Counted from the stretch's first letter, positions 1-53,902 are shown. The stretch: 53,902 nucleotides of DNA from a virus (IMGVR_UViG_3300033463_000182:1-53902), one strand, 5' to 3'. The notes: generated from the letters alone by a model not told the origin. Program-made: numbers and translations.

Positions 1-127
1 TCCCGGATGCGCTCGCGGTAGGTTTCGTCGTCCTCCGCCTCGTTTCCGCCCGTGGCGTCCGTCGCCACAATGATGCTGTTCACGCCCGCGTTGGTAATGG
101 CAAGGCCCATCTGTGTGCCTGTCAGCA
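1..127. repeat. Terminal overlap copy 1, identical to 53776-53902 (circular-contig signature)
   Basis: Read directly: the first 127 nt (tcccggatgcgctcgcggtaggtttc...gtgcctgtcagca) recur verbatim as the last 127 nt. Confidence 0.95.
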
Positions 128-581
128 GGCCGTTTCCCACGCTGCCTGTGCGGTCTGCGATCACGTCCACGGTCACGCTCTGCGCGTAGCCGGTCAGCGT
201 CAAGTCCTCCGTCAGCAGATAGAAGATTTCGCCATCCGCCGTCATGGCCGTGCCCGCCTCCAGCACGTCGGTTTGTCCCGTCGCGTTGCTGGTAATGGTC
301 ACGGTGGCGCGGGCGGCGCTGGCCGCGATGCGGTGGCATCCTCGCTGTTCGCCCAGGATGTTCAGATAATCGCCCACTGCATAGCGGAGCGTCTGCATCC
401 GCAGGGCGTTGTCCACGCCCGCGAAAACCTGTACGATGTCCTCCTGTACGGCCCGCAGCAGCATTTCCTTTTCGTCGCCGGGGTAGAGCACGTCGCCGCC
501 CGCCTCGACGTAGTTAATCATCATCTGTTCCCATATCGCTTCGGGGTCATAGGTCAGATAATGCAATTCGGTATTGTCCAT
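1..581 (-). CDS. Baseplate J-like protein (P2 gpJ / Mu gp47 family), N-terminal part; continues across the circular junction into 53256-53775
   Basis: ATG at 579-581 (minus) gives MDNTELHYLTYDPEAIWEQMMINYVEAGGDVLYPGDEKE.... Joined to 53256-53775 the ORF is 1101 nt (366 aa) and stays in frame through the overlap. Confidence 0.8.
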   Translation of the reverse strand, partial: MDNTELHYLTYDPEAIWEQMMINYVEAGGDVLYPGDEKEMLLRAVQEDIVQVFAGVDNALRMQTLRYAVGDYLNILGEQRGCHRIAASAARATVTITSNATGQTDVLEAGTAMTADGEIFYLLTEDLTLTGYAQSVTVDVIADRTGSVGNGLLTGTQMGLAITNAGVNSIIVATDATGGNEAEDDETYRERIR

Positions 582-597
582 GTTCTCACCGTCCTTT

Positions 598-918
598 CTA
601 TGCCCCTTCGTTAATGGTCACTTCGATAATGACCTTGATATACACGTCGCCGTTTTCAAGCAGCGTCGCTTCCGCGTCCACCACTTCCACGTCCGGCTCC
701 CACATCATCACGCGGTCAAGCTCCGGCAGCAGTTCTACCCGCAGCTCGTCAATGGGCAGATCATACAGCGCCGGGTCGAATCCCCGGTATCTGTCATAGG
801 GCACTTCGCCCATACGGCACATCAGCAGATTTTTGGCGTTTTGCAGCGTCCGCAGGATGATGTCGTCCTCCTGGAAGTTGATCGGGGAGGCGACGTTATC
901 AATCTGGTATTGCGCCAT
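598..918 (-). CDS. Baseplate wedge protein, gpW/gp25-like
   Basis: 106-aa ORF directly upstream of the gpJ-like gene. Size and position match P2 gpW / Mu gp46 / T4 gp25. Confidence 0.65.
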   Translation of the reverse strand: MAQYQIDNVASPINFQEDDIILRTLQNAKNLLMCRMGEVPYDRYRGFDPALYDLPIDELRVELLPELDRVMMWEPDVEVVDAEATLLENGDVYIKVIIEVTINEGA

Positions 919-930
919 GCGTCCCCCTCC

Positions 931-1701
931 TTACTTAACCATGTTCACGCGCTTACCGCCGCCACCGCCGCCGGTGGATTTGGTGGTGGTGGTTTTCTTC
1001 TGTGTGGTGACGGCCTTTGCCGCGCTCACAACGCTTTTGATCTTCGTCACCGCCGTACTTACGGCTTTTGCAAGCGGGCTTTGCGTGGTCGTCTTGCCGG
1101 TCAGGGCGTTCTTGACCTTCGTAACCGTGTCTTTGACCTTGTTGACAACGGTTGTTACGGCTGTCTTTATGCCGTCCGCGACCTTCTGCAATACGTTGGT
1201 TGTGGTGGTCTTTTTGGTGGTTGTCGTCGATTTCTTTTTGACGGATGTTTTGTTGCTTCCTCCTCCGCCTCCACCGCCGCCGCTGGAGCCTCCCGTGCTG
1301 CCGTCGTTCTTACTGCATTGCTTGAAGGTTAGCTTTACGTCGGCCTTGACCCATTTTCCGCCGTTGGTGATCCCGATTTCGGAAACGCTTGCCTCTGTCA
1401 GCATCAGGCTGCACGTCAGGAGCTTCTTGCTGCCGATATAGAAATAGTCCTTGCTGCCGGATGTGGCCTGATTAACAAAGCTCATGGCTTCGGTCTGCAC
1501 GTCGCATCCGAGCTGCGCGGAAAGGTGCGCCGTCAGGCTGATTTCCTTTGGCTGCCCCTGTTTCCGGGACACATACCCCTGTCCGCCGCTTTCCTTGTCC
1601 TCGGTCTTGCTGCTTCCCTTGATGTTCAGCCCCGTAAAGCTGCGGATCACGCTCGGCGTCACTTCAAACTTGTGCCCGTTCCATCGTGCGATTTCTCCCA
1701 C
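931..1701 (-). CDS. Tail/baseplate protein with a Gly/Thr/Lys low-complexity C-terminal half (possibly Mu gp43-like by position)
   Basis: 256-aa ORF between the tail-X-like and gpW-like genes. The globular N-terminus (WNGHKFEVTPSVIRSF...) is followed by GGGGGGGG, TTTTKKTTTT and repeated KxxK helices. Confidence 0.4.
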   Translation of the reverse strand: MGEIARWNGHKFEVTPSVIRSFTGLNIKGSSKTEDKESGGQGYVSRKQGQPKEISLTAHLSAQLGCDVQTEAMSFVNQATSGSKDYFYIGSKKLLTCSLMLTEASVSEIGITNGGKWVKADVKLTFKQCSKNDGSTGGSSGGGGGGGGSNKTSVKKKSTTTTKKTTTTNVLQKVADGIKTAVTTVVNKVKDTVTKVKNALTGKTTTQSPLAKAVSTAVTKIKSVVSAAKAVTTQKKTTTTKSTGGGGGGKRVNMVK

Positions 1702-1704
1702 GGT

Positions 1705-1941
1705 TTATCCCTCCTTCCACGGGGCGCGATCCGGCATCTTCTCCGTGTCCCCGTCGTCCTCCGGGATTTCCACCACGGGAAGCGCCAGGATTTCGCCGCC
1801 GGTAAAGATCGGGATGGTGCAAAGGGCGGGGTTGGCGTTCAGCAGTTCGCAGGCGTACTTTTCATCGCCGTAAACATTAAGCGCCACGCTGTCAAAGGTT
1901 TCTCCCGCGCTGCATCTGTATCCCTGTCCGCTTAACGTCAT
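1705..1941 (-). CDS. Tail protein X-like small protein (LysM-like fold)
   Basis: 78 aa, overlaps the tape-measure stop. Motif GETFDSVALNVYGDEKYACELLNANP resembles P2 gpX. Confidence 0.55.
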   Translation of the reverse strand: MTLSGQGYRCSAGETFDSVALNVYGDEKYACELLNANPALCTIPIFTGGEILALPVVEIPEDDGDTEKMPDRAPWKEG

Positions 1942-4900
1942 GTGTACACCTCCACCGCATCCCGCATTTTCTTTTCTTCAAACCACTTGTCCAGCCGTTT
2001 CTTGTCCTCCTGGAGCACCTGTTCAACGCCCGTCGCGTCCGCCGCGTTGATGGTCGGGCTGTAAACAATCGTCGTGGGCGTGTGGCCCGCGTCCGCGTTC
2101 AGCCCGCCGAAGCGGGCCAGGATGTCCGGCCAGGTGAAGCCGCTGGCCGCGCGTGCCGCGTCCAGCAGTTCCGCCGTGCGCTCGCTGTGTTCCTCCGGGA
2201 TAGCCCATTCCGGCCCAGCCTCGCCGAAGATCGACGCGCTGGTGGCGCGTCCGCCCTCGGCAAACAGCTTTTTGCCCGCGATGTTGACGGTGATCGTCCG
2301 CCCGTTGTAGCTGGCGATGGCTGCCGCAAGGGCGCTGGTGTTGCCGTTCACGATCTCGGTCAGCACCTTGCCGTCCTCGCCCATGATAACCATGTGAAGG
2401 TCGGTGGCGTCGCCGTTCAGATATTCAAGCAGCGTTTGTCCGTCCGCGCCGTCGATGGTGGCTTGCAGTTGCGTATCGTCCGCGCCCACGTCCACCGTCA
2501 CGCCCTGCTCTTGCAGGCTGGTCATGGCGTCCTCGCCCTCGACCTTCGGCTTGACGGGGATCGCCACGGGTTCCATGTCCGGCATATCGCCCATTTCCGG
2601 CGTCACGGGTACGGTGATCCTGTAATCCTCCGCGTGCTTGCTGGCTTCTCCGTACATGAGTTCCCATGCTGCATAGTCGTACCTGAAAGCGTTTCCTTCT
2701 CCCGCAAGAAAGCTGCTGCTGTCCGCAAGAATCCGCTCAAAGTCGTAATTCTGCATGAGCTGGTCAACGAGATTGTTGTACTCTTTTGCGGCATTGCCTT
2801 TAAGGCTCGCGCTGTTGATGGCCCTTACCGTTCCCTCGTTCACGCTTTGCCCGATGGCGTCGAAATAGGCGCTCATGCTGCCTTTGCCGCTTCCCAACGC
2901 GGCAATGGTCGCCCTTGCTGTCGCCGTAGTATAGTCGCTCTGCCCAAGCAGTACGGCTTCGGCGTTCTTTTTGTTCATCGCACTCGGCAGATGTTCGTCT
3001 GCGTTTGTGTTCATGTAGTCCGCCGTCAGGTTCAGAATATCCCAGGCAGGCTTATCAAGCGCTGTACTATAACCGAAGTTATTGATAAGCTGCTCCATGG
3101 CGTACATCTGCCGCAGCCGTCCGGCCATTGCGGTATCGCCGATTCCTTCATAGTAGGCGATCCGTTCTTCCACGCCCTCGTTGCCGCCCATGCTGCTAAT
3201 CATATAGCCCATGAGGCGTCCAAGCTGTGCGCGGTCTGTGTTCTTCATGCTCGGTATCCAGCCGGCATCTGCGCCCGTATAGACGCTTGCGCCCATCTGG
3301 TCTTTGAGCAGATTATAGATTGTGTCGCTTGTCAACTCGCCGGACATATATTGATTCGCATATCCGGCAAGTATTCCGTAATTCTCCGCCTGCCCGCTTT
3401 GCTGGAGCTGGCTGTCCCACAGCGTAAACAGAAATTCGTCGTAGGCGGCATTGGTTTTCTGCTGCTCCGCCTTGTACTTCGCTTCCGCGCGGGCCAGGGT
3501 TTCCGCGTCCGCCCCCCGGTATTGCAGCCGGAAGTATTCGGTTTCAAACCGATCCTGCTGCGCCGCCAGGATTTCGTCGCGCTCCGTCGTGGCTGTTTCC
3601 GCAAGGCCCTTGATGTCCTCAAGGCTGGCCGTTTGGGCCTGCTTGAGCCACTTATTCATCTTGATATAATCTTCTTCGCTTTGGGCCTCCGCCGCCGCCC
3701 GCGCCACGGCGTCGTTATAGCTTTTCATGTACGAAAGTATCTGTTGATACTCCTCGTCGCTGATTTCGCCGTCCGCAAAGGCGCTGGTCATGGCCGCGCG
3801 CAAGCCCTGGCTGATTGTGGTTGCTTCGGCCATCGCGTCCTCATACGCCTGGTTGGTCAGGTCGATAATCTGCTGATAGGCCGGGTCGTATTCCGCCGTC
3901 CCGTCCCCGCCGAAAAGCGTCTGCCAGTAGCTCATGCTGGCCGCCGTGCTGTTGGCAATGGCCCCCTGTACAGCCAGAAACATATCTTGTCCCAGGCTTT
4001 CCAGCGCGGCCTTGTCTGCGTCGGTCAGCTTCGCGTTGGTAATCATGTCCTGGAACAGCGTCGCGCTGAATGTGCTGCTGGCCGTCTTGTAGGATTCCAC
4101 GCTGTTGTCGAGGGCCTGCTTGAATCCGTCCACTTCGGCATAGGCCGCCTTGAAATCCTCGCCCAGCGTCTTGACGTAGCTCTGGATGCCCTGCGTGTCC
4201 AGCTCCATGTTGCCGAAGTTCTTTGCAAAGTCGGCTTCTTCAAGCTGTTTAATGGCCGTCGCCGCCGCCGTCAGCGCAATAAGGCCCAGGCCGATGCCGC
4301 CCGCCGGGGTCAGTAAATAGCCGATCATGCGGAAAGCGCCGCCCGCCAGCAGCAGGCCGGGGCCTGCCGCCGCGATAACCTCCAGCCCGGACACGAGCGC
4401 GCCGAGCTGGTCGCTGTCCATTTCCGCCAGCTTGTCCACCAGGCCGCCGATAAAGCCGGTAGCCTGTTCAACCTGGCCGGAAAGCTCCTCGCCGACGAGC
4501 TGCTTTAGGCGCTCCACCTTGCTTTCAAAGGTTTCGATCTTGCCGTCCAGCGTGTCCATCATGGTTTCGGCGGCGTACTGGCCGTAGCCCGCCGCGTCGC
4601 CGCCCATCATGGCCTCATACAGCCCATCGTAGCCCTCCGCAGCGCCCCGCAGCAGGGTCAAAGCCTCGGTGATGGTACGGGTCGGGAAGATGGCGGACAG
4701 CACGGACAGCGCCGCGCCGTTGCGGTCTATGTTCTCATAGCCGCCCGCGATGTCGCCCAGGGCGACGTACAGCTCCCGGTAGATGTCCAGCACGTTCTTC
4801 ATCTGCCCCTGCTTCGGGCCGTCTGTATAGAACGCGCTGAATCCGTGGGCCGCCAGCTCCGCGTTGGCCGCCGCCAGCGATTCGTCGTTCAGCAGGGCCG

Positions 4901-5645
4901 CCGTTTCGGTGCTGGTCGCGCCGAGCTGTGCCATGGCCTTTTTGGCCTTGTCCGTCGGGGCGATCAGACGCATCATGGAGTTGCGGATCATGGTGCCCGC
5001 TTCGCTGCCCGTCGCGCCCGCGTTGGCCGTCACGGCGATAAGGGTCATAAGCTCCTCGGTATTGCCAGCAAAGCGCATGGTGCTTCCCATGCGCAGCATG
5101 GCGTCGCCAAACTCGCCGATGGTGCTTGCGCTGCTGTTCGCCGCGAAAGCCCAAAGGTCGATGAAGTTCCCCAAATCCTCAAAGCCGATGCCCGCCGCGT
5201 TGGTGCTTTTTACGATGTAGTTCACCGCTTCGGACAGGTCAAGCCCGCCCGCCTGCGCAAGCTGCATCGCCGCCGGGATGCCACTCATGATCTGGTCAAA
5301 GTCCCAGCCTGCGTGCGCGGCCTCCGATATGGCGTTTGCCACGTCGTTTGTGTGGAAAATCGTCGTCGCGGCCCATTCCGTCGCGGAAACGTCCAGTTGG
5401 GTCATAACTTGGTTCAGTTCCCGCGTGCCGCGCCCGTACACCGTCGAAAGAGCTACCTCCGCGTCGGCCATGCTCTTTTCGTATTCCCGATATACTTTTA
5501 CGCTGTCCTTGCCAAAGTTGATAAGCTGCTGGCTTACCCCGTTGACCATGCTCCCAAGTTCGGTGAGTGTCGCACCCACCTGGGCAAAACCGTTTCCTAC
5601 TCGCGCGTTAATCGCAATAACAGTTTCAAGCGTCTGGCTCGCCAC
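1938..5645 (-). CDS. Tail tape measure protein
   Basis: 1235 aa. The N-terminal TP901-type tape-measure motif region (IGEFGDAMLRMGSTMRFAG..., GSEAGTMIRNSMMRL) is followed by long helical repeats. Lies downstream of the tube and chaperone genes. Confidence 0.9.
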   Translation of the reverse strand: MASQTLETVIAINARVGNGFAQVGATLTELGSMVNGVSQQLINFGKDSVKVYREYEKSMADAEVALSTVYGRGTRELNQVMTQLDVSATEWAATTIFHTNDVANAISEAAHAGWDFDQIMSGIPAAMQLAQAGGLDLSEAVNYIVKSTNAAGIGFEDLGNFIDLWAFAANSSASTIGEFGDAMLRMGSTMRFAGNTEELMTLIAVTANAGATGSEAGTMIRNSMMRLIAPTDKAKKAMAQLGATSTETAALLNDESLAAANAELAAHGFSAFYTDGPKQGQMKNVLDIYRELYVALGDIAGGYENIDRNGAALSVLSAIFPTRTITEALTLLRGAAEGYDGLYEAMMGGDAAGYGQYAAETMMDTLDGKIETFESKVERLKQLVGEELSGQVEQATGFIGGLVDKLAEMDSDQLGALVSGLEVIAAAGPGLLLAGGAFRMIGYLLTPAGGIGLGLIALTAAATAIKQLEEADFAKNFGNMELDTQGIQSYVKTLGEDFKAAYAEVDGFKQALDNSVESYKTASSTFSATLFQDMITNAKLTDADKAALESLGQDMFLAVQGAIANSTAASMSYWQTLFGGDGTAEYDPAYQQIIDLTNQAYEDAMAEATTISQGLRAAMTSAFADGEISDEEYQQILSYMKSYNDAVARAAAEAQSEEDYIKMNKWLKQAQTASLEDIKGLAETATTERDEILAAQQDRFETEYFRLQYRGADAETLARAEAKYKAEQQKTNAAYDEFLFTLWDSQLQQSGQAENYGILAGYANQYMSGELTSDTIYNLLKDQMGASVYTGADAGWIPSMKNTDRAQLGRLMGYMISSMGGNEGVEERIAYYEGIGDTAMAGRLRQMYAMEQLINNFGYSTALDKPAWDILNLTADYMNTNADEHLPSAMNKKNAEAVLLGQSDYTTATARATIAALGSGKGSMSAYFDAIGQSVNEGTVRAINSASLKGNAAKEYNNLVDQLMQNYDFERILADSSSFLAGEGNAFRYDYAAWELMYGEASKHAEDYRITVPVTPEMGDMPDMEPVAIPVKPKVEGEDAMTSLQEQGVTVDVGADDTQLQATIDGADGQTLLEYLNGDATDLHMVIMGEDGKVLTEIVNGNTSALAAAIASYNGRTITVNIAGKKLFAEGGRATSASIFGEAGPEWAIPEEHSERTAELLDAARAASGFTWPDILARFGGLNADAGHTPTTIVYSPTINAADATGVEQVLQEDKKRLDKWFEEKKMRDAVEVYT

Positions 5646-5672
5646 AATCTCACCGCCCTTTATAACGCGGCC

Positions 5673-5870
5673 TTATGCGCCGCAGAGTATTTTCCCCGTT
5701 CCGTCCGGGAAAAGAAAAAAATACACCAGGTCGCCCGTGGTGTAGGTGTTGCCGTTGATAGGTTGGATCGGCGGCGTCTGGATGCCCGCCCGGTCACAGG
5801 AGGCCACGCAATAGCCGCCCGCCTCGACGCTGGCGATATAGCCGCGTTCAATCATCGCGCCCTTTTCCAT
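5673..5870 (-). CDS. Small OB-fold-like tail spike/plug candidate (gpV/XkdR-like by position)
   Basis: 65-aa ORF immediately after the hub-like gene; no diagnostic motif. Confidence 0.3.
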   Translation of the reverse strand: MEKGAMIERGYIASVEAGGYCVASCDRAGIQTPPIQPINGNTYTTGDLVYFFLFPDGTGKILCGA

Positions 5871-5882
5871 GCCGTCCCTCCG

Positions 5883-6818
5883 TTACTGTATCGTCTGGAT
5901 GCACCGAAACAGCTTTGCCCTGGAAGTCTTGTTTTTGAAGTCGTGCTCCGCTTCTTCGATGATCCATTCCCCGGTGCCGTCCGTTCCGCCCGTTATGTCA
6001 ATGCGCGTCATGGCCGAAAAGCCGGGGTTAAAATCCGTTTCAATCGTCAGCGTTTCGTCCTGCCGGTTGTGGTGGAGCAGCAGGCCCCGCGCCCAGCGTC
6101 CGGCCTGGATGTCGTTTCTGGCCGGAAGGTCTGCCGTGATCTGCGCGTGCGTGCTGGGCACGATCAAATCCTCCGCTGTCGCTTTCGCGTAGGGTGTCAG
6201 CACGGTAACGCTCCTGTATTTCCCGCCTCCCCGGCGGTATTCCGTGCCCCGCTGTTTGGCGGTGATCTCGATTGTCTGGTGTGCCTGCCTCTCCTGCGCG
6301 TAGCTGATCCCGATTGCGACGTACTGGCCGTTCACGCATTTAAGTTGCGCGCCCTCCCATTTCAGCAACCGACAAAGGAAAGCCGCCGCGCTTTCGTTCT
6401 CCTGCTGGATGTACGGGATCACGGTATTTCCGTCGATGCCGTACACGGCAAAGCCCATGCCCGTGACCATGCCGCAGGCGCGCATGATTTCCTCAATGGT
6501 CTTGCCGGTAAAGCTCTTGTATTCTTTTTTGCGGGCGATGCAGGGGAGCGCGGTTGCCAATACGCGGTATTTCCCGTCCTCCGGCAATACCGTATTCAGA
6601 TACATCACGCCCGTATCGTAGCCGTTCATGGCGACAATGATCTGGTCGTCCTCCTCCGGCCCCCAGTTGTACCAGCCCGCCGCGTTTTCAAACTCAATTT
6701 CCAGGCTGTCGCAGCGCCCGCCGCAAGTGTCCCGCGAAACGCATTTGCGCACTTGCACAAGGTCGGTGATGTCCTTGCCCTGATAGTAGATTTCCACGCC
6801 GCAACCTCCCTTCTGCAA
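5883..6818 (-). CDS. Baseplate hub protein, late-control-D / XkdQ-like
   Basis: 311 aa. Pattern ...KTIEEIMRACGMVTGMGFAVYGIDGNTVIPYIQQENESAAAFLCRLLKWEGAQL... resembles the gpD/XkdQ family. Confidence 0.55.
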   Translation of the reverse strand: MQKGGCGVEIYYQGKDITDLVQVRKCVSRDTCGGRCDSLEIEFENAAGWYNWGPEEDDQIIVAMNGYDTGVMYLNTVLPEDGKYRVLATALPCIARKKEYKSFTGKTIEEIMRACGMVTGMGFAVYGIDGNTVIPYIQQENESAAAFLCRLLKWEGAQLKCVNGQYVAIGISYAQERQAHQTIEITAKQRGTEYRRGGGKYRSVTVLTPYAKATAEDLIVPSTHAQITADLPARNDIQAGRWARGLLLHHNRQDETLTIETDFNPGFSAMTRIDITGGTDGTGEWIIEEAEHDFKNKTSRAKLFRCIQTIQ

Positions 6819-6854
6819 AGAAACGGCGGCGAGATCGTCCCGCCGCCGCTGTTT

Positions 6855-7495
6855 TTATCCGCCGTGCTTCCGCTTTTCCATCACGTCGCAAATGCTCACG
6901 AACACCTGATAGAATCGGCGAATGGTCATATTCATAAAATCAGGTATCGACGTGTGCGTGACCATGCCTGCGATGATTACTTTTTCGAGATACGCAGACG
7001 ACCCGCCCGCGTCGATGCGGTGAAAAAAAGCGTTGCAAGCTGCACGCCCTCCACCGCGTCGGTCACGCCGATGCGGCTCACGATGTCCTCCATGTCCACG
7101 TTGTCCATCTGCTTTGCGGCAGCCTTGGCGAACAGGGAAAGCGCCTGCCGGTAGGTGATGCGGTGATAGGCGCTGCTGTTGGCGTTGATGTCGCTATCCA
7201 TCGCGTCGGTATATTCCATGCCCGTGAGGGCTGTAAAGTCGTAGATAAGCTCCTTGATCTCCTGGTCGCGGCTGATAAAGGGCGTTTCCAACGTCAGGCG
7301 GCCTTTGCCCTGGCCCATGGCTTCCTGGGCCTCCAGCGTCCGCCTGCGCACTTCCTCCATCTTCTGTTTGAGGATTTCCTGCATTTCCTCCCGCGTCTTT
7401 TGGGGTTCCGCTTCCTTGGCGGCGGGCTGTTCTGTCTTTTCCTCCGCGCCGGTCTGCTCCGGCTGAATGTTCTTGATTTCTTCCATGTCAGACAA
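6855..7495 (-). CDS. Tail assembly chaperone, predicted -1 frameshift fusion product (213 aa)
   Basis: A shift at CTT TTT TTC opens a 55-codon -1 frame (HRIDAGGSSAYLEKVIIAGMVTHTSIPDFMNMTIRRFYQVFVSICDVMEKRKHGG) ending at TAA 6855-6857. 641 nt equals 3n-1. Confidence 0.6.
6977..7495 (-). CDS. Tail assembly chaperone (gpE/XkdN-like), zero-frame product
   Basis: 172-aa acidic ORF between the tube gene and downstream tail genes; ends just after a T7 slippery run. Confidence 0.7.
   Translation of the reverse strand: MSDMEEIKNIQPEQTGAEEKTEQPAAKEAEPQKTREEMQEILKQKMEEVRRRTLEAQEAMGQGKGRLTLETPFISRDQEIKELIYDFTALTGMEYTDAMDSDINANSSAYHRITYRQALSLFAKAAAKQMDNVDMEDIVSRIGVTDAVEGVQLATLFFTASTRAGRLRISKK
7022..7030 (-). 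promoter_or_regulatory. Slippery heptanucleotide T TTT TTC (programmed -1 frameshift site)
   Basis: A7 run at 7023-7029 on the + strand. The zero-frame reading CTT TTT TTC was verified by codon phase from the ATG at 7495. Confidence 0.6.
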
Positions 7496-7575
7496 ATCCT
7501 TTCTTTGAAAGAATCAGGCGGGAAAAGCGCGAGCGTTCGCGCTTTTCCGCGCCTGCTGGTGTTGGTTTTCTCCGC

Positions 7576-8091
7576 TTATTTCAGCAGATTGTCCACGACG
7601 TTGGTACAATCCTTGCCGTTGTACTTGATGAGGCCCGCCATAGCGTCGGCGATGATAACCACCTTGCCGTTGACCTCCTCCTCGTACCGCAGCACGGAAT
7701 ACTTTTCGGTGCTGCCGTAGGGATTGCCGGTTTCGATGTCGCCCTTCTGCGTTTCGACGTGGACACAGGTAATGCGGAATTTCACGCTTTCGTGTGCGAT
7801 CTCGCCCTTGGGCACGTCGTAGCGCTGGCGCGCCGTGCGCGCCTCGATGAAGTGCTTGCCCGGTTCGGACAGGTAGTTGCAGTTCACGCCGTTGTTGTGG
7901 TAGATGGTGAAGTCCATCGCCTCAAGGTGCGTGGTGTCCGGCATGTCCACGTTCATAGCCATGCCGGAGCTTTTCACTTCGGTGGTGGGGTGCTTGATCG
8001 TGGGCAGGCCAAACTTGGTCACGTCCTCGATCTCGCGCTTGTTGTCGAGAATCCGATGCTTCTCAATGTTGCAATATACCTTCTGCGGCAT
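7576..8091 (-). CDS. Tail tube protein (P2 FII-like)
   Basis: 171 aa directly downstream of the sheath gene. FGLPTIKHPTTEVKSSGMAMNVDMPDTTHLEAMDFTI resembles the FII family. Confidence 0.8.
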   Translation of the reverse strand: MPQKVYCNIEKHRILDNKREIEDVTKFGLPTIKHPTTEVKSSGMAMNVDMPDTTHLEAMDFTIYHNNGVNCNYLSEPGKHFIEARTARQRYDVPKGEIAHESVKFRITCVHVETQKGDIETGNPYGSTEKYSVLRYEEEVNGKVVIIADAMAGLIKYNGKDCTNVVDNLLK

Positions 8092-8111
8092 TGTTTAGGC
8101 CCTCCTTTCCT

Positions 8112-9611
8112 TTAGTCGCCCACGCTTTCAAAGTAGGTGACAAAGCCCTCGTCAGTCCAGTTGACGATAGCCGTCAGGCTCTTTGCAAGCGGGGTCGTGG
8201 TGATGTCGAACAGGAAGGAGTAGTCGCCGTTCATGATGTCGCTGCGGGCCTGCGCGTCGGCGTTCAGAGAAACGACGCCACGGGTCAGCGCGCCGATGTT
8301 CAGCAGCGCGTCAATCCGGGTCTGCTCCTCGGCGATGATCGTCTGGAGATCGTTCGCCGTCATGGGCTTGTCCACGTCGGGCGTCCGCCGGTGCTGGAAA
8401 TCATTGCTGATGTAGTACAGCATCATGCGGTTGGTTTCCGCGACGTTGATCTGGTCGCCGTTGCTCTGGTCGTAGTCGGCGCTGTGGCAGCCCCAAATAG
8501 CCCACCGTCCGCCCACAAAGGCGGCGCTGGCGATACCGTTCTTGTTCAGCTTCTCGTTGATGAGGCTGTCGTCGTAAACCTTGCCCACGGCGGACGCGCC
8601 CATGTACAGGTTTTCGATGATGGCACAGTCGGTATTGCTCGCGGTCTTGTAGGGGATGCCGTCCTGGGCCAGAAGAAGCTCCTGGAAGTTGGCGGCGGCC
8701 AGCACAGACAGATGGTAGATATTCCCGTCGGTGCCCTGCGCCAGCGGGAAGAATACCGTTTCGTTCTCCTTGGTGTAGCCGTTGCCGTCCTTGTAGGTCT
8801 TGATGGTGTCCAGGGTCAGCGCGGTCTGGCCGTTCATCAGCGGCAGATCGACGAACATGTACACGTCCCAATGCCCATTGACCTTCACGCTGTTCTGATA
8901 CATCGCCGCGTGGACGGCGGGAACAGAGGAGAAGCCAGGGCAGCCCAGGTAGGCCGGGATGTAGCCGGTGAGCTGGTACACGTTCTTGATGGCGAAGATG
9001 CCGGTGTTGGTGCCCAGCCCGTCGGAAGCGCCGATCACGTCCGCAGACGTGACGCCGGTTGCGTCGATCTCGTAGTATTCCACGGAGAGGGCCGCGCTGC
9101 CCAGCGCGCCGGTGGTCAGCTCGGTAATGACCACGGACTTCTTCTCGATGTTGTACGCAATCGCGTAATCGGTTCCCTTCACCTTCGTTACGGGCGTCTG
9201 GTCGGTGGTCTTGATAACAACGGTATCAATAATCACGTCCTGCCCAGAGGGGATGGTGATGCGGCCATTCTCCGGGGTCTTGGTGGCCGTGACCTTGGTG
9301 CCCTTTTTGTGGGCGGCCTTGGTGGGATCGAGCACGTTAATGAACACCAGGGGGCCGACGCCCTTGTTTTCCAGGTGGACGTGCATCGCTTCGCAGAGCG
9401 TGTACTTATCCCATTCGTCGGAATAGGAGAAGTATTTGCGCGCCTCGGCGATGTTGTTTACGACGATAGGCACGTTGACGTTGTTCGCGCCGCCCTCCAG
9501 GTTGTGCACGGGGGCCGTGCCAACATAGACGATAGCGCCCTGGCTTTCGTCCGCCACGCGGCTTCCGACGGCCTGGATCACGCCATACGCACCATGCTTG
9601 TAATCAGCCAT
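8112..9611 (-). CDS. Contractile tail sheath protein
   Basis: 499 aa. N-terminus MADYKHGAYGVIQAVG...VYVGTAPVH is typical of the FI/gpL sheath family; followed by the tube gene. Confidence 0.85.
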   Translation of the reverse strand: MADYKHGAYGVIQAVGSRVADESQGAIVYVGTAPVHNLEGGANNVNVPIVVNNIAEARKYFSYSDEWDKYTLCEAMHVHLENKGVGPLVFINVLDPTKAAHKKGTKVTATKTPENGRITIPSGQDVIIDTVVIKTTDQTPVTKVKGTDYAIAYNIEKKSVVITELTTGALGSAALSVEYYEIDATGVTSADVIGASDGLGTNTGIFAIKNVYQLTGYIPAYLGCPGFSSVPAVHAAMYQNSVKVNGHWDVYMFVDLPLMNGQTALTLDTIKTYKDGNGYTKENETVFFPLAQGTDGNIYHLSVLAAANFQELLLAQDGIPYKTASNTDCAIIENLYMGASAVGKVYDDSLINEKLNKNGIASAAFVGGRWAIWGCHSADYDQSNGDQINVAETNRMMLYYISNDFQHRRTPDVDKPMTANDLQTIIAEEQTRIDALLNIGALTRGVVSLNADAQARSDIMNGDYSFLFDITTTPLAKSLTAIVNWTDEGFVTYFESVGD

Positions 9612-9625
9612 GGGTTAATTCCTCC

Positions 9626-10282
9626 TTACAAAAGTTTTTCAATGTCCGGGTTGTAGCCCTCGTTGACGTGGCATCCGAATACCACGTTGACGAAGCCGTA
9701 ATAGATGGGCCGCCTGTCCACGACGTAGCTCTGATCCGTGTACAGGCTGTACGTTATGGTGTCCTCCTGCACGAAAAGGTCTGTTTTCGGGATCATCTTC
9801 TGCCCAAGCAGCTTTTCCATGCAATCGTCCATCCAGTTCATCAGCGTAAAAAGGCCCTGCTCCGTGCCCTCCAGAATGAGGGACGGATCAAGGCCCTGCC
9901 CCTTCTCGCCCACGGTGTCGATGAAACCGGGCAGGCGGACGCCGGGTTCGTACACGCTGAACAGGATGCTCACGGCAAGGTGCTGTCCCATTTCCTGCGG
10001 TCTGTGCACGTTGTTGTAGCGGTCAAACCGCTTTTCCTCCATGTACTTTGCGTAGGTCTGGTTGGGCATGATGAGGATGCCGGGAACGGTGGACAGGGGG
10101 ATTTCTTTCAGATTGCCCGCCTTGTCCATCCGCGCCGGTGCCCATGCTAGGTAACAGGGCGGCTCCTGCCGCTTGATTGTTCCTATGTCCATGTTCTCCG
10201 CCGGAGCTTTCATCATGCGCCCCTTGCACAGTTCCTTGATCGTCCAGTTTTTAAGGCCGGTCAGTCGTTCAGTAAAGCGCAT
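9626..10282 (-). CDS. Virion structural protein (tail completion/neck candidate by position)
   Basis: 218-aa ORF between the head-completion genes and the sheath gene; no motif recognised. Confidence 0.3.
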   Translation of the reverse strand: MRFTERLTGLKNWTIKELCKGRMMKAPAENMDIGTIKRQEPPCYLAWAPARMDKAGNLKEIPLSTVPGILIMPNQTYAKYMEEKRFDRYNNVHRPQEMGQHLAVSILFSVYEPGVRLPGFIDTVGEKGQGLDPSLILEGTEQGLFTLMNWMDDCMEKLLGQKMIPKTDLFVQEDTITYSLYTDQSYVVDRRPIYYGFVNVVFGCHVNEGYNPDIEKLL

Positions 10283-10284
10283 AA

Positions 10285-10629
10285 TTACATCAGCTCCCTT
10301 GGATCGCGGCTTTCAAGCAGAATATCCAGCATCCCCATATTGATATTGACATCCAGCACGCGCATGGGCTTTCTGTCGAAAATAATATGGGTGTTCGGTT
10401 CCGGCGGCTCCGCTTCGGGGAAGTCCGCCTCCTTGACGTGGATCAATATTTTGCGGGTGTTGGAATCCCAGCTTATATCGTTCACGTTGTTGTTTTTCCG
10501 CTTGAGCGCTTCTTCTTCGTCTGGTACACAGGTGATTTCCTCGCCGTTCCAGTAGTGCGTTTCCGCAAAGTGATCCATTTGCAGGAATACGCGGTTGATG
10601 TCGTCGGCGATGCGGTCTTTCAGCGCCAT
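10285..10629 (-). CDS. Head-tail connector/completion candidate
   Basis: 114-aa ORF, position only. Confidence 0.3.
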   Translation of the reverse strand: MALKDRIADDINRVFLQMDHFAETHYWNGEEITCVPDEEEALKRKNNNVNDISWDSNTRKILIHVKEADFPEAEPPEPNTHIIFDRKPMRVLDVNINMGMLDILLESRDPRELM

Positions 10630-10814
10630 TACTTGCGCTTGCCCTTGGCCGGGGCTTCGGCATACGCTTCCTCGGCGGGGTTCTCGGCGGGCTTTTCCTC
10701 CGCCTTTTTCTCCGCTTTGGGCGGGATCACAGCCTTGCCCTGCTCAATCAGGCGCGCGCCGTAGCTGTCGTTGACTTCCTCGACGGTCTGGTTGGAAAGA
10801 ATCAAAACCTTCAC
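10629..10814 (-). CDS. Hypothetical small protein with a Lys/Ala/Glu/Pro-rich tail
   Basis: 61-aa ORF, start/stop coupled to its neighbours. Confidence 0.3.
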   Translation of the reverse strand: MKVLILSNQTVEEVNDSYGARLIEQGKAVIPPKAEKKAEEKPAENPAEEAYAEAPAKGKRK

Positions 10815-11182
10815 TTGGTTTTACCTCCTTTCGCCGCTTTGGCGGCAGGCTTGCGCGCCGCTGTCTTGGCGGGCTTCTTCGGCTCCTCCTTTTCAGCGGC
10901 CACCACGCCGTCCATTACGTCGATTTCGGGGGCTTCCGCGTCCTCGTCGATTTCGTCCTCCGGCGCTTCGGTTTCCGGGTCGTCAGGTTCCGGGTCGGGC
11001 GCTTGCGCTTCCGGCCCCTTGTCCTCCGGCGCTTCGGCCACGACCGGCGCTTCCGGGTCGGGCGCGGCCTCGCGGATCGCGCCCGCCCGTTTCAGCCAGT
11101 CCAGCTTCTCCTTGGGCGTATCTTCGGAAATGATCTCGCCGGGAACATATCTACTGCCTATGTAGGTGACTGCAATATACAT
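10811..11182 (-). CDS. Hypothetical protein, acidic Pro/Glu-rich linker plus a basic AKKPAK tail
   Basis: 123-aa ORF immediately after the capsid gene; mostly low complexity. Confidence 0.3.
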   Translation of the reverse strand: MYIAVTYIGSRYVPGEIISEDTPKEKLDWLKRAGAIREAAPDPEAPVVAEAPEDKGPEAQAPDPEPDDPETEAPEDEIDEDAEAPEIDVMDGVVAAEKEEPKKPAKTAARKPAAKAAKGGKTK

Positions 11183-11203
11183 TTCCCTTGCTCCTTTCCG
11201 TAG

Positions 11204-12241
11204 TTACCGCACCTTGGCGATGGCCCATGCGTCCACGTTGAAGGGGATAACCGTCGGGCGGCTGGTCAGCCGGTTCTTGATGCTGTTGCCGTCCACGCTG
11301 CCGTGACGCAGGGGCACTTCCTTCTTGATGTAGGTCTTGTGCTTCGCGCCGGGGCCGGGTTCCTCAACCTGGGTCACGGGGCCGTAGGGCATCTTCACGA
11401 TGTCGCTGCCGCCCGCGATCAGCGTACCGGCGGGCATGACGGGCTTTTTCAGGCCGTCGTCGTCGATGAACGTCCCGGCGAGGCTGTACAGCTCCACGCC
11501 GTCGGCGTTGTGGCCCAGGAAACGCAGGCCGCTTCCACGGTACTTCTGCTTGATGTCGCCCATGTCCACGTTGCGCATATCCAGCAGCTTCATGAAAGCG
11601 CTGTCGTTGCGCATCGCCGCCCACACGTCGGGGGCCATGACGATCTTCTCCACTTCGCCCAGGCCGTCATAGACCAGGTTGTAGATTTCCTCCATGTCGC
11701 CCGCGATGTCCGCGCCCACCTGTCCCCAGGCGGTGTCGGGGGTGAAGTAGTTGGTAAACTGATAGTCGGCAACCATCGTCGCCTGCGCGCTGCGGCCCTC
11801 GTTGGTGTACTCAAAGATATTCAGCTTGCCGGTCAGGAGCACCTGGCGCACCATCCACTCCCTGCGGCGCTGAATCGCCTTGCGCATTTCGGTGAGGTCG
11901 CGGGCCAGAATCTTCTTCTCCCGCTGTTCGGGGGTCAGAGCGCCCAGCACGGCTTCGCCGAACAGGCGGCCCTTGAGGTTCTGATCTTCGATCAGGCGTT
12001 CCGGGGCGATGGTGCAGAAGCCGATCTCGCGGGTTTCGTAACCGTCGCGCTCCATGATGACGCCGCCCGTGCCGGGATGCACGGTGGGGGCCATCGCCTT
12101 GGTGCCCTTGCGGAAATCATAGATGGCCTTGTCGTTTTCTTCGACGCCCTCCTCCTTGCAGAAGAAGTCCATCAAAACGCTGCACTCACGGGGCATCAGC
12201 TCAAGCGCCTTGAGCTGGCTCCGAACATCATACAGATCCAT
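11204..12241 (-). CDS. Major capsid protein, lambda gpE family
   Basis: 345 aa. Lies after the decoration gene in the lambda order W-B-C-D-E; the C-terminal ...PTVIPFNVDAWAIAKV is typical of the E family. Confidence 0.85.
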   Translation of the reverse strand: MDLYDVRSQLKALELMPRECSVLMDFFCKEEGVEENDKAIYDFRKGTKAMAPTVHPGTGGVIMERDGYETREIGFCTIAPERLIEDQNLKGRLFGEAVLGALTPEQREKKILARDLTEMRKAIQRRREWMVRQVLLTGKLNIFEYTNEGRSAQATMVADYQFTNYFTPDTAWGQVGADIAGDMEEIYNLVYDGLGEVEKIVMAPDVWAAMRNDSAFMKLLDMRNVDMGDIKQKYRGSGLRFLGHNADGVELYSLAGTFIDDDGLKKPVMPAGTLIAGGSDIVKMPYGPVTQVEEPGPGAKHKTYIKKEVPLRHGSVDGNSIKNRLTSRPTVIPFNVDAWAIAKVR

Positions 12242-12278
12242 AGTTCATGTTCTCCTTTCGTTATTGGTCGTCGGGGGA

Positions 12279-12935
12279 TCAAGCCCACACCGCGTACAGC
12301 GTCAGGTCGGCGTTGGCGGTGTAGCTGGCCGCTGCGGCGTAGTCCGTGCCGCTGCCGTCCGCCTTGGTGTTCCACTTGCTGAAAGCCTTGGTAGCGGGCG
12401 CGGTGAAGCCCAGCTTGGAATCGGTGTTGTTCAGCACCGTATAGCTGCCGCCGCGCGCGGTTTCGATCACCACATCAGCCTCGGCGGGGCTGGCCCCGTT
12501 GTTGGCCTTGTAGGTGATGAGGGCGGGGCCGTTCTGGAAGGTTCCGGCGCTCTCAACGCTCTGGTTGAATTTGATGCCGAACAGGCGAAGCACAACCTTG
12601 TGGGCGGCGGTCACGGGGGCCATGGTGCCGCTGTTGTTGTACTTCACCTTGCCGTCAATGAAGGTGCCCTCGCGGTACGCGGCGGCAACCTCGGCGACGG
12701 CGGTTCCGTCGTTGCCGGTGTCCACGTCCTCATTCAGCACAACCAGGTCGTAGCTGGTGCTGATGTTCGCGTTGCCCGCCTTGACGTAGAAGCCGTTGGC
12801 GTCCTTGTAAAGCACGGTGCCGCGCTTGAGTTCTCCCTGGCCGGGAAGCAGATTGACCGCAATCGGATCAGCCTCAACCTTCGCAAGAAGCTGGTCGGGC
12901 GTGCTGGTGCCGATGGTATCATACAGTTTGCTCAT
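12279..12935 (-). CDS. Head decoration protein (gpD-like N-terminus) fused to a Listeria-Bacteroides (Flg_new) repeat
   Basis: 218 aa. Sits between the protease/scaffold and capsid genes. The C-terminus FSKWNTKADGSGTDYAAAASYTANADLTLYAVWA matches the repeat consensus. Confidence 0.65.
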   Translation of the reverse strand: MSKLYDTIGTSTPDQLLAKVEADPIAVNLLPGQGELKRGTVLYKDANGFYVKAGNANISTSYDLVVLNEDVDTGNDGTAVAEVAAAYREGTFIDGKVKYNNSGTMAPVTAAHKVVLRLFGIKFNQSVESAGTFQNGPALITYKANNGASPAEADVVIETARGGSYTVLNNTDSKLGFTAPATKAFSKWNTKADGSGTDYAAAASYTANADLTLYAVWA

Positions 12936-12959
12936 GCTTGTTTCTCCTTTCCGTATGCC

Positions 12960-14102
12960 TTAAAACATACCTTCGTTGTCGTTACCGGCGTAAGCGGCGG
13001 CATAGGCGGCGATCTCCTTGGCGTTGGCCTCGATTTCCGCCTGCTCGGTCTGCTTGTCGTCGGTGGGCGCGCCGCCCGCCACGTCCTTTGCGGGGGCGGT
13101 TTCTTCCTTGCGATTGTTCAGAAAGTCGGTGCCCTTCTGCTTCTTCGCGGCGATGAGCTGCTTGTGGAAGTCCATCGCGGAAGTCCCGTCGGCCTTGGCC
13201 TTGGCGGCCAGTTCCTCGTAGCCCGGATCGGTCAGCGCGTCGATGTCCTCCTGGCGCTGGCGTTCTGCGGCAATCGCGGCCTGCTGAATCTGCTCAAGCA
13301 GCGCCGGGTTCTCCGCACGAAGCTGATCCACGTTGATGTCCTTGATGTCCATGGTTGGATTTTCCTCCTCGTGTTGATTTATTTCAGTCGAGGCCCCGGC
13401 AACTGGAGCTTCGTGACTGACTTCTTTTGCGGCGGGCTTGTCGTCCTGCCGGATGGTGATGCCCTTCGGCACCGCCTTGTAGATGCCGCACATCACGGCC
13501 ATTTCGTGCGTGCTGACGCAGGCCGCCACAGGCTCCGCCGAAAGCATTTCGTCGCAGAAACCATAGTCGCAGGCTTCCTTCGCCGTAAACCACGTTTCGG
13601 CGTCCATCCATTCTTTGATCTGATCCTCGGTCTGGCCGGTCTTGGCGGCGTACATCCCGTGAAACTGGCTTTCCAGCTTGTGCAGATGATCCACCGTCTT
13701 TTCCAGCTCCGCCGCGTTGCCCCAGGCAATCGTCATGGGGTTGTGGATCATAAATTCGCTTCCCTCGGCAATGACCACGCTCGCGTCCGGGATGGTCGCA
13801 AACAGCGTGGCCGCGCTGGCGCACAGCCCTTCGATCATCACCCGCACGCTTTCAAAGCCTGCGTTGATAATCATGCTGCGCATGGCGACGGCGCTGTACA
13901 CGTCCCCGCCGGGGCTGTTGATCCGCACGTTGAGCTTGGTCGCGCCGTTCTTCCGCGCTTCTTTCAGCGCCTTGTCAAAGTCGGCGGGGGTCGTTTCGTC
14001 GCCCCACCACTTTTCGCTGTCGATGGCGCTGTAAATCATCACTTCGGCTTCGTCGCCCTCGGCTTTCATGCTAAAGCGGATTAGGTATCGCTCCTTGTTC
14101 AC
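12960..14102 (-). CDS. ClpP/S49-type head maturation protease fused to a scaffold-like C-terminal domain
   Basis: 380 aa. SPGGDVYSAVAM...GLCASAATLF protease core, then a coiled acidic C-terminal half. Same position as lambda C/Nu3. Confidence 0.8.
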   Translation of the reverse strand: MNKERYLIRFSMKAEGDEAEVMIYSAIDSEKWWGDETTPADFDKALKEARKNGATKLNVRINSPGGDVYSAVAMRSMIINAGFESVRVMIEGLCASAATLFATIPDASVVIAEGSEFMIHNPMTIAWGNAAELEKTVDHLHKLESQFHGMYAAKTGQTEDQIKEWMDAETWFTAKEACDYGFCDEMLSAEPVAACVSTHEMAVMCGIYKAVPKGITIRQDDKPAAKEVSHEAPVAGASTEINQHEEENPTMDIKDINVDQLRAENPALLEQIQQAAIAAERQRQEDIDALTDPGYEELAAKAKADGTSAMDFHKQLIAAKKQKGTDFLNNRKEETAPAKDVAGGAPTDDKQTEQAEIEANAKEIAAYAAAYAGNDNEGMF

Positions 14103-15748
14103 TTGTCCTCGTCCTCCTTTTCGTCTGGATCGTCGGGCGGCGGGGCCGTGCTGCTGTCCTCCGCGCCGCCCATGTCGGCCCTTTCCGCGATTTCCTTCTT
14201 GCGCTGCCGCACGATGGCCGATCTGTCGTTGCCGTTGTATTCCATGGCCTCTTGTTCCTCGGTGGTGATATTGTTGCGGATGCGCACTTCCGCCGCGTTG
14301 ACCTCTTTCAGCGGGTCAACATGGCCCATGCTCGCGCCCATCCAGGAACAGCCGCACCACGCAAGCCGCACCGCCGGATCATCGAAAAAACCGGGCGCGT
14401 CGATGCGTCCGGCTGCCACGGCTTCGGAAAGCCATTGTTCGTAGATCGGTTGATTGAAAGCGGTATTGAATCGTGTGCGGTACACCCGCACCGTCCGCCA
14501 GAAGTCCAGCAGGGCCGCCCTTGCGGCGGTGTAGTTGCTCTCGTACTTCTTGATAAGCACTTCCTTGGGGATGCCCATGCTGGACGCTATCACGGTGATA
14601 CAGGTATTGACGAAGCTCTCAAACTGCGTGTCGCTGCGCTTCGGGTCAACGGTGGTCACGTCCTTGCCGGGGGGTAGGTCGTAGATCGCGCCGGGGGCAA
14701 GTTCAAGTTTCAGCTCGTCGTCCGTTACCTTCTCGTCCTCGTTTACCGCGTCCTCCATGCCCGCCTTGCCGTCGTCCTCCTTGGACGTGATAAACAGCGT
14801 CAGCATGGCGGAAACGACCTTGCCCGCAAGCTCGGCGTTCATGTACCGGGTGAATTGCTTGATAAGCTCGATTTCCGCCGATACAAAGGGGATGCCGCGC
14901 CGCTGCTCCGGGCGCTCCCAGGTCATGATGTGCAGGATGTTGGGATAGCCCGTGTCCTTGCCGTAGGCGTCAATCGCCGTCCACGTCAATTCGCTGTTGT
15001 CGTTCCCGGCAATCGGGCTTCTGCTGGCGATGTAGTAACGGATCACGGCTCCTTCCTTGTCGATCTCCACACCGTCGATGATCCGACCGCCGCTGTCGCT
15101 CTCCTTGCTTTCGCTGTCGCCGCTGCTGTCGGGGTTGCAGATGCGGTCAGCCTCCAGCAGCCGCACGGTGGTCTGGTAGGGCGTCCGCTTGTTTTCCTTC
15201 ATGCCGAAAAGGGCGAACACGTCACCACTCATCAGCATGGACAGGAAAGCGAGCTGCTGCAAGCCGTAGAAGTTTTGCTGCCTTTCCGCGTCGCACATGG
15301 TATTTTCGGCCCATAGCTTCCATTCCCGAAGGATCGCCTGTTCCGCTTCCTCCCGCGCGTCGTCCGTCATGCCCAGGAAATCGCCGTCGATTTTGGGTTT
15401 CGGCTGGATGCCCCAGCCCACAACGGAGGTCGTCAGCGTTTCCGGGCCGCTTCGCGCAAGCCCGCCTCCTTCGTACAGGTCGCGGGCGCGCTGCCGCAGT
15501 TTGGAGCTTTGAAGGTCGATGCTGTCCTCCGCGTTGCCCGCGTCCACGATCCAGCCGATCAGGCTGTTTAGCGTGCTGCTGGCCCCGTGGCTGGCGTAGC
15601 TCATGCGGGGGCCGCCTCCCGCCCGCTGGTTTTCCTTCGGCGCTTCCTGCGCCCGTTCTTTCCGCAGGCGGGCGTTGTATGCGTCGTTGCCCTTCTTCGG
15701 ATTGACCAGGTAAAGGGCGCGCTCTCTGAATGTCGGTCTTTCGTTCAT
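14099..15748 (-). CDS. Portal protein, lambda gpB family
   Basis: 549 aa between the gpW-like and protease genes. N-terminal ...SLIGWIVDAGNAEDSIDLQSSKLRQRARDLY... is typical of lambda-family portals. Confidence 0.85.
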   Translation of the reverse strand: MNERPTFRERALYLVNPKKGNDAYNARLRKERAQEAPKENQRAGGGPRMSYASHGASSTLNSLIGWIVDAGNAEDSIDLQSSKLRQRARDLYEGGGLARSGPETLTTSVVGWGIQPKPKIDGDFLGMTDDAREEAEQAILREWKLWAENTMCDAERQQNFYGLQQLAFLSMLMSGDVFALFGMKENKRTPYQTTVRLLEADRICNPDSSGDSESKESDSGGRIIDGVEIDKEGAVIRYYIASRSPIAGNDNSELTWTAIDAYGKDTGYPNILHIMTWERPEQRRGIPFVSAEIELIKQFTRYMNAELAGKVVSAMLTLFITSKEDDGKAGMEDAVNEDEKVTDDELKLELAPGAIYDLPPGKDVTTVDPKRSDTQFESFVNTCITVIASSMGIPKEVLIKKYESNYTAARAALLDFWRTVRVYRTRFNTAFNQPIYEQWLSEAVAAGRIDAPGFFDDPAVRLAWCGCSWMGASMGHVDPLKEVNAAEVRIRNNITTEEQEAMEYNGNDRSAIVRQRKKEIAERADMGGAEDSSTAPPPDDPDEKEDEDK

Positions 15749-15763
15749 GCCGTATCACGCCCC

Positions 15764-16006
15764 TTACAGATCGCGCGGGACAACCCGCGTCACGCGCTTG
15801 GTTCTTACTTGGCCGGACAGGGCTTCCACCAGGTTTCCGAAATAGTTGATCGCCGCCCTGATGTCCTCCATGTCCACAAGCGTACATTCCCGCGTGCCCA
15901 CACGGTAGCTTGTCACCTGTCCGCTTGCCAGCGCTCTTTCCGCGCTTTTCCACAGTTCAAGCATTTCCTGGGCTTCGGCCAAAGAGTATGCGGATATTGC
16001 CGCCAT
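15764..16006 (-). CDS. Head-tail joining protein gpW-like
   Basis: 80 aa between terminase and portal, as in lambda. Pattern L..A..AL.....G..V......R.......D...I matches gpW. Confidence 0.6.
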   Translation of the reverse strand: MAAISAYSLAEAQEMLELWKSAERALASGQVTSYRVGTRECTLVDMEDIRAAINYFGNLVEALSGQVRTKRVTRVVPRDL

Positions 16007-16020
16007 GCTGTCACGCTCCT

Positions 16021-17883
16021 TTATATCTGGATTCCCCGGCTCACCACGCGCTTGTTTTTGCGCTTGGTTTCTTCCTGCCGGGTGATGATCTTTTTCGGTT
16101 CTTCGATGCCGTTCACAAGGCGCTCCAGCTCGTCAAAGCGCCAGTTGAAATATCGGTACGCGGCCCGCGCGTAGTTGCGGCAGTCCAACGGTTCGTTGCG
16201 TTCATAGAATTGCTCCCATACCGCCACGCCCTGCCCGCCGCGCCGGTGTATTTCCAGCCTTTCGGAAATCAGGCCCTTAAAATACTCCATGTCGTAGCCC
16301 GCCCGGTATTCGATGGGGAAGTGCATATAGTTTGGCCCCGGCTCCTCCACGGCGGCTTCATACATGATCCCGGCCTTTCCTTCGTCAACGCCCAGCATGA
16401 ATTTAGCGCCCTCGCCCTGGCCGCGCTTCATGGGCCTGCACTCCGGCTTTCCTTCGCCCTTTTCGCCCTTGATAGGCCATATCCGCTTGCTGGCGCGCTT
16501 CGCGCACTCCTTGTAGATGGGGGTGGTGAAGTGGCCGCCGGAGTCAATGAACGTCGCAAGGATGCGCATTTTCATTCCGTTGGCGAGCTTCCATTCCCGA
16601 TCCAGCAGGGCGTCAACCTCCTGCCATACGCCGGGGGCGTCGGCCCGTCCGGGGATCACGCCACGGTTGATGCCCCAGCTCTGCCCGTTCCGATCCCAGC
16701 CCACAACCTCGTATTCCAGGCGGTTGTCCTGCGTGTCCATGCCCATTGTCAGAAGCAAAACGCCCGTCGGCACTTCCGCGTCGTAATGCTCCCGGCGCTT
16801 GTACAGCGCTTCGTCAAGGCCGCTGTTGGTATGTATTTCCCATACCTCGCCCAAAATCGTGTTGTAGAAGGTTTGCAGCTTCGTTGCGTCCTTGTGGGCC
16901 TTGAGGAATTTCCACACAATATCCTTCCAGTCGCTCCAGGGTGACATAAAGGCGTTCAGCCGGAAGGATCGGATGCCGTTTTCAAGGGCTTTTGGATTCT
17001 TGCTGACCCACTTTGCGGGCAGGCGCTTACATTCGTATTCCCCAATGTCGCGCTTGCACGTCGGGCACCGCCATGTGACCACCTTAACGTGATAGTCCTC
17101 GTCGCCGCCCTCGTTCACATAGTCCTCTTTTTCAAAGTGGATGTCCGCAAACCGAATGTAGTTGTAGGTATGGCAATGCGGGCACTCCGTATGCCATTCC
17201 TCTTGCGTGCCGTTCATGTAATCCGTTTCAATCTTCGATTTCCCCTTTATGGTCGGTGTGCTGGTCTTTACGATCTTGCGGTTATGCCGGAAGGTTTCTG
17301 TACGCCTTTCGGCCAATTCCTGCGGGTCGCCCTCGGTGCCTGCGCTGGCAGGGAAGCGGTCTGTTTCGTCCATGAAGATATACCGTACCGGCTTACTGGA
17401 AAGGTCGGCGGGGGAGTTGGCCCCGATAATGGCAAGGCTCCCGCCTGGAAAGGTTTTCATGGTGATGGTGTTTGCCGCGTCCCGGCTCCGCGCTTTGAAA
17501 ACCTTGTCCCGCAGCGTCGGGCATGCCTGGATCATCGGCGCGATACGCCGTTTGGAATAATCCTCGGCCACCTTGTCCGTCGGCTGGATATACAGCATCG
17601 GGCCTGGGTCGTTGTCGATGGCGCAGCCCATCATATTCAGTTCGATTTCGCTTTTGCCCACCTGTGCGCTCGCCATAATCACGATCTGCCAGATGCCCGG
17701 TTGGGTAAAGCTGTCCATGATCTCCCGCTGATAGGGGGCGCGGTCAGTCCGCCACGCGCCCGGTTCCGCGCTGCTCTCGGACACCAGCACACGGTTTGCG
17801 TCCGCCCATTCCGACACGGTTTGCTGTGCCGGTGGCCGGAACATGGCATAGGTGTATCGGGCGAGTTCGGCAATGGCGCTCAT
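16021..17883 (-). CDS. terL: Terminase large subunit, GpA family
   Basis: 620 aa. VSEWADANRVL...WRTDRAPYQREIMD...MASAQVGKSE (Walker A-like)...IFMDETDRF. Confidence 0.9.
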   Translation of the reverse strand: MSAIAELARYTYAMFRPPAQQTVSEWADANRVLVSESSAEPGAWRTDRAPYQREIMDSFTQPGIWQIVIMASAQVGKSEIELNMMGCAIDNDPGPMLYIQPTDKVAEDYSKRRIAPMIQACPTLRDKVFKARSRDAANTITMKTFPGGSLAIIGANSPADLSSKPVRYIFMDETDRFPASAGTEGDPQELAERRTETFRHNRKIVKTSTPTIKGKSKIETDYMNGTQEEWHTECPHCHTYNYIRFADIHFEKEDYVNEGGDEDYHVKVVTWRCPTCKRDIGEYECKRLPAKWVSKNPKALENGIRSFRLNAFMSPWSDWKDIVWKFLKAHKDATKLQTFYNTILGEVWEIHTNSGLDEALYKRREHYDAEVPTGVLLLTMGMDTQDNRLEYEVVGWDRNGQSWGINRGVIPGRADAPGVWQEVDALLDREWKLANGMKMRILATFIDSGGHFTTPIYKECAKRASKRIWPIKGEKGEGKPECRPMKRGQGEGAKFMLGVDEGKAGIMYEAAVEEPGPNYMHFPIEYRAGYDMEYFKGLISERLEIHRRGGQGVAVWEQFYERNEPLDCRNYARAAYRYFNWRFDELERLVNGIEEPKKIITRQEETKRKNKRVVSRGIQI

Positions 17884-17886
17884 CCG

Positions 17887-18411
17887 TTACACCTCCTCGT
17901 CGCCCTCCTCCTCGCTTTCGTCGCTTTCTTCCGTCGCCGCGTAGGTCGGCAGGGGAGTGTCCGCCACGGCTTCAAGCGCCTTGCGAATCTCCTTGTCGAT
18001 CATGTCTGCGATAACCTCCGTGTTATCCAGCATCCGCAGCATGGGAGCCAGCTTGCTCGGAAGGTGCAAAAGGTTTTGTGTCACGGTGTTGGCGATGTCG
18101 CCCCACAGCCTTTTCACGTCCTGCACGTCAATAAGCTGCCCGCGCATCCGCGCCACTTCAAGCTCGGTCTTTTGTGTCTTGACCACTTCATGCCGCGCCT
18201 TTACCGTGTCCAGGTCGTCCACGTCGGCGGTTTCGTTATTCACGTTGTAGTCAACCCACCGCTGCACAAAAATAGCGAGGTCGTACTTGCCGCCCTCGCC
18301 CTCTACAAACAGTTTCTTTTCCTGCGGCTGATCCCGGTCTATGTCGTACAGCCGCCGGTATGTATAGCCTGCGATGGTCGCAAGCTCTTTTTTCGTCATT
18401 GATATGCCCAT
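17887..18411 (-). CDS. terS: Terminase small subunit (N-terminal HTH, acidic tail)
   Basis: 174 aa directly upstream of terL; MTKKELATIAGYTYRRLYDI HTH-like start. Confidence 0.7.
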   Translation of the reverse strand: MGISMTKKELATIAGYTYRRLYDIDRDQPQEKKLFVEGEGGKYDLAIFVQRWVDYNVNNETADVDDLDTVKARHEVVKTQKTELEVARMRGQLIDVQDVKRLWGDIANTVTQNLLHLPSKLAPMLRMLDNTEVIADMIDKEIRKALEAVADTPLPTYAATEESDESEEEGDEEV

Positions 18412-18422
18412 AGGATCACCTG

Positions 18423-19040
18423 TCAGACGCGCATAGCCCGCATAAATTCGTGTTCGATGCGCTGCTCCATGTATTCAAGTATATCCTTCTGCACTTCCGC
18501 TTGGCTTCTGTTCATGGGCATCTGCGGGATGGCGATGCCCACAACCTTTTTGATGGGGAATCGTCCCTTGCCCGCGCGGGTAAAGGTCAGGCCGCCCAGC
18601 TTGCTTCCCAGGTTTCGGAAAGGCGGCTGTCCGCCGTAGCTGCTCATGTGGGTGGGCAGGGTGCTCACGCCCGCCTTGACAACCTTGCCCTTGACGCGGT
18701 ATTTCCGCTTTAGGCTGTTCCAGCCGTGCGCGCCGCCGCTGGCCCCGTACCGTCCGCCGATGGTTCCCCGGCTGTCCCGGATGGGGATTGCGCAGCCCAC
18801 GCCGCCCGCGCCGCTGGTCATTTTCGGGCTTCCCACGGCGGCGTTGATCTGGCCCGCCTTAACGTGGTAGTCCACGGGCAAGTCCTGGCGCAGTATCATC
18901 TTTACATGGCCGCCCGTCCGCTGGAAGATGGAATACATGATCTGGTTGAATCTTTCCGGCGTCACCACGGCCTTGAGCGCGTCGATCTTGCCCTGCAATT
19001 CGCTGGCGTCTATTTCCAGGTAAATGCTCGGCGTAGCCAT
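18423..19040 (-). CDS. Hypothetical protein, weak resemblance to minor tail protein Z family
   Basis: The track ORF is 256 aa. I place the start at ATG 19038-19040 (MATPSIYLEID...) behind GGAGG. First gene after the late promoter/terminator leader. Confidence 0.35.
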   Translation of the reverse strand: MATPSIYLEIDASELQGKIDALKAVVTPERFNQIMYSIFQRTGGHVKMILRQDLPVDYHVKAGQINAAVGSPKMTSGAGGVGCAIPIRDSRGTIGGRYGASGGAHGWNSLKRKYRVKGKVVKAGVSTLPTHMSSYGGQPPFRNLGSKLGGLTFTRAGKGRFPIKKVVGIAIPQMPMNRSQAEVQKDILEYMEQRIEHEFMRAMRV

Positions 19041-19060
19041 GGTTTCGCCTCCTTCCGGGC

Positions 19061-19094
19061 ATAAAAATAAGCGGGCAACGAATGTTGTCCGCTT
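19061..19094 (-). terminator. Intrinsic terminator-like hairpin inside the late-operon leader
   Basis: Minus strand AAGCGGACAAC-ATTC-GTTGCCCGCTT (11-bp stem, 1 mismatch) followed by ATTTTTAT. Confidence 0.6.
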
Positions 19095-19115
19095 TCCACT
19101 TCTGGCGACAATAGC

Positions 19116-19144
19116 ATCATAGCACATTCGGCTTTTTATTTCAA
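19116..19144 (-). promoter_or_regulatory. Strong sigma-A-type promoter (late operon)
   Basis: Minus strand TTGAAA (19139-19144), 17 nt, TGcTATGAT (extended -10, 19116-19121). Confidence 0.65.
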
Positions 19145-19170
19145 CCCGTTTTTGGAAAAAATTTTTGGGC

Positions 19171-19698
19171 CTATTTTTCGCCTTTCTGCACAACGATGTA
19201 ACGCTCCTGCCACTTCACCGCCGCCATGTTCGGCGCGTCCTCCACGGCGCGGCGCGCCCGGTCAAATCCGCGCCACGTCATATTAAGCTCCTGCCTGATC
19301 TTCACGTCCGGCACGTCCATGACGTACTTCATCACAACAAACGTCCGCATGGTTCGGCTCTCGATCCCGTTCAAAATCTTCTGCGCCTTGCGGAGTTGCC
19401 GCGCGTATTCCTTGCATTGCGCTTCGTGCTCCTCGTCGATCTCCGCCAGGATCGCAAAGGCGCTGTCAAGCCCTTTCGGCAAGCCTCCGCCTCCCGGCAT
19501 CCCCGTTAAGTGCTGGGTAATGCTGGTCATGCGGTCACGTTGCCAGTCCCGCCGCTGCTCCAGCAGGCAAACATCCTGCATGATATACAGGATTTCCGTC
19601 AAAAGAGGGATGTCCTTGTTGCGCACCGCAACAGGGCCTTGCTCCTTTTGAATGGGCGTCCCGCCCCGTTCAGCTTCTTTGTTCTTATCCAAGGTCAT
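19171..19698 (-). CDS. Putative late-gene regulator (sigma-70 region-4-like / ArpU-RinA-like, or antiterminator)
   Basis: About 175 aa immediately upstream of the late promoter. C-terminal RTMRTFVVMKYVMDVPDVKIRQELNMTWRGFDRARRAV looks like a region-4 HTH. The start codon is uncertain. Confidence 0.4.
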   Translation of the reverse strand: MTLDKNKEAERGGTPIQKEQGPVAVRNKDIPLLTEILYIMQDVCLLEQRRDWQRDRMTSITQHLTGMPGGGGLPKGLDSAFAILAEIDEEHEAQCKEYARQLRKAQKILNGIESRTMRTFVVMKYVMDVPDVKIRQELNMTWRGFDRARRAVEDAPNMAAVKWQERYIVVQKGEK

Positions 19699-19728
19699 TC
19701 CCTCCAAATCCGCGAGCGCTCGCGCTTT

Positions 19729-20115
19729 TCATTGTTCCATGCCGTCTATGGTTTTGATCCAGTCCGGCGGGATAAAACCCCGGTACACCCTCCAGCACTC
19801 CGAGCCTTTCCAGCCGATGAAAAGCACCTTACTTCCCGGCAAATGCCTTTCCAGCGCGTCCCTGTCCATGATCCTGTCCGCGTACTCGTCCGGGATTTCT
19901 ACCGTCAGCCGGTATGCCGTCCGGCTGTACTTCACCATCTGCCTTGTGGCCCAGCTCTGCCGCTTCGGGTCGCCGTCCGTCGTCAGCCAGCTATACCCGC
20001 TGTACAGGTGAAAGCCCTTTGGCCCTGGAACATAGACGCCGCCCACGCGCAGCCCCTCATACTTGATCCGCTTCACATGACGCGCCGCGCAGAAATGGTA
20101 TAATGTCGTGCTCAT
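19729..20115 (-). CDS. Hypothetical protein
   Basis: Start refined to ATG 20113-20115 (MSTTLYHF...), GAGGAGG 8 nt upstream, ATGA overlap with the upstream stop. Confidence 0.5.
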   Translation of the reverse strand: MSTTLYHFCAARHVKRIKYEGLRVGGVYVPGPKGFHLYSGYSWLTTDGDPKRQSWATRQMVKYSRTAYRLTVEIPDEYADRIMDRDALERHLPGSKVLFIGWKGSECWRVYRGFIPPDWIKTIDGMEQ

Positions 20116-20612
20116 GCTCTGAACCTCCTCGGAGGGTTTGCGATTCTCGGCGTTCCGCAATCCCTGTCCGGCCTGTTCTCAAAATAGGATTCACCCTCCG
20201 GCAGTTCTGCGTATTTTGTGTTTGGAAGCGGCAAATACCCGGAAACGTCGTAGGCATGGAAGCCTCCGCAGAATGGACAGACGATGCCGAAAGGCACGGG
20301 CTTTCGATCTTCGCACACTTCTTCCAGCCCCTTTTCAAGATACATCACCCATTGGCTCCCGCAGTCTTGGCACCCGTAGATCATGGCCCCGTGGATGATG
20401 ATTTTTCTGTCAAAGCTCGGCGGCTGCTTTCGCATGGATTCCAGGATTTCGCGCATCATATCCTCCCGCCGCGTCGCCGCCAGGATTTCACGCGCCTTTT
20501 TCTTGGCCTCATTCTCGGCCTTTCGCTTGTTTGCCGTGCATTGCTTATGGCAATACTTCGCGCGCCTGCACTCCTTGCAATTTCCCGTGTCCTTCCACGC
20601 TTCCGTGCTCAT
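20112..20612 (-). CDS. Cys-rich (zinc-ribbon-like) hypothetical protein
   Basis: 166 aa with CKECRRAKYCHKQC and CQDC...CPFC clusters; ATGA-coupled on both sides. Confidence 0.5.
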   Translation of the reverse strand: MSTEAWKDTGNCKECRRAKYCHKQCTANKRKAENEAKKKAREILAATRREDMMREILESMRKQPPSFDRKIIIHGAMIYGCQDCGSQWVMYLEKGLEEVCEDRKPVPFGIVCPFCGGFHAYDVSGYLPLPNTKYAELPEGESYFENRPDRDCGTPRIANPPRRFRA

Positions 20613-20983
20613 GGTCGTACTTCTCCTTCAATTCGTTGTACAAAGCCGCTTTCCTCTGCGCGCTTTAGCCAGCGTTGATATGCTTCTTCTCGCCAGTTAC
20701 CTTCTTCGTCGTGTTCCTCTCCGTGAAAATTCAACAATTCTTCATCCGCACAATCAATGCAGTAATGAATGTAAAACGGTTTCTTGTCCCATCCGTCTAA
20801 AAAACCGCTTGCCGCAAGAGCATAATCGCCTTTGGCAATTTTTGTTCCGCAGTACATACATTGACTTTCTTTCCTGGTTTTGACTAATTTGCTTTTGAAT
20901 CCAGTAATGCTTGTGTCCATATCATCGGACGGCATATCAAGACCTATGTATTCTTCTACTGGATATTTGGGCTGTTTTCCCAT
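20609..20983 (-). CDS. Hypothetical Cys-rich protein in an AT-richer island
   Basis: Start refined to ATG 20981-20983 (MGKQPKYPVEEY...). CMYCGTKI...CIDC motif. Local G+C is 42% over 20701-20880 (counted). Confidence 0.45.
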   Translation of the reverse strand: MGKQPKYPVEEYIGLDMPSDDMDTSITGFKSKLVKTRKESQCMYCGTKIAKGDYALAASGFLDGWDKKPFYIHYCIDCADEELLNFHGEEHDEEGNWREEAYQRWLKRAEESGFVQRIEGEVRP

Positions 20984-20987
20984 GGTC

Positions 20988-22568
20988 TTATCCCGCCTTT
21001 CTGCAAAGCTCCGGCAGATTCGCCCGCACAAGCGCCGTCGGGATCGGCGGGCATACCGCGTTCCCGCAGCGCGCCACCTGTTCGGATTTCGGATAGGGCT
21101 TGCCGTCCGCGTCCACGTCGATGATATAATCCTTCGGGAAGCCCTGGGCGTTGAAAAGCTCCCTCGGCGTCAGCATCCGCAGGCCAATATCGACGATCTG
21201 GCAATCCTGCCCCTTCACGGTCACAAGGCCCATTCTGTCCTTTGCTGTCACCGTCGGGGCTGGTTTGTCGCATGGCACGGCGTTTTCGCCGTTCCCGTAA
21301 TACTTCACCAGGAACGCGCAGACCTCCCCGAAATGGTTTGTTTGTGCCGTCATGGTGTTCAGCGGTTTATCCACCGGCTGCCCGTCGCAATGGTTGTTGA
21401 ATTGCGTCACGGCCACGGCGCACACCGCGTTATGGTCAATGGCCGTCACCGTCGGCAGGGGCTTGTCCGCCCCGCTTGCCACGTTATCCCCGCCGTAATA
21501 CTTGCTGATGAAGGTCGATACCAGCCCGTAGCGGTTGCTGGCGTCCACGGTCATGAGGGGATCGTCCACTTCCTGCCCGCGTGCCCCGCCGCCTTGTTCG
21601 TCATGGTATTGGATCAGGCTCGGCGCAATCTGTTCTTTGCCGTCCGTATTCACGATGTACGGGCGCGGATTTTCAATAACAAACTTCTGGATGCCCCGCG
21701 CGATCCTGCGCATGGTCGCGTCCGCCAGTGGCCGCACCGCGCGGATGTGGTATTCGTCCCATATTTCTTCCGACGTGGCAAAGATGGACGGGCAGGGCAG
21801 GGAGAAATCCAGCACGTCCGCAACCGGCTTCCACGGCTTTTTCAGTCCGGCGTTTACCTCTATGCTTTCCGGGTCGCCGTGGGTTGGTTTCGGCCAGGTG
21901 ATCGGCTTCCCGTCGCAGCGTGCGATCAGGAAAAACCGTTTGCGGATGGTCGGCGCGCCATAGTCGCAGGCGCGCAGCTCCCGGTGTTCGACGTGATAGC
22001 CCAGCCCCAGCGCCAGCTTGAGCGCTTCCTGCGTGTTCGGCTTCAAGAAGTCGCAGGCTTCCCGGTATGCGGGATGATCCAGCGATATGCCGGTTGTCAG
22101 CATGGAGATAAAGCCCTGGAAGGTTTCGCCCGCCCGCGCGGGGTCGGGAATGGTCTTGCCGTCCTTCCGCTTCATCAGCGGCCCCCAGGTCTGTATTTCC
22201 TCCACGTTCTCCATCATAATCACGCGGGGACGCACCGTCATAGCCCAGCGCAGGATCACCCAGGAAAGGCCCCGAATGTGCTTGCTGACCGGCTTTCCGC
22301 CCTTCGCTTTGGAAAAGTGCTTGCAATCCGGCGAAAACCACGCCAGACCGACGGGTTTTCCCTCGCAGGCTTCCACGGGATCGACCATCCAAATATCTTC
22401 CGTGTAGTGTTTGCTGTCCGGGTGGTTGGCCCGGTGCATGGCGATGGCCGCCGGATCGTGATTGATTGCCACGTCCACACTCCGGCCCATCGCTATTTCA
22501 ATGCCGGTGCTGGCCCCGCCGCCTCCGGCGAAATTATCAACCACGATTTCCCTTGTGCCGTTCATCAT
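20988..22568 (-). CDS. DNA (cytosine-5)-methyltransferase, orphan
   Basis: Motifs DNFAGGGGAS (I), FSPDCKHFS (IV), MMENVEE (VI). Start set at ATG 22566-22568 (AAGGAGG upstream, ATGA overlap with the upstream ORF) rather than the track start at 22790. Confidence 0.85.
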   Translation of the reverse strand: MMNGTREIVVDNFAGGGGASTGIEIAMGRSVDVAINHDPAAIAMHRANHPDSKHYTEDIWMVDPVEACEGKPVGLAWFSPDCKHFSKAKGGKPVSKHIRGLSWVILRWAMTVRPRVIMMENVEEIQTWGPLMKRKDGKTIPDPARAGETFQGFISMLTTGISLDHPAYREACDFLKPNTQEALKLALGLGYHVEHRELRACDYGAPTIRKRFFLIARCDGKPITWPKPTHGDPESIEVNAGLKKPWKPVADVLDFSLPCPSIFATSEEIWDEYHIRAVRPLADATMRRIARGIQKFVIENPRPYIVNTDGKEQIAPSLIQYHDEQGGGARGQEVDDPLMTVDASNRYGLVSTFISKYYGGDNVASGADKPLPTVTAIDHNAVCAVAVTQFNNHCDGQPVDKPLNTMTAQTNHFGEVCAFLVKYYGNGENAVPCDKPAPTVTAKDRMGLVTVKGQDCQIVDIGLRMLTPRELFNAQGFPKDYIIDVDADGKPYPKSEQVARCGNAVCPPIPTALVRANLPELCRKAG

Positions 22569-22777
22569 TGTGCCTCCTTGAGCTTCGCCAAATCGAATAA
22601 GGTTATCTGTCCTTTCGGCGGCTTTTCCCGCTGCCTTGTCGGTTCCTGCCGGTATGGGTACAGATTGCATCCCTTGAGCCTGCAATTCTGTACCTCCTTC
22701 CGGCTGCCGCCGCTGCACTCCAAACAATGCTTGTGGATTGCTACCAGCAATTCGTCGGGTGTTGGCTTCTTGCTCAT
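22565..22777 (-). CDS. Small zinc-finger protein
   Basis: 70 aa, HCLECSGGSRKEVQNCRLKGCNLYPYR; coupled to the methyltransferase start. Confidence 0.5.
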   Translation of the reverse strand: MSKKPTPDELLVAIHKHCLECSGGSRKEVQNCRLKGCNLYPYRQEPTRQREKPPKGQITLFDLAKLKEAQ

Positions 22778-23058
22778 AGGTCATATTCACCAGATTGCAG
22801 ATACTCGATTTCCCGCAAAAGGTCGCTGACCATTTCCTGATAAACGCGCTCTCTGGTATGCACTTTGCCCCACAAGGGCCGGTCTTTCCCGTTGCGCTGT
22901 TCCCAGGTCTTTACGCACTTCGGGCAGTAGAACGCGCTTCCGAAGCTGTCCCAGCCCGCCTTGACGATTTCCTCTGCCGGTTCGATCCGGCTGAATCTGT
23001 CATACTTGAATTTCCTGCTTTTGTGTCCGCAGCAGGAGCACATGATCTGCAAATACAT
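22774..23058 (-). CDS. Hypothetical zinc-ribbon protein
   Basis: Start refined to MYLQIMCSCCGH... behind GGAGGCCAACACC; second CPKC pair. Confidence 0.45.
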   Translation of the reverse strand: MYLQIMCSCCGHKSRKFKYDRFSRIEPAEEIVKAGWDSFGSAFYCPKCVKTWEQRNGKDRPLWGKVHTRERVYQEMVSDLLREIEYLQSGEYDL

Positions 23059-23074
23059 AGTGGTGTTGGCCTCC

Positions 23075-23473
23075 TTATTTTTCTTTCTTCTGTACCCGGT
23101 CAAACGGTTCATCAAGCATCAGCTCAAGCCCCGTCTTTTCCAGCACTTCGTCGCATAGCTCCGAATGGTTCAGCGCCCAAATGATCTTCTCGTCCACGGC
23201 CTTGATTGCGCGGTAGGCGCGGTTTTCCCCAAAGCCAAATTCATCATGCAGGGCAAGGATGATCCCTGCGTAGCAGCACTTGATGATCGGCTCCGCCGCC
23301 TGCTTAAATCCAGCCTGCCGCCCCTTTTCGTATTCATCCTCAAGGTCTTTCTGCGTGATCCCGTTCTGTATAAGTCCGGCGATCCGTTGCTGTTTGGTAT
23401 AATCCGCAATCAGCGCCTTGTTTTTTTCTGTCTGATTGCGCATCATGGCGCGCCTCTGCGCCCTGTTCGGCAT
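23075..23473 (-). CDS. Hypothetical protein
   Basis: 132-aa ORF with the GGAGGCCAACACC-ATG initiation region. Confidence 0.45.
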   Translation of the reverse strand: MPNRAQRRAMMRNQTEKNKALIADYTKQQRIAGLIQNGITQKDLEDEYEKGRQAGFKQAAEPIIKCCYAGIILALHDEFGFGENRAYRAIKAVDEKIIWALNHSELCDEVLEKTGLELMLDEPFDRVQKKEK

Positions 23474-23488
23474 GGTGTTGGCCTCCTT

Positions 23489-24238
23489 TCAGTCCCAGGG
23501 AAATTCCTGCTTGAAGTCGCTGCCCGTCAGCTCCCGCAGGCTTTCCTTCATAAACAGCGGGATATGATGCTCCGCGCATCCGTTGATAATCCCGTCCAGC
23601 CAGTCCCTTTCCGGCTTCACCTTGCCTTTTCGGTTGCCGGTTTCCGCGCCGGTGATGATCCAGTCCGGCAGTTCGATATGATTCAGCCCTGGCACCCAAT
23701 CGAAAGGCTCAAGGATCGGCTCGATGCTGGCAAAGGTCTTGTATCTGTCGCTGAAAAAGAAAGGTTCCTCCGGGCGTGTCACGCTGCATCCGTACCAGAA
23801 GTTTTCCCTGTCCACAAGCACGCCGTTCTTCGCCAGTTCCATGTATCGCTTCCCGTTCTTCGTCAGGAACAGATACCGATGTTGCGGCGCGGCAAGGCAA
23901 GCCGTGAAAATCTGGTCGATCCAGTCCTCCGGCACCCAATCCCCGAACATATCCGCCATACTGCACACAAATATGGTCTGCGGTTTCTTCCATTCCTGCG
24001 GGATGGTAAGCCGGTATTTGTGATATGTCGGGTCGAATCCGTAAGGATATGGGTTGATCGTGCCATCCGCCCGCCGCGCCGGTTCGTCCAGGATATACAG
24101 GTGGTCGTGCCCGGTGATGATCTTCCCGCCGAAGCGCCGCGCCATGCCCCGCGCATAGCAGTAAGGGCACCCATGCAGACAGCCGGTAATCGGATTCCAG
24201 GAGCTATCGCACCAGTCGATTTTCGTTTTCTGTCCCAC
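23489..24238 (-). CDS. Phage Gp37/Gp68 family protein (DUF5131)
   Basis: N-terminus KIDWCDSSWNPITGCLHGCPYCYA is the family hallmark. Confidence 0.8.
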   Translation of the reverse strand: MGQKTKIDWCDSSWNPITGCLHGCPYCYARGMARRFGGKIITGHDHLYILDEPARRADGTINPYPYGFDPTYHKYRLTIPQEWKKPQTIFVCSMADMFGDWVPEDWIDQIFTACLAAPQHRYLFLTKNGKRYMELAKNGVLVDRENFWYGCSVTRPEEPFFFSDRYKTFASIEPILEPFDWVPGLNHIELPDWIITGAETGNRKGKVKPERDWLDGIINGCAEHHIPLFMKESLRELTGSDFKQEFPWD

Positions 24239-24240
24239 GG

Positions 24241-24741
24241 TTAATCCTCCTCGTTGTGGATCGTTACGCCAATATGCCGCCCCAGGAATTCAAGCCCCCT
24301 GCGCGTCAGGTAGTAATACGGCATCCCGCCTAACAATTTCGGCTCCTGCTTCTCCACAAGGCCAAGCCCCCCGCTCATATAGTCCAAATACTTGTTAAAT
24401 CCGGCCCAGTGATTTCGGTATGGCTTATAAAACAGCTTCCCGTGACGCTTGTACGGTTTGTGTTTCAGCATATCCAGACCGATCATGTGCCGCATATCGT
24501 CAAGGGCCTTTTCCATTTCCCAGCCCTTATTGTTGAAATCCAACTGGATTCCCATGTCGTCGCCCATGTTGCCCAGGTAATCGCTGTATTCCTCGTTCAT
24601 TTTGTCAAGCTGCCGCCGGGTCAGCGTGCATCCGTCCTCTCCGTCCTTCCACGTCGTCCACTTTTCTTCCGGCGCAGGGCAATCCGGGTAATCTCCCGCC
24701 TCGCTTCGCTCCGGCAAATATGGACACCTGTTGCACTTCAT
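24241..24741 (-). CDS. Hypothetical protein
   Basis: Start refined to MKCNRCPYLPE... (GAGGAGGG upstream, ATGA overlap). Confidence 0.45.
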   Translation of the reverse strand: MKCNRCPYLPERSEAGDYPDCPAPEEKWTTWKDGEDGCTLTRRQLDKMNEEYSDYLGNMGDDMGIQLDFNNKGWEMEKALDDMRHMIGLDMLKHKPYKRHGKLFYKPYRNHWAGFNKYLDYMSGGLGLVEKQEPKLLGGMPYYYLTRRGLEFLGRHIGVTIHNEED

Positions 24742-25142
24742 TTTACGCCCTCCTCGTTTGCCTTTACGTCCGCTTCCATCGCCGCCAGCAGGGAAGGATT
24801 CAGCAGACGTTTGAACACAAGCGGGCACTCAAAGCACCGTTCCTTGTCGCACTTTTCGTAAAAGTCCTCCTCGGTGCATTGCCATTTGGCGAACAGCTCC
24901 CCGCAGATGTCCGAAACAAATTCCTGCACTTCATCGTCCGAATACTCGCTTTCGCTGCTCACGTCCAGATAGGCGTCCAGGATCGCGTCGCAATGCAGAT
25001 GGCGCTTGAGGTCGTTAAATTCCCCGTCGTACTTCTGCTTTTCGTGGATGTACTCGCAACCGGGCAAGATCGCTTTCCCGCAGATATGGCACCTGTGGCG
25101 CTTCCGCGCCCGCGTCTGCTTCTTCTCGAAAAATTCAAGCAT
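24738..25142 (-). CDS. Hypothetical zinc-ribbon protein
   Basis: Start refined to MLEFFEKK... behind AAGGAGCCAACACC; CHICGK...C motifs. Confidence 0.45.
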   Translation of the reverse strand: MLEFFEKKQTRARKRHRCHICGKAILPGCEYIHEKQKYDGEFNDLKRHLHCDAILDAYLDVSSESEYSDDEVQEFVSDICGELFAKWQCTEEDFYEKCDKERCFECPLVFKRLLNPSLLAAMEADVKANEEGVK

Positions 25143-25159
25143 GGTGTTGGCTCCTTTCG

Positions 25160-25558
25160 TCAAAATGGTGTGTCCCCGTCGTCAACCGGCATATAGCCGT
25201 CGTCCGGCGGCGCGGCTTCCGCTTCCTGTCCGCCCTCCGGCTTCCCGGACAGGTATTCGATTTCCTCCGGGCGCTGGATTTCAAGGCTCACCTTCGGCTG
25301 CCCGTCGCTGCCCATGTAAGCCCGCCCCGTAACGGGGCCGGTCACGGCCACCTTGCGGCCCTTCGCCAGATACTTCATGGCGTTGTCCGCCTGCTTTTCC
25401 CAGCAACTCACCCGGAAATACTCGGTGATCTTCTGTCCCCGCACAACGCGGTTGACTGCCACCGTGAAATTGCATACGGTTTTCGCGCCGTTCTGTGTGT
25501 TCGCCACGCGGCTTTCCGGGTTGTGCGTCAGGTTTCCGATAATCGTCAATCGGTTCAT
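25160..25558 (-). CDS. ssb: Single-stranded DNA-binding protein
   Basis: OB-fold N-terminus MNRLTIIGNLTHNPE...; acidic C-terminal tip DDGDTPF. Confidence 0.9.
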   Translation of the reverse strand: MNRLTIIGNLTHNPESRVANTQNGAKTVCNFTVAVNRVVRGQKITEYFRVSCWEKQADNAMKYLAKGRKVAVTGPVTGRAYMGSDGQPKVSLEIQRPEEIEYLSGKPEGGQEAEAAPPDDGYMPVDDGDTPF

Positions 25559-26127
25559 TCGTCCTCTCCTTCCTCCAGCCGATAGGCTGCTCCCTGCAAG
25601 GCTTCCGGCGGCATCATCAGCCCCCGGATCATGTCGCCTCCCGCCAGCGCGCCGCGCCTTTCGGCGCTGTCCACCATGGCGGAAAGGGTCAATCCGTTCT
25701 CGTTCCCGCGCTCTCCCCGCGCAAGGTTCCCGGTCTTTGCCAGGATGTTGTCGGCTACTGCCCGTTGTGTGGCCCGGTGCCGGTCAATCCTTGCCTGTTC
25801 CTCCGGCGTCCGCCGCAGGCTCGGATCGTCTGACCGTGCGCAAAACTCGTCCATTTCTTCCGCGCTGCGGATTTCAAACAGCATAGAGCTTGCTTCGTGA
25901 TGCAGTTTTCCGGCCTGTTCCCGGATTTCCGCCACCGTAGGAAGCCACTTGCTCGTCGAAAGAAGCTGCATAAAGGCCAGCATCACAATATCCGTGGGGA
26001 TGTCCTGCAAGGCAAAGGCCCAGCTCTGCACCAGCATGAGCTTTTCCTGGTTGGTCATGGTCTTAAAGGCGTAGCTGTAATTGGCTTTCGCCAGGGCCAG
26101 CAGTTTGTTGGCGTCCTCCGTCGTCAC
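25555..26127 (-). CDS. Helicase-loader-like protein (G39P-like N-terminal domain)
   Basis: ANYSYAFKTMTNQEKLMLVQSWAFALQDIPTDIV... resembles the SPP1 G39P family. GTG start at 26125-26127 overlaps the upstream stop (GTGA). Confidence 0.5.
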   Translation of the reverse strand: MTTEDANKLLALAKANYSYAFKTMTNQEKLMLVQSWAFALQDIPTDIVMLAFMQLLSTSKWLPTVAEIREQAGKLHHEASSMLFEIRSAEEMDEFCARSDDPSLRRTPEEQARIDRHRATQRAVADNILAKTGNLARGERGNENGLTLSAMVDSAERRGALAGGDMIRGLMMPPEALQGAAYRLEEGEDE

Positions 26128-26822
26128 CTTCTCACCCCCGGATCGTCCCACGGTAAGGGCACCAGTCCTTCCGTGCCGGTAAAGGTTCCGTTGAGATCAA
26201 CCAGCCCTTCGCACGCCTGCGCGCGCGCTGCCATCCTCCTTTTTGCTTCTGCCGCTATGCTTGTGTCTGTTTTTGCCGTACCCCTGTTTGTATTTATATA
26301 CATACCAGGAGAGGAAGGAGGATATAAGGGATCGCCTGCATTACCGGCGGCATTTTTGCTCCCGATACGGGGCGCGTCGCCTGCATGACCGCTTACAGCA
26401 TCGCCTACACCATCGCCTACACTACCGACTACACTACCGGCGGCGTTTTTGCTCCCGATAGGCGGGTTATCGCCTACACTACCGGGTACAATTTTGTACC
26501 CGATAACAGACAGATAATTGATTTTGTAATAGGGGTCATGCCGTTTCCCGTCCCCTTTCTGAAAATCAATCAATCCGATCTGTTTCAGCCGGTTCCGGCT
26601 GTTCCTGATCGCCCGTTCCTCCAAACCAGCCCAATCATCAAGCTCGGAATTACTCACCTGGAAAAAGTCGTCGGGCCATTCGTGATTTTCGGCTCCCATT
26701 GCCAGCCTGTTTGCACAGTAGAACAATCCCAGCCAGAAAATGCGGTCATAGCTTGTCAGTCTGTTTCGGCGTGCGTATTCCATGAACAGGTTGATTTGTT
26801 GAACGAAATTAACTTGGCTCAT
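26124..26822 (-). CDS. Replisome organizer / replication initiator (DnaD-like N-terminal winged helix)
   Basis: 232 aa. N-terminus FMEYARRNRLTSYDRIFWLGLFYCANRL.... The central part is encoded by DNA iterons. Confidence 0.6.
   Translation of the reverse strand: MSQVNFVQQINLFMEYARRNRLTSYDRIFWLGLFYCANRLAMGAENHEWPDDFFQVSNSELDDWAGLEERAIRNSRNRLKQIGLIDFQKGDGKRHDPYYKINYLSVIGYKIVPGSVGDNPPIGSKNAAGSVVGSVGDGVGDAVSGHAGDAPRIGSKNAAGNAGDPLYPPSSPGMYINTNRGTAKTDTSIAAEAKRRMAARAQACEGLVDLNGTFTGTEGLVPLPWDDPGVRR
26343..26501. repeat. Iteron cluster plus palindrome inside the initiator gene (candidate ori)
   Basis: ACCGGCGGC(A/G)TTTTTGCTCCCGATA at 26343 and 26436. TCGCCTACAC at 26401, 26413 and 26470. GGGTACAATTTTGTACCC at 26484-26501. 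Confidence 0.5.
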
Positions 26823-26843
26823 GGTGTTGGCTCCTTCTGCCGG

Positions 26844-27257
26844 TTATGATCTCCCTGTGCTTCCAAAACCGGCGTCCCCGCGTTCACCGCCGCCGATCTC
26901 GTCCACGATCTCCACCGGCTCGTATTTCACGGGGATAATCACAAGCTGGCTGATCTTGTCGCCTGCCTTAACCTCGTAATCGCGCCCGCTGTGGTTGTAT
27001 AGCTTCACGGTGATTTCCCCGCTGTACCCCTCGTCGATAAGGCCGGTGCTGGTGTTCCCGTATCGGACGTTCAGCCCGCTTTTGCTGACGAGCAATCCGG
27101 CGCACCCGTGGGGTATCTGGACGTGGACGCCGGTATGGAAAATGGCGTCGCCCTTGGCTTCCACGATACAGCCGTCCCTTGCGTACAGGTCAAGCCCCGC
27201 GTCCGTTTCGTGGGCGCGCGTCGGCGCAATCGCGCCGGGGTCAAGTTTGATCTTCAT
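26844..27257 (-). CDS. dut: dUTP diphosphatase
   Basis: AGLDLYA, GLIDEGYSGEI and GDAGFGSTG motifs of trimeric dUTPase. Confidence 0.9.
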   Translation of the reverse strand: MKIKLDPGAIAPTRAHETDAGLDLYARDGCIVEAKGDAIFHTGVHVQIPHGCAGLLVSKSGLNVRYGNTSTGLIDEGYSGEITVKLYNHSGRDYEVKAGDKISQLVIIPVKYEPVEIVDEIGGGERGDAGFGSTGRS

Positions 27258-27329
27258 GTGCCTGCTCCTTTCAAGAAATGGAGGTAAACAGCGCTTACGC
27301 GGTTGATCCAGCGCGCGGGCAGGCGCTTT

Positions 27330-27851
27330 TTAACCATCCATACCCGCAGATTGTTCAGCGCTTTCAGCACGGCTTCTTGCCTCCTTTACCACGTCGCGCA
27401 CGGTCAGCATATCGTTCCACATCCCGATCTGCTGCAAGGCGACGTTGTACTCGTGCTTCGGTACTTCCCGAAGGGTTGAAACGCCGTACCTTGACAGTAC
27501 GGCTTTGCGTATGTGGTTCCCCAGCTTCACGGTGGCCTTGCCGTCGTCCACGTCCCGCTTGTCCAGCAGTTCCCGCGCCCGTGCCCGGATCGCGTCGTTG
27601 AGGTAGGAAACCTGTTTGCCGGAAACCGGCGTCTGCAATCGGATTTGTTTTTCCAGCGCCTCCAGCCGGTCATTCTGTACCGATTGCGCGGCGGAAAGCT
27701 GCTCCAGGGCCGCCGTGTTGTTTTCCAGCATCTTGCCGATGGTCTGCATCACGGGCCGCATCAGCTCCGTAATGATCCCGCCCAGGGCCTCCGGCGTCAC
27801 CACCAGCGCGCCTGTTTCTTCCGGCTTCATAGGCAGATTGTTATTACTCAT
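27330..27851 (-). CDS. Hypothetical protein (ORF6C-like C-terminal region?)
   Basis: 173-aa ORF; only a weak family impression. Confidence 0.3.
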   Translation of the reverse strand: MSNNNLPMKPEETGALVVTPEALGGIITELMRPVMQTIGKMLENNTAALEQLSAAQSVQNDRLEALEKQIRLQTPVSGKQVSYLNDAIRARARELLDKRDVDDGKATVKLGNHIRKAVLSRYGVSTLREVPKHEYNVALQQIGMWNDMLTVRDVVKEARSRAESAEQSAGMDG

Positions 27852-28800
27852 GATAGATCACCGTCCCGTCAACATACGTCGTTTCCAGCGCCTTGCGGCT
27901 GTCCTCGGCCCACTTTTCCACGGTTTCCAGCAATACGCTGTACTCCTGTTTTTCGGAAAGCGACATCGTGGAAAACACCATCCTCATGTGCGGCATCCGG
28001 GCCACCGTGCCGATAAAGGCGCGGACGGCGCTTGCAAAGGCGTCCGCCGTCAGTTGGTCGGCGGGCACGCGCTCCGCGTCGCCCTTGGCGATGGCGCTTT
28101 GCACGTTCAAAAGCTCCTGCTGCGCGCGGCTCAAGTCCTCCTGCTGTTCTGTCAGCATTTCGTCCCGTTCCCGCACTTCCCGTTGAAGGTCGGCGTTTTC
28201 CTTGGAAAGCCGCCGCTGCTCCGCCAGGGCTTCGTTGCCCAGCTCCGCAAGCCGCTGTACCTCGATCTTCTGCTGTTCGATGGTTTCCTTGCTGGCACGC
28301 AGTTCGTCCGTCAGCTCGTCCGGGATCACCGGCGGCCTGTTCTCCGCTTCCTCGGCGCGGCGTTCCGCTTCCAGGCGGGCCTTGCGTTCCCGGTCAATCT
28401 CCGCCTGCGCTTCGTCCCGTACCTTCTTCACGGCTTCCTGCACTTCCCGCGTGCTCATGGCGGCCACGTCGTGCTCCTCCATGAATTTTTCCTCGGTTCC
28501 GGCAGGCAGGGGCAGGAGCTTGAAGGTCTTGGCCTGTCCCAGCCCATCAAACTGCGGATTGTCCCCAAACCGCTTGTAGGCCGCCATCATGTCCTGTGCT
28601 GTGCGCACGCTCACGTCGGCGTTGTCCTTGAGCCATTGCTCCCACTCGCCGTGCGGGACAAGCTCTTTCGCTTCCGTGAATACCCTGGCAAGCTGCCACA
28701 TATTCACGTTGATGGACAGCCGCAGCGCGCGGGCCTGCAATGCCAGCCCGTCGATCACCCTGATACTCTGTCCGCTGGTGTTGGCTAATTCTGTCGTCAT
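27844..28800 (-). CDS. DUF3102-like N-terminal domain protein with a long coiled coil
   Basis: 318 aa. ...WQLARVFTEAKELVPHGEWEQWLKDN... followed by a roughly 150-aa heptad-rich region. Confidence 0.4.
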   Translation of the reverse strand: MTTELANTSGQSIRVIDGLALQARALRLSINVNMWQLARVFTEAKELVPHGEWEQWLKDNADVSVRTAQDMMAAYKRFGDNPQFDGLGQAKTFKLLPLPAGTEEKFMEEHDVAAMSTREVQEAVKKVRDEAQAEIDRERKARLEAERRAEEAENRPPVIPDELTDELRASKETIEQQKIEVQRLAELGNEALAEQRRLSKENADLQREVRERDEMLTEQQEDLSRAQQELLNVQSAIAKGDAERVPADQLTADAFASAVRAFIGTVARMPHMRMVFSTMSLSEKQEYSVLLETVEKWAEDSRKALETTYVDGTVIYHE

Positions 28801-28809
28801 GGTTCCTCC

Positions 28810-29172
28810 TTAATCCGCGCCGTCGCGCAGTTCTTGATAGTTGTCCGGCGGCCCCGGCGGCGGCATCCAGAAAACGCCCTCCGCCATTTCCGCGACCAGG
28901 TGCCATCCCCTCATGTGGATTTCGCCCCATTTGTCCCTGATGATTACGCAATTCTGCGGGTCTGCGTCCCGGCGCGTCGGCGGCTTTATCGCGGCGTCGA
29001 TCCAGCCCTCCGGGATTTCCTGCCAATATACATTGAATCGGTTATCCCGCGCCTTTTGCGTGTTCGTGACCATCACCCTTTGAAAAACGTGCCATATCAG
29101 GACAGGCCGCGCCTCCTCCGGCTTCTCCGCAATCGGACAGCTTTGTATGTCAAGCCATCCGTTATTGCCCAT
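28810..29172 (-). CDS. Hypothetical protein (DUF551-like?)
   Basis: 120-aa ORF. Confidence 0.3.
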   Translation of the reverse strand: MGNNGWLDIQSCPIAEKPEEARPVLIWHVFQRVMVTNTQKARDNRFNVYWQEIPEGWIDAAIKPPTRRDADPQNCVIIRDKWGEIHMRGWHLVAEMAEGVFWMPPPGPPDNYQELRDGAD

Positions 29173-29437
29173 CCTTCACCGCGTCCTCTGGTACTTCCAC
29201 GACGATGCCCCGCTTTTTCAGCTTGTCCCTCCAGATGGCTTGCGTCATGGCGCTGCAATGGCTCATGGCGTCCGCCCACGTCGGGAAGCGTTTGTGCAGC
29301 TTGTAAAACTGGTTCTGATAATACAGGCTGTCCCTGTCGTGCGGATCGCGCTCGTCGTGCTTCGTCGCGCAGACGGGGCACGTCCCCGGCCCCGGCGCGG
29401 TGATCCTGATTTCCTCCATGCTGTCGGTTGGACGCAT
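29162..29437 (-). CDS. Hypothetical protein
   Basis: 91-aa ORF with CPVC and an RBS GGAGGGAG. Confidence 0.4.
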   Translation of the reverse strand: MRPTDSMEEIRITAPGPGTCPVCATKHDERDPHDRDSLYYQNQFYKLHKRFPTWADAMSHCSAMTQAIWRDKLKKRGIVVEVPEDAVKDGQ

Positions 29438-29466
29438 GGCTCCCTCCTTCCCGTGGTGTTGGCAAA

Positions 29467-29488
29467 TGCCGGTCTTTCCCGGCTGCCA
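29467..29488 (-). repeat. Conserved hairpin repeat, copy 1 (GCCGG-N6-CCGGC core)
   Basis: tgccggtctttcccggctgcca; near-identical copies at 29789 and 30245. Confidence 0.8.
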
Positions 29489-29710
29489 GACAGAGAAAAC
29501 GGCCTCTTGGTTGGCTGTCGCAACCGCAATTACAGCGTGCCGCTTGAGGGGGATCGTTCAGGACTTCCTACCCCATCCGACGTATTCCCTGACGGGCAAC
29601 GATATTGCACCAGCACCGGCTGGGAATCGAACCGTGACCGGTTTGCAGAATCGGACTGCGCTTCACGTTGCCATAGCGTCCAGCTATGCCTCCGGGCGTC
29701 CACGGAGAAT

Positions 29711-29783
29711 TGGCGCGGGCGGCAGGGTACGGGCCTGCAACTGCCGATTTTGGAGATCGGGGCTTTCTATAAGCTACACCCAC
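29711..29783 (-). tRNA. Atypical tRNA-like gene, anticodon CCA (Trp) with encoded CCA end
   Basis: Hand fold: GTGGGTG-TA-GCTT-ATAGA-AAGC-C-CCGAT-CTCCAAA-ATCGG-CAGTT-GCAGG-CCCGTAC-CCTGC-CGCCCGC-G-CCA (73 nt). Two G-U pairs in the acceptor stem, a 5-nt D loop without GG, and a non-canonical T loop. Confidence 0.45.
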
Positions 29784-29788
29784 ATGGA

Positions 29789-29810
29789 TGCCGGTCTTTC
29801 CCGGCTGTCA
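29789..29810 (-). repeat. Conserved hairpin repeat, copy 2
   Basis: tgccggtctttcccggctgtca, 6 nt upstream (minus sense) of the tRNA-Trp-like element. Confidence 0.8.
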
Positions 29811-29817
29811 GTCCGCG

Positions 29818-30117
29818 TTATTTGGACATCGCTTTGAGAAGATCAGCCAGCGGGTTATTATCTTCTCGGATGTACTTTTTACCCTCGCGCATGGCATGGG
29901 CAATCAGGGACGAAGCCATCAGCGCGCCGCTTCCGGCGATGTGTGCGGCGAGATCAATGTTGGATATTGCGTGCAGGCAAACCGTACCGCCTTTTCCTTG
30001 ATTGGCGATGATGGCAAAGCCGTCACACTCTACCCCCCCCCGCAGCGTTTCGTCGATTTCGTTGCCCTTCTCGTCCCCGACGATCTCAACCTTGATGCGA
30101 TAGATCGGATTTTCCAT
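29818..30117 (-). CDS. Hypothetical protein containing a G9 homopolymer
   Basis: 99 aa, AGGAGGCCAAAACT-ATG start. G9 (C9 on +, 30033-30041) encodes RGG. Flanked by tRNA-like elements. Confidence 0.5.
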   Translation of the reverse strand: MENPIYRIKVEIVGDEKGNEIDETLRGGVECDGFAIIANQGKGGTVCLHAISNIDLAAHIAGSGALMASSLIAHAMREGKKYIREDNNPLADLLKAMSK

Positions 30118-30158
30118 AGTTTTGGCCTCCTGTTGTAGTATTTTTGCCCGTGTCGGGC

Positions 30159-30240
30159 TGGTGCGGACGCCCGGATTTGAACCGGGAGCGGCGTATTTCA
30201 GCCGTTTGCCATTGGCGATCTTTCAGCCAATCACGCCCGC
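30159..30240 (-). ncRNA. tRNA-like RNA: canonical acceptor stem, T arm and CCA, non-canonical body
   Basis: GCGGGCG...CCCGG-TTCAAAT-CCGGG-CGTCCGC-A-CCA. The body is two similar hairpins, TTGGC-UGAAAGAUC-GCCAA and CGGC-UGAAAUAC-GCCG. 82 nt. Confidence 0.4.
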
Positions 30241-30244
30241 ATGA

Positions 30245-30268
30245 TTGCCGGTCTATTTCCGGCTGTCA
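30245..30268 (-). repeat. Conserved hairpin repeat, copy 3
   Basis: ttgccggtctatttccggctgtca, 6 nt upstream (minus sense) of the 82-nt tRNA-like RNA. Confidence 0.75.
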
Positions 30269-30321
30269 CGCTTCTTTGTTCTTTTGTGTAGTTGCTTTTG
30301 AAGCGTAGCGCACCAATCTAC

Positions 30322-30456
30322 TGGAGCGACGGGGCGGAATCGAACCGCCCAGGCGTTGCGTTCGCGTGATTTTCGGGTTTTTATTTCAAAGGAGGTAACT
30401 CTGAAACAGCATGAAGAAGGTCTTATCATCACGCACGCCCGCAATCCTGCCGCCGC
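30322..30456 (-). ncRNA. tRNA-like 3' module (T arm + acceptor + CCA) with a distant 5' acceptor partner; possibly a 135-nt structured RNA
   Basis: GGCGG-TTCGATT-CCGCC-CCGTCGC-T-CCA at 30322-30349. The only complementary 5' strand, GCGGCGG, is at 30450-30456. The interior carries GUUACCUCCUUUGAA (anti-SD-like). Confidence 0.3.
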
Positions 30457-30460
30457 ATGG

Positions 30461-30751
30461 TCAGTCGTACACTTCCCGCAAGTTCTTTTCGCACCAGTTC
30501 AGCGCCAGGTTATAGCGCAGCGTCGCGCAGTACACCAATTCGCCGTTGGCGTCGATCCGCACAACCTCCGCCGTCCGCCTCCGATCCCCGGAAAAGCCGA
30601 CAAAGATTGCATTGTCCCAGCGCGTCGCGCCCTGCCGCCGCTTTGTGGCCGTCCACACGCTTATCATGGTGTTCAGCTTCCCGTCCTTCACAAATTCCGC
30701 CAGCGCCCGTAGCTGATCCGGCGTGGCGATGTGAAAACGCTTTGCGGCCAT
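30461..30751 (-). CDS. Hypothetical protein
   Basis: 96-aa ORF. Confidence 0.4.
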   Translation of the reverse strand: MAAKRFHIATPDQLRALAEFVKDGKLNTMISVWTATKRRQGATRWDNAIFVGFSGDRRRTAEVVRIDANGELVYCATLRYNLALNWCEKNLREVYD

Positions 30752-30752
30752 G

Positions 30753-31160
30753 CTATACCTCCTGTATCTCGATCCCCCAGCAGGCTTTCATCTGCTTTTT
30801 CTTGTTGATGTACGTCCTGTTCTTCTTTGTGATGGGGCTTTTAGCGTCATAAACGCCCTCTACGGTCATATCTGGCCGGATGGTCACAAAGTCCGCCACA
30901 TACACGATCCCGCCCGGAAGGTCAAATTTCACTTGGCGGCAGACGGTTTTCAGTTCCCCGGCCCGCACGCGGATCATCAATGTCTGGTAGAAATTGGCCT
31001 CGTGCTGGCTGTCAAACCATATCCCGTCAACCTCCACGCGCCGGTTGCCGTATTTCTGGCGTTTCGGCGTTTCCTGTTCCACGCGGGCCGTGTAATCCGG
31101 CTTCTGGATGATCCGCTGTTTATGCTGCCGCTGAAACTCCGCAAATTCTTCCTCGGTCAT
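30753..31160 (-). CDS. DUF1064-like putative endonuclease/resolvase
   Basis: KYGNRRVEVDGIWFDSQHEANFYQTL...VYVADFV...VYDAKS pattern. Start set at the ATGA overlap (31158-31160). Confidence 0.55.
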   Translation of the reverse strand: MTEEEFAEFQRQHKQRIIQKPDYTARVEQETPKRQKYGNRRVEVDGIWFDSQHEANFYQTLMIRVRAGELKTVCRQVKFDLPGGIVYVADFVTIRPDMTVEGVYDAKSPITKKNRTYINKKKQMKACWGIEIQEV

Positions 31161-31657
31161 TCGCAGCGCCATAGCTTCCACCACGCTTTCAAGCGTCCCC
31201 ACAGCGTCTTGCCGGGAAGGATAAAGGGCGTTGTTTTTCCATCCGGGGACAGCGCATACAGCGCCTCGTCGGTTCCCTTCCACCGCTTCACCATCACGCC
31301 GCCGTCGCCGTAGTAGTTCCGATAGACGATGTTCGTCACCGGCCCAGCGTTGACGACAAGGGCCGATTTGTCGTCCCAATACTCGGAAGCCCATACCTTG
31401 CGGCTGTTGTTCCCGAAATACTCCTTGTTTTCTTCCAGGTTGTCGTTGATGGCGTCGAATTTCAGCCCGTGGTTAAGGCACCACATCACCGCCGCCTGGA
31501 GCTGCTGCCCCTCCCGGCACGTCCACAGGATCAGCTTCGCGCCGTCGGCCTGCTGTTTGCGCAGTTCATTGATAACATTCCAGCGCGGCGCGCCGATGTC
31601 GGGCCACTTCGCTTCGCACAGGCACCCGTCGAAATCAACGGCGATTGTCTTTTTCAC
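31157..31657 (-). CDS. HAD-superfamily-like hydrolase
   Basis: IAVDFDGCL motif I near the N-terminus. GTG start 31655-31657 overlaps the upstream stop (GTGA). Confidence 0.45.
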   Translation of the reverse strand: MKKTIAVDFDGCLCEAKWPDIGAPRWNVINELRKQQADGAKLILWTCREGQQLQAAVMWCLNHGLKFDAINDNLEENKEYFGNNSRKVWASEYWDDKSALVVNAGPVTNIVYRNYYGDGGVMVKRWKGTDEALYALSPDGKTTPFILPGKTLWGRLKAWWKLWRCE

Positions 31658-31878
31658 ACTTCCGCCCCCGCTTCCCGGCACCCGTCAACATAGGCTTTCA
31701 TCCGGCGGGCCAGCAGATTGCCGATGTCGTCAATCACCTTCTGCTCCGCTTCGCCCGCGTCGCCCTCCGCCTTGATGTACAGGGGCACAGCGGGCAGATA
31801 GTCCCCGGTTTTCGGGTCGCGCAGGGCGGTATATCCGATCTGGATATATTCTTCCTTCTTTTCCGCTGCCATGGTCAC
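31654..31878 (-). CDS. Hypothetical protein
   Basis: 74-aa ORF. Confidence 0.4.
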   Translation of the reverse strand: MTMAAEKKEEYIQIGYTALRDPKTGDYLPAVPLYIKAEGDAGEAEQKVIDDIGNLLARRMKAYVDGCREAGAEV

Positions 31879-32090
31879 ACCGCCACTTCTCCCTTTACAG
31901 GCTCAAAGAGATAACAAAGATCGTATTCCGGGAACATATTGACTTTGATTTTGACCGCTTCCGGCATCGTGAAATCCGTAATTCCACGGATTTTATTGTA
32001 GGCGGTCTTTTCCGTCGTCCCAATGAGCTGTGCCAGCGCCAAAGTGGAGATGTTTTTTACATCCATTGCCGTGATAAGATGGAGCAGCAC
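31875..32090 (-). CDS. Cro-like HTH regulator
   Basis: HTH ISTLALAQLIGTTEKTAYNKIRG. I prefer the GTG at 32088-32090 (AAAGGAGGA 6 nt upstream) because the promoter -10 abuts the upstream ATG. Confidence 0.55.
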   Translation of the reverse strand: MLLHLITAMDVKNISTLALAQLIGTTEKTAYNKIRGITDFTMPEAVKIKVNMFPEYDLCYLFEPVKGEVAV

Positions 32091-32111
32091 CCCTATTCCT
32101 CCTTTCCGAAA

Positions 32112-32188
32112 TACCGTTCTCGGTAACTCGCTTACCATGATATACCGGTTTCGGTAGCTTGTCAATACCTTTTTTACCTTTTTCGGTA
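32112..32188. promoter_or_regulatory. Three operator palindromes TACCG-N4-CGGTA
   Basis: taccgttctcggta 32112-32125, taccggtttcggta 32143-32156, tacctttttcggta 32175-32188; spacing 31 and 32 bp. Confidence 0.65.
32137..32165 (-). promoter_or_regulatory. Leftward (lytic/early) promoter
   Basis: Minus strand TTGACA (32160-32165), 17 nt, TATCAT (32137-32142); operator 2 lies in the spacer. Confidence 0.55.
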
Positions 32189-32197
32189 ATTTTTTTC

Positions 32198-32226
32198 TTG
32201 ACCTGGGAGGGGTAATATCCTATAAT
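32198..32226 (+). promoter_or_regulatory. Rightward (repressor/lysogeny) promoter
   Basis: TTGACC (32198-32203), 17 nt, TATAAT (32221-32226). Confidence 0.65.
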
Positions 32227-32248
32227 GGAATGGACAGGAGGGAAAACC

Positions 32249-32641
32249 ATGACCTTTTTAGAAAAATTGGACTGGCTGATGGAGCGTGAAAAGCTGAACA
32301 AGCACACGCTGGCCCAGCAAAGCGGCGTCCCGTACACAACGATTGTCGGCCTGTATGAGCGCGGCCCGGAAAACGCGCGCCTTTCTACGGTCAACAAGCT
32401 ATGTGCTTTCTTCGGCGTCCCTCTGGACTACCTGGCGCTGGATGAATACGAAAGGCCGGAGGATTTTACCCCAAACGGAAACACCGTCGCGCTGACATGC
32501 GCGACGGATCAGGAAACGGAGCTTGTTTCTCTGTTTCGGGGGTTATCTGCCGCCGCCCGTGAAACGGTGCTTACAACCGTGCGCGGCTTCGCCGGTAATC
32601 CTTCCATGCAAAAAGAAAGTACAAAATCCGAAACGGCATAA
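32249..32641 (+). CDS. cI-like XRE-family repressor (no S24 peptidase domain)
   Basis: MTFLEKLDWLMEREKLNKHTLAQQSGVPYTTIVGLYERG HTH. The ATG at 32249 lies downstream of the -10, with GGAGGG upstream. Confidence 0.75.
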   Translation: MTFLEKLDWLMEREKLNKHTLAQQSGVPYTTIVGLYERGPENARLSTVNKLCAFFGVPLDYLALDEYERPEDFTPNGNTVALTCATDQETELVSLFRGLSAAARETVLTTVRGFAGNPSMQKESTKSETA

Positions 32642-32678
32642 TCTACCCGGAAGCATGGTGGAAAGGATGGGATATACC

Positions 32679-33260
32679 ATGAAGAAACTAATTGCCCTGT
32701 TCCTCGTCGCCCTGATGATCCCTTGCGTCGCCGTGGCGGAATCCACGAACACGCGCGGCCTGGTGGAATTTCTTGAATTGTATTCCTCGCGCTTTGCGGC
32801 CTACGCCTGCCAGAATGGCCTTGAATTTGACGCGAGCACCTATTCGGCCCTTCCGCCGTATAAATCCGGCGACTACCTTGTGTTTGAATCCAGCGCCGGG
32901 AGCATAGGTGTATATCCCGGATCGTATGACATTCACGACGTAACCATGACCTTCTACTCCATGACCGACGACGACGCGGACAATGAGCTTTTCGCCACGA
33001 GCTGCATCATGGCGATTTCCGCCCTGGAATTTGATGCTTCTTATGAAAAAGGCCCATCCCTTGCAAGGAAGTCCGCGACGGACGATGCCGTGCGGATTTT
33101 CGATGAAGAAATAGGCGGCAGGCTGGAAGAATCGCTCGCGCAGGCCATTGAAACAGGAAAGAGGGTCTATGTCTGCTCCTGCAATTATGATTATTACATC
33201 GACTACTTTGTTTCCGGCGCGCACGAATTTGTATATCTGATTGCGGAAGAACGCAAATAA
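32679..33260 (+). CDS. Signal-peptide protein in the lysogeny module (moron candidate)
   Basis: MKKLIALFLVALMIPCVAVAES... signal-like N-terminus; lies between the repressor and the integrase. The start could instead be 32655. Confidence 0.5.
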   Translation: MKKLIALFLVALMIPCVAVAESTNTRGLVEFLELYSSRFAAYACQNGLEFDASTYSALPPYKSGDYLVFESSAGSIGVYPGSYDIHDVTMTFYSMTDDDADNELFATSCIMAISALEFDASYEKGPSLARKSATDDAVRIFDEEIGGRLEESLAQAIETGKRVYVCSCNYDYYIDYFVSGAHEFVYLIAEERK

Positions 33261-33372
33261 GAAATGCCCGCCCCGGTTTCCCAGGACGGGCCGCAAAATC
33301 AGCCAACACCACTTGTCCGATTTGCTATTTTATTATAGCGCGGAGAACGTGAAAAGTCAAGGAGTTTCGCGC

Positions 33373-34947
33373 ATGAAAGCTGTAATTTACGCACGCTATT
33401 CTTCCCACGGCCAGACGGAGCAATCCATCGAAGGACAGCTCCGCGATAATTACGCCTGGGCCAAGCAGCAGGGGATCACCGTCATAGCGGAATACATAGA
33501 CAGGGCCTTGACCGGCACCAAGGATCAGCGCCCGGATTTTCAGCGCATGATCGAGGACGCGGCCAAGCGTCAGTTTGAAATGGTTATCGTCTGGAAGCTG
33601 GACAGGTTTGCCCGCAACCGTTACGACAGCGCGATCTACAAGGCCAAGCTCAAGAAATACGGCGTCAAGGTGGTGTCCGTCAAGGAGAACATCACCGACA
33701 GCCCGGAGGGCATCATCCTGGAAGGGCTGCTGGAAAGCATGGCGGAGTATTACAGCGCCAACCTGTCACAGAATATCCGGCGCGGCCAGCGTGAGAGCAT
33801 GGCGAAGGGAACATACTGCGGCGGCCCTGTACCCTACGGCTACAAGGTGGCGAATAAGAAGCTCGTCATTGACGACAAGGCCGCAGAAGTGATCCGCTAT
33901 GTGTTTGACCAGTACGCCCAGGGCGTCCCCAAGAAAGAGATCATCGACGAATTGAACCGGCGCGGCGTCCGTGGAAAGACTGGCAAGCCGCTTTCCATCA
34001 CGGCATTTCAGCGCGCCTTGCCGAATCCTGCCTATGTCGGGCGCTTCACCTATAAGGGTGAAGTGATCCCCGGCCTTTCCGAGCGCATCATAGACGACGA
34101 CACTTTCCAGAAAGTGCAGGAGCGCTTGAAGCTCACCGCCCGCGCGCCTGCTGCGAACAAGGCAAAGGTGGAATATCTCTTGCAGGGGAAAGCCTACTGC
34201 GGCCATTGCGGTGCGCCCATGATCGGGGAATCTGGCCGGTCACGGAACGGGGAAACGTACAATTACTATGCTTGCGCGGACAAAAAGAAGAAGCATACCT
34301 GTAAGAAGAAGAACGAGCGCAAGGATTTTATCGAATGGTATATTGTCGAACAGACGATGCAGTATATCTTGACGCCCGCCCGCGCTGCCCGCGTCGCAAA
34401 GGCCGTCGTGCAGGAGTACAAAAAAGAGTTTTCCGATAGCCGCGTGGACGATCTGGACAAAGCCTTGAAGCAGATAGACCGCGAGCTGGACAAGCTGGTG
34501 GACGCCCTGGTGGACAGCCCCAAGGTAGCGCACAAGAAAATCTACGCCCGCATGGAAACGCTGGAAGCGCAGAAAGCGGAAATGGAAACAGACCTTGCCC
34601 GCCTGCGCATCGCCCAGGAAATCCAGCTCACCGAAACAGAAGTGCGCGCATGGCTAAAGAAATTCTGTACCGGCGATCCGCTGGATGAGGAATTTCGCAA
34701 GCGCATCATCGACGTGTTTATCAATGCCGTCTATCTCTACGACGATAAGCTCATTACCTTCTACAACATACGCGGCGGCAAACAGGTTTCCTATATCGAC
34801 CTTATCAATTCCGCCGACCTTCCCGCCCCGGAGTGTTCGGATTTGAAAGCGTATGCTCCACCAAACGCATCCAAATCCGAACCGCAATACGTCTTTGTAA
34901 ATGGCGTGTTCGGCTGCATCTTCCATAGGAAGAAGGACGAGGATTGA
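33373..34947 (+). CDS. Large serine recombinase (integrase)
   Basis: MKAVIYARYSSHGQ...SIEGQ resolvase catalytic domain, recombinase domain, a zinc-ribbon region (CGHCG...C..C) and a coiled coil. AAGGAG 9 nt upstream of ATG 33373. Confidence 0.9.
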   Translation: MKAVIYARYSSHGQTEQSIEGQLRDNYAWAKQQGITVIAEYIDRALTGTKDQRPDFQRMIEDAAKRQFEMVIVWKLDRFARNRYDSAIYKAKLKKYGVKVVSVKENITDSPEGIILEGLLESMAEYYSANLSQNIRRGQRESMAKGTYCGGPVPYGYKVANKKLVIDDKAAEVIRYVFDQYAQGVPKKEIIDELNRRGVRGKTGKPLSITAFQRALPNPAYVGRFTYKGEVIPGLSERIIDDDTFQKVQERLKLTARAPAANKAKVEYLLQGKAYCGHCGAPMIGESGRSRNGETYNYYACADKKKKHTCKKKNERKDFIEWYIVEQTMQYILTPARAARVAKAVVQEYKKEFSDSRVDDLDKALKQIDRELDKLVDALVDSPKVAHKKIYARMETLEAQKAEMETDLARLRIAQEIQLTETEVRAWLKKFCTGDPLDEEFRKRIIDVFINAVYLYDDKLITFYNIRGGKQVSYIDLINSADLPAPECSDLKAYAPPNASKSEPQYVFVNGVFGCIFHRKKDED

Positions 34948-34951
34948 CAGC

Positions 34952-34981
34952 ACAGCGCCGGGTGAAATATCCCGGCGCTGT
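34952..34981 (+). terminator. Perfect 11-bp hairpin after the integrase gene
   Basis: acagcgccggg-tgaaatat-cccggcgctgt; the downstream T tract is weak. Confidence 0.5.
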
Positions 34982-35079
34982 TCCTGTATTCAGAGGTGAA
35001 ATCAGGCTCACCGTCAATTTCATTCCCGCATCAGGCATCAGGGCAACCGCCGCCCTGGTGCCTATTTTTGCCCCCTTCT

Positions 35080-35950
35080 AATTATCCGCGCGCGCGTGCG
35101 CGAGGGGCCTTTTCTGGCCTGCCCAGGTGAATGAAATTCATAAAAAAAATAAAAAAATTAGCCAAATGGTGGGCTCCCAGCGCCCGCGTAGGAGAAAAAT
35201 CACGCGCGCAGTACCTACACGCGCAAGCGGGCGGGCGCGCACACGGGCGGGCGGGCGCGAGCGCGCGACAGGCGCGTGTGCGGGGGCGCGAGGGCGCGCG
35301 CGTGAGGGCGCGCGTAGGGGCGCGCGTGAGGGCGCGGGGGCGTGAGGCGCGGACGCGGACGCGCAAGGGCGCAGGGGCGCGGGCGGATGCGGGCAGGCGT
35401 GGCGCGTTGCGCGGTAAAAGCAACCCCGGAGGGGTTGCATCCAGGGCGCGCGGGGCCGCGTGATGGCGCGGGCCGCCGGACGCGGGCGGCCAGGGGACGC
35501 AACGCGGGAACGCGGGCGGACGGGCCGAAACATAAAACGCGCGGCGCGGGGCGGACGGGGCCGGGACGGGGCAGGCCGTTCCCGCGTCCAGGATCGCCGC
35601 CGGACGGATCGCCCGCCGGGACGGTTTACAATTCCGGCCAGCGTCCAGGCAGCAGCCAGCTCCCCGCACGCGCGCCCGCGCAGGCCGCCGGGGCGACGTG
35701 TCCAGGGATCGCCGCCGGGGACGTTGCCAGGGATGCAGGCAGCAGCCCCCGCGCGCGTGGAGGCGTCCAGGGGCCGCCGGGGGCCGGATGCCAGGACGCC
35801 GCCGGGGGCCTATAACCGTTTGCGCCATTCGGGGCGGATCGTTCACCGTCGGGGCCGTCCATGTTTCCGCCGGACGGATCGCCGCCCGCGTCCAGGCGGG
35901 GCGGGCTGGATGCGCTCACGCATACACGCGGGAACATAAAACGCGCGTGC
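35080..35950. repeat. Extreme-GC non-coding repeat block
   Basis: 104 of 120 nt are G+C in 35221-35340 (counted). Contains (CG)n, GGGC repeats, about 12-bp tandem repeats and five GYGTCCAGG iterons. All six frames give Arg/Pro/Ala/Gly junk. Confidence 0.85.
35129..35160. other. AT-only island with an 11-nt palindrome inside the GC block
   Basis: ATGAAATTCAT (35131-35141) followed by A8-T-A7-TTA. Confidence 0.8.
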
Positions 35951-36009
35951 GCCCGTTACGGCCCGAAAAATTTTTTTACCCCCGTAGGGGGTACATGCCC
36001 CGAAAAACA

Positions 36010-36036
36010 GGCCCCTTCCCGCCGGGGCCGTTTTTT
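36010..36036 (+). terminator. Intrinsic terminator upstream of promoter P1
   Basis: GGCCCC-ttcccgcc-GGGGCC-g-TTTTTT. Confidence 0.65.
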
Positions 36037-36117
36037 GTGCTATGCTTTTCACGTCGGCGGGAAACACCGCCGGACGGCCCCGAAAAAATTTCCCGAAAAA
36101 AATTTTTTGAAAAGGGG

Positions 36118-36146
36118 TTGACAAACGGGGTACACCGTGATAATAT
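36118..36146 (+). promoter_or_regulatory. Promoter P1 of the accessory array
   Basis: TTGACA, 17 nt (aACGGGGTACACCGtga), TAATAT with an upstream TG; A/T-tract UP-like region 36080-36113. Confidence 0.7.
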
Positions 36147-36215
36147 GGGCACCGTGGACGGGGTACACCGAACACAACACAAGGCGAAAAAATCATTTTG
36201 AAGGAGGCCAACACC

Positions 36216-37112
36216 ATGAAAGACCTGTACACCGAAATTGCCAACGGCATCATTGAGCAGCTGGAAAAGGGGATCATCCCCTGGAAAAAGCCCTGGACGG
36301 GCGTTAATTCTGGCGCTATCTCCCACGCAACCGGCCGCGCCTATTCCCTGCTGAATCAGATGCTCCTCAACCGCCCCGGCGAATACATCACGTTCAATCA
36401 GTGCAAGCAGGAGGGCGGCATGGTCAAGAAGGGCGCGAAAAGTAAAATCGTCGTGTTCTGGAAAGTGCTCCAGCGTGAAAAGAAGGACGCCGCCGGGAAC
36501 GTGGTCACGAACGCCGACGGAAAGCCGGTCATTGAGGGGCTGCCCGTGTTGCGGTATTTCCAGGTGTTCCATATCGACGATTGCGACGGGATCGCGCCGA
36601 AATGGGATAAAAAGCTGCCCGCCGTTGCATCCCCCGACGAACACGCCGAAAGCATCTTGACTGATTATGTGCGCCGTGAGGGCATCCGCCTTGAGAACGT
36701 GATCGGGGATCGGGCGTATTATTCCCCGTCCAGGGATTATATTTGCCTGCCCCTGATGGAGCAATTCGATAGCACCGGCGAATATTACGGCACCGCTTTC
36801 CATGAGGCGACGCATAGCACCGGCCATGTAACGCGGCTGAATCGTTTTGAAAGCGGGATCGCCGCCGCCGCTTTCGGCTCCGAATCGTACAGCAAAGAGG
36901 AGCTTGTCGCGGAAATCGGCTCCGCCTGCATCCTGCACGAAATCGGCATGGAAACGCCGTCCACGTTCAAAAATTCCGCCGCCTATATTCAGTCCTGGCT
37001 CCGCGTTTTGAAGGACGACAAACGGATGATTATTTCCGCCGCCGCCCGCGCCGAAAAGGCTGTAAAACTGATTCTCAACATCACCGACGAAAAGCAGGCG
37101 GACGGGGAATAA
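36216..37112 (+). CDS. ardC: ArdC-type antirestriction protein (ssDNA-binding N-domain + zincin metalloprotease domain)
   Basis: IIEQLEKGIIPWKKPWTG...ITFNQCKQEGGMVKKGAK (ArdC-N) and YYGTAFHEATHSTGH...YSKEELVAEIG (HExxH peptidase domain). Confidence 0.85.
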   Translation: MKDLYTEIANGIIEQLEKGIIPWKKPWTGVNSGAISHATGRAYSLLNQMLLNRPGEYITFNQCKQEGGMVKKGAKSKIVVFWKVLQREKKDAAGNVVTNADGKPVIEGLPVLRYFQVFHIDDCDGIAPKWDKKLPAVASPDEHAESILTDYVRREGIRLENVIGDRAYYSPSRDYICLPLMEQFDSTGEYYGTAFHEATHSTGHVTRLNRFESGIAAAAFGSESYSKEELVAEIGSACILHEIGMETPSTFKNSAAYIQSWLRVLKDDKRMIISAAARAEKAVKLILNITDEKQADGE

Positions 37113-37140
37113 TCCCCGCCCCGCCCGCAACGCCCCGCAA

Positions 37141-37209
37141 CCATTCCGCCCGACGATGGCCCGCCGGTCACGGGCCGAAACGATCCCGCCGGGATCGTCG
37201 CGGAAAACC
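37141..37209 (+). repeat. Structured intergenic repeat, copy 1
   Basis: ccattccgcccgacgatGGCCCGccggtcaCGGGCCgaaACGATCCCGcCGGGATCGTcgcggaaaacc. Confidence 0.85.
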
Positions 37210-37246
37210 GCAACGAAACGAAATCATTTTGAAGGAGGCCAACACC

Positions 37247-37858
37247 ATGAAAACCGTTTACACCTTCACCGCGTCCAGCATCACCGTCAAGGGCAAGACT
37301 TTCCCCGCAGAATATTCTGTTACCCCGTCCGGCTCCGTTTTCGTGTTCGTCCAGCATGACGGCAAGCCCGAAAAAACGCGCATCCGTTTCAATCCCGATC
37401 ATCCCGAATACGCCGCCGCCCTGGCCGCCGCCCGCAACGAGCAGCCCGCCCCGGCCCCGGTTGCCGATCCTGCTCCCGCCGCCGATGAACGCCCCGAAAT
37501 CATTTCCCCCGCCGCCGTGGAAGAAACGCCCGCCGCCCCCGCTGCCGATCCTGCTCCCGCCGCCGATCCCGCGCCGGTTGTCAAGGCCGACGGAAAAGCG
37601 ACGCGCGGCCCCGTCCCGGAAAAAACCTTTATCGGGGAAAGCATCAAGGGCAAGGGCTGGAAAATCCTCTTTGACGGCGAAACAAGCCGCACACGGATCA
37701 TCTTTGAAAGCAAGCCGACGGACGCCGCCCGCGCCGCCCTGGAAAAAGCAGGATTCTTCTTTTCCGCCGGTATGAATAGCTGGAATAAAAAGCTCACTTT
37801 CAAGGCATACCGCGCCGCGCAAGCCCTGGCCGGTGAATTGTCCGCCCTGTACGCTTGA
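37247..37858 (+). CDS. Hypothetical protein with a central Pro/Ala-rich linker
   Basis: MKTVYTF... behind the conserved junction. Confidence 0.5.
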   Translation: MKTVYTFTASSITVKGKTFPAEYSVTPSGSVFVFVQHDGKPEKTRIRFNPDHPEYAAALAAARNEQPAPAPVADPAPAADERPEIISPAAVEETPAAPAADPAPAADPAPVVKADGKATRGPVPEKTFIGESIKGKGWKILFDGETSRTRIIFESKPTDAARAALEKAGFFFSAGMNSWNKKLTFKAYRAAQALAGELSALYA

Positions 37859-37861
37859 AAA

Positions 37862-37931
37862 CCATTCCGCCCGACGATGGCCCGCCGGTCACGGGCCGAA
37901 ACGATCCCCGCCGGGATCGTCGCGGAAAACC
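37862..37931 (+). repeat. Structured intergenic repeat, copy 2
   Basis: Identical to copy 1 except for one extra C. Confidence 0.85.
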
Positions 37932-37967
37932 AAACGCCGCAAAATCATTTTGAAGGAGGCCAACACC

Positions 37968-38867
37968 ATGAAATACAACGAGAAAACCGCCGCCGCCGTC
38001 GTCAATGCCCTTTTGCGGGCCGCCCGCAAGCTGCCCCGCGAGGGCCTGCACGACGCCTGGACGGACGAGCAGGGCCGCACTTGCGCGATGGATGGTTTTC
38101 GGGCCTATTGTCTGAACGCCGCCCCCGCCGGTATGCGGGAAACCTGGACTTGCCGCCCCGATCCGGCCCGCGCCGCCGCCCGCGCTGCCGCGAATAACAA
38201 CATTCTGGCTCATGTATTCGCCGCCCTGGACGCCGGAAAAGTGGTCGAAATGCCCGCGCCGGACGCCGACGCCGTGAAAACCTTTATCGCCGCCGAAAAG
38301 CAGCAGCCGACGCACAAGGGGATTTACGACCTGGGCACCGAATTTCCCGCCGTCAACATGAAGTATCTGTATGATATTATTCGCCTGTTCCCCGCCGCGA
38401 AATGGTATGTAAACGTCGATCCCTACGCCCGCATGGTTAGCCCGATTTTCATTGTAGCCGACGAGGGCCGCGCCTGCCTGCTGCCCGTCCGCGTGGATAG
38501 CAAGCCCTGGAAAGCGCCGGAAGCGCCCGCCGCGCCGGTTGAAAAGCCCGCCGCGACGCAACGCCCCGAAACCATTTCCGACGATAAAGCCCCCTGGACG
38601 TATGATTACTTTGTTTATTCCCGGCCCGCCGGTGAAAAGCGTTTCCTCTTGACGAATCTCCGCGAGGGCACCGTGGGCATGAAAAGGTTTTATGCCCCGC
38701 GCTATAAGAAGCAGGACGCCGAGAAGATTATGGAAATGCTGGACGCCGTGGCCGCCGATAATCCCGGCTGCATCTTCCAGTTGCGAAAACTGGACGGGAA
38801 AACGGTTGTATATACCGCCGTCCCGACGGTGACGCCGGAACAGTTTGCCGCAAGCATCGCCGCCTGA
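37968..38867 (+). CDS. Hypothetical protein with a beta-clamp (DnaN domain)-like segment
   Basis: FPAVNMKYLYDIIRLF...SPIFIVADEGRACLLPVRV resembles the C-terminal DnaN signature (fN.kYl.D.l ... lMP.R). Confidence 0.3.
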   Translation: MKYNEKTAAAVVNALLRAARKLPREGLHDAWTDEQGRTCAMDGFRAYCLNAAPAGMRETWTCRPDPARAAARAAANNNILAHVFAALDAGKVVEMPAPDADAVKTFIAAEKQQPTHKGIYDLGTEFPAVNMKYLYDIIRLFPAAKWYVNVDPYARMVSPIFIVADEGRACLLPVRVDSKPWKAPEAPAAPVEKPAATQRPETISDDKAPWTYDYFVYSRPAGEKRFLLTNLREGTVGMKRFYAPRYKKQDAEKIMEMLDAVAADNPGCIFQLRKLDGKTVVYTAVPTVTPEQFAASIAA

Positions 38868-38919
38868 TTATTCCAGCGCCCGCCCGTGGGCCTTGTACGC
38901 GGGCAGGAGGGCCGCCGCT

Positions 38920-39312
38920 ATGAAGTATTGGTATTTATATATCCCCGCCGCCGTGTTCTTCCTGCTGCCCATTCTGAACGCCCTGCACGCATCCGCAAAG
39001 GAGCGCGCCGCTGCCCGCGAAAAGGAAGCAAAACGCGCCGCTGCTGCCGCCGCGAAAAAGGCCGCAAAGGAAGCGCAGGCCCCCGCCACCGCTGCCCCTG
39101 CCGCCGATCCGGCCCCCGCGCCAGCTCCCCGCAAGCGTGGACGGCCCCGCAAGAATCCGCCGCCGGAGCCGCAACGCCCCGCAACCATTTCAAACGATCC
39201 AGCGCCCGCCCCCGTCCAGGTTGTGACGATCCAGCGCGCCAGCATTTTCCCGGATATAAACAAGATGGAGCCGCCCTGCTCCCCGGAAGAATTTGCCGCC
39301 CGCATCCGCTGA
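38920..39312 (+). CDS. Membrane-anchored protein with an AT-hook (RKRGRPRKNP)
   Basis: MKYWYLYIPAAVFFLLPILNAL TM helix, then an Ala/Lys/Pro-rich region containing GRP. Confidence 0.45.
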   Translation: MKYWYLYIPAAVFFLLPILNALHASAKERAAAREKEAKRAAAAAAKKAAKEAQAPATAAPAADPAPAPAPRKRGRPRKNPPPEPQRPATISNDPAPAPVQVVTIQRASIFPDINKMEPPCSPEEFAARIR

Positions 39313-39344
39313 AAATTTCCCCGAAAAAATTTTGCAAAGGGGGC

Positions 39345-39373
39345 TTGACAAACGGGGTACACCGTGATAATAT
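39345..39373 (+). promoter_or_regulatory. Promoter P2 of the accessory array
   Basis: Same TTGACA-aACGGGGTACACCGtga-TAATAT as P1; a second TTGACAAACGGGGTACACCGT copy sits at 39378-39398. Confidence 0.7.
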
Positions 39374-39422
39374 GGCATTGACAAACGGGGTACACCGTAA
39401 CAAACAGAAGGAGGCCAACACC

Positions 39423-39968
39423 ATGAGTTACAACACATTGAAAGCCATCGACGCCGAAGCCATTGAAACCGCGCGCAAAAAGGCCCTTGCGGATATTGGC
39501 AAGGAGCGCCGCGAGGCCGCCGCCCTGCGCATCATGGCCGACAAGCTGAACGGCCAGTACATCACAAAGCGCATTGAGCCGCAGCTTGTGAGCCTGTTTC
39601 CCGGAGCCGTCCGCGCCTATATGAGCCAGTCTTATGACCATGTGGATGTTACCATTTCTTACAGCGCCAGCAATTACAATGACCGGGATTATCTCACCAT
39701 TTGCAGCACCAGCAACCGCCGCATTGACCCCGCCGCCATGATCGCCCGCGCGGAGCAGAAGGAAAAGGAAGCGCGCTCCCTGGAAGCGGCCTTGGAGCAC
39801 ATCGAGCCTCTTGTGGACGCTTACAACGCGATAGCGATTCACTTTGCCGAAATCCGCGACGATGTAGAGCGCTTTTTCCCCGAAATCCCCTATGCAGATT
39901 GGGGGCTTGAAAGAAAATACCGCGCCAGCTTTACCCCGGAACGGTTTGCCGAAATCATTTCAGCGTAA
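39423..39968 (+). CDS. Hypothetical protein
   Basis: MSYNTLKAIDAE... behind GGAGGCCAACACC. Confidence 0.5.
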   Translation: MSYNTLKAIDAEAIETARKKALADIGKERREAAALRIMADKLNGQYITKRIEPQLVSLFPGAVRAYMSQSYDHVDVTISYSASNYNDRDYLTICSTSNRRIDPAAMIARAEQKEKEARSLEAALEHIEPLVDAYNAIAIHFAEIRDDVERFFPEIPYADWGLERKYRASFTPERFAEIISA

Positions 39969-40001
39969 CGCCGCAAAATCATTTTGAAGGAGGCCAGCAC
40001 C

Positions 40002-40709
40002 ATGAAAACCCCGTACAATACCCCCATTGAAAAAAGCTCCGTCAACCCCATGTGCCCCGATTGCACCCGCTTTGGGAAGGATTGCGAGGGGACGGCCTGC
40101 CAGACCTGGACGGGCTGCATTTACAAGCAGCGCACCGATCCGGCGGAAACCATTTGCAAGCCGAAGCTGATCTATCAGCCGGACGCCCCGAAGGAGGCCC
40201 GCTATAACGTCCAGTTGTGGCATAGCTACGACGGCGGCAAGACCTTCTATTATGCCGGTTATGGTCGCTTCTTTGAAAACCAGTATGATGCCGAAGCGTG
40301 GCGCAAGCAGCAGCGGAAAAATCTTGCTTACGATCTCATGTTTGGCCGCCTGGGCAACGGGACGACGGTTTTCAACCTGGCCCGCGAGGAGTACGGCGAT
40401 TATCAGAATGTCGCCCACATCGACGATTGCGGCGCTGTGCGGTGGTATGTCGATACCAGCAAGCTCCCGCCCTACGTCCTGGAAGATGTCAACGCGCAGG
40501 CCGCCGCGCAGGAGCGCAATTTCAAACACGGCTTTATGCACCTTCCGAAGCCCGACGCCCTTCAAATGCTGGGCGACCTTCTGAACATCGGGCAATTCCT
40601 GATCGTGTTCCGCGATGAGAATATTGCGGACAAGAGCATGGAGGAAATCTATCAAGCCTATATCAAGTATGTGTGCAAGAACGGCAAGCGCACCATGCCC
40701 GCAGCATAA
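40002..40709 (+). CDS. Hypothetical protein with an N-terminal Cys cluster
   Basis: MKTPYNTPIEKSSVNPMCPDCTRFGKDCEGTACQ... Confidence 0.5.
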   Translation: MKTPYNTPIEKSSVNPMCPDCTRFGKDCEGTACQTWTGCIYKQRTDPAETICKPKLIYQPDAPKEARYNVQLWHSYDGGKTFYYAGYGRFFENQYDAEAWRKQQRKNLAYDLMFGRLGNGTTVFNLAREEYGDYQNVAHIDDCGAVRWYVDTSKLPPYVLEDVNAQAAAQERNFKHGFMHLPKPDALQMLGDLLNIGQFLIVFRDENIADKSMEEIYQAYIKYVCKNGKRTMPAA

Positions 40710-40719
40710 CGCCGCAAAA

Positions 40720-40789
40720 CCATTCCGCCTGATGATGGCCCGCCGGTTACGGGCCGAAACGATCCCCGCCGGGATCGTCGCGGAAAACC
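40720..40789 (+). repeat. Structured intergenic repeat, copy 3
   Basis: Three C-to-T changes relative to copies 1 and 2: one gives a G-U pair in the outer stem, one is in the bulge, one is in a loop. Confidence 0.85.
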
Positions 40790-40824
40790 AACGCCGCAAG
40801 ATTATTTCAAAGGAGGCCAACACC

Positions 40825-41304
40825 ATGACCATCAACAAAACCCGGTATTCATCTTTCAACTACAAGCGCCTCGCGCCCTTCCTGGACGCCGTGCGCGAGC
40901 TGCCGGAGCAGTCCTTCACCTTCACCCACGAGGGCTACGAGCCGCTTTCTATCGAAAGCCTGGGCTATACCTTCAAGGGCTATCCCGTTTGGGGTATGAT
41001 GCACACCTACCAGCAGAACGGCGACACCATGCGCGACCCGGATATGACCTTCCTGGTGGATCGTGAAACCGGCAACATCATCCCGCACACCTTCCAGCAG
41101 GATAATTGCCCCTTCACGAAGTACGGCACCCTGTATCAAGAAGTATGGGAGGACGAAACGCATTGGCGGCCCAGCCTGCGCGCCGAGCTTGACCGCTTCT
41201 TGAAAGACTGGATCACAAACATTCTGGATCAGGGCTTTTCCCCGGATCAGGCCCGCGCCGGTGAAGTCACCCCGGAACAGTTTGCCGCCGCCGTCGAAGG
41301 ATAA
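40825..41304 (+). CDS. Hypothetical protein
   Basis: MTINKTRYSSFNYKRL... behind the conserved junction. Confidence 0.5.
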   Translation: MTINKTRYSSFNYKRLAPFLDAVRELPEQSFTFTHEGYEPLSIESLGYTFKGYPVWGMMHTYQQNGDTMRDPDMTFLVDRETGNIIPHTFQQDNCPFTKYGTLYQEVWEDETHWRPSLRAELDRFLKDWITNILDQGFSPDQARAGEVTPEQFAAAVEG

Positions 41305-41337
41305 CGCCGCGAAATCATTTTGAAAGGAGTTTTGACT

Positions 41338-41553
41338 ATGGCATACGATAGCATCCGCCGTCTGTTGAAAGACGGCTATCCCTGGAAGATCAAGGGCAAC
41401 GATGGATATACCGCCGTATTGGTGGGCATCCAGCCCCTTGTCGATCACGATTATTGCGGCATCTACCGCTACCCCGGCGGCGAGTGCTGCCACGGTTTGC
41501 AGGAAATCAGATCATGCTTCACCGTCCTGGAGCAGCGCCCGCCGGAAGATTGA
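41338..41553 (+). CDS. Hypothetical small protein
   Basis: MAYDSIRRLLKDGYPW... Confidence 0.45.
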   Translation: MAYDSIRRLLKDGYPWKIKGNDGYTAVLVGIQPLVDHDYCGIYRYPGGECCHGLQEIRSCFTVLEQRPPED

Positions 41554-41599
41554 TAATAAGCCCGCCCGTGGGCATATACACGGGAGAAGGAGGTACACC

Positions 41600-41845
41600 A
41601 TGAAAAGCATCACATTCAAAACAAACGTCGCCGCCCCCGGCGCGGCATCCGCTGACATCGTGGACGAGCTGCCGGAGATTGGCGACACCTTCCATGGGCG
41701 AACAGTCCTTGAGGTTTGTCCTTTTCCCCTGGTGGACGAGCAGGACGATCCAGAAGTGTATCAATTCGCCGTCTGGAAGCTGCACCTGTCCGGGGATGTA
41801 TATTACTACGTCGCCATCCACGAAGCCGAAGCGGAGAAAATCTAA
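41600..41845 (+). CDS. Hypothetical small protein
   Basis: MKSITFKTNV... behind GAAGGAGGTACACC. Confidence 0.45.
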   Translation: MKSITFKTNVAAPGAASADIVDELPEIGDTFHGRTVLEVCPFPLVDEQDDPEVYQFAVWKLHLSGDVYYYVAIHEAEAEKI

Positions 41846-41878
41846 CGCCGCGAAATCATTTTGAAAGGAGCCAACACC

Positions 41879-42082
41879 ATGAAAGCCAACACCACTTTGC
41901 AGAAGATCACGAAGTCCATCCGCCGCTTCTTTGTCGGCGAAGCGTACACAGTCGCCGCGTGCGTGCCCGGTTACGGCACGTTCACCTGTACCATCACGGC
42001 CCCGAACCAGCAGCGCGCTATGGAGGAAGCGGAAGCAATGGCAGACCCCGGCTTTGTCCTGTCCTGCGAATTGGCCGCCTGA
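41879..42082 (+). CDS. Hypothetical small protein
   Basis: MKANTTLQKITK... behind the conserved junction. Confidence 0.45.
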   Translation: MKANTTLQKITKSIRRFFVGEAYTVAACVPGYGTFTCTITAPNQQRAMEEAEAMADPGFVLSCELAA

Positions 42083-42105
42083 CGCTGCCGATCCCTCCGC
42101 GCGCG

Positions 42106-42134
42106 TTGACAAACGGGGTACACTAATATATAAT
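42106..42134 (+). promoter_or_regulatory. Promoter P3 (consensus TTGACA-17-TATAAT)
   Basis: TTGACA 42106-42111; the spacer starts aACGGGGTACACt; TATAAT 42129-42134. Confidence 0.75.
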
Positions 42135-42164
42135 ATGGGCATTGATCGAAAGGAGGCCAGCACC

Positions 42165-42371
42165 ATGCCGCGAGGAACCACACCCGAACAGCGACGCGCG
42201 AAAAACATTCTCGGTGAAAGGTGGGACAGGGAAAACACCCGTCAAGTCAAGTTCAAGTTCAACCTCCGCACCGATGCGGATATACTCGCCCATCTGGACG
42301 CCCAGCAGAACGTCCAGGGCTATGTGAAAAGGCTGATCCGGGACGATATAGCCCGCACCAGCAAAGGATAG
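42165..42371 (+). CDS. Ribbon-helix-helix (CopG/Arc-like) DNA-binding protein
   Basis: VKFKFNLRTDADILAHLDAQQNVQGYVKRLIRDDI fits a strand-helix-helix pattern. Confidence 0.5.
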   Translation: MPRGTTPEQRRAKNILGERWDRENTRQVKFKFNLRTDADILAHLDAQQNVQGYVKRLIRDDIARTSKG

Positions 42372-42390
42372 CAAATTGGAGGCCAACGCC

Positions 42391-42627
42391 ATGAGAAAGT
42401 ATTTTGTGAACGTGATCGCCGATGTTATTCCCGGTGATAGCCCCTATCAACAGACGACCATCGCAGCGTATCACGTCGAGGCAGATACCGAAAGGCACGC
42501 TGCCGACGCCGCCATTGCCGAATTGATAAAGAACAACCGCGCAATCGACACCATGACAATCAAGCACACGGCGGTTTATCCCGTTGATGAAATGCCGCTT
42601 CTGGTATATCATCCGAAGGAAGCATAA
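42391..42627 (+). CDS. Hypothetical small acidic protein
   Basis: MRKYFVNVIADV...; last gene before the terminator. Confidence 0.45.
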   Translation: MRKYFVNVIADVIPGDSPYQQTTIAAYHVEADTERHAADAAIAELIKNNRAIDTMTIKHTAVYPVDEMPLLVYHPKEA

Positions 42628-42645
42628 CGCGCCACGATCATTCTT

Positions 42646-42683
42646 AACGTGCATCTTTCCCGTAAAGGTGCACGTTATTTTTG
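42646..42683 (+). terminator. Intrinsic terminator ending the accessory array
   Basis: AACGTGCA...TGCACGTT stem (inner CTTT/AAAG pairs) followed by ATTTTTG. Confidence 0.7.
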
Positions 42684-42850
42684 TGCCCGCGCGCTCTGTT
42701 CCGGGGTTATACATAATCGGGGGTTGTGTTAAACTCGCCCCCGCGCCGTTCCTTCCTATTATATGCCGGAAATTTAACATGGTTTTTCGGGGCTGTGTTT
42801 TACCATGCCTTAATATGACAAACAGACGCCACCACACCCTGCAAATAGGC

Positions 42851-42884
42851 ATAAAAATAACGCCCCCGGATCGCTCCAGGGGCA
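42851..42884 (-). terminator. Intrinsic terminator (convergent)
   Basis: Minus strand CCCCTGGA-GCGA-TCCGGGGG, then GCGTTATTTTTAT. Confidence 0.6.
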
Positions 42885-42888
42885 TTGT

Positions 42889-43089
42889 TTATTTCCGGCC
42901 TTGCCGTTCTCGCTTCTGTTTGCGTTTCAGCGCCCTTTCCAGTCCCGGCCCCGCTGCCTTGAGCTTGCCGATCCTGGCCCTTTCGTGCCGCCGTTCCTCG
43001 CACCACGCGGCATAACGCGCGTACTTCTCACATTCTCCGTGACAGGTTGGCGTCCTGTCCGGGCAGTTCTTCACGCATGGATTGTCCAC
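42889..43089 (-). CDS. Small Cys-rich basic protein
   Basis: 66 aa, CVKNCPDRTPTCHGEC. Confidence 0.45.
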   Translation of the reverse strand: MDNPCVKNCPDRTPTCHGECEKYARYAAWCEERRHERARIGKLKAAGPGLERALKRKQKRERQGRK

Positions 43090-43102
43090 TTTCTTTTCCC
43101 TT

Positions 43103-43869
43103 TCATAAATCGAATAGACTGATCTGGTTCATTTCCGCGTCCAGCCGTTCCTTTGCGGCCCTATAATACTCCGGGTCGATCTCAAAGCCCACAAATTCCA
43201 GCCCCGCGCGGCGGCAGGCTATCAGGCTGCTTGCGCTCCCGCAATGCGTGTCCAGTATCTTGTCCCCTTCCTTGGCGTACCGGGACAGGAGCCATTGATA
43301 CAGCTTGACCGGCTTCTGTGTCGGGTGGAATCGCTTTTCCCTTGCCGATCCCTGCGGCATACACTCAAACAGCTTCGCGTTGTCGTTGAAGCTCGTCCAG
43401 GCGTATTCGCACATCGCCATGGTGAAATTCTCGCTGATGGTCAGTTTCCGCCACACGATAAAACACCGCGTCGGCGGCAGGCGAAAGTAATTCCCGCCCC
43501 AAATGATTTGATTTTTGCTGACGCGGGCCAGCTCCTTGAAATAATCCTCGCCGGGGGCCACGTCCCAATGCTTGATGTTTGCGCTGCTAAAGAGGCCCCC
43601 TGGCTTGTATTTCTGAAAGTACCCTCCGCCCGTCCGGGCCGCCTTGATCGTCGTTTGCAAAGTGATACTGCCGGAATCGTCCGCCGAAGCGTCCGTTTTT
43701 ATGTTTCTCCCAATCAGTACCCCCCCCCCGCCAGGTTTCCGGCGTCTGCATCCTCGGCCCGTCCGCCGCCTCCGTAGGGCGGATCGACGATTGCCAGGTC
43801 AAAATACTTGTCGGGAAATTCCTTCATCCCCTCCATGCAATCCATGTTGTAGAATCCGGGATCAAGCAT
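43103..43869 (-). pseudogene. N6-adenine/N4-cytosine DNA methyltransferase interrupted by a frameshift at a G10 tract (phase-variable, recoded or a homopolymer error)
   Basis: The ATG at 43867-43869 gives MLDPGFYNMDCMEGMKEFPDKYFDLAIVDPPYGGG...LAGGGY-stop. The frame reached by one extra G continues ...NQIIWGGNYF...FHPTQKPVKLYQWLL...DTHCGSASS... to 43103. Confidence 0.75.
43720..43729 (-). repeat. G10 homopolymer (C10 on the + strand)
   Basis: Counted directly: c at 43720 plus nine c at 43721-43729. Confidence 0.9.
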
Positions 43870-44476
43870 TTCCCTTCACCCGCTTTCCGGCCAGCATATT
43901 GAATTTCATAAGGCTTTCGTCGATGTTCTCCTGGATCACGCCGATATATACCAGCGTTTCCCGCTGGTAGCTGTGGCAGAGAATCCTTTGCAGGCTCACC
44001 ACGTCGCCGGTCATTTTGTAGTAATGATACCCAAACGTCTTGCGCAGCGTATGGCATCCGATCCTGTCCTCTATGCCCGCTTCCTTGGCAATCTCGTTGA
44101 TGATCTGATAGCACCGCTGCCGCGTAATGGGCCGGTATTTGTGCGTCGCCGCGTCCTTTTGGCGGCTCTGGAAGATATACTCGTCCGACTTTCTTCCCGC
44201 CAGCAGGCGGTTGATTTCCCGCCGCGCCTGGGGGTTTATCAGGATGCGGGCCTCCTTCCCGGTTTTCTTGGCCTGTATCTGCGCATAGTCCTTCCCCTTG
44301 AGGTCTGCCACCTTGAAGCGCCGAAAGTCGCTCACGCGCAGGCTGGTATTAAATCCCACGAGCAAGATCAATTCCCAGCATACTTCCCCGGTCTTTCGGT
44401 TCTTATCGTGATCCCGCGCAATCTCATAGCACTTTTGCAGCACGTCCAGATCGCGGATGGGCTGTACCACCTTCAT
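43862..44476 (-). CDS. Small tyrosine recombinase (catalytic domain only)
   Basis: 204 aa. LRVSD (Arg I), HTLRKTF (His-x-x-Arg), HSYQRETLVYIG (His...Tyr). Confidence 0.75.
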   Translation of the reverse strand: MKVVQPIRDLDVLQKCYEIARDHDKNRKTGEVCWELILLVGFNTSLRVSDFRRFKVADLKGKDYAQIQAKKTGKEARILINPQARREINRLLAGRKSDEYIFQSRQKDAATHKYRPITRQRCYQIINEIAKEAGIEDRIGCHTLRKTFGYHYYKMTGDVVSLQRILCHSYQRETLVYIGVIQENIDESLMKFNMLAGKRVKGNA

Positions 44477-44511
44477 TGTGTTTTCACTCCCTCCAAATAT
44501 GACAAATAAAA

Positions 44512-44542
44512 ACGGTCAAAAAAGGAAAGCCCCGGCGGGGGC
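44512..44542 (-). terminator. Intrinsic terminator after the lysis cassette
   Basis: Minus strand GCCCC-cgcc-GGGGC followed by TTTCCTTTTTT. Confidence 0.6.
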
Positions 44543-44568
44543 CGTTCCCGTCGGGGCCGTTGGCTGTA

Positions 44569-44898
44569 TCAGTTGTTCGTGTCGGGCGGTTCGCCTTCCG
44601 CCGCCTTGCGGATGCGCTGCCACAAATCCCAAATGAAGGACGGCCCGCGCCCCAGCGCAACGCCCGTCAGCGCGTAGAAGATATAGTGGACGAATACGGG
44701 CGCTTCCGCCAGAAACTGCTCGTCGGCAAAATACGCCAGCATATTCAGCTTGCAGGAAACCGCCAGCACCACGCCCAGCACGATGCTCACGATTTCCGCC
44801 ACGCTCATTTTTTCGCCGTCCTTGCTCCAGATCGGCTTGATCGCCGTCACGACGGCTTCAATGAACAGCGCGACCAGAAGAATGTTGATGTACTGCAT
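44569..44898 (-). CDS. Holin-like membrane protein
   Basis: 109 aa with about 3 hydrophobic helices and a charged C-terminus; lies in the lysis cassette. Confidence 0.55.
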   Translation of the reverse strand: MQYINILLVALFIEAVVTAIKPIWSKDGEKMSVAEIVSIVLGVVLAVSCKLNMLAYFADEQFLAEAPVFVHYIFYALTGVALGRGPSFIWDLWQRIRKAAEGEPPDTNN

Positions 44899-44985
44899 TT
44901 TGTTCCTCCCTTTGATTATTTTTCGGCGCGGTTGCCTCCCTTGCGGGACGTGCCGTAGAAGTAAAAGCGCGAGCGCTCGCGCTTT

Positions 44986-45315
44986 TTACTGCTTCCCGAT
45001 GTTCCCTTGCAGATAGCGCATGATGTCGTCACGGGCTTTCTGCATTTGTTCCCCGTTCCCGTTGTGCAGTTCATGATCCAGCAGGGCCATGATGCCGGAA
45101 CACAATACCTGGTTGCTTTCCTGCAAGCTCTGAATGGCCTTGTCGTGACCGTCCAGCCTTGTCTTGTCTGCGGCGAGCTTCTTTGCCGTGTCCGTGCTTG
45201 GGCTTCGCCACTTCTTGAAGATGTCGATCACCTTGTCCACCGTGACGATAGCTGCAAATACGGCCAGCAGCACAACCACGGTGTTCATGAGCTGATCCGG
45301 CGTCACCTTATCCAT
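44986..45315 (-). CDS. Membrane-anchored lysis-associated protein (N-terminal TM + coiled coil)
   Basis: Start refined to MDKVTPDQLMNTVVVLLAVFAAIVTV... Confidence 0.4.
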   Translation of the reverse strand: MDKVTPDQLMNTVVVLLAVFAAIVTVDKVIDIFKKWRSPSTDTAKKLAADKTRLDGHDKAIQSLQESNQVLCSGIMALLDHELHNGNGEQMQKARDDIMRYLQGNIGKQ

Positions 45316-45319
45316 AGAT

Positions 45320-46795
45320 TCACCCCCTAACCTCCGCATATTTGCCGCTGATCCAGGCGACTTGCTTCTTGTACACCACGGCGTGCCAGCCGTTTTCGGC
45401 GGTTGCCACCCATTCCAGCAGCGTACCCTTGGAAACGCTGGTGATCCGGCTGAATTGCGTCCCGTTGCCAACGCGAATATTCACGCTGCCCCCGGTCACA
45501 ACCACCGTCTTTCCGGCGGTTTCCTTTCCAGGCTCCGGCTGGTCGGGCTGGGGCTGGGTCGGTGTCGGCTGAATCGTGGTGCCTGCGGCATAATTGGGGC
45601 GTCCATAGCCCGCTATGCGGTTGTAGTTGAGCTTGTACTTTTTCCGGCACACCCCGCCGCCGTTAGCGATCACGCCGCTTGCCCCGCTGGTGTTGCCCTC
45701 GATGGTGTAAACGTAGCTGTTATCCACCTTGTACACAAGGCCGGTGTGGGAAATGGCGCTGCCGCCGATCCCGTCCGCCGGGTAGAAGAAAATCTGGTCG
45801 CCCGGTTCGGGACTTTCAAACAGGCGGCCCTTGTTCTTGTAGTATTGGCGGCTGTATTTGCATCCAGCCCCGCAGCTCTTGAGGGGCTGGCACAGCAGGG
45901 CGCGCCCGTCGTCCACGCCGTAGGCGGTCACGAAGCACCAGTCCACAAACACGTCGCACCAGGCGTAGCCGTTCTTCTTGCCGTTGTAGAAGCCTGGTAT
46001 GGCGTCCAGGTCGCGCGCGTACTTGGTATAGTTCTTGTTGCCCGCGTTGGCCGTTTTGCTGTCCAGGTCTTTGTTGCTGGCCTTTTCCAGATACCCTTCC
46101 TCGGCCAAAGCGATGTCGATTACCTTCTGCCTGTCAAATCCCATGTCTGCCGCCTCCTCTTGTTTTTCTGCCGGTTCTTCCGTCTGTTCCTCCGCCGCGC
46201 CGCCCCCGGTGAACCATTCCAGGGGCTTGTCGCCGTACAGCATATCCAAATCCACGTTGCCGCTGATCCCGTTCACCCTGCCCTTGCTGGTGTATTGCCA
46301 AAGGTCGCAGTAGTATTTCGGCGCGGACGATTGCGCGGGGATATTGCCGTCGTTCTTTCCCCAATGGGGAATCCACATAATATCGCACAGGGCAATCGCC
46401 CTGCCCGCCCACTTGTAGCGCGTGTTGATGTACAGGCCGATCTTCTCACAGCCCAGCGCCCGCAGCTCCTCCAGGAACGCCACGCATACCGCCTCGGTTG
46501 TCGTGGCTGTCTGCGCTTCGTATTCGATGTCGGCGATATAAAAAAGCGGCCTGCGCTTCGCCTTGTTCGCGCACGCCACAAACCACCTTGCTTCCGTCCG
46601 GGCCGCCTCCGCCGTCCCGGCCTTGACGTAGTGATACGCGCCGTAGGGAATCCCGCAATCCTCCGTATATTGCAGATAGCGCTTGTCCGCGTTGCTCCCC
46701 ACGCTGGCGCGGAAAATCGCCATCTCCAAATCTTCCCTTGCCAGTTTCCAGTCGATTGCTCCCTGGTAATGGCTGATGTCCGCAATCTTCTTCAC
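45320..46795 (-). CDS. Endolysin: GH25 muramidase + CHAP peptidase + SH3b
   Basis: DISHYQG...DLDMLYG (GH25); GYAWCDVFV...SHTGLVY...EGNTS (CHAP); VVTGGSVNIRVGNG...GWHAVVY (SH3b). Confidence 0.85.
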   Translation of the reverse strand: MKKIADISHYQGAIDWKLAREDLEMAIFRASVGSNADKRYLQYTEDCGIPYGAYHYVKAGTAEAARTEARWFVACANKAKRRPLFYIADIEYEAQTATTTEAVCVAFLEELRALGCEKIGLYINTRYKWAGRAIALCDIMWIPHWGKNDGNIPAQSSAPKYYCDLWQYTSKGRVNGISGNVDLDMLYGDKPLEWFTGGGAAEEQTEEPAEKQEEAADMGFDRQKVIDIALAEEGYLEKASNKDLDSKTANAGNKNYTKYARDLDAIPGFYNGKKNGYAWCDVFVDWCFVTAYGVDDGRALLCQPLKSCGAGCKYSRQYYKNKGRLFESPEPGDQIFFYPADGIGGSAISHTGLVYKVDNSYVYTIEGNTSGASGVIANGGGVCRKKYKLNYNRIAGYGRPNYAAGTTIQPTPTQPQPDQPEPGKETAGKTVVVTGGSVNIRVGNGTQFSRITSVSKGTLLEWVATAENGWHAVVYKKQVAWISGKYAEVRG

Positions 46796-46941
46796 GCTTT
46801 ATCCTCCTTCTTGCGTTTTCGTCGTATGCCATACGGATAATGCGTCCATGCGATAGCAATAATGACAACTGCGCTGAAAATCAAAAAGAGCAGGGCCAGA
46901 ACGCCCAGCCCGATAGCTGCCCAAAGCAGCGCGCGCAGCAT
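46792..46941 (-). CDS. Small single-TM protein (holin/antiholin candidate)
   Basis: MLRALLWAAIGLGVLALLFLIFSAVVIIAIAW...RRKRKKEDKA, 49 aa. Confidence 0.45.
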   Translation of the reverse strand: MLRALLWAAIGLGVLALLFLIFSAVVIIAIAWTHYPYGIRRKRKKEDKA

Positions 46942-46943
46942 CT

Positions 46944-47036
46944 TTACCTCCCATTGGCATAGATGAGCGCCGCAAGGATCATGCCAAAAAGGGCCGATGC
47001 GGGAACAATCCAAACCAGGTGCCATGCAGAAATCAT
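46944..47036 (-). CDS. 30-aa single-TM peptide (not in the ORF track)
   Basis: GGAGGTG RBS. The ATG overlaps the RT stop (ATGA). MISAWHLVWIVPASALFGMILAALIYANGR. Confidence 0.35.
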   Translation of the reverse strand: MISAWHLVWIVPASALFGMILAALIYANGR

Positions 47037-48400
47037 AAATAAATCACCTCCGCGCTTTCCAGCCAGTCGCCATAGTGCATCCGTATGTGTTCTTCAAGGC
47101 TTCCGCCCCATTGAGGATCTTTTGGGTCGATCCCGCGCACCGAAAGCACGCGGATGTCAAAGTCCATTCGTCCCGTCAGGTCGTCGTAGGCCGGAACAGC
47201 CTCGCCCGGTGTCAGCCAAATATCCACAAGGCCGTCCTCCGCCTCGACGATTCTATAAAAATGCCGCCTGTTCCCCGGCGGCTGATCGCTCGCGTTATTC
47301 ATGTTTTCGCACCTTTGCAGTACAAAGTGTTCCTCGATCCAGCGCAGCATATTGTAGCCGTTACAATGCTTGCACATGCCGATGTAGCAGATCACGCTTT
47401 CCATCGCCGCGTCATAGCTGATCGCCCCGTAGGCGAAAGCGCTCATAACGTGTTTCAGCGCCCGCTTGATATGCCGCGTTGTTTTCTTCCTCATGCGGAT
47501 GCCGTGTGGCGTCAGCAGATACCCCACAAACTCCACCGGGGCCGTCGCTTTCTGGATGCGGCTTTTGGGGCTGATGTCAAGCGCCAGCTCGTCCCGCAGG
47601 AAAGCGCTCACGGTGGCGAATACCCGCCGCGCTTCTTCCTTGCCTTTCACAAGGATGCAGAAATCGTCCATGTAGCGCACATAGAAATGGAGCCGCAGGA
47701 CGTGTTTGCAGTATTTGTCCAGCTTGTCCAGGAACAGGTTGGCCGTTTCCTGGCTGGTCAGGTTGCCGATGGGCATACCTACATCGTACAGCCGCAGGGC
47801 GCGCGGGCAATCGTCCGGCCTCATTCCCGGCGGCAGGCCAAAGGGCACGTCCGGGTTGTTGATGATAACGCCCATGAGCCAGCGATACCATTGATCGTCG
47901 CTGGTTTCGTCGTAGCTCTGCAACACCTTCCCGTGATCCACGCGGTAAAAGTATTTGCTGATGTCGCCCTTTATCAGATACCAGTCGTCCGCGTCCGGCT
48001 TCCGGCTGATAAGCTGCTGCCAGCTTTGCAGGCACTCCGCCGCCGCCAGCGTGCCCTTGTCGCGCCTGCATCCGTAGCTGTGTTCGATATAGCGCTTGTC
48101 AAGATAGGGGTTGATCTGCCGGTAGATGGCCCATTGCACCACGCGATCCCGGAAGCCCAGCGCCATGACCAGGCGCGGCTTCGGATAGCGTACATAAAAT
48201 TCTCTGTACGGGCCGACCTTATAGGTCATTTCACGTAATTCCTTCTGTATCTGGAGCAGATTTTCGCCCAGGTTGAAGGTGAAATCCAAAACCTCGTTGC
48301 GATACCGCTTGCTCTTTGCGGCGTCACGGTATGCGCCCATCAGGTTTTCAAAGTCGCAGATGCGGTCTTTCAGATTGTGCAGCCCTTCCAAAATGTTCAC
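47033..48400 (-). CDS. DGR reverse transcriptase with an extra C-terminal domain of roughly 100 aa
   Basis: IGNLTSQ (DGR-type motif 4) and YVRYMDD (motif 5); lies downstream of TR. Confidence 0.9.
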   Translation of the reverse strand: MNILEGLHNLKDRICDFENLMGAYRDAAKSKRYRNEVLDFTFNLGENLLQIQKELREMTYKVGPYREFYVRYPKPRLVMALGFRDRVVQWAIYRQINPYLDKRYIEHSYGCRRDKGTLAAAECLQSWQQLISRKPDADDWYLIKGDISKYFYRVDHGKVLQSYDETSDDQWYRWLMGVIINNPDVPFGLPPGMRPDDCPRALRLYDVGMPIGNLTSQETANLFLDKLDKYCKHVLRLHFYVRYMDDFCILVKGKEEARRVFATVSAFLRDELALDISPKSRIQKATAPVEFVGYLLTPHGIRMRKKTTRHIKRALKHVMSAFAYGAISYDAAMESVICYIGMCKHCNGYNMLRWIEEHFVLQRCENMNNASDQPPGNRRHFYRIVEAEDGLVDIWLTPGEAVPAYDDLTGRMDFDIRVLSVRGIDPKDPQWGGSLEEHIRMHYGDWLESAEVIYL

Positions 48401-48449
48401 CCCGCCCTGCGTGGGCCGCGCGTGATGTTTCCATGCGGCTTTGACTGTA

Positions 48450-48473
48450 ATACCCTAAAAGGCTTTAGGGTAT
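48450..48473 (-). other. Perfect 10-bp hairpin in the TR-RT spacer
   Basis: ataccctaaa-aggc-tttagggtat. Confidence 0.7.
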
Positions 48474-48664
48474 GCTGCTGACAGCCTCGGCCTTTCGTCC
48501 TCCCGGACGCTTCGCGGCGATTCCCGCGCCGCCTTTTCCCCCGGAGCGTTCTTGCCGGAGCAGCACGGGATTTTTGTTTAGGCGGTTTTCACCGCCACGG
48601 AAACGCACCCCTCCCATCAGAAGGATGGCCGCTGATTCGTGATCTCGCGGCGCGTGATGTATGC

Positions 48665-48785
48665 TGGGAGCGCGGGCGGCAGCCATAGTTGTTGTTCGCA
48701 TTGCCGCGCTCGTTGTTGGAGTTGACATACCCCAAGCCCGCGTTGGAGCCGTTGTTGTAGTTGCCGCCGCGACGCGGGAAGCGCT
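48665..48785 (-). repeat. DGR template repeat (TR)
   Basis: 121 nt, collinear with VR at an offset of 710 nt. All 18-19 mismatches are at TR adenines (T on the + strand). Sense translation: RGGNYNNGSNAGLGYVNSNNERGNANNNYGCRPRS. Confidence 0.9.
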
Positions 48786-48816
48786 AACGAACGCATGGCG
48801 ATCCAGGCCGTCCAAT

Positions 48817-49239
48817 TCACGGCACGTTCCCTTTATAGTCGCTGCTTTTCCGGCCAGATACGCTATTGATCCAGCCGCCGATTAAGGCCCCGATTTCCGC
48901 GATCTTTTCAGACCACACGCCGTAACTTTGATCGGTGAGCAGACGCCTTTCCTGTCCGTTCTTTGCGGTGAATACGGTCTTGTTGGCCTGCTGGATCAGC
49001 ACGTCCAATACGGCCTTGCTGGTGTCCAGGTCGCCCAGCGTGCTTTTGTTCATGTACTTGAGCCGCGCTTTCGTCGCCAGCCGGAGCATGGTGTACATTT
49101 CCTGCATGATGTCCACGCCCAGGCTCTTTTGATGGAAGTACGGCCATCTTTGCACAATGGGCCGCGCCCAGCAGATCATGTCGTCGATCTTCTGGCAGCA
49201 CGGCCCCGGATTCTTTGCGTCGTACCTAAATTCTGGCAT
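48817..49239 (-). CDS. avd: Accessory variability determinant (Avd)
   Basis: 140 aa helical basic protein. ...IAEIGALIGGWINSV matches the Avd C-terminal helix pattern. Lies between the target gene and TR. Confidence 0.8.
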   Translation of the reverse strand: MPEFRYDAKNPGPCCQKIDDMICWARPIVQRWPYFHQKSLGVDIMQEMYTMLRLATKARLKYMNKSTLGDLDTSKAVLDVLIQQANKTVFTAKNGQERRLLTDQSYGVWSEKIAEIGALIGGWINSVSGRKSSDYKGNVP

Positions 49240-49264
49240 ACCGTTTCACCTTATCAGAACATCA

Positions 49265-49302
49265 TCACGCGCGCGTGACCGATTCTATTCACGCGCGCGT
49301 GA
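49265..49302. promoter_or_regulatory. Two identical 14-bp palindromes TCACGCGCGCGTGA upstream of avd
   Basis: 49265-49278 and 49289-49302, 24 bp centre to centre. Confidence 0.6.
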
Positions 49303-49314
49303 TGGAGAGGGACG

Positions 49315-49339
49315 GGGGCGCGCCCTACCGGGCGGCCCC
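49315..49339 (-). other. GC hairpin downstream of VR (DGR target-recognition element candidate)
   Basis: 10 bp with one bulge and a 4-nt loop (tacc on the + strand), 35 nt beyond the VR end. Confidence 0.6.
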
Positions 49340-49370
49340 ATCAGGGATTCAGTTTTCAGTCGTCAGGGGT

Positions 49371-50585
49371 TCAGAGGGAGCGCGGGCGGCAGCCAAAGGG
49401 GTAGACCGCACCGCCGCGCTCGTCGCTGGAGTAGACAAACCCCAAGCCCGCGGCGGAGCCGCTGATGAAGTAGCCGCCGCGACGCGGGAAGCGCTCGCCC
49501 GCCGTGAAGTTGACGTAGTAATAGCCGGGGGTGTCGTCGTTTGCGTCGGTCTTGATAAGGCCCAGCTCCTTGACGATGCTCGGCACATATGGAAGGTTCG
49601 TGCTGTTCACGGCAACCGTGCTGAAGCTCTCGCCCTTGCTGCCAACGGTCAGGTCGTCGCATTGCGTGTCCAGGGTAATATGCCCGTTCAGCCAGTTCCA
49701 ATGCAGCGTGCCGGTGGTGCCGGGGGCAACCAGCGTGTAGCCGTCGTCGCCCGCGTTGGGCAGGATCGCTTTCCACGCGGCGGAAGAAGCGGACAGGTCG
49801 GCGTCCGGGTCGGCGGCGTTGTTGTTCTCCAGGATTTGCAGCTCGCAATCGACGATCCGATAGCCGTACTGCTGTTCCAAGGAAGAACCGATGATGTCCG
49901 CCAGCAGCGCGGGATCGCTGCCAAGATACCAGTCCAGCGGGCCGCTGCCGTTCAGCGTCCGATAGCCGGTCTGGTGCGCGGCGTCCGGCGTGCCGTCGTT
50001 GCTGATGCCGCCCACATACTTGCCGCGCTCCCAATAGGTCGGGGCGATGTCAGGCCGCAGCTCCGCCGCGCTGGTGTGCGCTTGCAGGGCCTTGTAGATA
50101 TAGCCGTTGTAGGCGCGCTCGTTGTTCACCGAAATGCTCTTGCCGGTTTCCCATGCCGTCGCGTCCTGGTGCGCCTGCCCCCACGCGGTATTGCCGTGCG
50201 GCTTCCAGCCCATCTTCTGCGCCAGCAGCTTGATAAAGCCGTAGTCCGCACAGGTCATGCCGGTAATACCGCTGCCCGCCAGCTTCATGCGGGACAGGCA
50301 TTGATCCGCGCCCAGGGAGCGAATCGGGTTGATGTTCGGCAGGGACAGGATCGCGCCGCCGGAAACGCCGTTGTCGCCGCCCTTGTACTTGCCCAGCAGA
50401 ATATAATCCTGCTCCACGCCGTTGATGATAAAGGCGGGGTGGGTGTGGTTCGGCAGGCCGGAAACCAGGTCAGAGGATTTCATCTTCGGGAATTTCACGA
50501 AGATACCGGCCACGTTGCCGTTGGCGTCGTACTTCACGATGTTGCCGTACTTCTTCGCCAGAAATTCAAGCGGGCTGTTATTCAT
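49371..50585 (-). CDS. DGR target protein, putative receptor-binding tail-fibre protein with a C-type-lectin-fold VR
   Basis: 404 aa, last gene of the fibre cluster; the VR occupies the C-terminal 40 codons. Confidence 0.8.
   Translation of the reverse strand: MNNSPLEFLAKKYGNIVKYDANGNVAGIFVKFPKMKSSDLVSGLPNHTHPAFIINGVEQDYILLGKYKGGDNGVSGGAILSLPNINPIRSLGADQCLSRMKLAGSGITGMTCADYGFIKLLAQKMGWKPHGNTAWGQAHQDATAWETGKSISVNNERAYNGYIYKALQAHTSAAELRPDIAPTYWERGKYVGGISNDGTPDAAHQTGYRTLNGSGPLDWYLGSDPALLADIIGSSLEQQYGYRIVDCELQILENNNAADPDADLSASSAAWKAILPNAGDDGYTLVAPGTTGTLHWNWLNGHITLDTQCDDLTVGSKGESFSTVAVNSTNLPYVPSIVKELGLIKTDANDDTPGYYYVNFTAGERFPRRGGYFISGSAAGLGFVYSSDERGGAVYPFGCRPRSL
49375..49495 (-). repeat. DGR variable repeat (VR), 3' end of the target gene
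   Basis: See TR. Encodes RGGYFISGSAAGLGFVYSSDERGGAVYPFGCRPRSL-stop. The invariant GC-rich 3' end (49376-49394) is IMH-like. Confidence 0.9.
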
Positions 50586-50829
50586 TCGTGCCGCCCTCCT
50601 CCATCATTTCGACGAGTTCCTGGTATTCCTCCACGGTGATGCGGTCAGCCATCAGGAACACGTCGAGCTTCTGCATAGTCGCTTCGCGGTCAAGGTTGCC
50701 TTTCTTGAGGCCGTTTTCAATGAGCCGCTTCATCAGCTTGTAGGTCATGGTGTTTACCTCCAATCCTTTCAGAATTTTGTTGTACTGCCGGTCAATGATT
50801 TTCCCGGCGATCCAGGCCGTCAGGCTCAT
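50578..50829 (-). CDS. XkdX-like small protein (paralog 2)
   Basis: MTYKLMKRLIENGLKKGNLDREATMQKLDVFLMADRITVEEYQELVEMM core. The start may be 50829 or 50749. Confidence 0.5.
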   Translation of the reverse strand: MSLTAWIAGKIIDRQYNKILKGLEVNTMTYKLMKRLIENGLKKGNLDREATMQKLDVFLMADRITVEEYQELVEMMEEGGTNE

Positions 50830-50987
50830 TCGTCCATCAGCCCCACAAGTTCCTGGTACTGCGCCGTGGTCAGGCGGTCAGCGGCCAGAAAGGCGTCCAG
50901 CTTGTCCATGATCCCGGCCCGCTTTTCCTCCAGCGTGCCGTCTTTCTTCGCGGTGTTGATGATCCGCTTCATCAGGTTATAAGCCAT
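50826..50987 (-). CDS. XkdX-like small protein (paralog 1; not in the ORF track)
   Basis: GGAGGAATAACC-ATG; MAYNLMKRIINTAKKDGTLEEKRAGIMDKLDAFLAADRLTTAQYQELVGLMDE. Confidence 0.5.
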   Translation of the reverse strand: MAYNLMKRIINTAKKDGTLEEKRAGIMDKLDAFLAADRLTTAQYQELVGLMDE

Positions 50988-50989
50988 GG

Positions 50990-51220
50990 TTATTCCTCCA
51001 TTTCTCCCAGCTCAAGCAGGGTAACTTCGTACAGCGTTTCCGCCATCAGTTCGTCGTGCTCGTTGATCGTCTGCCGCAGGGCCTTGAACGGGGCCAGCTT
51101 CGCTTCCCATTCCTCGCGGCGCTTGCGCTCCCATTCCTCCGGGTCGTCCTCCGGGAAGTCGGGCATGATGTCCTCCGCCTGGATTTCTTCTTCCGGGGTC
51201 AGGATTTCGTTTTCATCCAT
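50990..51220 (-). CDS. Hypothetical acidic protein
   Basis: 76-aa ORF. Confidence 0.4.
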   Translation of the reverse strand: MDENEILTPEEEIQAEDIMPDFPEDDPEEWERKRREEWEAKLAPFKALRQTINEHDELMAETLYEVTLLELGEMEE

Positions 51221-51242
51221 CGGGTGATCCTCCTTTGCTTCG

Positions 51243-51560
51243 TTATGTCATGGCCGCCAGTTGCGCTTCCGCTGCCGCAAGCCGCTTCTGCATGTCGCGC
51301 AATTCGGCCTGGAACAGCATATAGGCGTAATTAAACGCCGTGCGGTCTATCACGGCGTCCTTGTCCAGAGTGGGATAGCCTGCTGCGGCGGTGTTGGCCG
51401 CCGCTGCTGCGGCGTTCGCGGAAGTCGCCGCGTTATTCGCCGCTGTCGCCTTGTTGTTGGCGTTGGTGGCCGCGTCGCTTGCGTCCTGGGCCGCCTGCTG
51501 GGCTGCTGCCGCCGCGTTGCCGGTCAGGGCAAGGGCCGCGCCGATGCTCAATGCGTCCAT
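51243..51560 (-). CDS. Ala/Asn-rich coiled tail-fibre-associated protein
   Basis: Start refined to MDALSIGAALALTGNAAAAAQQ... Confidence 0.35.
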   Translation of the reverse strand: MDALSIGAALALTGNAAAAAQQAAQDASDAATNANNKATAANNAATSANAAAAAANTAAAGYPTLDKDAVIDRTAFNYAYMLFQAELRDMQKRLAAAEAQLAAMT

Positions 51561-51564
51561 TTCA

Positions 51565-51759
51565 TCAGCCCCCGATCTGCGTCCAGGTGCCATCAATGGC
51601 TTTCATGTACATGGCGCTCAAGCTCGCGGTATAGGCCATGCTTCCGGGCGCAAGGTCAGCGGGAAGGTTGGCAAGGTCGCTGCTCGATTCGATCAGCACT
51701 TCGCATTTGTTCTCGCTTTCCGGGGTTCCGCTGCTGGATTTTACGATCTTGTATGCCAT
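51565..51759 (-). CDS. Hypothetical small protein
   Basis: 64-aa ORF. Confidence 0.35.
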   Translation of the reverse strand: MAYKIVKSSSGTPESENKCEVLIESSSDLANLPADLAPGSMAYTASLSAMYMKAIDGTWTQIGG

Positions 51760-51771
51760 CGCTCATCCCTC

Positions 51772-52062
51772 CTATTCGGTGGCAAGGGCCGCGACCTGGG
51801 CTTGCAGCGTGGCAATTTCATCCTGTGCCGCCCGAAGCTCCGCCTGCATCGTCATTTGAAGCTCGTCAAACGCAATGCAGATATGCTGGATCGCTTCGTC
51901 CATGGTGTTGAAATTGGTCGCGCTCTGCGGCGTCCCTTGCTGGATCACGGTGCCGGGGGCCGCCGTGAAGGTCTTGCTGCCGTCGCCGTTGACCGTTTCC
52001 GTGTATGTTCTCGGACGCTCTACGACGTGATCCTTCCAGCCGATCCGCTGGTTATAACTCAT
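51772..52062 (-). CDS. Tail-fibre N-terminal/collar-like protein
   Basis: TPQSATNFNTMDEAI resembles the conserved fibre motif (a.nlN.mE.gi), followed by a coiled coil. Confidence 0.45.
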   Translation of the reverse strand: MSYNQRIGWKDHVVERPRTYTETVNGDGSKTFTAAPGTVIQQGTPQSATNFNTMDEAIQHICIAFDELQMTMQAELRAAQDEIATLQAQVAALATE

Positions 52063-52080
52063 TGTGTTTCACTTCCTCCC

Positions 52081-52440
52081 TTACAGCGCGTCATACGCGC
52101 CGGTATTGCTGGTGTTCTCCTTCACTTGGAACAGACTGAACCGGCACACATACAAGATGCCCTCCGTAGCGTCCGCCCGCGTGATGCTTACCGTCTTACT
52201 GCCGATTCGCTGCCCGTTGTGGTCGTACAGCTCAACGCCCGTCACCGTAATGTTGCCGCTTACGGTATGGTCGATGAGGAAAGTAACCTCCACAACGCCG
52301 CTTGCCAGCACGACGGCATTTTGGATCGCCGCCTGATACCAGCTACTCCCGACCTTGTACCGCGCGTAGGCAATATCATTCTTGATCTCCGTGCGCTTTC
52401 CGGCCAGATAGTTGCTGTCCAGGGTGAATACATCCGCCAT
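52081..52440 (-). CDS. Hypothetical tail-fibre-module protein
   Basis: 119-aa ORF after the gpI-like gene. Confidence 0.35.
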   Translation of the reverse strand: MADVFTLDSNYLAGKRTEIKNDIAYARYKVGSSWYQAAIQNAVVLASGVVEVTFLIDHTVSGNITVTGVELYDHNGQRIGSKTVSITRADATEGILYVCRFSLFQVKENTSNTGAYDAL

Positions 52441-52460
52441 GATGTCGCTCCTCCTTTTCG

Positions 52461-53240
52461 TCAGATTTCATCCTGTCCGCACAGCTTGTATAGGATTCTG
52501 GCGTATGTGTCCTCCGCGTGTGCGGCTGGGATGTCGATTTCGCCCAGCACGCCCGCCGTGCTGATCTCCGGCTGCGTGCCTGTCATTTCGTAGGGGAAGG
52601 GATAGCCCACGGCGTCCGCCGCAAGGCCCGCCTTGCCGCTTTCGTCCAGGACGCCCTTTGTGTTCTCCTGCGGCCAGCGTCCGGCCCAATTCTCCGCGCC
52701 GGTCAGCGGGTAGGTAAACCGGGCCAGCACTTTTCCCTCGGCCACGATCCCGATGTGGCATTTGGCCCCTATGCGCAGAGAATCAAGCACGCTGCGCACG
52801 TTCTTTGCGGCAGCGATGGCTTTCCGCGCCCAGGCTTCATTTTCCGGCGTCCATTCTCCTTCCACCGTCACGCGGAAGTGATAGGCCGATCCGTTGTACT
52901 GCCAGTTTTCTTCCAAGTCCATGCCGCCGAAGTAGCTTGCGATGTACTGATACACAGCCCTCGGCGTGCCGAACAGCCGGTACAGCGGGATCGCGTTCTT
53001 GATCCATTGCCGCTTCGTGGCGATGTCGGCGTTGTAGTCGTACAGGCAGTTGGTTTCCCAGGCCAATTCGTCAAGCCGCCATTCCGGCATCGTGTCGTAG
53101 TCATAAATGCAGTTCACGCCCTGCTGGATCGTGTCATTCATGATCTGGATTCCGGCCTCGATGGCCTTTGCCAGCGCGTAGCCGTTCTTATCCTCCAGCA
53201 GAAAACGCGGGACGTGCTTTGTCACGTCGAATGTAAACAT
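52461..53240 (-). CDS. Tail protein I-like (P2 gpI / Mu gp48)
   Basis: MPEWRLDELAWETNCLYDYNADIATKRQWIKNAIPLYRLFGTPRAVYQYI matches the gpI family core. Confidence 0.7.
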   Translation of the reverse strand: MFTFDVTKHVPRFLLEDKNGYALAKAIEAGIQIMNDTIQQGVNCIYDYDTMPEWRLDELAWETNCLYDYNADIATKRQWIKNAIPLYRLFGTPRAVYQYIASYFGGMDLEENWQYNGSAYHFRVTVEGEWTPENEAWARKAIAAAKNVRSVLDSLRIGAKCHIGIVAEGKVLARFTYPLTGAENWAGRWPQENTKGVLDESGKAGLAADAVGYPFPYEMTGTQPEISTAGVLGEIDIPAAHAEDTYARILYKLCGQDEI

Positions 53241-53255
53241 TCTTCGTCACCGCCT

Positions 53256-53902
53256 TTAGGAAGAAATCGCCGTCAGCGTAATGGTGCCCTTGCACCGTTC
53301 GTTGGCGTTGATCTCCGTGTATTCCACCGTCCCGCTGTCGAAATTGCTCCCCGTGTCCCAAATAACGCGCGTCGCGCCTGCCTGGTAGATGGCCGCCATC
53401 AGCCGGTCAGGGTTAAAAGCCCGCCCGATGGTGTTGTCCTGCCATTCCTGGTAGTCGCTCACCGCCGCCGCAATCGCCGCGCTGGTGGCGCTGCTGTTGT
53501 CGCTGGCGTATTTCACGTTCAGCGTATAGGGTACGTTGGTCGCCTGATAAACGCTTACGTTGTCCGTCAGCGGGCGCACGTCCTCCGCAGAAAGCGCGTC
53601 CAGCACGCTTTGAAGCAGCGCCGCAGCGCCCGTCTGTGTGGATAGGATCAGATAGATTGCCACGTTGCCCGCACTGGCGTTGATGGCCCTGGCGTCCAGG
53701 ATCACGCTGCTTACAGCCTTTGCCGCCGCCTCGTACTGCCTTGCCGGGCCGGTGGAAACGCTCGCAAGGCCGTATTCCCGGATGCGCTCGCGGTAGGTTT
53801 CGTCGTCCTCCGCCTCGTTTCCGCCCGTGGCGTCCGTCGCCACAATGATGCTGTTCACGCCCGCGTTGGTAATGGCAAGGCCCATCTGTGTGCCTGTCAG
53901 CA
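53256..53902 (-). CDS. Baseplate J-like protein, C-terminal part (continues from 1-581 through the circular junction)
   Basis: GLAITNAGVNSIIVATDATGGNEAEDDETYRERIRE... is typical of the gpJ family; the ORF runs off the window end. Confidence 0.8.
   Translation of the reverse strand, partial: LTGTQMGLAITNAGVNSIIVATDATGGNEAEDDETYRERIREYGLASVSTGPARQYEAAAKAVSSVILDARAINASAGNVAIYLILSTQTGAAALLQSVLDALSAEDVRPLTDNVSVYQATNVPYTLNVKYASDNSSATSAAIAAAVSDYQEWQDNTIGRAFNPDRLMAAIYQAGATRVIWDTGSNFDSGTVEYTEINANERCKGTITLTAISS
53776..53902. repeat. Terminal overlap copy 2 (identical to 1-127)
   Basis: Verbatim identity read directly. Confidence 0.95.

Follow-up and report, generated by a model that had tools for sequence, protein, structure and literature searches.

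Does the viral DNA stretch IMGVR_UViG_3300033463_000182 (53,902 nt, hereafter the window) carry a complete diversity-generating retroelement (DGR), and has this element been active in nature? In DGRs of phages an error-prone reverse transcriptase (RT) rewrites the tip of a protein that probably binds the host. Tens of thousands of examples of the class are catalogued, and DGRs were reported from rumen viromes before.

Gene order and genomic context

All features described below are located on the minus strand. ORF calls gave a target gene of 404 aa (49371-50585), an ORF of 140 aa that also has Pfam and PHROG matches to avd (48817-49239) and an RT ORF of 455 aa (47033-48400), in agreement with the sizes and outer limits of the original prediction, which had claimed a complete DGR composed of a target gene, an Avd-like gene, a template region (TR) and an RT on this strand. 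The variable region (VR) forms the end of the target gene, and the resulting order of target/VR, avd, TR, spacer and RT is the same, including orientation, as that of mtd/VR, avd, TR, Sp and brt in phage BPP-1. The locus is almost certainly a canonical and complete DGR of BPP-1 layout. Every checkable detail of the original prediction was borne out, and the conditions named there as refuting all came out in favour of a DGR, with genome comparison taking the place of reads. Within its well-known class the locus represents an ordinary case.

The carrier is an uncultured temperate phage of ruminant-gut Clostridia, whose circular genome comprises about 53.8 kb and contains the DGR in its late region; different from BPP-1, its host is a Gram-positive anaerobe. 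The target gene and the DGR are located downstream of Baseplate_J and Tail_P2_I genes and of small ORFs, and are followed by two genes for small putative membrane proteins and by those for a GH25 endolysin and an integrase. The label "tail-fibre module", under which this region had been described, derives from gene position; the PHROG matched by the target itself (phrog_2889) is annotated as function unknown. In approximately 30 relatives with RTs 56-95% identical to that of the window the layout is kept, and adenine-only mismatches between TR and VR occur in nearly all of them. Close relatives of the locus were found in IMG/VR as well as in rumen and gut Clostridia MAGs, and no record of the INPHARED phage collection showed DNA-level similarity to the window. 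Metagenomic DGR catalogues are provided by Roux et al. 2021 (PMC8144416).

Template and variable repeats

TR (48666-48785) and VR (49376-49495, 2 nt before the stop codon of the target gene) form an ungapped direct repeat of 120 nt with 85% identity at a distance of 710 nt; no additional VR copy is present within the whole window. All 18 mismatches are situated at TR adenines (18 of 27), and none of the 93 non-adenine positions differs. Realignment hence yielded the same counts as originally predicted, including the absence of C, G or T differences, and the boundary base carries A on the TR side (48665) and T on the VR side (49375), as had been proposed for an adenine-type position. The mismatch spectrum comprises eight A>T, seven A>G and three A>C changes, and for 18 mismatches placed at random the probability of hitting nothing but the 27 adenines is ~4e-15. 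As in BPP-1, adenine-only differences coincide with a VR at the 3' end of a target gene of presumptive C-type-lectin (CLec) fold and with the presence of Avd.

All 18 substitutions affect codon position 1 or 2. In the VR frame the TR version contains 11 AAY and three TAY codons and GAG/GNG, none of which is mutable to a stop codon within VR. The claim of diversification at 14 codons is correct for the codons that currently differ from TR, but the number of diversifiable codons is 16.

Turnover of VR among natural relatives

The comparison covered nine genomes, namely the window and eight independent ones with about 97-98% identity to it. These nine carry nine different VRs. Among the near-identical genomes, VRs differ pairwise by 12-24 nt, and the mean pairwise difference amounts to 14.9% in VR versus 1-3% in the flanks. 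Across the nine genomes all 27 TR-adenine sites of VR are variable and 92 of the 93 other sites are invariant, i.e., 27 of the 28 variable columns fall on TR adenines. TR itself has no variable column (0 of 120) among the eight genomes, and it is 100% identical in 10 out of 10 near-relative contigs as well as in a further one, L059. The same holds for the gap between avd and TR (48786-48816), where none of the 31 columns varies between strains. Due to the fact that TR and this gap together show 0 of 151 variable columns while the flanks differ by 1-3%, continuing purifying selection on the template is indicated.

At the level of genome comparison, the adenine-restricted turnover of VR at constant TR demonstrates that the DGR has been active in nature, and this activity can be dated to the time since these strains diverged. 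A different reading is that of a relic, i.e., a past diversifier which is now inactive in this genome, e.g., due to a regulatory or RNA defect, so that the VR differences between strains are historical. In line with this, the independent contigs L051 and L054 share the exact VR of the window, and VR is therefore not changing at every sampling; furthermore, the RT of one relative (L050) contains a +1 frameshift, due either to a true loss of activity or to faulty assembly. However, with an overall identity of 99.985-100% to the window, L051 and L054 belong to its clone and do not speak for stasis. Since, in addition, the window has kept RT, Avd, TR and all of the covarying elements of RNA and DNA intact, and TR and its adjoining gap are invariant despite divergent flanks, we consider a relic very improbable. 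The preferred reading is an active DGR, for which the proposed ongoing diversification is shown on the scale of the phage population and not within this single genome.

Reverse transcriptase and Avd

The RT proper comprises aa 1 to approximately 366 (47303-48400) and matches RVT_1 (9e-19) and phrog_1423 (6e-106). Its best solved relative is the RT of BPP-1 (bRT, PDB 8ub7, E 1.3e-41, 35% identity), and matches to group II intron RTs reach 1e-16 or worse. Both predicted motifs, IGNLTSQ and YVRYMDD, were found. In the alignment to bRT, IGNLTSQ, YMDD, D146, R76 and F68 correspond to I181/G182/Q187, D215/216, D138, R74 and F66, respectively, and K29 of bRT is conserved as well. Except for a conservative exchange of bRT I76 to V, the catalytic and the template- or dNTP-contact residues are thus kept, and the template-site motif [I/V]GxxxSQ occurs together with an intact active site. 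Based on PDB matches and motif residues, the enzyme can be assigned to the DGR type. The nearest RT of a cultured phage is that of Faecalibacterium phage FP_Lagaffe, with 45.5% identity over aa 9-365. A group II intron or retron RT was rejected as candidate: the respective NCBIfam models scored 103 bits (cut-off 300) and 29 bits (cut-off 235), and no intron or retron match was obtained in Rfam.

In case of the 140-aa ORF, the Avd-like protein predicted between VR and TR, the score for Pfam bAvd (PF22296) is above the gathering threshold (63.7 bits, cut-off 40) and phrog_3206, "Avd protein of DGR", is matched with 3e-21; NCBIfam DivGenRetAVD gives 65 bits, which is under its equivalog cut-off of 80. 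By homology, the ORF is identified as avd (accessory variability determinant), and it adjoins TR.

These results bear on an explanation without any retroelement, according to which VR is the ordinary hypervariable tip of a receptor-binding protein and subject to diversifying selection, TR is a silent copy of a gene fragment or a donor for gene conversion, and the RT belongs, without relation to VR, to a group II intron, a retron or a defence system. The top NCBIfam match of the RT is indeed the group II intron RT/maturase model, far below cut-off as given above, and several phage records label homologues of the RT as "retron-type". Yet the match to bRT is 25 orders of magnitude better than those to group II intron RTs, the I, G and Q template-site residues of bRT are carried, Avd adjoins the RT locus, and neither an intron nor a retron msr/msd nor another RNA family was detected with Rfam. 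A restriction of 18 out of 18 differences, or of 27 out of 28 variable columns in nine genomes, to TR adenines would not arise by gene conversion or by mutation of the ordinary kind. This explanation is effectively refuted by the mismatch spectrum, and we regard it as barely conceivable next to a DGR.

Compared to bRT, about 22 aa are inserted in the RT of the window, and its C-terminus is fused to an additional protein of about 89 aa (47033-47302). The originally predicted 455-aa RT is therefore right as to the length of the ORF, but its C-terminal part is an extra protein and not RT. The match to the RT of FP_Lagaffe stops at aa 365, whereas in the clade of the window the RT is joined to this protein. 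The fusion of an RT to a protein that is usually encoded separately is a minor oddity. The protein is in frame with the RT, has retained its own ATG (aa 367) with a Shine-Dalgarno-like AAGGTG upstream, and has no Pfam or PHROG match. A search of 1.84 billion representative proteins yielded 36 homologues, nearly all with a length of 51-125 aa; these small phage proteins are usually free-standing. In L079 a free-standing copy is located directly upstream of a phage lysozyme gene, and no RT is present among the genes called on this 5.9-kb locus.

Structured RNA around TR

TR and RT are separated by a structured, Sp-like spacer RNA of 265 nt (48401-48665), compared to approximately 140 nt in BPP-1. 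An RNAalifold model of 13 relatives contains 52 pairs, 31 of which show compensatory changes; 96% of the pairing cells pair, versus about 40% in slid controls, and the observed value was reached in 0 of 500 shuffles. No Rfam family was matched by the spacer RNA.

A stem-loop of this model (48628-48651) is followed by the primer-side strand UGGGAG (48611-48616), which is predicted to pair with CUCCCA at the 3' end of TR (48665-48670). The adjacent spacer strand (48599-48609) is predicted to pair with the 3' end of avd (GGGAACGUGCC, 48821-48831). In 15 relatives 98.8% of the cells of this helix pair, with compensatory changes at three pairs, and by analogy it is predicted to correspond to the avd:Sp "cPRT Stop" duplex of BPP-1. 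A second stem-loop (48581-48596), which leads into an A-rich stretch, and long-range helices, e.g., 48513-48518 with 48415-48420, were derived from the RNA structure of relatives. A variable apical hairpin (48450-48473, z = -5.8) folds as the perfect 10-bp hairpin that had been described for the spacer. The helices near TR that are supported by covariation in relatives, namely TR:Sp, avd:Sp and the stem-loop with the A-rich stretch, occur in the order of the BPP-1 RNP elements, in which a stem-loop, the TR:Sp duplex, the avd:Sp duplex, a stem-loop, an A-rich stretch and a larger structured domain succeed one another. The spacer strand 48599-48610 is also able to pair with TR 48674-48684, and thus more than one template-primer geometry and priming nucleotide are conceivable.

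DNA elements downstream of VR

The 3' end of VR (49376-49395) is GC-rich, IMH-like and free of A over 20 nt, identical to the 3' end of TR (48666-48685) and unchanged in all near relatives, which bears out the predicted invariant end. A sequence difference of the type IMH versus IMH* of BPP-1 was not seen between the two copies; the TR/VR homology simply stops at GCTCCC. At a distance of 35 nt past VR a GC-rich hairpin or cruciform is located (49315-49339), composed of a 10-bp stem, bulged by 1 nt on the 3' side, and of the loop GGTA, which is of GRNA type (-12.8 kcal/mol, z = -3.0), at the place and with the bulge originally described. In 19 relatives compensatory changes were observed at five of the 10 pairs, and 91.5% of the cells pair, versus 40-67% in slid controls. 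The hairpin fits the consensus of Guo 2011 (PMC3240598), i.e., a GC stem of 7-10 bp with a GRNA loop within ~34 bp of VR. The succession of a GC-rich, A-free VR end and a GC hairpin, the GRNA loop of which spans 4 nt, is shared with BPP-1, but the distance between hairpin and VR is only 4 nt in the latter, whereas in the window the gap is filled by five CTGR motifs.

This conserved array (49341-49374), which separates VR from the hairpin, is a further minor oddity of the locus. Its motifs start at 49374, 49366, 49359, 49352, and 49344 (spacing 8-7-7-8), and TGA is present in all three frames. In the VR-hairpin spacer of 19 relatives the invariant columns coincide with the CTG(A) motifs. No such array exists on the TR side, and repeats of the type (A)TCTG(T/A) precede the hairpin in several distant DGRs with RTs of only about 35% identity. 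That the array represents a retrohoming target-site element, which was not found described in the DGR literature cited here, is a doubtful proposal that we put forward with little confidence. It could serve for docking or initiation and thereby designate VR rather than TR as the recipient. A site for pentameric Avd, or for loading of replisome or primase with the antisense cDNA being taken up like a lagging-strand fragment, is pure speculation. If true, a target-site element of this kind would be relevant to homing, a step of DGRs that is still unsolved.

Upstream of avd a perfect 16-bp inverted repeat (49263-49304, z = -7.5), which was missing from the original prediction, contains two copies of the 14-bp palindrome TCACGCGCGCGTGA. 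It occurs only in some lineages and may represent an operator or a transcript-end hairpin.

Target protein

The closest solved homologue of the target is the variable protein TaqVP of a Thermus aquaticus prophage (PDB 5VF4), with E values of 3.9e-33 for the single sequence and 3e-37 for the profile. The match covers residues 30-149 and 203-402, and colinearity extends over almost the entire protein. At the extreme C-terminus the 40-aa VR aligns with the VR of TaqVP (341-381), including the start GER(F/L)P-RGG and the end G-RP. The fold and the VR position of TaqVP are described in PMC6328139. The CLec relationship that had been raised for the target is hence supported by homology to a solved CLec-fold protein, and the target probably adopts a TaqVP-family CLec fold of FGE type. 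Due to the low mean pLDDT (50) of the AF2 model, which is too poor for fold comparison, this assignment rests on homology. In contrast to the trimeric three-domain Mtd of BPP-1, the target is of the single-domain TaqVP type.

Residues 150-202 of the target stand in place of TaqVP residues 158-169. A module of about 45 aa (aa 144-188, 50022-50156) at the position equivalent to insert 1' of the TaqVP CLec fold resembles carbohydrate-binding modules of CBM5/12 type, a third minor oddity. The Pfam CBM_5_12 match is below cut-off (E 3.5e-4), the profile matches the chitin-binding domain of chitinase A1 (1ed7) with E 1.2e-5, and PF02839 is precomputed for many close homologues. Considering its position and analogy to other systems, the target is presumably a receptor-binding protein of the phage.

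Proposed mechanism

From the analogy to BPP-1 we infer the priming chemistry and the homing route as follows. The avd-TR-spacer transcript would fold such that the 3' end of TR pairs with the UGGGAG strand of the spacer and the neighbouring spacer strand with the 3' end of avd. The RT-Avd complex would then prime in cis from the spacer and copy TR into cDNA with misincorporation opposite adenines. This cDNA would replace VR, presumably guided by the common A-free, GC-rich 3' end and by the downstream GRNA-loop hairpin. As a result, a protein of presumptive TaqVP-type CLec fold would be rewritten at 16 codons of its ligand-binding face, a diversification potential of approximately 1e16 variants without any reachable stop codon.

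Template and variable repeats

In the diversity-generating retroelement (DGR) cassette on the minus strand (47033-50585), the predicted pair of template region (TR, 48666-48785) and variable region (VR, 49376-49495) was recovered as a 120-nt ungapped repeat with both copies 710 nt apart. As claimed, all 18 differences between the copies fall on TR adenines (18 out of 27), with none at the 93 C, G, and T positions; such an A-only placement is expected by chance with a probability of ~4e-15 (hypergeometric). The boundary base 48665 is of the A-type as well, being A in TR and T in VR. That an ordinary hypervariable region lies beside an unrelated reverse transcriptase (RT) gene has little support, since this explanation is excluded by the A-only spectrum.

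All 18 substitutions lie at the first or second codon position of the 404-aa target ORF (49371-50585, minus strand). The original prediction of diversification at 14 codons is correct for the codons changed between TR and VR, but the number of diversifiable codons is 16, namely 11 AAY, three TAY, GAG, and the boundary codon GNG. The VR repertoire amounts to ~9e15 different proteins, and mutation of the adenines cannot create a stop codon within VR. When both strands of the window were scanned with A positions ignored, no second VR appeared.

An apparent VR pair was observed in each of the related loci L002 and L003, with copies at ~2138-2261 and 3890-4013. We rejected this pair as a separate check on the VR-side elements. 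Due to the fact that the copies are identical including their downstream flanks, we presume either that the target region was tandemly duplicated over 1752 bp or that the pair is an artefact of assembly, neither of which provides independent information.

Proteins of the cassette

All of the predicted features (ORFs, RT motifs, both hairpins) were found in the window. In case of the 140-aa ORF (48817-49239, minus strand), the proposed relation to the accessory variability determinant (Avd) is confirmed by a Pfam bAvd match of 63.7 bits (cut-off 40) and by a match to the PHROG family "Avd protein of DGR"; the NCBIfam equivalog model scores 65 bits, below its cut-off of 80. The RT ORF matches RVT_1 and phrog_1423. 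Its assignment to the DGR-type RTs holds, as the best solved relative is 8ub7_A (E 1.3e-41), with group II intron RTs at 1e-16 or worse. The identity of 8ub7_A as bRT, the RT of the Bordetella phage BPP-1, was checked by translation of brt from AY029185. The bRT residues K29, F66, R74, I76, D138, I181, G182, Q187, and D215/D216, which are catalytic or contact the template or dNTP (bioRxiv 10.1101/2023.10.23.563531), align with K31, F68, R76, V78, D146, I211, G212, Q217, and D245/D246 of the window RT, respectively.

Homology of the target to PDB 5VF4 was detected at E 3.9e-33 from the single sequence and at 3e-37 from a profile. This structure is that of TaqVP, a Thermus aquaticus prophage protein varied by a DGR, which has an FGE-type C-type-lectin fold with VR residues 341-381 (PMC6328139); its VR aligns with the VR-encoded target residues 364-403. 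A CBM5/12-like (chitin-binding-type) module at target residues 144-188 (50022-50156, minus strand; E 3.5e-4 in Pfam and 1.2e-5 for the profile match to 1ed7) occupies the site of TaqVP insert 1' inside the predicted CLec domain, an insert that braces the variable region in TaqVP. An AF2 model of the target built with 36 close homologues reached a mean pLDDT of 50 and was too poor for a fold search. By analogy to BPP-1, the target would have a role in receptor binding.

To judge by homology, residues ~367-455 of the RT ORF (47033-47302, minus strand) are a small protein in its own right, joined in frame to the RT. This ~89-aa module has 36 detectable homologues, nearly all of which are free-standing small phage proteins of 51-125 aa. 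The family is characterized by a length of ~85 aa and the consensus GRxFYxI..DGxVDVYL..VRGV.P..LE..IR..Y..W..SAE.I.L, and has no match in Pfam or PHROG. In L079, a 5.9-kb locus with no RT among the genes called, the free-standing copy is located directly upstream of a phage lysozyme gene. The fused module retains an internal ATG and, ahead of it, a Shine-Dalgarno-like AAGGTG. Homology of this extension to Bbp4, suggested by a tblastn match to BPP-1 that spanned brt into bbp4, was rejected: direct comparison revealed no similarity (E 27), and the extended match passes the brt stop in the wrong frame.

RNA elements on the TR side

Application of RNAalifold to the TR 3' ends and TR-RT spacers of 13 relatives resulted in 52 pairs, and 31 of these show compensatory changes. 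In this structure 96% of cells pair, compared to ~40% when the partners were slid, and its covariation was reached by none of 500 shuffles. No Rfam family was found for the spacer RNA at gathering or E-value thresholds.

The alignment was extended with the avd 3' end (15 sequences) for the helices formed between avd and the spacer and between TR and the spacer. In avd, GGGAACGUGCC (48831-48821) is predicted to form a helix with GGUGCGUUUCC of the spacer (48609-48599), with 98.8% of cells paired and three compensatory pairs. Directly adjoining this helix, UGGGAG of the spacer (48616-48611) would pair with CUCCCA at the TR 3' end (48670-48665). A covarying stem-loop (48651-48628) follows immediately after TR, and the avd-pairing strand is followed by a second stem-loop (48596-48581) and an A-rich stretch; the stem sequences of this second element are unrelated in 13 out of 15 relatives. 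A competing pairing is possible between the avd-pairing spacer strand and TR 48684-48674 (94.8% paired, one compensatory pair). Since this strand may pair either with avd or with TR, any exact priming geometry is tentative.

In the ribonucleoprotein of BPP-1, an Avd-binding stem-loop, a TR:Sp template-primer duplex, an avd:Sp "cPRT Stop" duplex, a stem-loop with adenosines, and a larger protein-binding domain succeed each other (bioRxiv 10.1101/2023.10.23.563531). The covariation-supported elements of the window run in the same order, and the priming chemistry would by analogy be that of BPP-1.

A perfect 16-bp inverted repeat (49263-49304) is situated between target and avd, upstream of the latter, and consists of two copies of TCACGCGCGCGTGA, a 14-bp palindrome, 24 bp apart. 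It is present in the window, in the related locus L059, and in the lineage represented by L002, and is absent from the other clade members. Within the whole window the related 10-mer CATCACGCGC has just four copies, which all belong to the DGR cassette (49304; 49263, plus strand; 48659; 48427). We considered this 10-mer as a shared operator or pairing motif, but the copies differ in their setting (two in the 16-bp inverted repeat, one overlapping the post-TR stem-loop, one as the 3' half of a spacer helix that covaries) and no one reading was established for all four. Neither sigma-70 promoters nor intrinsic terminators were detected above shuffled expectation in scans.

Elements downstream of VR

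The hairpin at 49339-49315 (minus strand) has a GC stem of 10 bp, bulged once on the 3' side, and the loop sequence GGTA. Among 19 relatives the sequence of the stem shifts and its pairing stays, with compensatory changes in 5 out of 10 pairs and 91.5% of cells paired versus 40-67% in slid controls; the loops are GGTA, GATA, GGGA, GGAA, GACA or GGCA. Experiments on BPP-1 defined a GC stem of 7-10 bp that carries a GRNA loop of 4 nt and lies 4-34 bp from VR, an element also present in other phage DGRs (PMC3240598). The hairpin of the window is this element, and the homing route may likewise be that of BPP-1.

Between the VR end and the hairpin, five CTGR motifs with a spacing of 8-7-7-8 are located (49341-49374, minus strand). 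The invariant columns of this spacer in the 19 relatives fall in CTG(A) motifs, and the array provides TGA stops in all three frames. In several distant DGRs among the loci L022-L048, whose RTs are only ~35% identical, (A)TCTG(T/A) repeats precede a GATA-loop hairpin. The corresponding spacer of BPP-1 comprises only 4 bp, and its sequence is immaterial (PMC3240598). No description of such an array was found in the DGR papers cited here. It is a possible homing determinant and the sole lead of wider potential.

Natural turnover of VR

An exact look-up of the Avd protein identified ten places on public contigs, nine of which are available with DNA; a tenth sequence came from an IMG/VR contig. 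Two of these ten, L051 and L054, match the window at 99.985-100% identity and carry the same VR, and the other eight are strains with 97-98% identity. TR is 100% identical in all ten relatives. Considering the window and seven strains, variable columns amount to 0 out of 120 in TR and 0 out of 31 in the avd-TR gap, and pairwise differences reach 14.9% in VR versus 1-3% in the flanks. Across nine distinct genomes, 27 out of 27 TR-adenine columns are variable and 92 out of 93 other columns are fixed, with 12-24 nt of pairwise VR difference. VR variation restricted to A-sites in combination with an invariant TR is the signature of repeated mutagenic retrohoming. Judged from these nine natural VR alleles and the one invariant TR, the DGR is naturally active. 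A relic element has little support, given the visible constraint on TR and on every cis element.

In L050, a near-identical strain, the RT gene contains an extra C in a C-run (5130-5145, RT nucleotide ~290), which splits it into ORFs of 122 and 319 aa; the VR of this strain is still unique. The frameshift is either a natural inactivation of the DGR or an error of assembly in the homopolymer.

Phage genome and relatives

An exact 127-bp terminal overlap (1-127 and 53776-53902) indicates a circular genome of ~53.8 kb (53,775 bp). The source is a temperate phage with a tyrosine integrase (43862-44476) and one tRNA-Trp (29711-29783). On the minus strand, the target is preceded upstream by Baseplate_J and Tail_P2_I genes and several small ORFs; immediately before it are two tandem paralogous phrog_2310 genes of 83 and 53 aa (50578-50829 and 50826-50987, minus strand), which share 73-84% identity at the DNA level (repeats D2 and D3). 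The RT is followed downstream by two small putative membrane proteins, a GH25-SH3 endolysin, and the integrase. Close relatives were found both in IMG/VR and among Clostridia MAGs of sheep rumen, roe deer, goat, and cattle. Megablast against INPHARED gave no DNA-level similarity to cultured phages; the nearest cultured RT is that of the Faecalibacterium phage FP_Lagaffe (45.5% identity).

Significance of the element

The anatomy, protein family memberships, covariation, and natural VR turnover observed here agree, and the original prediction of a DGR stands. We propose an operation of the BPP-1 type, and the element is almost certainly a canonical DGR working in this way. The class is thoroughly known, with ~31,000 DGRs already catalogued (figure quoted in bioRxiv 10.1101/2023.10.23.563531) and DGRs already reported from rumen viromes; the system itself is not new. 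The analysis adds a well-documented, naturally active DGR from an uncultured phage lineage of ruminant-gut Clostridia. The order of its RNA elements, as in the BPP-1 cryo-EM structure, supports the generality of the cis-priming architecture, and the conserved periodic CTGR array on the target side is a candidate for a role in the homing step of DGRs.
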